DNA of 43,427 nt from Gammaproteobacteria bacterium. Lineage in GTDB: Bacteria > Pseudomonadota > Gammaproteobacteria > UBA9214. This document shows positions 1 through 43,427 of this stretch, one piece after another (within the stretch, counting starts at the first letter, position 1; each line of letters starts with the position of its first letter). Below the pieces are notes generated by a model. It was given only the letters and a program-made list of their open reading frames with translations, ran no database searches and had not been told where the DNA came from. Location of the stretch: contig QIFB01000203.1 of NCBI GenBank assembly GCA_003230545.1, positions 1-43,427 on the forward strand, read 5' to 3'. A program made the translations under genes and the position numbers.

Positions 1-12868: not shown

Positions 12869-15673
12869 ATGGCAGTGACACACAGACAGCTCTCCATATT
12901 CGGGACACCTGCCGTTCAGGAGCAACCCGACTTGCAAGATGAATCGACCGTGTCTGAAGTCCGCGGTGAACAGGTCGAGCTGATCTATACACAGGCACCG
13001 GTGGCACTCGGTTCTGCACTGGTTGTCGCCCTGCTGGTCACTGCCGGTTTGTGGAATGTGGCGGCCCACCTGCCGTTGCTGGTCTGGCTGGGGATTCAAT
13101 GCGCACAAACTGCCTTGCGTACGGTGCTGATCCTGCTGTACCGGCGCACGGACCCCGCGCGCCGCAGGTCAAACCCGCACTGGGCACACTGGTACCTTGC
13201 CGGTACGCTGGTCTCCGGCACCATCTGGGGTTGTCTCGGACTGTATCTGGATTTCACCTGGCCGATTGAGTACCAGCTCCTGATCCTGATGGGACTTGCC
13301 GGTATCATTGCCGGAGCCATTTCGTCCTATGCGGCAAACATGCCGGTGTATGTTGCCTTCCTGTTCCCGGCAATCATCATCCCGTCACAGTCATTGCTGG
13401 CCCAGTCCAGCCAGACGGCTAATGCAATTGGGTTGATGCTGATGGTTTTCTCGGGGGCACTGCTGGTCATTGCGCATAACTACAATCGGAGCATCTACCG
13501 ATCATTGTTGCTGCGGCACGAAAATACCGGGCTGGTTCGCCAGATGTTTGCGGCCAATGCATCGCTGGAGACCGAGATCCGGGAACGTCAACAGGCGGAA
13601 TACGAACTCAGCCGCGACCGCAGGCTGTTCACCCATGGGCCGGTAACGGTGTTTCGCTGGCGCGCCGAGAGCGGTTGGCCCATCGAGTATGCGTCGAAGA
13701 CGGTTGCACAATTTGGATTTGACGATGAAGAACTGGTCAGAAACCGGACAATGTTTGCCGACATGATCGTTTCGACCGATCTCAAGCGGGTTGAAGAGGC
13801 GAAATTCCACGATCCTGACGGTCGCTATAAAACCGCCGGGATCGATTACCGGATTGTCAGGCCGGATGGCGATATCCGGTGGGTGTATGACTATACGATT
13901 CCCGTGCGCAACAGGAACGGCGAGCTAACCCACTATACGGGCTATCTGCTTGACATTACCGATCGCAAGCAGACTGAATCCGACCTGTTTCGTGAGAAAG
14001 AGCGCGCGCAGATTACCCTGCATTCGATTGTGGATGCCGTTATTACCACCGATGTTAACGGCCAGATTGAGTATCTCAACCCGGCGGCCGAGGAGCTGAC
14101 TGGCTGGGACAGCGATATTGCACGTGGTCTTCCATTGAGCCGGGTCTTCAGCCTGTTTGATGACGACAGCAGGGGTTCAATCGAGGAACCGGTCAGACAG
14201 ACATTGCAATCCGGAAAGCCATTCACATCTACGCATGACTGCAACCTCAACAGGAATGACGGCAGCCGCCTTTCGGTCCAGTACTCAACATCACCCATCA
14301 TGAGTGCCGGTAATGCGCCGCTTGGTGTGGTGCTGGTGTTCCACGATGTTACCGAGAATCGCAGCATGGCACGGAAGCTCGACTACCAGGCAGCGCACGA
14401 TTCGTTAACGGGACTGATCAACCGTGCAGAATTCGAGAAGCGGCTGGAATTTGCGCTGGACTCGGTGCGCAGTGAAGATACACACCATGTCATGTGTTTC
14501 ATGGACATAGACCAGTTCAAGCTGGTGAATGATACCTGCTGCCATACAGCAGGTGACTCGCTGCTCAAGGATATTGCCGGTCTGTTGCGGAGTTGTCTGC
14601 GTGAATCGGATGTCCTCGCGCGGCTGGGTGGCGACGAGTTCGGTGTACTGTTGAAAAACTGTACGCTGGGTGGTGCAGAAGAGATCGCCGCGAACATGCT
14701 GTCGACGATCAAGGCAACACCGTTCGAAAGCTGTGAACGGACATTTGAAATTGGCGCCAGTATCGGTATTGCAAAAATTGATGCCGGTACGAGCAGTGTG
14801 AACGAGGTGATGAAAGCTGCCGATCTTGCCTGTTACGCCGCCAAGGACGCCGGCAGGGGCGGTGTCCATGTATTCCAGGACAGTGACACGGAACTCGCCC
14901 GCCGGCATGATGAGATGCAATGGGTGTCGCGCCTGAAAGATGCAATCAATGAAGACCGCCTGGTGCTGTATTACCAGGATATTGTCCCGGTATCACCGGG
15001 TATGACCGGGGCGCGCCATTTCGAAGTGCTGGTGCGAATGCAGGATGAAGCAGGCTCACTGGTCATGCCGGACAGGTTCCTGCCGGCCGCGGAGAGCTAT
15101 AACATGATCACCGCGGTGGACCGCTGGGTGGTCGAGCGCAGCTTTGCATGGTTTTCCGGTCGTAACGAGAACCTGTTGATGTCGATCAACCTGTCCGGGA
15201 AATCAGTTACTGACCCTGCTTTTCTTGAATTTATCCAGGACAAGCTGGTTGAATACCGGATCAATCCGGCAGATATTTGCTTTGAGATCACAGAAACGGC
15301 TGCGGTTGCCAACCTGGACATGGCGGCCGGGTTCATGCGTGAATTGCGCAAACTGGGTTGCCGTTTCGCGCTGGATGATTTCGGCAGTGGCCTGAGTTCA
15401 TTCGCCTATCTTCGCAATTTGCCGGTCAACTATCTGAAGATCGATGGCAGTTTTGTTCGTAATATCGATACTGACAAGGTGAATGCCGGGATGGTTAATG
15501 CGATCAACCAGTTGGGTGTTGTCATGGATATCAGAACGATCGCCGAGTTCGTGGAAAATGATGACATCATGAACAAGCTCGCTGACATCGGCGTCGACTA
15601 TGCGCAGGGTTACGGTGTTGCACGTCCGGCGCCGCTGGCAGACATGGATCGCGGTGTCCACCGGACCGCTTGA
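12869..15673 (+). CDS. Multi-TM sensor with PAS domains, GGDEF diguanylate cyclase and EAL phosphodiesterase domains (c-di-GMP turnover)
   Basis: 934 aa. The N-terminal ~200 aa contain several hydrophobic helices, followed by PAS-like segments. GGDEF motif RLGGDEFGVLL is present. The EAL domain shows FEVLVRM, ...FEITE..., DDFGSG and KIDGSF. Confidence 0.92.
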   Translation: MAVTHRQLSIFGTPAVQEQPDLQDESTVSEVRGEQVELIYTQAPVALGSALVVALLVTAGLWNVAAHLPLLVWLGIQCAQTALRTVLILLYRRTDPARRRSNPHWAHWYLAGTLVSGTIWGCLGLYLDFTWPIEYQLLILMGLAGIIAGAISSYAANMPVYVAFLFPAIIIPSQSLLAQSSQTANAIGLMLMVFSGALLVIAHNYNRSIYRSLLLRHENTGLVRQMFAANASLETEIRERQQAEYELSRDRRLFTHGPVTVFRWRAESGWPIEYASKTVAQFGFDDEELVRNRTMFADMIVSTDLKRVEEAKFHDPDGRYKTAGIDYRIVRPDGDIRWVYDYTIPVRNRNGELTHYTGYLLDITDRKQTESDLFREKERAQITLHSIVDAVITTDVNGQIEYLNPAAEELTGWDSDIARGLPLSRVFSLFDDDSRGSIEEPVRQTLQSGKPFTSTHDCNLNRNDGSRLSVQYSTSPIMSAGNAPLGVVLVFHDVTENRSMARKLDYQAAHDSLTGLINRAEFEKRLEFALDSVRSEDTHHVMCFMDIDQFKLVNDTCCHTAGDSLLKDIAGLLRSCLRESDVLARLGGDEFGVLLKNCTLGGAEEIAANMLSTIKATPFESCERTFEIGASIGIAKIDAGTSSVNEVMKAADLACYAAKDAGRGGVHVFQDSDTELARRHDEMQWVSRLKDAINEDRLVLYYQDIVPVSPGMTGARHFEVLVRMQDEAGSLVMPDRFLPAAESYNMITAVDRWVVERSFAWFSGRNENLLMSINLSGKSVTDPAFLEFIQDKLVEYRINPADICFEITETAAVANLDMAAGFMRELRKLGCRFALDDFGSGLSSFAYLRNLPVNYLKIDGSFVRNIDTDKVNAGMVNAINQLGVVMDIRTIAEFVENDDIMNKLADIGVDYAQGYGVARPAPLADMDRGVHRTA

Positions 15674-15736
15674 AGCCGGTGGTCTGCCATCAGTATCTTC
15701 GCATCACGGTCGTGTCACTAACTGCCTCCGGCTATT

Positions 15737-16747
15737 TCAGACCGCCAGTGCCGGTTCATTCATCAGGCTGGCCTGTTCCCGCAGCGCAAGGATGTGATCT
15801 TCCCAGTAACGTGGTGTATTGAACCACGGAAACGCCTGCGGAAAGGCAGGGTCCTCCCAGCGCCGTGCCAGCCAGGCCGCATAGTGAATCATGCGCAGGG
15901 TGCGCAGTGCCTCGATCAGCTGCAGCTCCCGGTAATCGAATTCGTTGAATTGCAGGTAGCCTTCGAGCAGTTCGGACAGCTGCAGCTGCATGTCATGACG
16001 TTCTCCCGATATCAGCATCCACAGGTCCTGCACGGCCGGTCCCGTGCGGCAGTCGTCCAGGTCGACGAAATGCGGGCCCTGTTCCGTCCACAGGATATTA
16101 CCGGGATGGCAATCACCGTGGAGGCGGATGCGTCTCACGTCACCGGCCATGTCGTAACAGCGCCCGACCTGACCGAGCAGGTCATCGGTGAGCGACCGGT
16201 AGGCCGTCTCGATATGGGCCGGGAGAAAACCCTGCTCCAGCAGAAATCGTGATGACTGGTGGCCGAAGCTGTCAATGTCGAGGACCGGGCGGTGTTCGAA
16301 TGGACGGCTGGCGCCAACGGCGTGGATACGTGCAATAAAGCGCCCCATCCACAGGCGGTCATCCCGGTGGTTCAGTTCCGGCCAGTGGCCTCCCTGGCGT
16401 TGATAGAGGGCGTAGCGATAATCGGCATGGCTGTGGAGTGTTGCAGTTTCGATCACCAGCGGTGCGATCACCGGGATTTCCCGGTCGGCCAGCTCCAGTG
16501 CATACGCGTGCTCCTCGAGGATGGCCGCATCCGTCCACCGGTTTGGCCGGTAGAACTTTGCGATCAGCGGATTTCCATCTTCCAGTCCCACCTGGTAGAC
16601 CCGGTTTTCATAACTGTTGAGTGCGAGGAATTGCCCGTTGGTCCGGTACCCGCAGCAGTCGACTGCTGCCAGCAGGACATCCGGGGTCAGTGCTGCATAG
16701 TCCGGTGCCGGTCCGGTATCATCAACGCGGTCAGTCACGGGGTGCAA
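15737..16747 (-). CDS. srkA: Stress-response Ser/Thr protein kinase SrkA (YihE/RdoA family)
   Basis: 336 aa, closely co-linear with the E. coli YihE pattern: LNSYENRVYQV, KFYRPNRW, LHGDCHPGNILW, FVDLDDCRTGPAVQDLWML, AWLARRWEDPAFPQAFPWF. Confidence 0.9.
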   Translation of the reverse strand: MHPVTDRVDDTGPAPDYAALTPDVLLAAVDCCGYRTNGQFLALNSYENRVYQVGLEDGNPLIAKFYRPNRWTDAAILEEHAYALELADREIPVIAPLVIETATLHSHADYRYALYQRQGGHWPELNHRDDRLWMGRFIARIHAVGASRPFEHRPVLDIDSFGHQSSRFLLEQGFLPAHIETAYRSLTDDLLGQVGRCYDMAGDVRRIRLHGDCHPGNILWTEQGPHFVDLDDCRTGPAVQDLWMLISGERHDMQLQLSELLEGYLQFNEFDYRELQLIEALRTLRMIHYAAWLARRWEDPAFPQAFPWFNTPRYWEDHILALREQASLMNEPALAV

Positions 16748-16752
16748 GCCGG

Positions 16753-17391
16753 TTACTGCGCCGGGGTGCCTTGCGGATTGTAGATATACGTTTTCACCTG
16801 GCCAAGATGTTCATAGTGCTCACTTCCCTCCCTGACCGCCAGCTGGCACGGGAACTCTATGTCTACATATGCCGGCTCCGTCATCAGCAGGTATTCATCG
16901 GCAGCCGCAGAATTTTTCAGCAAGCGGTGAACCAGGATCACATCCGTGCCCGAGAGTTCGTTGAATTGCTGGATCCGGTAAAATAATGCCTCGCCGCTGT
17001 GGACGATTATCTTGAGTTTCAGCACGTGCAGGTTGCTGCAGGCACTGCATGGACAGGATGCATGTTTTCCCAGTTCCTGCAGTGTTGCATGGAAGGCTTC
17101 AAAGAACAGAATGAGTTTTTCCCCGATCAGCTTGCGGATCTCCTCCCAGGAGATGTCATCGCTGTCTTTCTTTGCATAAAGAAAGATTGCATCGCCTTCG
17201 AGCTTGGATACCTCCAGCGGGATTTCAACCTGCCGGATGATCGTCTGGATCAGCTCGCTGATGACATGCTGGCTATGCTCGACCTCCTTGTCACCGGAAA
17301 CCATGAATTTTGTGTATCCGCTAATGTCAGCAATCATCAGCAGTACCCGGTGTGTGGCCTGGTCATTCATAGGTACTTGTCCTGGCAGCAA
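16753..17391 (-). CDS. DUF2652-like protein (nucleotidyl-cyclase-like fold)
   Basis: 212 aa. The N-terminal LLMIADISGYTKFM motif is characteristic of DUF2652. Lies 5 nt upstream of srkA on the same strand. The start may instead be the internal Met at 17370. Confidence 0.6.
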   Translation of the reverse strand: MLPGQVPMNDQATHRVLLMIADISGYTKFMVSGDKEVEHSQHVISELIQTIIRQVEIPLEVSKLEGDAIFLYAKKDSDDISWEEIRKLIGEKLILFFEAFHATLQELGKHASCPCSACSNLHVLKLKIIVHSGEALFYRIQQFNELSGTDVILVHRLLKNSAAADEYLLMTEPAYVDIEFPCQLAVREGSEHYEHLGQVKTYIYNPQGTPAQ

Positions 17392-17531
17392 GGCTTGCCA
17401 TAAAAGTATAGCGGTTGTTGCACGTTATGAGTATGCATGATCGCCCCTGATTGACTGGTCACGCGTTATACTTGGCTGTGGTAATCACGGGAATATGGCC
17501 GTGGTGCCGGTTATTATGACGGAAAGGTGAG

Positions 17532-18317
17532 ATGCGGATATTCAAACCATGGTTTGCAGCGATTGCGCTGTTGCTGGTAACCGGCGCCACGCCGGTAATT
17601 GACGGGCTGGTGGCACAGTTACGGATCGACCATGCGGCCCTGGTGGCGGCCGGAAACGATTTCCGCATGCGTCGTGACCGCAACAACCTGGCCGGGGCCG
17701 AGGCCGCCGACTATGCCGCCTATGTCGCCCGGCTGCAGCGGCGTGTAATTGAGGACTGCGTGGCACTGGCCCGTTCCGGTGAAACCTTGCCGGCAGATCT
17801 GCCGTGCCCGGAGACCCTGCCGCCACTGACGCAATCAGCAGACATCGACCAGCAGGCGGAGCAAACCCGGGGTGAACAGGTTGCCGTCCTCGATGCAGAG
17901 CTTGGTACCGGGCTGGGTGAGTATGATGAACGGCTGCTGCGCGAGCAGGAGCGTATCAAGGCGGCCACGCCGCTCCCTGACGAGACCGGCGGCGGCAGTA
18001 GCGGCGGGCAGGGCGACGGCAGCGGTGATGGCGCCGGTGAGGAGGATGCCGACGCAGAAGCAGACGGTGCAGCCAGTGGTGACGCTGCGGGGGAAACGGG
18101 CGGCCAACAGCCGTCACCCGATTCCGCCAGTCGCGGTACCGGTGCCGGTGGCAGGGCACAGCAAACCGGGTCCGGGGCGCCGCCGGACATCCCGGACGGT
18201 AGTGATGATGATGTGGTGGCCCGCCAGCTGCGTGAAGCGGCCGAGAAGGAAACCGATCCCGAGCTGAAGAAGAAGCTCTGGGAGGAGTACCGGAAATACA
18301 AGCAGGGGACCCGCTGA
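17532..18317 (+). CDS. Secreted acidic low-complexity protein (operon gene 1)
   Basis: 261 aa. Signal peptide MRIFKPWFAAIALLLVTGA, a central G/D/S/A/E-rich tract (GGGSSGGQGDGSGDGAGEEDADAEADGAASGD...), and a conserved-looking tail DDDVVARQLREAAEKETDPELKKKLWEEYRKYK. Confidence 0.7.
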   Translation: MRIFKPWFAAIALLLVTGATPVIDGLVAQLRIDHAALVAAGNDFRMRRDRNNLAGAEAADYAAYVARLQRRVIEDCVALARSGETLPADLPCPETLPPLTQSADIDQQAEQTRGEQVAVLDAELGTGLGEYDERLLREQERIKAATPLPDETGGGSSGGQGDGSGDGAGEEDADAEADGAASGDAAGETGGQQPSPDSASRGTGAGGRAQQTGSGAPPDIPDGSDDDVVARQLREAAEKETDPELKKKLWEEYRKYKQGTR

Positions 18318-18327
18318 GCGCGCTGGC

Positions 18328-19521
18328 ATGAAACCGTTTACCCCGCTTCTGCTTGTGCTGCTGTTGCTGATATCCGGCTGCACCACCCTGGGTACGCAGC
18401 GTGATGTCAGCGGGTATGTGCCGCTCAATAGATCGGTCAGCGAGGTCCCCGAAGACCAGCTGCTCGATATCTGGATCGAGGTATTCGACCCGGGGGTACT
18501 GCCGACCGACCCCGAGGATGCTGCAGGGCTGTCCCAGGATATTCGCGAGGCCGAGGCCCGCTACTTGCCCGAGCAGTTGCGCGCTACCATGGAGAAGACC
18601 GGTTACTGGGGTGCGGTGCGCATGGTGCCGCGCGGCACGGAGGGCAGCGAGGTGCTGGTTTCCGGTACCATTCTGGTGTCCGATGGCGAGCAGCTGGAGC
18701 TTGCGATCAGTGCGCAGGATGCCACCGGGCGCCAGTGGTTCAATGCGGTCTATGAGGCCGAGGTGCCTGCCCTGGTGTACCAGTCAACCCGGAGGCGCGG
18801 CGAACCTTTCCAGTCCCTGTATAACGCGATTGCCAATGACCTTGCGAAGTTCCGCAGCTCATTGACGGCCGCGGACATCACGAATATTCGCCGGGTCGCG
18901 GAACTGCGTTTTGCCACCGACCTGGCCCCCGAGGCATTTGCAGGCTACCTCGAACGCAGCGAGTCGGGAGACTATCGCATCGTTCACCTTCCCAGCTATG
19001 ACGACCCGATGTACCGGCGCGTGCAGGCCATCCGTGAACGCGATTTCCTGCTGATCGATACCCTGAACGGGCACTTCGACAATTTCTATCGCGAAATGGA
19101 CAAGCCTTACAGCGAGTGGCGCCGGGCGCGCAGCGAGGAAGCGGCCGCCTTGCGCGCAATCGAAAAGGAGGCCCTGAAGCGCAAGCTGCTCGGGATTGCC
19201 GCAATTGCCGGGGCCATTGCCATCGAGGTATCGGGCAATAGCAGCAATGCCGGTGGGCGCGTGGCGCGTGATGTCCTGGTGCTGGGTGGTGCCTATGCCA
19301 TCAAGACCGGTTTCGACAAGGACTCGGAGACCGAAATTCACCGCGATGCCATCGAGGAGCTGGGCGAATCGTTTGCCTCCGAGGCACAGCCACTGGTGGT
19401 CGAAGTAGAAGGCGAGACCCATGAACTCACGGGTTCGGCAGAGGCGCAGTACTCTCAGTGGCGCGGGCTGCTGAAACAGATCTATACTATCGAAACCGGG
19501 CTTCCCGGTACGGTCAACTGA
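18328..19521 (+). CDS. Hypothetical lipoprotein (operon gene 2)
   Basis: 397 aa. Lipobox in MKPFTPLLLVLLLLISGCTT. Starts 10 nt after gene 1. A hydrophobic segment (LLGIAAIAGAIAIEV) lies near the C-terminal third. Confidence 0.7.
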   Translation: MKPFTPLLLVLLLLISGCTTLGTQRDVSGYVPLNRSVSEVPEDQLLDIWIEVFDPGVLPTDPEDAAGLSQDIREAEARYLPEQLRATMEKTGYWGAVRMVPRGTEGSEVLVSGTILVSDGEQLELAISAQDATGRQWFNAVYEAEVPALVYQSTRRRGEPFQSLYNAIANDLAKFRSSLTAADITNIRRVAELRFATDLAPEAFAGYLERSESGDYRIVHLPSYDDPMYRRVQAIRERDFLLIDTLNGHFDNFYREMDKPYSEWRRARSEEAAALRAIEKEALKRKLLGIAAIAGAIAIEVSGNSSNAGGRVARDVLVLGGAYAIKTGFDKDSETEIHRDAIEELGESFASEAQPLVVEVEGETHELTGSAEAQYSQWRGLLKQIYTIETGLPGTVN

Positions 19522-19529
19522 GGTCATGC

Positions 19530-21005
19530 ATGGATCCCGGTGAGCAGCCCGGCACCCGTCATACGCTCCCTGATCTCCGGCCGCCCGGCACCGCGAATGA
19601 TCCGGCGGCCGCCGCGACCGGCAACCACGGCAAGGTCTGGCTGGCGCTGGCGGTTATGTTCGCACTTGGCCTGGTCGTCGTGCTGATGCTGCCGCAACTG
19701 GTATCCAAGCCGACCCCGGTAACCCCTGAACAGATAACCCCCCAACCGGTAACCCCGGCAGCGCCAGCGGTGGATACGCAGGCAGCACGTCGTGCCGCCG
19801 AGCAGGCCCTGCAGGACTATTTGCAGTTGCGTGCACGGCTGGAACTCGCCAATGCCGCGGCCTGGGGCGAACCGGAATGGGAAATTGCCGCGCAGGCGGC
19901 ATCCAACGGTGACCGCCTGTTCGGGCAGCGGCAGTTTGGGTTGGCCGCGGAGTCCTATGGCGCAGCGCGGCAGGGTCTGCAGACCCTGGAGTCTGTACGC
20001 GGGCAGCGGCTTGCCACGGCGCTGGAGTCCGGCCGGCAGGCGCTGGCCGCGGACAATGGCCCGGAGGCAGTACAGCACTTCGAATTGGCGCTGGCCATCG
20101 ATGCCGCCAATGAAGCCGCACAGGCCGGCTTGCAACGCGCACAGGTGCGCCCGCAACTGCTGCAGTTGATGGCTAGCGGTGAGCAGGCCGAGTCTGCCAA
20201 TGAGCTTGCCACCGCACAGACGGCCTACCGGGATGCCGCACAGCTGGATCCGTCCTGGGCCCCGGCGACAGCTGCATTGCAGCGCGTGACGAAGCAGCTT
20301 ACTGACAGCGCCTACCGGGACGCCATGAGCCGGGCACTCACGGCACTGGATGCGGGACAGCTGCAGGCGGCCCGTGCGGCATTACGCGAGGCGGCTACCC
20401 TGAAACCCGATGATGCGGCGCTGCGGGATGCCCAACGGCAGCTGTCACACGCAAGTCAGCGGGCGCAGCTGTCCAGCCTGCAACGGCAGGCCGGCGCAAA
20501 ATCCCGGGTCGAGGACTGGTCTGCCGCAACGGCACTGTACCGGAAGGCACTGGTCATTGATGCGCAAGCCGGTTTTGCCAGTGACGGCCTGGCACACGCG
20601 CAGGACCGCCTGCGCCTGCATCAGCAACTGGATCGCTACCTGGCCGACCCGGCCCGGGTTTATTCCGAAAAACCGCTGGCCAACGCGGAACGGTTACTTG
20701 AATCTGCCGGCAGTGCACCGGCCGCGGAGCCCCGGCTGGCTGGCAAGATCGACCGGCTGGAGCAACTGGTATCCGGAGCCCGCACCCCGTTGCCGGTCAC
20801 ACTGACTTCGGATGGCCTGACCAGCGTGGTGATCTACCACGTGGGCCGGCTCGGGAAATTTACCCGCCAGCAGCTGGAGCTGCGGCCGGGAACCTACACG
20901 GCGATCGGGTCCCGGGCCGGGTACCGCGATGTGCGTCGTACCTTTACCGTGCTGCCCGGCCGCGACCAACCGGTAGTGGATATTCGCTGCGAGGAACCGA
21001 TTTGA
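19530..21005 (+). CDS. Membrane-anchored TPR-like (Ala/Gln-rich helical repeat) protein with a C-terminal PEGA-like beta domain (operon gene 3)
   Basis: ORF 19458..21005, with start set at ATG 19530 (MDPGEQ...), 8 nt after the gene 2 stop. TM helix VWLALAVMFALGLVVVLMLPQLV. Repeated A-x-x-A-L/Y helical pairs. C-terminal segment ELRPGTYTAIGSRAGYRDVRRTFTV resembles PEGA. Confidence 0.7.
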   Translation: MDPGEQPGTRHTLPDLRPPGTANDPAAAATGNHGKVWLALAVMFALGLVVVLMLPQLVSKPTPVTPEQITPQPVTPAAPAVDTQAARRAAEQALQDYLQLRARLELANAAAWGEPEWEIAAQAASNGDRLFGQRQFGLAAESYGAARQGLQTLESVRGQRLATALESGRQALAADNGPEAVQHFELALAIDAANEAAQAGLQRAQVRPQLLQLMASGEQAESANELATAQTAYRDAAQLDPSWAPATAALQRVTKQLTDSAYRDAMSRALTALDAGQLQAARAALREAATLKPDDAALRDAQRQLSHASQRAQLSSLQRQAGAKSRVEDWSAATALYRKALVIDAQAGFASDGLAHAQDRLRLHQQLDRYLADPARVYSEKPLANAERLLESAGSAPAAEPRLAGKIDRLEQLVSGARTPLPVTLTSDGLTSVVIYHVGRLGKFTRQQLELRPGTYTAIGSRAGYRDVRRTFTVLPGRDQPVVDIRCEEPI

Positions 21006-23413
21006 GCCGCGTTTTTTTCATCGACACTGCCGCGGGCGAGCGGCGAGCCGGCGAGCCGGATTTCCCGCTGGGTATCGGCGGGACCGCCTCCCGGGCAGCC
21101 GTGGTATTGCCCGGTGTCCCCGCCGACGCGGTACTGGCCTGGATCGCGCTGGCCGAAGGGCATGCCTACATCCAGCCGGCCGCTGACTCGGTGGAACTGT
21201 TTCACAACCATGAGCGCGTGCTCACATCAAGCTGGCTGAAATCCGGTGACCTGGTGCAGCTGGGGGACTCGGTGCTGCACTGGGACGTTAAGGGTGACCA
21301 GGTGTTTATCAAGGTACGGCAACGCGCCAGCGAACCGGAACTGACCCCTCCGCCGGCACCACCACCGGCACCTGCTGCAGCGCATGAGACGGGGCCGGTT
21401 ACCATGACATCGGCCACCACGTCTTCAACGAGTCGCCGCCGGCTGCGTCAGCTGGTAATTGCCGTGTTCAGCCTGTTGTTGCTGGTCGCTGTGTTCGTGT
21501 TGCTCGCGACCCCGGTAGTCATCAACATCAGTCCGGCACCGGAGACACAATCACTGCGCGGTTTTCCACCAGCCGTGCCGGTAGGCCGGCGTCTGCTCGT
21601 CGTGCCGGGCAGCTACACCCTGCGCGCCACCCGGGAAGGTTATCGTCCGCTGGAGCAGACCATCGAGGTAACCGGTGACGGGTTCCAGGCATTCGACTAT
21701 GAATTGCAGGAGCTGCCGGGGCGCGTACGCATCACGCTTGACCCGGACGTGCCGTTCAGGATCATGGTCGATACAGTCGAGGCGTTGGTGGACGCCGCGG
21801 GCATTGCCGAAATCGACCGCGGCCGGCAACGCTTGCGCATCGAGACCGCGCGCTACCTGCCGGAGGTGCGCGAGCTGGAAATCGCGGGGCGCGGCGTACT
21901 GCAGGAGCTTGCCATCACCCTGCAGCCAGCCTGGGCCAGCGTGCAGCTCGACAGTAACCCGCCGGGGGCCGAGGTGGTGGTTGATGACGTGGTGCTCGGC
22001 ACAACACCATTGGCCACCGAGCTGCTGCAGGGACAGCGCACCATCCAGCTGTCACTCGCCGGTTACCAGCCGGTCGCCGTGCAACAGCTGATCGAGGCCG
22101 GCACCACGCTGGCGCTCGATGTGATCGAGTTGCAGCCGGCCGATGGCCGGCTGATGCTGGACAGCAAGCCGACCGGCGCCACGGTCAGCATTGACGGAAA
22201 CTTTCAGGGCAGCACGCCGGTCACCGTTGCGCTGGCCTCCGGTACCGAGCACCGGGTGCGCCTCAGCAAGCCGGGTTACCGGGTATCCGAACAGCGCGTC
22301 ACCCTGGAAGCGGATGCCGAGCAGCCGCTTGTCGTGGAGCTGGCGGCCGAGTACGGAATCGTGTTCGTGACTTCGCGGCCCGCAGATGCCCGCCTGAAAC
22401 TGGATGGCAAACCGGCGGGCAAGGGCACGCAGCGCCTGCGCCTGACCACGCGGGCGCATACCCTTGAATTCAGCAAATCCGGTTATACAGCGCGGAAGGT
22501 GACAGTGACCCCGCGTGCCGGTACCAGCCGTAATGTGGACGTCACGCTGAAGACCCTGGCGCAGGCAAAGGCCGATGCCACGCCACCCAAACTACGCACC
22601 GCGGCCGGCCAGCAGTTGCGCCTGGTGCAGCCGGCCGGTCGCTTCCGGATGGGAGCCTCACGCCGCGAGGCCGGGCGGCGCGCCAATGAAAGCCAGCGGC
22701 TGGTGGAGCTCACCCGGCCGTTTTACTTCGGCCTCAGGGAAGTCACCAATGCCGAATACCGGCGCTTCCGGGCTGCGCATGACTCCGGTAGTGCCGAGGG
22801 CGTATCACTCAACGGGGACAACTACCCGGTGGTCAATGTCAGCTGGGAGGATGCGGCACGCTATTGCAACTGGCTCAGCCGCAAGGACAAGCTGCCGCCG
22901 GCGTACCGCGAGCAGGACGGCCGCATGCAGCTGCAGATCCCGCCAAACACCGGTTACCGCTTGCCGACCGAGGCCGAATGGGCCTACGTGGCCAGGGTGG
23001 CCGGGCGCACGGCGCCGGCGCGCTATCCGTGGGCCGGCAGTTACCCGCCGGTCTCGGTGGCCGGAAATTTCGCTGACGCACGCATTGCCGATACCCTGGC
23101 CAATGTCGTGCCGGGTTATGATGACGGTTACCGGGGCCCGGCGCCGGTCGGCAGTTTCACTGCACACCCGCTGGGGTTCTACGACCTGGGAGGTAACGTG
23201 GCAGAATGGACCAATGATTATTACGCGGTCTACCCGGGCATGGCCGACAAACCGGTAACGGATCCTGCGGGTCCGGCCAGCGGTGACCACCGCGTTGTGC
23301 GGGACGCGAGCTGGCGCCACGGCAGTGTGACCGAGCTGCGCCTGAGTTACCGGGACTACAGCCGCACAGCGCGCGATGACCTCGGATTCCGGATTGCACG
23401 TTATGCACCTTAA
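21002..23413 (+). CDS. FHA-like / TM / multi-PEGA / FGE-sulfatase (SUMF1-type) domain protein (operon gene 4)
   Basis: 803 aa. The TTG start overlaps the gene 3 stop (TTGA). The N-terminus is FHA-like (...SSWLKSGDLVQLGDSVLHW). TM helix LVIAVFSLLLLVAVFVLLATPVV. PEGA-type repeats (SNPPGAEVVVDDVVLGTTP, SKPTGATVSIDGNFQGSTP, SRPADARLKLDGKPAGKG). C-terminal FGE-sulfatase motifs (EVTNAEYRRF, VSWEDAARYCNWLS, YRLPTEAEWAYVAR, GGNVAEWTNDYY, LGFRIARY). Confidence 0.85.
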   Translation: MSRVFFIDTAAGERRAGEPDFPLGIGGTASRAAVVLPGVPADAVLAWIALAEGHAYIQPAADSVELFHNHERVLTSSWLKSGDLVQLGDSVLHWDVKGDQVFIKVRQRASEPELTPPPAPPPAPAAAHETGPVTMTSATTSSTSRRRLRQLVIAVFSLLLLVAVFVLLATPVVINISPAPETQSLRGFPPAVPVGRRLLVVPGSYTLRATREGYRPLEQTIEVTGDGFQAFDYELQELPGRVRITLDPDVPFRIMVDTVEALVDAAGIAEIDRGRQRLRIETARYLPEVRELEIAGRGVLQELAITLQPAWASVQLDSNPPGAEVVVDDVVLGTTPLATELLQGQRTIQLSLAGYQPVAVQQLIEAGTTLALDVIELQPADGRLMLDSKPTGATVSIDGNFQGSTPVTVALASGTEHRVRLSKPGYRVSEQRVTLEADAEQPLVVELAAEYGIVFVTSRPADARLKLDGKPAGKGTQRLRLTTRAHTLEFSKSGYTARKVTVTPRAGTSRNVDVTLKTLAQAKADATPPKLRTAAGQQLRLVQPAGRFRMGASRREAGRRANESQRLVELTRPFYFGLREVTNAEYRRFRAAHDSGSAEGVSLNGDNYPVVNVSWEDAARYCNWLSRKDKLPPAYREQDGRMQLQIPPNTGYRLPTEAEWAYVARVAGRTAPARYPWAGSYPPVSVAGNFADARIADTLANVVPGYDDGYRGPAPVGSFTAHPLGFYDLGGNVAEWTNDYYAVYPGMADKPVTDPAGPASGDHRVVRDASWRHGSVTELRLSYRDYSRTARDDLGFRIARYAP

Positions 23414-23651
23414 AAACAGACAAACGCGTTACCAACTGTGCTCGCTGGTGCTGCTTGCGGCGGTATTTATACCGTGCGCTGGCGCCGACCCGGTCACCGG
23501 GCAACAGCCGCAGGCGCCGCCGGTCACGGAACCGGCCGAGCGCAAGGTGCCGGCAGGGCCGGCGCAACAGCCGCCTGCCCCGGCACCCACCTTTACACCA
23601 TCCGAGCAGATCGGGGCCGACAGTGCCGTGTCGTTCCCGGTCGATATCTGA
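23403..23651 (+). CDS. Small secreted Pro/Ala-rich protein (operon gene 5)
   Basis: ATG 23403 overlaps the end of gene 4 by 11 nt. Signal-like MHLKNRQTRYQLCSLVLLAAVFIPCAGA, then a P/Q/A-rich linker and a SEQIGADSAVSFPVDI tail. Ends 16 nt before the MotA-like gene. Confidence 0.5.
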   Translation: MHLKNRQTRYQLCSLVLLAAVFIPCAGADPVTGQQPQAPPVTEPAERKVPAGPAQQPPAPAPTFTPSEQIGADSAVSFPVDI

Positions 23652-23667
23652 AAGGAAACCGCACGCC

Positions 23668-24462
23668 ATGAAAAAGAACTTTCCCGCCGAGCTTGTCTAT
23701 CAGGTGTTTTCACTGCTGATCGCGTTCATCCTTGTGCACGCCGTCTACGTCACCCTTATCAGGCCCCAGGCCAGTGCGTTCATGGAACAGGAAGCGGTAA
23801 ATATGCGCGCCGATCCCGGCTACGTGCAACAGCGGTCTTTTTATGTCGTGGTCAAGGACTACGAGCAGGAAACCTCCTTCGTGCTGATGCTGTGGGCGTT
23901 TTCCATTCTTGGCTACAAGGGCAGGGCGGTATATCGCCAGCAGCAGCTGCTGGAGCGCGATCTGCTGCAACTCCCGGACAATTTGCCGATCGGTGCGGAG
24001 GATACGCGCAGTCTTGTGGAACGGATCCGCTCATTGCCCGAGCAGATGCACGACTGGCTGCTGCCGCGTGCGCTGTTGACCGCCATCGAACGCTTTGCGG
24101 CGACACGCAATGTGCAGAACGTCTCCACGGCGGCGCGTGATGTGTGCAGTTCGGAGGGCGAGCGGCTGGAGTCGGAGTTGTCGATTATCCGCTACATCGC
24201 CTGGGCCATCCCGTCGGTCGGCTTTATCGGCACGGTGCGCGGCATCGGGGATGCCCTGGGGCAGGCACACCGCGCGGTTGAGGGGGATATCACCGGCGTG
24301 ACCGCGAGTCTCGGCGTGGCCTTCAATTCGACCTTTATTGCGCTGGTCATCAGCATCGTGTTGATGTTCTTTGTACACCAGATGCAACTGATGCAGGAGC
24401 GCCTGGTGCTGGACAGCGAACGCTACGTCGACAGCTGGCTGGTGCGGCGGTTGAAGAGCTGA
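23668..24462 (+). CDS. MotA/TolQ/ExbB proton-channel family protein (operon gene 6)
   Basis: ATG 23668 with AAAGGAAA upstream; 264 aa. The C-terminal half has the family signature helices (IRYIAWAIPSVGFIGTVRGIGDAL and LGVAFNSTFIALVISIVLMFFVH). Confidence 0.85.
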   Translation: MKKNFPAELVYQVFSLLIAFILVHAVYVTLIRPQASAFMEQEAVNMRADPGYVQQRSFYVVVKDYEQETSFVLMLWAFSILGYKGRAVYRQQQLLERDLLQLPDNLPIGAEDTRSLVERIRSLPEQMHDWLLPRALLTAIERFAATRNVQNVSTAARDVCSSEGERLESELSIIRYIAWAIPSVGFIGTVRGIGDALGQAHRAVEGDITGVTASLGVAFNSTFIALVISIVLMFFVHQMQLMQERLVLDSERYVDSWLVRRLKS

Positions 24463-24478
24463 ATACCCTGCGTGCATC

Positions 24479-25570
24479 ATGAAACGTCGCCCGCTTTCCC
24501 CGTTCTCGCTGTCGTTTCTCGACATTATGTTTTGCGGCTTCGGCGCCGTGGTGCTGCTGGTACTGATTCTCAATTACGACACGGTGAAGGCGCGCAACCA
24601 GACGTTTGCCGACCTGCGTTCCGAGGTCGTGCTTCTCGAACAGGAGGTGCTGGTCGGTGAGGATGATCTGGTTGTGGCACGCAACAACCTGGAGGCCGTT
24701 GACCGGGAGTTGGTCGAGATGCAGGGAGAATCCGCGCGGGTCATTCGCACCTCCAGGGAACTGGAGCTCGAGGTTGCACGCATGTCCCGTGAAACCCTGG
24801 CCAGTCGCGAGCACATCAACCGTCTGTCGTCGGACCTGAAGAGCCTGGACACCGAGTACAAGCGCCTCGGCGCGGCCGTGGCCGCCGATCGCGATGCCGG
24901 CGAAAAGGTGCGCGCATTCAAGGGGGAGGGTGACCGCCAGTACCTGACCGGCCTGAAGGTGGGCGGCAAGCGCATCCTGATACTGGTGGATGCCTCGGCC
25001 AGTATGCTCGGCGAAACCATTATCAACGTGATCCGGCGCCGCAATATGAACGCTGCCAGCCGGCGCAGTGCGCCGAAGTGGCGGCGCGCGCTGGCGACTG
25101 CGGACTGGCTGGTTAGCAACATCCCGGCCACTGCTCGCTTCCAGCTGTACCGCTTTAATACAACGGCCCGGGCGGCGGTTCCCGGGTCGGACGGAAAATG
25201 GCTGCAGGCTTCCAGCCGTGCCGATGTGGACGGCGCCGTCAGTGCCTTGCGTGCGGTTATACCGGAAGGTGGCACCAGCCTGTACCAGGCGTTTGCCGTC
25301 GCGAAAAAACTCTCGCCACAACCTGACAATATTCTCCTGGTAACGGACGGCCTGCCAACCCAGGGCCGCAGCAAGCCCACGGCAACGACCGTGTCATCAC
25401 AGCAGCGGCTCGCTTATTTCGACAAGGCCGCACGCGCACTTGGCAAGAATATTCCCGTCAACACGATCCTGCTGCCGATGGAGGGGGACGCCTGGGCCGC
25501 GGCCGCGTTCTGGAAGCTGGCCATCAACAGCCGTGGTTCCTTCATGACACCGTCCCGGGACTGGCCATGA
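24479..25570 (+). CDS. ExbD/TolR-like TM (conserved Asp) + coiled coil + vWA domain protein, paralog A (operon gene 7)
   Basis: 363 aa. N-terminus MKRRPLSPFSLSFLDIMFCGFGAVVLLVLIL, a ~120-aa heptad-rich segment, then a vWA domain with MIDAS DxSxS (LILVDASASM), GGTSLYQAF and LLVTDGLPT. Confidence 0.8.
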   Translation: MKRRPLSPFSLSFLDIMFCGFGAVVLLVLILNYDTVKARNQTFADLRSEVVLLEQEVLVGEDDLVVARNNLEAVDRELVEMQGESARVIRTSRELELEVARMSRETLASREHINRLSSDLKSLDTEYKRLGAAVAADRDAGEKVRAFKGEGDRQYLTGLKVGGKRILILVDASASMLGETIINVIRRRNMNAASRRSAPKWRRALATADWLVSNIPATARFQLYRFNTTARAAVPGSDGKWLQASSRADVDGAVSALRAVIPEGGTSLYQAFAVAKKLSPQPDNILLVTDGLPTQGRSKPTATTVSSQQRLAYFDKAARALGKNIPVNTILLPMEGDAWAAAAFWKLAINSRGSFMTPSRDWP

Positions 25571-26571
25571 ACCGGCGCAACCGGCGTACAATCGAGATCT
25601 TCAGCCTGTCGTTCCTCGACGTAGTCTCCGTCGGTTTCGGGGCGATCATTCTGCTGCTGGTCATCGTCAAGGTTTCCGAGCCGCACGTGATCGAGCAACT
25701 GGCCGTCAACCTGTCCGGGCTGGTCCAGCGACTGGAGGCGGAAGTGTACCGCATCCGCGGCGATACCACGGTGCTGAACCGCGACCTGACCGAGCGCCAG
25801 CAACAGATCTCCGTGCAGCGCGAAAAACTCGCGCGTCTCAAAGGCGATCTCTCCTCGGTACGCGGCGAGTACCGGACCACCCGCAATGATCACGAGGCGC
25901 AAACGCTGATCGAGAGCCGGCTGGAAACCGCACAGCAGAGTCTCACCGACGAGATGAAGCGGCTGGCCGGTGCGGGTTACCGCCGGCCCGCGAGCAGTGC
26001 CATAGGCGGTGTCCCCGTGGACAGCGAATACATTATCTTCATTATCGATACCTCCGGATCCATGAACCAGAACGCCTGGGCGCTGGTACTGCAAAAGGTG
26101 AAGGAAGTGCTGGCGATTTACCCGCAGGTGAAGGGAATCCAGGTCATGAATGACATGGGTGACTACATGTATTCACAGTACAAGGGCAAGTGGATACCGG
26201 ACACACCGGCACGCCGCAAGGCCATCAACAAGCGGCTGGCTGGCTGGGCGCCGTTCTCCAACTCCAGCCCGGTGGAAGGCATTGAGGCGGCCATCCGGCG
26301 CTTCCATGCGAAAGACAGGCGGATCAGCCTGTACGTCTTCGGCGATGATTTCGCGCGCGGTTCCATCCAGACAGTCCTCGACACCGTGGCAAAGCTTAAC
26401 CGTGCCGGCCAGTCAGGGAAGCGCCGCGTGCGTATTCATACTGTCGGGTTTCCGGTACAGTTCGGCCAGGGCGGCTTGCCGGTGAACGCGGTGCGTTACG
26501 CCGCGCTGATGCGCAAGCTTGCCGAGGAAAACGGCGGCAGCTTCGTCGGCCTTAACAGCGTGAGTCCGTGA
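25567..26571 (+). CDS. ExbD/TolR-like TM (conserved Asp) + coiled coil + vWA domain protein, paralog B (operon gene 8)
   Basis: 334 aa. The ATG overlaps the gene 7 stop (ATGA). N-terminus IFSLSFLDVVSVGFGAIILLLVIV, a coiled coil, then vWA with MIDAS IIDTSGSM and YVFGDDF. Confidence 0.8.
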   Translation: MNRRNRRTIEIFSLSFLDVVSVGFGAIILLLVIVKVSEPHVIEQLAVNLSGLVQRLEAEVYRIRGDTTVLNRDLTERQQQISVQREKLARLKGDLSSVRGEYRTTRNDHEAQTLIESRLETAQQSLTDEMKRLAGAGYRRPASSAIGGVPVDSEYIIFIIDTSGSMNQNAWALVLQKVKEVLAIYPQVKGIQVMNDMGDYMYSQYKGKWIPDTPARRKAINKRLAGWAPFSNSSPVEGIEAAIRRFHAKDRRISLYVFGDDFARGSIQTVLDTVAKLNRAGQSGKRRVRIHTVGFPVQFGQGGLPVNAVRYAALMRKLAEENGGSFVGLNSVSP

Positions 26572-26631
26572 TTGCCTTGTCTCTTGCCGGAAGCTATATT
26601 ACCGGGACTTGTATAGATGCTGGACAAACCT

Positions 26632-26721
26632 GTAGCCCGGATGGAGCGTAGCGTAATCCGGGATTACTAATTTGAAACCAGTTACCCGGGTTTCGGCCCT
26701 GAGGGCCTGCACCCGGGCTAC
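26632..26721. repeat. ~90-bp MITE/REP-like intergenic element, copy 2
   Basis: GTAGCCCGGATGGAGCGTAGCGTAATCCGGG...CCAGTTACCCGGGTTTCGGCCCTGAGGGCCTGCACCCGGGCTAC. Same termini and internal modules as 7047..7136. Confidence 0.8.
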
Positions 26722-26767
26722 GTCTGTTTTAAACGTAACTGGGGGGTTCTGCCAATTGGATACCAGA

Positions 26768-27259
26768 ATGAACTGTACCTACCTGCTGCTGTTCCCGCTG
26801 ACCCTGTTGTTTACCGCTGCCGCGCATGCGTTCGGTGGTGGTCTGCCCGACCCGTTCGACTGGTATGGTGGTAATGATTACGGTCATTACGATGCTCCCT
26901 ATGGTGGCTACGGGTCTGGTTACCCGGGTCCTGGTGGTTACGGGCAGGGATATCCAGGCCCCGGCGGTTACGGGTACCCGGGTTATTCGGCCTATGGTCC
27001 GCCGCCAGGTGCGCAGACGGCGGAAATCGAGCGCCTGAAGGCACGCATCAGGAAACTGGAACAGGCAGCGCAGCAGGGAACTTCCACTTTCGGTAACACC
27101 GGGCAAGGTTTGCACCGGCAACTGGAGCACCAGTGGCCGGCACCGCATATCGGCGTCCGGCCCGATTACCCGGGCGTTGCGCAACCGGCCCCTCGACAGT
27201 CAGCGGAGCCGGTATATCAGCCAGACTACGGTATTCCCCCGCGTTACCGTTTTCAGTAA
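26768..27259 (+). CDS. Secreted Gly/Tyr/Pro-rich repetitive protein with a coiled-coil segment (sulfur-globule-protein-like composition)
   Basis: ORF 26672..27259, with start set at ATG 26768. Signal peptide MNCTYLLLFPLTLLFTAAAHA, then GGGLPDPFDWYGGNDYGHYDAPYGGYGSGYPGPGGYGQGYPGPGGYGYPGYSAYGPPPG, then TAEIERLKARIRKLEQAAQQ, then a P/Q/Y-rich tail. Confidence 0.7.
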   Translation: MNCTYLLLFPLTLLFTAAAHAFGGGLPDPFDWYGGNDYGHYDAPYGGYGSGYPGPGGYGQGYPGPGGYGYPGYSAYGPPPGAQTAEIERLKARIRKLEQAAQQGTSTFGNTGQGLHRQLEHQWPAPHIGVRPDYPGVAQPAPRQSAEPVYQPDYGIPPRYRFQ

Positions 27260-27276
27260 CCGGGGGTTTGCCGGAA

Positions 27277-27678
27277 TTACTTGAAGTCAGGTAACGGCAC
27301 CGTCAGGTACCATTTGCCGACTTCCGTGTCGTATTGCCATGTTTGCCGATCGACCATGTCCACGACGCTCATGCTCCGTTCATTGTAGTAACTGATCTCT
27401 GCAACGACCTGTGCCTCGGTACCGTCTTCAGAGACACTGATGATCGACGACAGGTATGAGGTTACCTTGAAGACCTTGAGGTCACCCGGCAGAGGTCCGG
27501 GCTCCTCGAGCTCGTCCAGATTGATGAAGCCATAGGCCGTTTCATAATCACCCCAGCGGATCGTCGATTCGTAGGCCCGGATGGTGGACTGCAGGGTCAT
27601 GGACTTTTTCTTTTCATCCACGGAAGAGCAGCCGGTGAACAGCAGTAACAGCAGGGCGAGCGGGACAAGTTTGCGCAT
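27277..27678 (-). CDS. Hypothetical lipoprotein
   Basis: ORF 27277..27732, with start set at ATG 27678 giving MRKLVPLALLLLLFTGCSS (lipobox). 133 aa. Confidence 0.65.
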   Translation of the reverse strand: MRKLVPLALLLLLFTGCSSVDEKKKSMTLQSTIRAYESTIRWGDYETAYGFINLDELEEPGPLPGDLKVFKVTSYLSSIISVSEDGTEAQVVAEISYYNERSMSVVDMVDRQTWQYDTEVGKWYLTVPLPDFK

Positions 27679-27778
27679 GGGTATCCGGTTCCGTTGACTT
27701 CGATCGAGGTTGTTTTCTGGTGGTGCAGCCATTATTCAGGATGTGCAGGCACTTGTCACGGCAGCTAGCCTGCCCCTG

Positions 27779-28330
27779 TCAGGCCGGGTCCGTCCCTGGC
27801 CAGTTAAGCACAATGCCCGCCACAATCAGGCCAAGAAAATTCAACAGTGCCCAGGCCGGCATGCTGAGCCCGAGGAAGATCCACGAGACATCCGCACATT
27901 CCCCGGAGCCGGTGAACACCATCTTCAGGGTGTCTGCCAGCGGGAATACCTCCAGCATGTAGTCGAGTCCCGGGCCACATTCCGGCACCTGCCCGGGTGG
28001 AAGGTGCTGCAGCCAGACATGCCGGCCAGCGATACCGGCACCCGCCAGTCCGGCAAGGCTGATCAATACCGCGTAGATCCGGCTGCCGGCAAGCCCGGGC
28101 GCCTGGATGGCGGCAGCCAGGAACAGCAGGCCGGTCACCAGGAACGCGACCCGCTGGAAGATGCACAGCGGGCAGGGGTCGAGATCGTCATGGAACTGCA
28201 GGTAGTATGCATAGGCCAGCAGCCCGGCGCATAACAGGAATGCCACCGTATTCAGGAGGCGGCGTGAAGCCTGCAGGGATGTGATGGTGCCGGGCGTCAA
28301 GGTCTTCCGTTTCGTCTTATTGCCAGCCAA
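27779..28330 (-). CDS. dsbB: Disulfide bond formation protein B
   Basis: 183 aa, four TM helices. First periplasmic loop CxxC (DPCPLCIFQRVAF) and second Cys pair (PECGPG...GSGECA), as in DsbB. Confidence 0.9.
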   Translation of the reverse strand: MAGNKTKRKTLTPGTITSLQASRRLLNTVAFLLCAGLLAYAYYLQFHDDLDPCPLCIFQRVAFLVTGLLFLAAAIQAPGLAGSRIYAVLISLAGLAGAGIAGRHVWLQHLPPGQVPECGPGLDYMLEVFPLADTLKMVFTGSGECADVSWIFLGLSMPAWALLNFLGLIVAGIVLNWPGTDPA

Positions 28331-28826
28331 TAACTTCGTAGCCGTGTTTACGCAGGCAGCGGTTTACAAAGTTCCTGAAAACGGGGGACGTCTCCGAGGA
28401 CTGCATCGTGCCATGCACGGTGCCGGCGGCGGCCCCGGCGGCCGCCCCGGCCAGTCCGCGTTCCGCGGCATTGCCGCGGACCAGCCCGTAGGCGCCGCCC
28501 GCGGCGCCACCAATGGCGGCACCACCCGTCGCCTTCCTGCCGACCTCGCCGTCCTTGTGCTCATTGACGCCGGACTCCAGTGCCAGTAGTTTGCACTCGG
28601 TGATATCCCGTTGGGCGGTCCGGCTGCCCACCTGTTTGAGATGGTTGTTCGGGTACAGCTTCGGTTCCGGCTCCGGGGTCGAGGCGCAGCCGCTGATGCC
28701 GGCTACCAGCAGGGCGGTAAAAAACTGTATTGCAGTCCTGGTCACGACGTCCTGTTTCGATTTACTGTCGTCCTTGCTGGCTGATAGTAGCCCATAAACC
28801 CTGGTCAACCCAGTGAGCATCGTCAC
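28317..28826 (-). CDS. Glycine-zipper family lipoprotein
   Basis: 169 aa. Lipobox [11 protein letters not shown], glycine zipper [15 protein letters not shown]...[12 protein letters not shown], and the family-typical tail [17 protein letters not shown]. Overlaps dsbB by 14 nt and the djlA stop by 4 nt. Confidence 0.75.
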
Positions 28827-29596
28827 GCACGGCTCTTTTTGATCTGCTCGTAGGCCGACTTGATCTCCTGGGTCTTTTCCGTGGCCAGCTTCATCATTTC
28901 CTCGGGCAGGCCCTTGGCGGCCAGCTTGTCCGGGTGGTGCTGGTTCATCAGCCGCCGGTAGGCTTTTTTGACCTCGGCATCGCTGGCGTTGCGGCTGACA
29001 CCGAGTATTTCGTAGGCATCGGAAAGGGATGCCTTGCCGCTGTCCATGGCAGTGCCGGACCCGACAAAGCTGAACAGGTGCTCAATGGCGGCATGGTCGA
29101 ACCCGAGTTGTTCACCAATGGTTAACAGGATCCTCCTTTCACTGGCATGTACATGACCGTCAGCCATGGCAGTGGCGATCTGTATTTCCAGAAACATCTG
29201 TACCAGATTGCGGCGCCGGTGACATTCCTGACGGAACTGATCAATCACTGCATGCAGCTGGAAGTCTTCCCGCTTGCCGGCGTTGAACAGTTCAATGGCG
29301 GCCTTGCGTTGCCGTGCGTCCAGCTGCATGCGGGCCATGATGGACTGGGCGGCCGAGATTTCATCCGGCGTGACCTCGCCATCGGCCTTGGCAACATGGC
29401 CCATTACCGAGAAGGTGGCCGTGAAGAACGCCGCCTGTACACGTTCCTGCTGGCCGGTACCGTACCCCCCGGCCCTGCCGGAAACCTTCAGGCCCTGGTC
29501 GAAATTGCGCCCCAGCGCCACGCCCAGCAGCGCACCCAGCGGCCCACCGAACATGTAACCGAGTGTCCCGCCCAGCAGCGTGCCCCACCATGACAT
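28823..29596 (-). CDS. djlA: Co-chaperone DjlA (TM + TerB-like + C-terminal J domain)
   Basis: ORF 28823..29641, with start set at ATG 29596 ([25 protein letters not shown]). J domain: [32 protein letters not shown]. Confidence 0.9.
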
Positions 29597-29699
29597 GGTT
29601 GTCGTTACCCTGTGTTGGTCAAACTGGCAGGTAGTGTACACGCAACCGGGTCATGGCACCGGTAATCAACGGGACTGGTGTACGGAAAGACTGGACGGG

Positions 29700-30362
29700 T
29701 CAGTGCGGGATGCCGGCAGCGGCGAGTGACTCGGCGAGGTGCCGGCGCGCCGTGTCCGCGTCCACGAGTACAGCGGTGAACGGGTAGCCGTCGGTGTGCG
29801 AGGCAATCATCTGGCTTGCTGAATTGACGAAGTTGCTGTCGTTATGAAAATCCATATACCCGGATGATGCCGCGATGGTTTCACCCGTGCGTGCCGCCAG
29901 CCCGGCAGGTGCTGGCGGGAGGGTAATGGCCCCGTCGCCCGGAATGGTGTCCAGGGACTGCAGCAAGCGGGCAATGTTGATGACCGCCGGGGTATCCAGG
30001 GTGCCGTTTTCCACGAGGTCCAGCGGGGTAATGATGGCCTTGCCCCGGGTGACTTCCCCGAGGAGAACATCACCGATGTAAAACCGGACGGGCTGGCCCG
30101 GCTGGTACTGAAATTCACCCTGCCTGCCGGTGGCACCGGACAGCTTGCCCGATACGTAGCGCAGTCCCTCGACCGGGCCATCGATGAACTGGCCATTGCT
30201 GACCGCTGCAAAGGTGACCTTGTTTTTCCCGTCATTGTTCGACCCATTGCCGCCGTTACCACCACTGCCACTTCCGGAGGTGGCCTGAAATGCGCACTTG
30301 GCGCCGGTCAACAGCAGTATGGCGGTGAGTGCAGCAAGGATTGTTTTGTGGCGTGTCTTCAT
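29700..30362 (-). CDS. Hypothetical secreted protein
   Basis: ORF 29700..30434, with start set at ATG 30362 (MKTRHKTILAALTAILLLTGAKCAF). G/S/N-rich linker (SGSGSGGNGGNGSNNDGKNK), then a globular part. I recognise no domain. Confidence 0.6.
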   Translation of the reverse strand: MKTRHKTILAALTAILLLTGAKCAFQATSGSGSGGNGGNGSNNDGKNKVTFAAVSNGQFIDGPVEGLRYVSGKLSGATGRQGEFQYQPGQPVRFYIGDVLLGEVTRGKAIITPLDLVENGTLDTPAVINIARLLQSLDTIPGDGAITLPPAPAGLAARTGETIAASSGYMDFHNDSNFVNSASQMIASHTDGYPFTAVLVDADTARRHLAESLAAAGIPH

Positions 30363-30497
30363 GTTGTCGATGGCAGGTACAGGAGGCCCGGAGTGCAAAC
30401 GCTGCCCCTGTCCCGGGGAAGCACCGTATTTCAATTGTAGTTCAAGTTGCCGGCAAGGGAATTCCGGATTACCTGCGGTAACCGGCAGCGGTATGCA

Positions 30498-31889
30498 TTA
30501 CTTCAGTGACAGGGGGCGTGCAAACCGGGACTTGAGCTGTTCCATGTCGGCCGCGATCTCCTCACGGGCCTGTCGTGCTTCATCGCAGGCCGCTTCGAGT
30601 CGCTCGCTGGCCTTAATAAACCGTGTAAAGTGTGTTTGCAGGTTTTCCAGTTCATCCTGCAGTTCTGAAAGTTGCTGCTTTACCGTTGCGGTCTCTTCCA
30701 TGGCCGCATCCCGTTCCTGTTGCAACACTCCTTCCGCGGCATCGCTGATAGTGCGGGCGGTGGCACGGGCGGTATCGGTCGTTTCACCGCTATCCGGTGC
30801 GGGCGGCTCGCTGGTAAAACCGAAGACCTCGGGTGGTACGCCCCTGTTGAGCCCGCCTTCGAGAACGTAGACCTCGAAACCGCGCTGGCTCAGCAGGAAA
30901 GCGGCCGATGCACTGCGGCGGCCGGTATCGCAGCAGATAATATACTTGCGGTTGGGAATCAGCTTCGTTGCCTTGTCGCGCAGGTTCAGCAGCGGGATAT
31001 TGAGGCTGTCCTCGAAGGCATGATTTGCATGTTCTTCCGGCAGACGGACATCGAGCCACATGTCGCCATCCGCAATCATGGACAGGGCCAGGGTGTAGTC
31101 CACGTAGTGCACCAGCGGCTTTTTCAGGAGTTTCAGAAAATCCTGCTTGGACAGGCGCATCAGGGTCCCGTCCGTCATCATGGTGACCGAGGCATTGCGC
31201 CTGGCATCCGAGACCAGTGCCTCCTCGCCGAAGCAGTCCCCGTTGGAGAGTTCTGCCAGCGGGACATCCCAGCCCTCGGTGGAGGCCTGGCGGGTAACGG
31301 AACACTTGCCTTCACGGATGATATAGAAGTAATCACCCTCATCACCCTGGCGAATAATCACGTCACCTTCCATTACTGCCACGGAACCCATCTTCTTGAG
31401 CATCTGCTGAATGTTTTCCGGGGGCATTTTGACAAAGGCATCTGACTGGAACATGCGCGTCAGCCAGTCGTCATCGGCCTGCACCCCGGCATTGACGGAC
31501 ATCGATGCCGAAGTCTGGTCGAAGGTCAGCAGGACATCGAGCAGGGTAGAATCGATGGTGGCAATGATCGAGCGCGTTGCCACCCGGGCGGACACCAGTC
31601 GCGGTTGCTGGTTGGCCAGCGGGTAGCGGGCGGGATCGGTGCCGGCGATAACCACGCCGGACACGCGGCCACTGCCATCGACGAAGTTGACCTCGCCATC
31701 CAGCAGGTAGACAGAACGGTTGTCCTGGTCACCCTCGCCGAACAGGTAACGCCCGGCGCTGACATCCTCGACGACCATGTTTTTTGAAATTTCCTGGAAA
31801 TGTTCTTCGGACAGTGAATTCAGCGGAATCAGGTCCCGGAAGACCGCCTTGTCGCTGACGCCATTTGCCGTGCGTTTTGCCTTGCCCAT
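30498..31889 (-). CDS. Two cyclic-nucleotide-binding domains + rhodanese domain + C-terminal coiled coil protein
   Basis: ORF 30498..32174, trimmed to ATG 31889 (MGKAKRTANG...) because the upstream 95 codons translate a repeat element. cNMP motifs: FGEGDQDNRSVYLLDGEV, and FGEEALVSDARRNASVTMMTDGTLMRL. Rhodanese active-site loop YIICCDTGRRSASAAFLL. Heptad-rich tail. Confidence 0.8.
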   Translation of the reverse strand: MGKAKRTANGVSDKAVFRDLIPLNSLSEEHFQEISKNMVVEDVSAGRYLFGEGDQDNRSVYLLDGEVNFVDGSGRVSGVVIAGTDPARYPLANQQPRLVSARVATRSIIATIDSTLLDVLLTFDQTSASMSVNAGVQADDDWLTRMFQSDAFVKMPPENIQQMLKKMGSVAVMEGDVIIRQGDEGDYFYIIREGKCSVTRQASTEGWDVPLAELSNGDCFGEEALVSDARRNASVTMMTDGTLMRLSKQDFLKLLKKPLVHYVDYTLALSMIADGDMWLDVRLPEEHANHAFEDSLNIPLLNLRDKATKLIPNRKYIICCDTGRRSASAAFLLSQRGFEVYVLEGGLNRGVPPEVFGFTSEPPAPDSGETTDTARATARTISDAAEGVLQQERDAAMEETATVKQQLSELQDELENLQTHFTRFIKASERLEAACDEARQAREEIAADMEQLKSRFARPLSLK

Positions 31890-32029
31890 CTGCTTCCACC
31901 GCCCGATTAAGATGTAACTATATGATAAATATACATAAATATATCCTGATATATCGGCTGCCGGGGAGGAAAGTTTAGTGTGGACGGTCTCCGGTCCGCT
32001 ATCCGGGTTGCTTTGTGGGACCTTCCCCA

Positions 32030-32354
32030 GAGTGAGCGGGTTGCACCTTTCGAGCGTGCATCCGTTGCCCCGGCCGCCTCCGCTTGTCAGGGGCCGCTGC
32101 AAGTCCATCCATGGACGCTCAACGGCTTCATCCCTGAAGCCGATGCCCCTGACAAGCGGAGGCGGCCAGGACACCGGATTGCCGGACGAAAAGAGTCTGC
32201 CCGGTCACTTGGGATCCAGGGGAGGGGTTGCTCAAGACCGTTGGCCGCAGGGATGCGGCCATCGAGCGTACAGGGATGTATTCACAGCGAGTCTTGAGCA
32301 ACCCCTCCCCTGGGTCTCGAGTGACCTTGCTCGGACCAGGCAGTCCGCTCACTC
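32030..32354. repeat. Composite nested palindromic repeat (family B copy 2 plus an inverted second module)
   Basis: Module 1 arms at 32072..32093 and 32146..32167 form a perfect 22-bp stem. Module 2 arms at 32216..32238 and 32291..32313 form a perfect 23-bp stem, extendable to 32203..32326 with mismatches. The outer inverted repeat at 32030..32044 and 32340..32354 matches at 13 of 15 positions. Confidence 0.85.
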
Positions 32355-32438
32355 AGGGAATGCCCCCTGCAGAACAGGTTTATGATTCATCCAATGCGCA
32401 ATACACTACGGGTATTCACCTAACCCGCAGGTCATCCC

Positions 32439-33815
32439 GTGGCAATCAGTGTATTCGACCTTTTCAGGATCGGTATCGGGCCTTCCAGCTCGCATACCGT
32501 CGGCCCGATGCGGGCCGCGGGCATGTTTGTCCAGGAGCTGAGTGCATCACGTATTTTGACCGACGTGGAGCGGATCCAGGTTGAGTTGTACGGTTCGCTG
32601 GGTGCTACCGGCAAGGGACATTGTACGGACAAGGCCGTCATTCTTGGTCTGGAAGGCCAGTTGCCGGACAGCGTGGACGTTGATGGCATTCCCGCCCGGC
32701 TCGAGCAGGTCAGGGCGTCTGGCCAGTTGCAGTTGCCGGGCGATAAAACAGTGGCCTTTGATGGCCAGGCAGACCTGGTGTTCCATAAACTGGAGGCGCT
32801 GCCCTACCATCCCAATGGCCTGGTGTTCCGCGCACTCGGCAGGGACGGCCGGGTACTCGATGAACGCACCTATTATTCCGTAGGCGGCGGGTTTGTGGTT
32901 AACGAGGCTGCTGCCGGTGCCGACCGCATTGTCGAAGACAAGACGCCGCTTGCATTTCCGTTTACCACGGGTGCGGAGCTGCTCGGACATTGCACGGAGC
33001 AGGGGCTCTCCATCAGCCAGGTCATGCTGCAGAATGAACTGGCCTGGCATACGGATGCCGAACTCCGCGCCGGCCTGTTGAATATCTGGCAGGTAATGCA
33101 GGCTTGTGTCGAGCGCGGTTGCCGGACCGAGGGCGTGTTGCCGGGCGGCCTGAAGGTCAAGCGTCGGGCCGCACAACTGCATCGCCAGTTGCTGAACGAG
33201 ACCGGGCTGCACAAGGTGCCGCTTGGCACGATGGACTGGGTCAACCTGTATGCGCTCGCCGTCAACGAGGAGAATGCTGCCGGCGGGCGGGTGGTAACGG
33301 CGCCAACCAACGGTGCGGCCGGCATCATTCCCTCCGTGATGCACTACTACTGGAAATTTTCACCCGGCTACAGCGAGGACGGCATTGTGCGCTTCCTGCT
33401 GACTGCCGGGGCCATCGGCATCCTCTACAAGGAGAACGCCTCGATCTCCGGCGCCGAGGTCGGTTGCCAGGGCGAGGTCGGTTCCGCCTGCTCCATGGCG
33501 GCCGGCGCACTGACTGAAGTGACCGGCGGTACACCGCAGCAGGTGGAGAACGCGGCCGAGATCGCCATGGAGCACAACCTCGGGCTCACCTGTGACCCGG
33601 TGGGCGGGCTGGTGCAGGTGCCGTGCATCGAGCGCAACGCCATGGGCGCGGTGAAGGCCATCAATGCCTCGCGCATGGCCCTGCGCGGTGACGGCACCCA
33701 CTTCGTATCACTCGACAAGGTCATCCGGACCATGCGCGACACCGGTGCCGACATGCAGACCAAGTACAAGGAGACTGCGCGCGGCGGTCTCGCCGTTAAC
33801 GTGATCGAGTGCTAG
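32439..33815 (+). CDS. sdaA: L-serine ammonia-lyase (L-serine dehydratase), single-chain iron-sulfur type
   Basis: 458 aa, GTG start. N-terminus [23 protein letters not shown]-terminal half has [13 protein letters not shown] and [19 protein letters not shown]. Confidence 0.95.
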
Positions 33816-33871
33816 CCCCGGACCTGTGCGTCAGTGTACAAAAGCACTGACGGGTAAGTATGGGCCCGGTA

Positions 33872-34261
33872 TCAGTCCGGTTTGACAGCGTAGCGGCCGC
33901 TGCCGAGCAGCATGATGGCCAGTGCGCCGAACAGGTAGAAGCCCTGCAGTTCGAGTCGCCAGCCGCCGAAGTCGGTGAGGGCAAAGATGTCTCCCATGTG
34001 CACCAGTCCGACGGCAAACAGCATGTTGATCACGATCAGCCCGGCGCCGAGGCGTGTTAGTACTCCGATGATGATCATTACCGGGGCTATGATCTCACCG
34101 ACATATGCTCCCCAGGTAATGATTTCCGGTAGCCCGGCCCCGGCCAGCTTGCTGCCGATGAAATCCAGTTTCCCCGGGTCCAGCAGCTTGCCGACACCGT
34201 GAAACAGCATAAGAACGCCGACGGTGAGGCGTATTACCAGCTTGCCGGCGGCATCATTCAT
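33872..34261 (-). CDS. DoxX family membrane protein
   Basis: 129 aa, four hydrophobic helices, with a DoxX-like N-terminus (RLTVGVLMLFHGVGKL). Confidence 0.75.
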   Translation of the reverse strand: MNDAAGKLVIRLTVGVLMLFHGVGKLLDPGKLDFIGSKLAGAGLPEIITWGAYVGEIIAPVMIIIGVLTRLGAGLIVINMLFAVGLVHMGDIFALTDFGGWRLELQGFYLFGALAIMLLGSGRYAVKPD

Positions 34262-34268
34262 TAACAGA

Positions 34269-34826
34269 TTAATTATTCCTGTCCATTAACCCGCGAATCC
34301 GCCTGACATAATGTCGTGTCTGTCCGGGTACATGAGATTCGACATTCTCCCATGTGGCGGTTGGCGGACCAACCTTTTGGAAGGTATTTTTGATACGGGT
34401 GTAACCGGCGTTGTAGCTGCCGAAGGTAAAATACAGGCGCTCGTTTCCGGGTGGCGGGGATTTCCAGCGTTGGTAGAGGACGCGATCGTAGTAGATGCCG
34501 GCAGCGATGTTCCAGCGCGGTGAGTTAATGTCCTTCATGTGGGGGTTTTCTTCCTTGATCTCGCGGTAGGTGCTCGGGAGGATCTGCATGATGCCGCGCG
34601 CACCGGATTTGCTCCTGGCATCGGGTTTCAGGCCGGACTCTGCAATGGCCTGTGCCTTGAACCAGTGCCAGTCGAAACCGGGGCCGAAGTAGTGTTTGGA
34701 GTATTTCCTGAAATGCTGGTTATATTTATCCGACCAGTCGGCAACTTTGTTTTTCCTGCTGGCGGCGGCGTTCTCCGCGGCCGTGGCCAGTACCAGCAGA
34801 ACCAGTATTCCGATGGCAGGCTGCAT
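34269..34826 (-). CDS. Lytic transglycosylase (SLT domain) with signal peptide
   Basis: ORF 34269..34985, trimmed to ATG 34826 (MQPAIGILVLLVLATAAENAAA). SLT catalytic region AQAIAESGLKPDARSKSGARGIMQILPSTY. The upstream part of the long ORF is the alternative frame of the DUF350 gene. Confidence 0.85.
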   Translation of the reverse strand: MQPAIGILVLLVLATAAENAAASRKNKVADWSDKYNQHFRKYSKHYFGPGFDWHWFKAQAIAESGLKPDARSKSGARGIMQILPSTYREIKEENPHMKDINSPRWNIAAGIYYDRVLYQRWKSPPPGNERLYFTFGSYNAGYTRIKNTFQKVGPPTATWENVESHVPGQTRHYVRRIRGLMDRNN

Positions 34827-34828
34827 GA

Positions 34829-35062
34829 CTAGTTCAGTCCCATCCCGATGACCAGGCCGATGCCGATGCCGATGCCGATGAACATCCCCATGACCATCAT
34901 GCCAACGGCCTGGTTGCCCTTGCTGAGTTCCTCGCCGATATCGAAATTGCATACCATCTTGTTGAAGAGGACGCAGCCGAGCCACATGAATGCCAGTGTC
35001 ATCAGGCCGCCGAGCGCTGCATAGATGAAATTCATTAGGATGGGATCGAGAACATCGGTCAT
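34829..35062 (-). CDS. DUF350 family small membrane protein
   Basis: 77 aa. Two TM helices with the motif DIGEELSKGNQAVGMMVMG and a G-I-G-I repeat tail. Ends 2 nt before the SLT gene start. Confidence 0.75.
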   Translation of the reverse strand: MTDVLDPILMNFIYAALGGLMTLAFMWLGCVLFNKMVCNFDIGEELSKGNQAVGMMVMGMFIGIGIGIGLVIGMGLN

Positions 35063-35142
35063 GCCGGTTACCTCCGGGGGGCTTTTGTGAGTGTTGCCCT
35101 TAATATAAGCAGATATTGGCCATTATCTCCAATCGACCAAAG

Positions 35143-35167
35143 AAAAAGCCCCTCGATGAGGGGTTTT
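35143..35167. terminator. Bidirectional Rho-independent terminator-like hairpin
   Basis: AAAAAGCCCCTCGATGAGGGGTTTT: a GC stem (CCCCTC/GAGGGG) flanked by an A-run and a T-run. On the minus strand it lies about 220 nt downstream of the cupin stop. Confidence 0.7.
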
Positions 35168-35385
35168 CTGCTGCTACCGACTTCATTTTATCAGACATCC
35201 TGTAGTTCCAGATCACCTTCCGATTTGGTGCGGAAGAAATTGACCGGAATCTTCAGGTATTGTTGCTCGCCTTCCGCTTCCGGCCGGGAAGTCGCAACGG
35301 CCGGTACCCATGTCCGGCATGAACAGGGGGTCAGACCGCTCGAGTCTGACCTGATGAACAGACCTGCTGAGGCCTGTTGTACCTG

Positions 35386-35781
35386 CTAGCTTTCCGCGGT
35401 AAATCCGAACGCCTTGTCATGCACATACACGAGCTTGCAGTCATCAAGATATTTCGCATCGTGGATCCTGCCTGACTGTACATACCCGGTGTCGCCCTTG
35501 TTAAGTACCTGCGCTTCGCCATCGGGGACCAGGGTATCGCCATCACGGTTGTAGAACTGGATGGACATCCTGCCTTCAATGACCACGGTCATGTCATCAC
35601 CGGGATGGGAATGGGGCGGTTCCGCCGAGCCGGCCTCCCAGCGTTCCAGCATGACCTCGGCGCCTTCCGGGTTAGCAGGATATGTGGTTCGTACAGTAAA
35701 ACCGGCCGGCGTGTCCGGGACGCTGATGTGGTTGTCCCAGACCTTGCTGGTATCTGATGTCATTGTCTTGTTGGTTGCCAC
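35386..35781 (-). CDS. Cupin domain protein
   Basis: 131 aa with cupin motifs (AEPPHSHPGDDMTVVIEG ... GDTGYVQSGRIHDAKY). Confidence 0.8.
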   Translation of the reverse strand: MATNKTMTSDTSKVWDNHISVPDTPAGFTVRTTYPANPEGAEVMLERWEAGSAEPPHSHPGDDMTVVIEGRMSIQFYNRDGDTLVPDGEAQVLNKGDTGYVQSGRIHDAKYLDDCKLVYVHDKAFGFTAES

Positions 35782-35838
35782 GTGCAGCTCTCCAGCAGGT
35801 GATCATAAAGCATTTGCAGGTTTCCCTGCCCCGGATGA

Positions 35839-36051
35839 TTAATCCATGTCTTGTCTGACGTCTTCCCATCGGGAATGATTATCCATCCACTTCAGGCTGA
35901 TCCAGTACCAAAGCGTAATCGGGACCATCATTGCAAACCAGCTCCAGTCCTCGATAAGGAATACCGTGGCCACCCAGTCATGGCCCGGGAACAATACAGC
36001 CCAGGGGAGGGTGTATACGGTAAATATTGCGCTGGCCAGGATCAGCATCAT
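35839..36051 (-). CDS. Small hypothetical membrane protein
   Basis: 70 aa with two hydrophobic Trp-rich helices (MMLILASAIFTVYTLPWAVLF, SWFAMMVPITLWYWISL). No recognisable family and the start is uncertain. Confidence 0.4.
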   Translation of the reverse strand: MMLILASAIFTVYTLPWAVLFPGHDWVATVFLIEDWSWFAMMVPITLWYWISLKWMDNHSRWEDVRQDMD

Positions 36052-36153
36052 GGCCCCTTTTCGCGTCGTGATGCTCGAATAGGCGAGCCAGACCCACAGG
36101 GGCGTTTTTTCTTTCTTGTCTATTGTCTGGTTTTCCTGTTGTTATGAATATGG

Positions 36154-36205
36154 GGTGTCAGAGCACATTATCCGCTTATATCATGAATAAATGTGCTCTG
36201 ACACC
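36154..36205. repeat. Perfect 15-bp inverted repeat with 22-nt spacer (operator- or hairpin-like)
   Basis: GGTGTCAGAGCACAT at 36154..36168 and ATGTGCTCTGACACC at 36191..36205. Lies in an AT-richer intergenic region about 100 nt upstream (minus strand) of the small membrane gene. Confidence 0.75.
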
Positions 36206-36237
36206 AATTAGCCAATCAGGGAACCTCTTACATTCCT

Positions 36238-36273
36238 GTATCGTCATCCCGGCCTTCGCCGGCATGACGATAC
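36238..36273. repeat. REP-type GC hairpin (the widespread ...TCGTCATCCCGGCCTTCGCCGGCATGACGA... type), likely a terminator for the gene ending at 36291
   Basis: GTATCGTCATCCCGGCCTTCGCCGGCATGACGATAC: 10-bp outer stem plus an inner CCGGC/GCCGG stem. It is the source of the IPAFAGMT peptide in spurious ORF 36123..36305. Confidence 0.7.
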
Positions 36274-36290
36274 ATCAGAGCTTCCTTGGG

Positions 36291-36950
36291 TTATTCACCC
36301 GCTGAGGGTATTGGTTGTAATTGAGCGCGGTATGCGCTGAATTCATCGGGTGACAGGTATTGCAGGATATCCTTGCCGTCCGTGTTGAGAATGATATCCA
36401 GTCCCTTGTCTGGATATAGAAAATGTTTCTGCTGTGTCTGAACCTGAATGATCTCTACGGGTGCACCGAAGCGGAACTGCACGATTTCCTTATCCAGGTT
36501 GAAGCTTGGCAGGAAGCTGATCACCTTGACCGGTGTCCGGTAGGCAATCGGCAGGTCATCGGGATGCAGGTGGTACTTGCGTGTGCCACTGTTCTGAAAC
36601 GCACGTTCCCGTATGGGTGAAAGCGCATCGGTTGTAATATCCATCACCAGAATCAGCTTGCCCGTAATCGGGCCGGCGGAGTAATGGCTGTAATAGGCCT
36701 CCAGGGTGCCGGCCTCGTACGGTGCCGCGATGATTGCCAGATCCATGTCGTTGCCCAGTTGCTCGATCGCCTCGCCGAGCGTGGTGTGCCCGAGCGTGAT
36801 ACCGAACACCCGTGTGTCCCCGTCCGGCAGTATCTCGATCTGCCAGGGCAGGCCGGTCACAGGCTGGTTGCTGCTTTCCTCGTGTCCAGAGAAGAACATC
36901 TGGCCAAGTACGACCAGGATAGCGATTAGCAGGGCAATATAATATTTCAT
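36291..36950 (-). CDS. Hypothetical protein with N-terminal signal/anchor
   Basis: ORF 36291..36998, with start set at ATG 36950 (MKYYIALLIAILVVLGQMFF). 219 aa, lower-GC coding region, no recognised domain. Confidence 0.6.
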   Translation of the reverse strand: MKYYIALLIAILVVLGQMFFSGHEESSNQPVTGLPWQIEILPDGDTRVFGITLGHTTLGEAIEQLGNDMDLAIIAAPYEAGTLEAYYSHYSAGPITGKLILVMDITTDALSPIRERAFQNSGTRKYHLHPDDLPIAYRTPVKVISFLPSFNLDKEIVQFRFGAPVEIIQVQTQQKHFLYPDKGLDIILNTDGKDILQYLSPDEFSAYRAQLQPIPSAGE

Positions 36951-37071
36951 GTGTGCCTGTAAAAAGAGTATCAGAGAACATATTATCTCTAACTGCAAAC
37001 AGAAAACATGCTCCGATACTTTGTTGGTGTGTTTTTTTTACTCTATCGAGAGTCGGGCAGAGGTACCCTGG

Positions 37072-38613
37072 ATGAAACAATACTGGCTTGTCCTGCTGGC
37101 GTGCATTGCCTTGCTGGGTGGTTGCACCGTCAACCCGGTCACCGGCGAGCAGGAGCTCAGCCTGGTCTCGGAGGCCCAGGAGCTGAGCATCGGCAAGCAG
37201 CAGTACGTGCCCCTGCGCCAGGCCCAGGGCGGGGACTATGTGGTTGACCCGCAACTGACGGCCTATGTCAGCGAGGTCGGACAACGCCTGGCAGCGGTCA
37301 GTGATCGAAAACTCCCGTATGAATTCCATGTTATCAACAACTCGACCCCCAATGCCTGGGCGCTGCCGGGCGGCAAGATCGCCATCAATCGCGGGCTGTT
37401 GACCGAGCTCGACAGTGAGGCCGAACTGGCGGCCGTGCTCGGTCACGAAATTACCCACGCGGCAGCAAAACATACCGCGCAGAACATGACCCGCGGCATG
37501 CTGCTGCAGGGTGCCGTGCTGGCCACTGTGGTGGGCACCCGGGACAGTGACTATGCGCAACTGGCGACGCTGGGCGCCGGTGTCGGTGCCCAGCTCATCA
37601 CTCAGAAGTATGGCCGTGACGCCGAACGCGAGGCCGACTATTACGGCATGAAATACATGTCGCTGGCCGGTTATGACCTGCAGGGTGCCGTCAATCTGCA
37701 AACGACTTTTGTCAGGCTCTCAAAGGATCGTCGGCAGGACTGGTTGAGCGGCCTGTTTGCCAGTCATCCGCCGTCGCAGGAGCGGGTGCTGAACAACCGA
37801 CTGACGCTCAAGCAGTATCCCGCAGGCGGTGAGGACGGCCGGCAGACGTTCAAGGCAAAAATGGCGCGGCTGGAAAAGACCAAACCGGCCTACGCGGCGT
37901 ATGACAAGGGCCGCAAGGCGCTCACCGGGGGCGACCTCAAGCTGGCGCGTCAACTGGCGTTAACGGCGCGCAAACTGGAGCCGCGGGAAGGTCACTTCGA
38001 GGCGCTGCTGGGCGATATTGAACAGGAGCGCGGTAACCATCGCACAGCATTGAAGCACTACGGCAAGGCCATTCGCCTCTATGACGGGTTTTTCTACTAC
38101 CACCTGCAACAAGGCATCGCCAACGAGCAGCTCGGTAACCGCGTGCAGGCCAAACAGGACCTGGGTGCCAGTATAAAACTATTGCCGACTGCGAATGCCT
38201 ACCATGTACTCGGCAACATTGCCCGCACCGAGCGGCGCTACCAGGAAGCCAAGCAGTACTATGCCAGGGCGGCGCAGGACAAGACTGCCACCGGCAAGCA
38301 GGCCTGGGCCGCACTGGTCGAACTGGACCTGCCGGATAATCCGGGCAAGTACCTGAAGGTACAGACCGGTGTCGACAAGCGCGGCCGCGCCTTTGCCAGG
38401 GTCAGTAACAATACCCCGAAGGCGGTCACGGGCATTGTGGTCGTGGTGGAATACAGGGACAAGCAGGACAACACCTACAGCCGCAAGGTCCGCCTGCGCG
38501 GGACCCTGCAACCTGGCAAGACAGCCTCCATCGATCTGGGACTCGACAAGCTCGACAAGAAGGCACGACGCAGCCTGCGTGCCGGTGTCATCCAGGCCGG
38601 CCTTGCCAAATAA
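37072..38613 (+). CDS. M48 family zinc metallopeptidase lipoprotein with C-terminal TPR repeats (BepA/YcaL-like)
   Basis: ORF 36949..38613, with start set at ATG 37072 (MKQYWLVLLACIALLGGCT, lipobox). HExxH motif in LGHEITHAAAKH and a downstream EREADYYG. The C-terminal half has TPR-like repeats. Confidence 0.88.
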   Translation: MKQYWLVLLACIALLGGCTVNPVTGEQELSLVSEAQELSIGKQQYVPLRQAQGGDYVVDPQLTAYVSEVGQRLAAVSDRKLPYEFHVINNSTPNAWALPGGKIAINRGLLTELDSEAELAAVLGHEITHAAAKHTAQNMTRGMLLQGAVLATVVGTRDSDYAQLATLGAGVGAQLITQKYGRDAEREADYYGMKYMSLAGYDLQGAVNLQTTFVRLSKDRRQDWLSGLFASHPPSQERVLNNRLTLKQYPAGGEDGRQTFKAKMARLEKTKPAYAAYDKGRKALTGGDLKLARQLALTARKLEPREGHFEALLGDIEQERGNHRTALKHYGKAIRLYDGFFYYHLQQGIANEQLGNRVQAKQDLGASIKLLPTANAYHVLGNIARTERRYQEAKQYYARAAQDKTATGKQAWAALVELDLPDNPGKYLKVQTGVDKRGRAFARVSNNTPKAVTGIVVVVEYRDKQDNTYSRKVRLRGTLQPGKTASIDLGLDKLDKKARRSLRAGVIQAGLAK

Positions 38614-38663
38614 TCATGTGAAGTCTTCAGATCAGCACGCCATCCATAAACCAGCGAAAATTT

Positions 38664-38694
38664 GTAGCCCGGATGGAGCGCAGCGAAATCCGGG
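38664..38694. repeat. Solo first-hairpin module of the MITE/REP-like family
   Basis: GTAGCCCGGATGGAGCGCAGCGAAATCCGGG matches the 5' module of the elements at 7047 and 26632. The second module and the distal TIR are absent. Confidence 0.7.
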
Positions 38695-38811
38695 GGAATT
38701 ATCCCTGGAGTCCACTTTGGTGATATATGATCAGGCAGACTGGCAGATCTTGAAAAAAGCGGAAACAGCCTGCATATAAAGAACATTAACCATGAACACG
38801 AGGTGGGAGTG

Positions 38812-39147
38812 ATGGAAGCAATTGTTGATGGCAAGACCATCCAGCTTAGCGAGGCTGGATGGATTGAGAACCTGGATGAATGGAGCGCGGCACTGGCGGC
38901 CGAGATCGCGCAGAACGAGAAGATCGTCGAGTTGACCGAAGAGCACTGGGATGTGATCAGGCTCGCACGCGAGTATTTCACCGAGTACGGCGCGGTGTGC
39001 GAGCCGCGCGCTTTCTCGAAGCTGATGAAGAAGCAGTACGGCAAGGACCGCAGTGATCAGAAGTACCTGTATTCCCTGTTTCCGACCGGCCTGATCAAGT
39101 GCGCCAACAAGATCGCCGGGCTGCCGCGTCCCAAGGGTTGCAGTTGA
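38812..39147 (+). CDS. TusE/DsrC/DsvC family sulfur-relay protein (two C-terminal cysteines, non-canonical spacing)
   Basis: ORF 38803..39147; ATG 38812 preferred, with GAGGTGGGAG upstream. Family-typical body (LDEWSAALAAEIAQNE.., LTEEHWDVIRLAREYF..) and C-terminal arm KCANKIAGLPRPKGCS. Confidence 0.85.
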   Translation: MEAIVDGKTIQLSEAGWIENLDEWSAALAAEIAQNEKIVELTEEHWDVIRLAREYFTEYGAVCEPRAFSKLMKKQYGKDRSDQKYLYSLFPTGLIKCANKIAGLPRPKGCS

Positions 39148-39336
39148 TTCCTTTTAGTAGACGGGCTTGACACACCCGTCCATCATCTGGAAGACTCGGA
39201 ACCATGAAGACCGGATTACTGCGCCACATGATTGCCTGCAAGCGCCGACTGCCCCTGTGGCAGGTCGCAGCATGCCCGTGTCGTGCCTTGGAGAGAGTAC
39301 CCGTCCAGTAACCGGTTAATTAACTCCAGATCTTCG

Positions 39337-39372
39337 AAGGCCGCACGGTTCCAACCCTGCGGCCTTTTTTGT
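39337..39372 (+). terminator. Rho-independent terminator between the DsrC-like gene and the EamA transporter gene
   Basis: AAGGCCGCACGGTTCCAACCCTGCGGCCTTTTTTGTTTT: 9-bp GC-rich stem followed by a T-run. Lies about 190 nt after the DsrC-like stop and about 65 nt before the EamA start. Confidence 0.8.
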
Positions 39373-39438
39373 TTTCCGGGGAAAACGAAAAATGTCTTGT
39401 TATCAGTAAACGCTGTACAGATAAAGGAGGTATGAAAG

Positions 39439-40332
39439 GTGTCGGTACCAGTGGCCTATATCGCTGTCATTCTTATCTGGTCCACCACGCCGCTGGCAAT
39501 CCAGTGGAGCGGCGACGGGGTCGGCTACCTGTTCGGTATTACCAGTCGCATGGTCCTGGGCGTGGTGGTTGGCCTGATGGTAGCCGGCCTGTTCAGTGTT
39601 CCCATGCCCTGGCATGCAAAGGCCCGACGTACCTACCTGGCCGCGGGCCTGGGCCTGTTTTTTGCCATGACCTCGGTGTACTGGGCCTCGCAGTTCATAC
39701 CATCCGGCTGGATGTCGGTGCTGTTTGGCCTCGCGCCCATCGTGACCGGGCTGATGGCAACGGTCCTGTTGTCAGAGCAGGCACTGAACCGCACCCGGTT
39801 CGCCGGCATGCTGCTCGGGCTGGCCGGGCTGGCAACCATGCTGCTGGGTTCACAGCAACTGGGTCCGCAGGCTGCCTGGGGCATTGCCGGTATGGTGTTT
39901 TCCGTGACGGCCTATTCGGCCAGCTCCGTGGTCGTCAAGCGGATCGGTGCAGATATCCCGGCGCTGGCGACCACTATCGGCGGGCTTATGGTCACGGTTC
40001 CCCTGCTCATTGCACTGTACTTCTTCGCCGGGGAACCGTTGCCGTCCGTGGTGCCGGACCGGGCGATGTGGTCGATCATCTATCTCGGCATGATCGGCTC
40101 GGTACTGGGCTTTGCCCTGTACTACTACGTGCTGCGCCACGTGGAGGCGACCCGGGTCGCATTGATTACGCTGATCACACCGGTGCTGGCCTTGATACTG
40201 GGTCACCGGTTGAACGGCGAGGCCCTGCAGGCCGAGGTTATGCTGGGTACTGCGGCAATCCTCTCCGGCCTGCTGCTGTTTGAATACGGGCAAACGGCGG
40301 GACAATGGGTGCGTGATACCTTGATGGGGTGA
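39439..40332 (+). CDS. EamA/DMT superfamily transporter
   Basis: 297 aa, GTG start preceded by AAAGGAGG at 39423..39430. About ten hydrophobic helices in a two-EamA-repeat layout. The overlapping ORF 39369..40283 is the wrong frame. Confidence 0.85.
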   Translation: MSVPVAYIAVILIWSTTPLAIQWSGDGVGYLFGITSRMVLGVVVGLMVAGLFSVPMPWHAKARRTYLAAGLGLFFAMTSVYWASQFIPSGWMSVLFGLAPIVTGLMATVLLSEQALNRTRFAGMLLGLAGLATMLLGSQQLGPQAAWGIAGMVFSVTAYSASSVVVKRIGADIPALATTIGGLMVTVPLLIALYFFAGEPLPSVVPDRAMWSIIYLGMIGSVLGFALYYYVLRHVEATRVALITLITPVLALILGHRLNGEALQAEVMLGTAAILSGLLLFEYGQTAGQWVRDTLMG

Positions 40333-40595
40333 ACGGAAACAGGGGATGGAGGGGTTTTATTCCCTCCGTCCCCGTTGCGCTCATTCTTCCCCGCGGGGCG
40401 CGGGTCCTACGAAGGTCCATTCGAGTCTGACTCGTTAATTCATAGAACCAAACCCGCCATGCCGTGGTCGAAAGCCTGACAAGGAGCGGGCAGGGTCTGT
40501 GGTTGTGATAATTCCGTGATACCTGCCTGATAAGCTGACAAAAAACCGATACGGGTGAGCCTGCGATACCCCTGCAGGCTGTGCCCTCTGTAACC

Positions 40596-41318
40596 ATGGC
40601 AAATAACATTCTTGTAGTCGAGGACAACGCGGACATCGCCCACCTGGTGAAGGTGAATCTGCGCAGCAAGCAGATGCAGGTCGATCATGCCATCGACGGG
40701 GCGACCGGCCTTGAAAGAGCGCTGACCGGTGACTACCAGCTGCTGATACTGGACCTGATGCTGCCCGGTATGGACGGCCTCGACCTGTGCCGGACGTTGC
40801 GCAGCAAGAAGGTTTATACCCCGGTATTGATGCTGACGGCGCGGACCTCCGAGCTGGATCGCGTGCTCGGACTGGAAGTGGGCGCGGATGACTACCTGAC
40901 CAAGCCGTTCAGTGTTCCGGAACTGGTGGCGCGTGTGAATGCGATCCTGCGCCGCTCCGATCAATACCAGGGCGCATCCACAGCAACGGCAATTTCACCG
41001 TTGCAGTTCGGTGCGTTGCGCATGGATCCGGACAGGCGCCAGGTGCTGCTCGGTGATGACCTCGTTGAACTCACTGCCCGGGAATTTGACCTGTTATGGC
41101 ATTTTGCCACTCACCCGGAACGGGTCTTTACCCGCAGCCAGCTGCTGGACAGCGTGTGGGGTTACGGGCACGCCGGTTACGAGCACACAGTCAATTCCCA
41201 TATCAATCGCCTGCGTGCCAAGATCGAGGTGGATCCGGCCAGGCCGCAGCATGTGATTACTGTCTGGGGCGTCGGCTACAAGTTCTCCGCATCTGGCGCC
41301 AGCCAGGGGGCTGCATAA
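40596..41318 (+). CDS. OmpR-family two-component response regulator
   Basis: ATG 40596 (MANNILVVEDNADIAHL). Receiver Asp in LLILDLMLPGMDG. Winged-helix output ...TVWGVGYKF. Confidence 0.93.
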   Translation: MANNILVVEDNADIAHLVKVNLRSKQMQVDHAIDGATGLERALTGDYQLLILDLMLPGMDGLDLCRTLRSKKVYTPVLMLTARTSELDRVLGLEVGADDYLTKPFSVPELVARVNAILRRSDQYQGASTATAISPLQFGALRMDPDRRQVLLGDDLVELTAREFDLLWHFATHPERVFTRSQLLDSVWGYGHAGYEHTVNSHINRLRAKIEVDPARPQHVITVWGVGYKFSASGASQGAA

Positions 41319-42799
41319 TGTTCAGGACTCTGTACAGCCGGCTGGCACTGACGCTGTTTGTCCTGTTGTGTCTGGTGGGCGTCATCCTGATCCAGGTCAT
41401 CGGGCATTCAAGCGCCCTGTATCAACAGGAGGTTGCGCAGAAGCTGAACCGGGAGCTGGCAGCGCATATTGTTGCCGAGCAGCCGCTGATCCAGGGTCGG
41501 GAGATCAATCAGCAGGCACTGGACCACCTGTTCCATCAATTGATGGTGATCAATCCGAGTATCGAGCTGTACCTGCTCAATGAGCAAGGGACGATACTGG
41601 GATATTCAGCCCCGGAAGGGAAGGTCAAGCGTACGCAGATTGCGCTGGATCCGGTCCGGGAATTTCTCGAAGGCAATGCCCGGTTCCCGTTGAAGGGCGA
41701 TGATCCGCGCAATCCCGATGGCCACAAGGTATTTTCCGCGGCTCGTATCGTTAACCAGGATGATTTGCAGGGCTACCTGTATATCGTGCTCGGCGGTGAG
41801 CAGTATGACCATGTGGTACAGATGCTCGGTGACAGCTATATCCTGGATTCCGCACTGATCGTGCTGCTGGTCGCCCTGGTGGCCGCGCTGACGGGCGGCC
41901 TGGTGGTGTTTGCCCTGCAAACGCGGCGCCTGCGGGTGCTGGGGAATATCATCCGCCGGTATGCCGGTGACGGTGGTGAAGGCAGTCCGGCCATCCGTTA
42001 TCCGGGAAAATCGAATGATGAAATCGATATTCTGGGTCAGCAGTTTAATATCATGGCCGACAGGATCACGTCCCAGATCAGTGACCTCAAACAAATGGAT
42101 GATGTGCGTCGCGAGATGGTGGCCAATATCTCGCATGATCTGCGTACACCCTTGACCACCATGCGTGGTTACCTCGAGACCTTGCAACTGAAGCACGGTG
42201 AACTGTCTGCTGATGAACAGCAGCAATACCTGCAGACGGCACTCAGCCACAGCCAGCAGCTGGGCCGGATGGTGGAGGAACTGTTCGAGCTGGCCCGGCT
42301 GGATTCCTGCGAGTCTGTGGTCTATTCCGAGCCGTTCTCGATGGGTGAACTGGTGCAGGATGTGACCCAGAAGTTCCAGCTGCGTGCCAGGGAGAAATCA
42401 ATACAGCTAGATGCCAGCCTGAATCCGGAGGCCCCGCTGGTACACGGTGATATTGCCATGCTGCAGCGGGTGCTGGAAAATCTGCTGGAAAACGGTCTGC
42501 GGCATACCCTGGCAGGCGGCAGCATTCACATTGGCGTCGATGTGGAATCCGGGAATATCGTGGTGCAGGTTACGGACACCGGCTGCGGGATTCCTGCTGA
42601 AGAGGTGCCGCGAATATTCGAGCGTTTCTATCAGCAGGACAAGCAGCGCTCCGGGGGCAGCGGCGCCGGCCTGGGTCTTGCCATCGCCAAGCGCATTCTC
42701 GAGTTGCATAACAGCGTCATCCAGGTCAGCAGTGACCTCGGCAAGGGCACCACATTTTCGTTCCGGATGCCGGCAGGGCCATTTGTTATCAATTCGTGA
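41318..42799 (+). CDS. Sensor histidine kinase (2 TM, HAMP, HisKA, HATPase_c)
   Basis: ATG 41318 overlaps the regulator stop (TAATG). H-box NISHDLRTPLT, N box LENLLENGLRHT, G boxes DTGCGI and GSGAGLGLAI. Confidence 0.93.
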   Translation: MFRTLYSRLALTLFVLLCLVGVILIQVIGHSSALYQQEVAQKLNRELAAHIVAEQPLIQGREINQQALDHLFHQLMVINPSIELYLLNEQGTILGYSAPEGKVKRTQIALDPVREFLEGNARFPLKGDDPRNPDGHKVFSAARIVNQDDLQGYLYIVLGGEQYDHVVQMLGDSYILDSALIVLLVALVAALTGGLVVFALQTRRLRVLGNIIRRYAGDGGEGSPAIRYPGKSNDEIDILGQQFNIMADRITSQISDLKQMDDVRREMVANISHDLRTPLTTMRGYLETLQLKHGELSADEQQQYLQTALSHSQQLGRMVEELFELARLDSCESVVYSEPFSMGELVQDVTQKFQLRAREKSIQLDASLNPEAPLVHGDIAMLQRVLENLLENGLRHTLAGGSIHIGVDVESGNIVVQVTDTGCGIPAEEVPRIFERFYQQDKQRSGGSGAGLGLAIAKRILELHNSVIQVSSDLGKGTTFSFRMPAGPFVINS

Positions 42800-42898
42800 T
42801 AGTTCCGTGACGTCCCTGTGAGTCCTGCCATCCAGTATGACTCCTGAGTCTGTCGTGCAGTGCGGTCAGACCGTTTTTAATCTCCAGGAGAAATTCCA

Positions 42899-43427
42899 AT
42901 GAAAAAGATACTTCCCGCTTTGGCACTGGCATCACTGTTCGGCACCTCGGCCGCGATGGCAGCCAATTACGAAGTCACGATAACCAACGTAACCCACGGC
43001 ACGATTTTCACCCCGATCCTCGTGGTCAGTCACAAACCTGGTGTGAAGCTGTTCGAGCTGGGCCAGCCGGCCAGCGATGAGCTTGCCGCCCTGGCTGAAG
43101 GCGGCGATGTTGTTCCACTGGCGACAGCACTGGAAGATGATTCACGCGTTGTGGCTACGGCGGACTCAGGTGCTCCATTGCAACCGGGTGAGTCCGTGAC
43201 AGTGACGGTAGAGGCGCCAAAAGGTAAGGGCGAGGTTAGCCTGGCGTCGATGATGCTGCCGACCAACGATGGTTTTATTGCTCTCAATGGTGCCTGGGCG
43301 CCCAGGAATAAAAAACATCCAGTGTCCTATAGCTCTCCGGGCTACGATGCCGGTTCCGAGCCGAACGACGAGCTGTGTGCCAGCATTCCGGGTCCTTGCG
43401 CAGGTGAGGGCGGCTCGCCGGGTGTCG
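42899..43427 (+). CDS. Spondin_N-like secreted protein, N-terminal part (runs off the right edge)
   Basis: Absent from the ORF track because it is open-ended. ATG 42899 follows CCAGGAG. Translation: MKKILPALALASLFGTSAAMAANYEVTITNVTHGTIFTPILVVSH...MMLPTNDGFIAL. The pattern matches bacterial spondin-domain proteins as I remember them. Confidence 0.65.
   Translation, partial: MKKILPALALASLFGTSAAMAANYEVTITNVTHGTIFTPILVVSHKPGVKLFELGQPASDELAALAEGGDVVPLATALEDDSRVVATADSGAPLQPGESVTVTVEAPKGKGEVSLASMMLPTNDGFIALNGAWAPRNKKHPVSYSSPGYDAGSEPNDELCASIPGPCAGEGGSPGV

Follow-up and report, generated by a model that had tools for sequence, protein, structure and literature searches.

A predicted stator-like system combining a TolQ-like channel with two Asp-helix vWA paralogs in a conserved eight-gene cassette

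We present a gene trio from a gammaproteobacterium whose products probably form an inner-membrane motor that runs on protons, belongs to the ExbB/TolQ/MotA superfamily and has a pair of vWA paralogs as its axle. A stator-like reading, in which ExbD/TolR/MotB is replaced by an Asp-helix vWA pair, is supported by the conservation pattern, since both paralogs are most strongly conserved in their Asp helix, while ordinary anchors encoded in the same operon are poorly conserved. It is likewise supported by the pore threonines of TolQ, which the channel keeps, and by the lack of any ExbD, TolR or MotB match in searches of the window and of 81 related loci. The window is the whole stretch of DNA analyzed, the 43,427 nucleotides of contig QIFB01000203.1, and the trio within it comprises:

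23668..24462, + strand: TolQ/ExbB/MotA-family channel subunit, 264 aa, Pfam PF01618
24479..25570, + strand: vWA paralog 1 (vwa1), 363 aa, Asp helix, stalk and vWA domain
25567..26571, + strand: vWA paralog 2 (vwa2), 334 aa, Asp helix, stalk and vWA domain

A gap of 16 nt separates the channel gene from vwa1, and the start of vwa2 overlaps the stop of vwa1 by 4 nt. The preliminary description of this DNA, which had placed both Asp codons and both MIDAS motifs correctly, read the locus as a channel gene followed by two vWA paralogs, and this order is seen here and in 81 related loci. The trio recurs in 81/81 of the related loci with enough sequence, each with both vwa1 and vwa2, and in about 44 of the 81 a single extra gene coding for a 430-480-aa soluble protein lies between the channel gene and vwa1. 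The two downstream genes code for paralogs over their full length, as established by BLASTP (27% identity over 192 aa, E=8e-12) and by hhalign comparison of the family profiles (321 columns aligned, probability 99.9%, E=8e-35). Given that the helix Asp is present in 96/96 diverse relatives covering the position and that the trio occurs in all 81 loci, the pattern is far beyond chance.

The channel protein scores 53.4 bits (E=2.7e-14) against the Pfam family MotA_ExbB (PF01618), whose cut-off is 22.9 bits, and a 100% identical protein carries the name 'MotA/TolQ/ExbB proton channel family protein [Thiohalobacterales bacterium]'. The initial label of this gene as MotA-like thus holds at the level of the family, but in sequence the protein is nearer to TolQ/ExbB than to MotA. 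TolQ or ExbB proper can be rejected, as both NCBIfam equivalog scores fall below the respective cut-offs (TolQ: 3.6e-6, 26.9 bits against 221; ExbB: 3.5e-5, 24 bits against 135), and by these profile comparisons the protein is a distinct subfamily. The profile of this subfamily matches the TolQ chain 8odt_A (E=0.002), and two threonines and a proline, which align on T145, T178 and P138 of TolQ, are invariant in 50-71 orthologs. In TolQ and ExbB this Thr pair faces the Asp of the partner. AlphaFold2 modeled the channel monomer poorly (mean pLDDT 50), and hence the number of its TM helices is put at 3 or 4. Its key positions are:

23857-23871, + strand: invariant acidic cluster D64/E66/Q67/E68
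24211-24213, + strand: P182, aligned to TolQ P138
24232-24234, + strand: pore threonine T189, aligned to TolQ T145
24331-24333, + strand: pore threonine T222, aligned to TolQ T178

The two vWA paralogs each begin with a transmembrane helix bearing a single Asp, with the sequences LSPFSLSFLDIMFCGFGAVVLLV (vwa1) and FSLSFLDVVSVGFGAIILLLVIV (vwa2):

24503-24571, + strand: vwa1 Asp helix, residues 9-31, with Asp15 (codon GAC at 24521-24523)
25600-25668, + strand: vwa2 Asp helix, residues 12-34, with Asp18 (codon GAC at 25618-25620)

Conservation of this Asp in orthologs had been set beforehand as a test of the stator-like reading, and the residue proved invariant for both paralogs, in 51/51 diverse relatives of vwa1 and 34/34 orthologs of vwa2. 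Among the 51 relatives, F13, D15, C19, G22, L26, S173 and D290 of vwa1 are invariant, with D171, S175 and G265 nearly so; in the 34 orthologs of vwa2 the invariant residues are D18, D161, T162, S163, S165, S233 and D260. The mean frequency of the top residue is 0.78 and 0.84 in the helices of the two paralogs versus 0.61 and 0.68 in the whole proteins, whereas in two other proteins encoded in the same operon the plain anchor is the part least conserved, with 0.41 and 0.44. The Asp helix hence tops both proteins in conservation as ordinary anchors do not, which bears out the earlier view that it is more than a plain anchor. Its consensus, FSLSFLDxMxCGFGAVxLLF, has no His, and thus lacks the SHLS motif of TonB/TolA. 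In the 12 residues flanking the helix, Lys and Arg together average 3.5 before versus 1.7 after it, with the count before exceeding that after in 88% of 228 sequences and falling below it in 1%. This positive-inside bias predicts an N-in/C-out topology, which would place the vWA domains in the periplasm as had been proposed. Of the outcomes named beforehand as refuting the stator-like reading, none was observed.

At the sequence level, the helix shows homology to ExbD/TolR only weakly above chance. The best local hhalign alignment to ExbD/TolR N-termini sets Asp on Asp (LSFLDIMF versus TPFIDVML) over only 8 columns, with P=0.008 and a probability of 4.7%, and 3.3% of TM-core shuffles score as high. 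A HMMER profile search of the PDB with the helix recovered no similarity to ExbD, TolR or MotB, and neither the full vWA proteins nor their N-terminal fragments match the ExbD family PF02472 in Pfam at E<=10. The original claim that the paralogs have neither an ExbD periplasmic domain nor an OmpA-like domain agrees with searches of Pfam, NCBIfam and PADLOC, which returned no OmpA-like peptidoglycan-binding domain; no ExbD or OmpA Pfam match was found in the cassette proteins either. With phmmer and E. coli queries (of which ExbD was checked against the PDB), ExbD, TolR and MotB turned up neither in the 43-kb window nor among the ORFs of the 81 related loci. The trio resembles ExbB-ExbD and TolQ-TolR in having a channel of the same Pfam family with the Thr pair and Pro aligned with TolQ, and a bitopic, N-in partner whose helix has its Asp at the cytoplasmic end (SFLDVM versus PFIDVM or PLLDVL). 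It differs from them in that the vWA paralogs have no ExbD-fold domain (PF02472), there is no third subunit of the TonB/TolA type with an SHLS helix, the output would pass through the axle proteins themselves by way of coiled coil and vWA heads, and the axle would consist of two different paralogs instead of the usual homodimer. With MotA-MotB and PomA-PomB the trio shares the superfamily and the TM Asp in the small subunit, but it has no OmpA-like domain, no recognizable plug and no flagellar genes nearby, and its sequence is nearer to TolQ/ExbB.

Beyond the helix, each paralog continues into a proline-free stalk and a C-terminal vWA domain:

24584-24928, + strand: vwa1 heptad stalk, about residues 36-150, hydrophobic period 3.5, no proline
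24956-25567, + strand: vwa1 vWA domain, about residues 160-363, MIDAS DASAS at 24989-25003, then T266 and D290
25684-25971, + strand: vwa2 heptad stalk, about residues 40-135, hydrophobic period 3.5, no proline
26014-26568, + strand: vwa2 vWA domain, about residues 150-334, MIDAS DTSGS at 26047-26061, then SNSS and the D260 motif

The heptad-rich character originally ascribed to the stalks is borne out by a significant period-3.5 hydrophobic periodicity in both, the observed power being reached by 0.15% of 2000 shuffles for residues 36-150 of vwa1 and by 0/2000 for residues 40-135 of vwa2. The Asp-to-MIDAS spacing is constant, with a median of 153 residues in vwa1 and 141-143 (10th-90th percentile) in vwa2. 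Both DxSxS MIDAS motifs, described as intact at the outset, have their residues conserved in orthologs, and the predicted metal sites (D171, S173, S175, T266 and D290 in vwa1; D161, S163, S165, S233/S234 and D260 in vwa2) are invariant or nearly so. While vwa1 passes the Pfam VWA_2 cut-off (28.3 bits against 27), vwa2 lies under it (19 bits), yet shares homology with vwa1 from end to end. In the AlphaFold2 model of vwa1 the N-terminal half is of low confidence, and from residue 161 on most 10-residue blocks have a mean pLDDT of 78-90, with dips at 171-190, 291-310 and 331-340. Foldseek matches the modeled domain to ITIH1 (9e-9) and BatB (3ibs, 1e-7), and more weakly, to about 1e-5, to CLCA1, the anthrax receptor and integrin I domains. 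A C-terminal vWA fold is accordingly predicted with confidence for vwa1 from the model and Foldseek, and for vwa2 from its homology to vwa1.

The match to BatB raises the alternative that the vWA proteins are passive, membrane-anchored scaffolds or adhesins of the periplasm akin to BatA/BatB, linked to the channel by no more than a common operon. The Asp would then have some other role, such as helix packing or membrane insertion, and the channel would either work by itself or use an ExbD/TolR from another part of the genome. The absence of significant HMM similarity between the helix and ExbD/TolR/MotB is in line with this, and an unlinked ExbD/TolR could exist, since the search covered about 43 kb of this genome and, in each relative, about 20 kb. 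Bat proteins likewise have membrane-anchored vWA domains with a MIDAS and a co-encoded TPR protein; however, the Bat operon lacks a MotA/TolQ/ExbB gene, a conserved Asp-bearing helix and a coiled-coil stalk. We consider the scaffold alternative unlikely: an invariant Asp in the most conserved part of both proteins, set against the weak conservation of the operon's other anchors, the retention of the Thr pair that faces the partner Asp in TolQ/ExbB, and three genes never found apart in 81 loci across phyla, with both paralogs always there, all argue against it, as do published AlphaFold 3 models that put such helices into the pentamer (PMC12204202).

In that computational study (PMC12204202, Mol Biol Evol 2025), "TPH-vWA" pairs were predicted beside tolQ-like genes and modeled with the Thr ring of the TolQ-like pentamer surrounding the Asp pair, without experiments. 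The preliminary description had called the architecture uncharacterized, which stands as regards experiments, since we found none in the literature on any TPH-vWA/TolQ-like member, but not as regards novelty, as the prediction was in print in 2025 (PMC12204202). As in that family, here a heterologous pair of genes for single-TM vWA proteins comes after a tolQ-like gene whose product has conserved Thr residues, no tolR/exbD/motB gene lies nearby, and the trans-pore helix has a conserved Asp and no SHLS motif; the published family spans Proteobacteria and the PVC/Verrucomicrobia group, as does ours. Compared by these features, the family seeded on Idiomarina loihiensis proteins and the present one show no difference in kind. 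The text of PMC12204202 discusses neither the other cassette genes nor the coiled-coil stalk nor the two cassette subtypes.

By conserved gene order, the trio is the 3' end of an eight-gene cassette (17532-26571), which is described here for the first time and of which we recognize two subtypes. Its five upstream genes are:

17532..18317, + strand: secreted acidic protein, first gene of the cassette, 261 aa
18328..19521, + strand: lipoprotein with lipobox LLISGC, 397 aa
19458..21005, + strand: bitopic TPR-like protein, 515 aa; alternative start Met25 at 19530
21002..23413, + strand: bitopic inner-membrane PEGA/FGE-sulfatase protein, 803 aa
23376..23651, + strand: small secreted proline-rich protein, 91-aa ORF; likely start Met10 at 23403

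The 261-aa protein combines an acidic Gly/Ser/Asp-rich low-complexity region with a conserved C-terminal helix (...DDVVARQLREAA...LWEEYRKYK), and its gene, found in 43 loci, always precedes that of the lipoprotein. The lipoprotein gene, found in 49 loci with the lipobox kept in orthologs, encodes a protein with no Pfam or NCBIfam match and no credible sequence match in the PDB; its orthologs share no common Pfam family, with isolated weak matches in 2/20, and by these searches it is a family without known relatives. Conserved in 53 loci, the 515-aa protein combines a TM segment (residues 57-85) and a linker rich in proline with helical repeats of TPR-like type and a beta domain at the C-terminus, and its Congregibacter ortholog gives weak TPR matches. 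The 803-aa protein, whose gene precedes the channel gene in 62 loci, matches Pfam PEGA (2e-43) and FGE-sulfatase (7.6e-41), and comprises an unannotated N-terminal cytoplasmic domain of about 110 aa with no Pfam match, a TM segment at about residues 146-180, at least four periplasmic PEGA domains and a C-terminal FGE-sulfatase-fold domain that is GldK/PorK-like in sequence (NCBIfam GldK 6.7e-32, 111 bits, under the 350-bit cut-off). Read by eye, the segment that would match the catalytic Cys pair has no cysteine. The small secreted protein has a signal-like hydrophobic segment and a C-terminus (...SEQIGADSAVSFPVDI) conserved in other genomes, with the Congregibacter protein ending in the same motif (...SEQISEDLSVAFPVDI). 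In 36 loci its homologs are flanked by the FGE-sulfatase and channel genes, and it is a candidate partner of the motor.

This gene content also recalls the GldL-GldM and PorL-PorM systems, where a bitopic small subunit likewise has a long periplasm-spanning extension and an FGE-sulfatase-fold protein related to GldK/PorK is co-encoded with a lipoprotein. Unlike GldL, the channel belongs to PF01618 and has the Thr pair of TolQ, and the charged residue is on the axle helix, as in TolR; unlike GldK, the FGE-sulfatase protein has a membrane anchor and PEGA repeats and stays far under the GldK cut-off (111 versus 350 bits), and no other T9SS genes are present.

The cassette further bears on two alternatives. 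One accepts the complex as proposed and reverses its sense, with a ligand or load on the vWA heads gating ion flow or conformation. Cytoplasmic modules that might receive such an outside-in signal exist, namely the N-terminus of about 110 aa of the 803-aa protein and the 430-480-aa soluble protein, and among the cassette genes there is no outer-membrane barrel or obvious load. However, these modules have no recognizable signaling domains, and to our knowledge all characterized members of the superfamily (MotAB, ExbBD, TolQR, GldLM, ZorAB) convert ion flow to mechanical work. We therefore regard as improbable such a sensor, whose signal would reach the cytoplasm by way of the channel's cytoplasmic domain, the extra soluble protein or the N-terminal domain of the PEGA/FGE-sulfatase protein. 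The other alternative, a Zorya-like anti-phage defense module on a MotAB-type core, was suggested by a PADLOC match of the channel protein to ZorA, which is very weak (E=0.011, 12.8 bits). There is no ZorB, ZorC, ZorD or ZorE and no nuclease or helicase effector, the other cassette genes code for envelope proteins, and the cassette is syntenic across phyla, unlike variable defense islands, with no plasmid copies found. Zorya defense is thus effectively refuted.

Hence, the best reading of the system is a Ton/Tol-like, PMF-driven periplasmic force transducer, for which we infer a complex with 5:2 stoichiometry, a heterodimeric axle, rotation and a ligand. The 264-aa TolQ-like protein would form the outer ring, a pentamer by analogy, with the N-terminal helices of both vWA paralogs in its central pore in place of ExbD/TolR/MotB, the axle most likely containing one copy of each. 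Each helix would present its one Asp (D15, D18) to the conserved Thr ring (T189, T222), and protonation and deprotonation of the Asp would move the dimer relative to the ring. This movement might then be transmitted along the two coiled-coil stalks of about 100-115 residues (about 15 nm if continuous) to the two periplasmic vWA heads, whose MIDAS sites would hold on to an acidic group of a partner, probably one of four other cassette products, namely the small peptide whose conserved C-terminus reads FPVDI, the secreted acidic protein, the lipoprotein and the PEGA/FGE-sulfatase protein. The whole eight-gene cassette might thus constitute a Ton/Tol-like, envelope-spanning force-transducing apparatus. 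More tentatively, and with somewhat less than an even chance, the trio could be the engine of a hitherto undescribed, self-contained cassette machine in which the MIDAS heads of a heterodimeric axle grip a cassette partner that the proton gradient pulls or rotates, a third way to energize the outer envelope beside Ton/Tol and GldLM, spread horizontally over at least six phylum- or class-level lineages. Candidates for the grip in such a machine are the FPVDI-terminated peptide, the acidic secreted protein and the lipoprotein/PEGA-FGE-sulfatase assembly.

The vWA family counts at least 591 species genomes from several phyla and 1416 clusters at 50% identity, a wide spread that is new here, and its cultured hosts include Congregibacter variabilis IMCC43200 and Biformimicrobium ophioploci NKW57. 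Ion-driven motors of the 5:2 type lie behind flagella, uptake through TonB, envelope maintenance by Tol-Pal, gliding/type IX secretion and Zorya defense, and new output modules of such motors have each revealed new biology. For this large, highly conserved family our analysis supplies the full conserved gene set with its candidate loads, the two cassette subtypes, the residues to mutate and cultured hosts. If the proposal is true, the axle proteins would themselves carry integrin-like metal-dependent heads with no TonB/TolA-type adaptor, and this would be a simpler and different way of delivering force to the periplasm or the outer membrane.

The preliminary description had singled out a gene for a channel-like protein followed by two paralogous genes, vwa1 and vwa2, whose products combine an Asp-bearing N-terminal membrane helix with a vWA domain. 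This finding is real and was correctly read: the GAC codons for the helix Asp lie at 24521 and 25618, the metal-site (MIDAS) motifs DASAS and DTSGS begin at 24989 and 26047, and both helix sequences it quoted match the window exactly. The genes of this trio are tightly packed in the same direction, with vwa1 starting 16 nt past the stop of the channel gene and the start of vwa2 overlapping the stop of vwa1 by 4 nt. Wherever a locus has enough flank, the trio closes a single conserved cassette on its 3' side; five genes upstream of it (17532-23651) accompany it in essentially every related genome with enough flank and, hence, the functional unit is a cassette of eight genes rather than three. 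As clustering of all ORFs from 81 related loci of other genomes uncovered no further broadly conserved gene, and conservation of the downstream gene 26672-27259 was not found in other genomes, we delimit the unit as 17532-26571.

Genes of the cassette
17532-18317, + strand: gene 1, secreted acidic low-complexity protein
18328-19521, + strand: gene 2, lipoprotein
19458-21005, + strand: gene 3, membrane-anchored, bitopic TPR-like protein
21002-23413, + strand: gene 4, membrane-anchored, bitopic protein of 803 aa with PEGA repeats and an FGE-sulfatase-fold domain
23376-23651 (likely start 23403), + strand: gene 5, small secreted Pro-rich peptide with a conserved ...FPVDI C-terminus
23668-24462, + strand: channel gene, 264 aa, first of the trio (genes 6-8, 23668-26571)
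24479-25570, + strand: vwa1, 363 aa
25567-26571, + strand: vwa2, 334 aa

The channel protein matches the Pfam MotA_ExbB family (PF01618) over the curated cut-off (E=2.7e-14); its NCBIfam scores lie far under the thresholds set for TolQ and ExbB proper and, therefore, it forms a subfamily of its own. Built from 50 diverse channel orthologs, a profile recovered solved TolQ chains at E=0.002 across the last two TM helices, and the profile alignment places T189, T222 and P182, all invariant among the orthologs, at the positions of TolQ T145, T178 and P138. Thus, its earlier assignment to the channel family holds, but given this match and the aligned Thr and Pro residues it is TolQ/ExbB-like rather than specifically MotA-like. 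In TolQ and ExbB, these threonines are established to form part of the pore lining, opposite the Asp of TolR/ExbD (restated in PMC12204202), and the channel protein keeps the Thr pair that needs such a partner Asp. Its pore helices have a conservation score of 0.88 (mean top-residue frequency). The AlphaFold2 model of this protein is poor (mean pLDDT 50), having been built from a shallow alignment of relatives at 81-94% identity. In its N-terminal half, an invariant acidic cluster, DxEQE (D64, E66, Q67 and E68; 23857-23871), directly precedes a short hydrophobic helix (residues 69-83); whether the cluster is periplasmic or cytoplasmic hinges on the presence of three or four TM helices.

By their sequences, vwa1 and vwa2 are full-length paralogs, sharing 27% identity over the first 192 residues (BLASTP, E=8e-12), with family profiles that align across 321 columns at a probability of 99.9%. 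Each begins with basic residues followed by a single hydrophobic helix, for which the family consensus is xxRRxxxxFSLSFLDxMxCGFGAVxLLF. The helix Asp (D15 of vwa1, D18 of vwa2) is kept in all 96 diverse relatives covering the position, in 51 of 51 sequences of a second alignment and in each of 34 vwa2 orthologs. Four residues past it comes a Cys that never varies among vwa1 relatives and that at least 90% of vwa2 orthologs share; the window vwa2 has Val at this position (residue 22, 25630-25632) and, hence, the two subunits cannot both have a strict need for the Cys. An N-in topology, as the earlier analogy with ExbD implied, is predicted from the charge bias across 228 sequences, with a mean of 3.5 Lys+Arg in the 12 residues preceding the helix versus 1.7 after it; the count is higher before the helix in 88% of them and lower in 1%. 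It follows from this prediction that the C-terminal parts of both proteins should be periplasmic. The segments joining the helix to the vWA domain lack proline in both paralogs, and their hydrophobic periodicity peaks at exactly 3.5 residues, a power attained by 0.15% of 2000 shuffles for vwa1 and by none for vwa2, whose stalk profile also matches coiled-coil proteins in the PDB. The spacing from Asp to MIDAS is nearly fixed within each family (median of 153 residues for vwa1; 141-143 between the 10th and 90th percentiles for vwa2), which suggests a stalk of defined length.

The preliminary description had likened this helix to that of ExbD/TolR. Aligned with hhalign against a small ExbD/TolR N-terminal alignment, LSFLDIMF falls on TPFIDVML, Asp on Asp, over just 8 columns (P=0.008, probability 4.7%); when the ExbD/TolR membrane core was shuffled, this score was reached in 3.3% of cases. 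A HMMER profile of the helix found no ExbD, TolR or MotB chains in the PDB, and Pfam gave no match for N-terminal fragments of 40-46 aa. Direct homology is not demonstrable from these searches. Matches of the HMMER profile to NDUFB4 and SecY in the PDB were set aside as chance membrane-helix matches. Much stronger is the indirect evidence from conservation and partner absence. In both proteins conservation is highest in the helix, whose mean top-residue frequency is 0.78 in vwa1 and 0.84 in vwa2, versus 0.61 and 0.68 for the whole proteins. The opposite holds for the plain membrane anchors of two other cassette proteins, which in the same genomes score lower than the full proteins (0.41 versus 0.45 and 0.44 versus 0.52). 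Moreover, neither the window nor the sequence up to about 10 kb around the genes in 81 other genomes yielded a homolog of ExbD, TolR or MotB, leaving the channel with no other candidate partner nearby.

The vWA domain of vwa1 scores over the Pfam VWA_2 cut-off, and its AlphaFold2 model reaches pLDDT 78-90 in most 10-residue blocks from residue 161 on, with dips at 171-190, 291-310 and 331-340. In Foldseek searches this head resembles solved MIDAS-type vWA domains, including those of ITIH1, CaV alpha2-delta, BatB, CLCA1, the anthrax toxin receptors and integrin I domains. The MIDAS set (DxSxS followed further along by Thr/Ser and Asp) is complete and conserved in both paralog families. Directly after the DxSxS motif, vwa1 has a basic, conserved insertion some 20 residues long (178-199, 25010-25075; consensus TIVNIIRxRNM...KW) that is absent from vwa2 and may act as a lid or specificity loop rendering the two heads non-equivalent.

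Considering the observed domain content, conservation and synteny along with the predicted topology, the best reading is that the trio constitutes a proton-driven TolQ-type motor whose axle would be a vwa1/vwa2 dimer carrying its own output, namely coiled-coil stalks ending in MIDAS heads. These heads would bind an acidic group of a partner located in the periplasm or outer membrane, and the cassette itself probably encodes this partner. Complex formation, the 5:2 stoichiometry, heterodimerization, movement and the ligand are parts of this proposal that we infer. Less likely are readings in which the trio is a passive scaffold, which we regard as improbable, or an outside-in sensor, which we hold to be somewhat more improbable still. 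A role as a defence system is most implausible and was rejected, as PADLOC matches were at noise level only.

The remaining cassette proteins offer possible partners. The small Pro-rich protein is largely variable; the C-terminal ~17 residues, SEQIxxDxxVxFPVDI-stop, are conserved between a Thiohalobacterales metagenome-assembled genome (MAG) and Congregibacter (window 23376-23651; 7591-7869 in the related locus L068). It could be a candidate MIDAS ligand via its Asp or C-terminal carboxylate. The FGE-sulfatase domain of the 803-aa protein is GldK/PorK-like in sequence, far under the family cut-off, and by-eye reading finds no cysteine in the segment expected to hold the catalytic Cys pair (...DASWRHGSVTELRLSYRDY...). 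An FHA-like label given by eye to its N-terminus was dropped for want of Pfam or PDB support. The lipoprotein family has no credible relative in Pfam or the PDB. About 44 of the 81 loci possess an extra gene between the channel gene and vwa1 (8678-9976 in L068), coding for a soluble protein of 430-480 aa. This gene is missing from the window and from its closest relatives, and the loci with it constitute a second cassette subtype. This protein has no relatives in Pfam or the PDB, and a by-eye Hsp70/FHA-like label for a 432-aa version was likewise dropped; the protein could act in the cytoplasm as a partner of the channel protein. Just past the cassette, 26672-27259 codes for a signal-peptide protein with many GYGxGYPGPGGYG repeats, a short coiled-coil-like segment and no Pfam match.

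The vwa1 protein has more than 6000 close relatives in a 90%-clustered protein collection, nearly all exactly 363 aa long and at least 72% identical, and 1416 cluster representatives at 50% identity (E<=0.001). A scan of one genome per species recovered the vWA family in at least 591 genomes. Among the matches listed, hosts include Gammaproteobacteria (Lysobacterales, Halieaceae and Cellvibrionaceae), Desulfobacterales, Desulfuromonadales, Myxococcales, Acidobacteriota, Kiritimatiellia and Isosphaeraceae, with the cultured strains Congregibacter variabilis IMCC43200 and Biformimicrobium ophioploci NKW57. The window channel protein has a 100% identical counterpart whose label attributes it to a Thiohalobacterales MAG. 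The complete cassette, about 50% identical to that of the window, also occurs on contig CAMAXE010000004.1 of a MAG labelled Klebsiella pneumoniae; since no other Enterobacterales occur among the 80 loci listed, this contig may be mis-binned or mislabelled. The G+C content of the cassette (63-66% over 18000-26000, versus 55-58% in the 10 kb flanks on each side) and its patchy spread across phyla hint at horizontal acquisition. A plasmid-borne origin was rejected, as tblastn found no match in 72,556 plasmids.

The architecture, earlier regarded as uncharacterised, is not undescribed: a recent study (PMC12204202, Mol Biol Evol 2025) already reports vWA proteins with TolQ-like ones, chiefly in Proteobacteria and Verrucomicrobia. 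Its TPH-vWA proteins occur mostly in heterologous pairs and have a TolR/ExbD-like trans-pore helix with a conserved Asp, and AlphaFold 3 models place the Asp pair within the Thr ring of a TolQ-like pentamer; a related vWA transducer family has no known deletion phenotype. The window trio displays each testable defining feature of that family, the match being by features rather than by alignment to the Idiomarina seed. Our literature search found no other paper on the vWA family or the whole cassette; the architecture is one predicted by computation. The present analysis usefully extends that prediction with the conserved cassette, its subtypes and cultured hosts.
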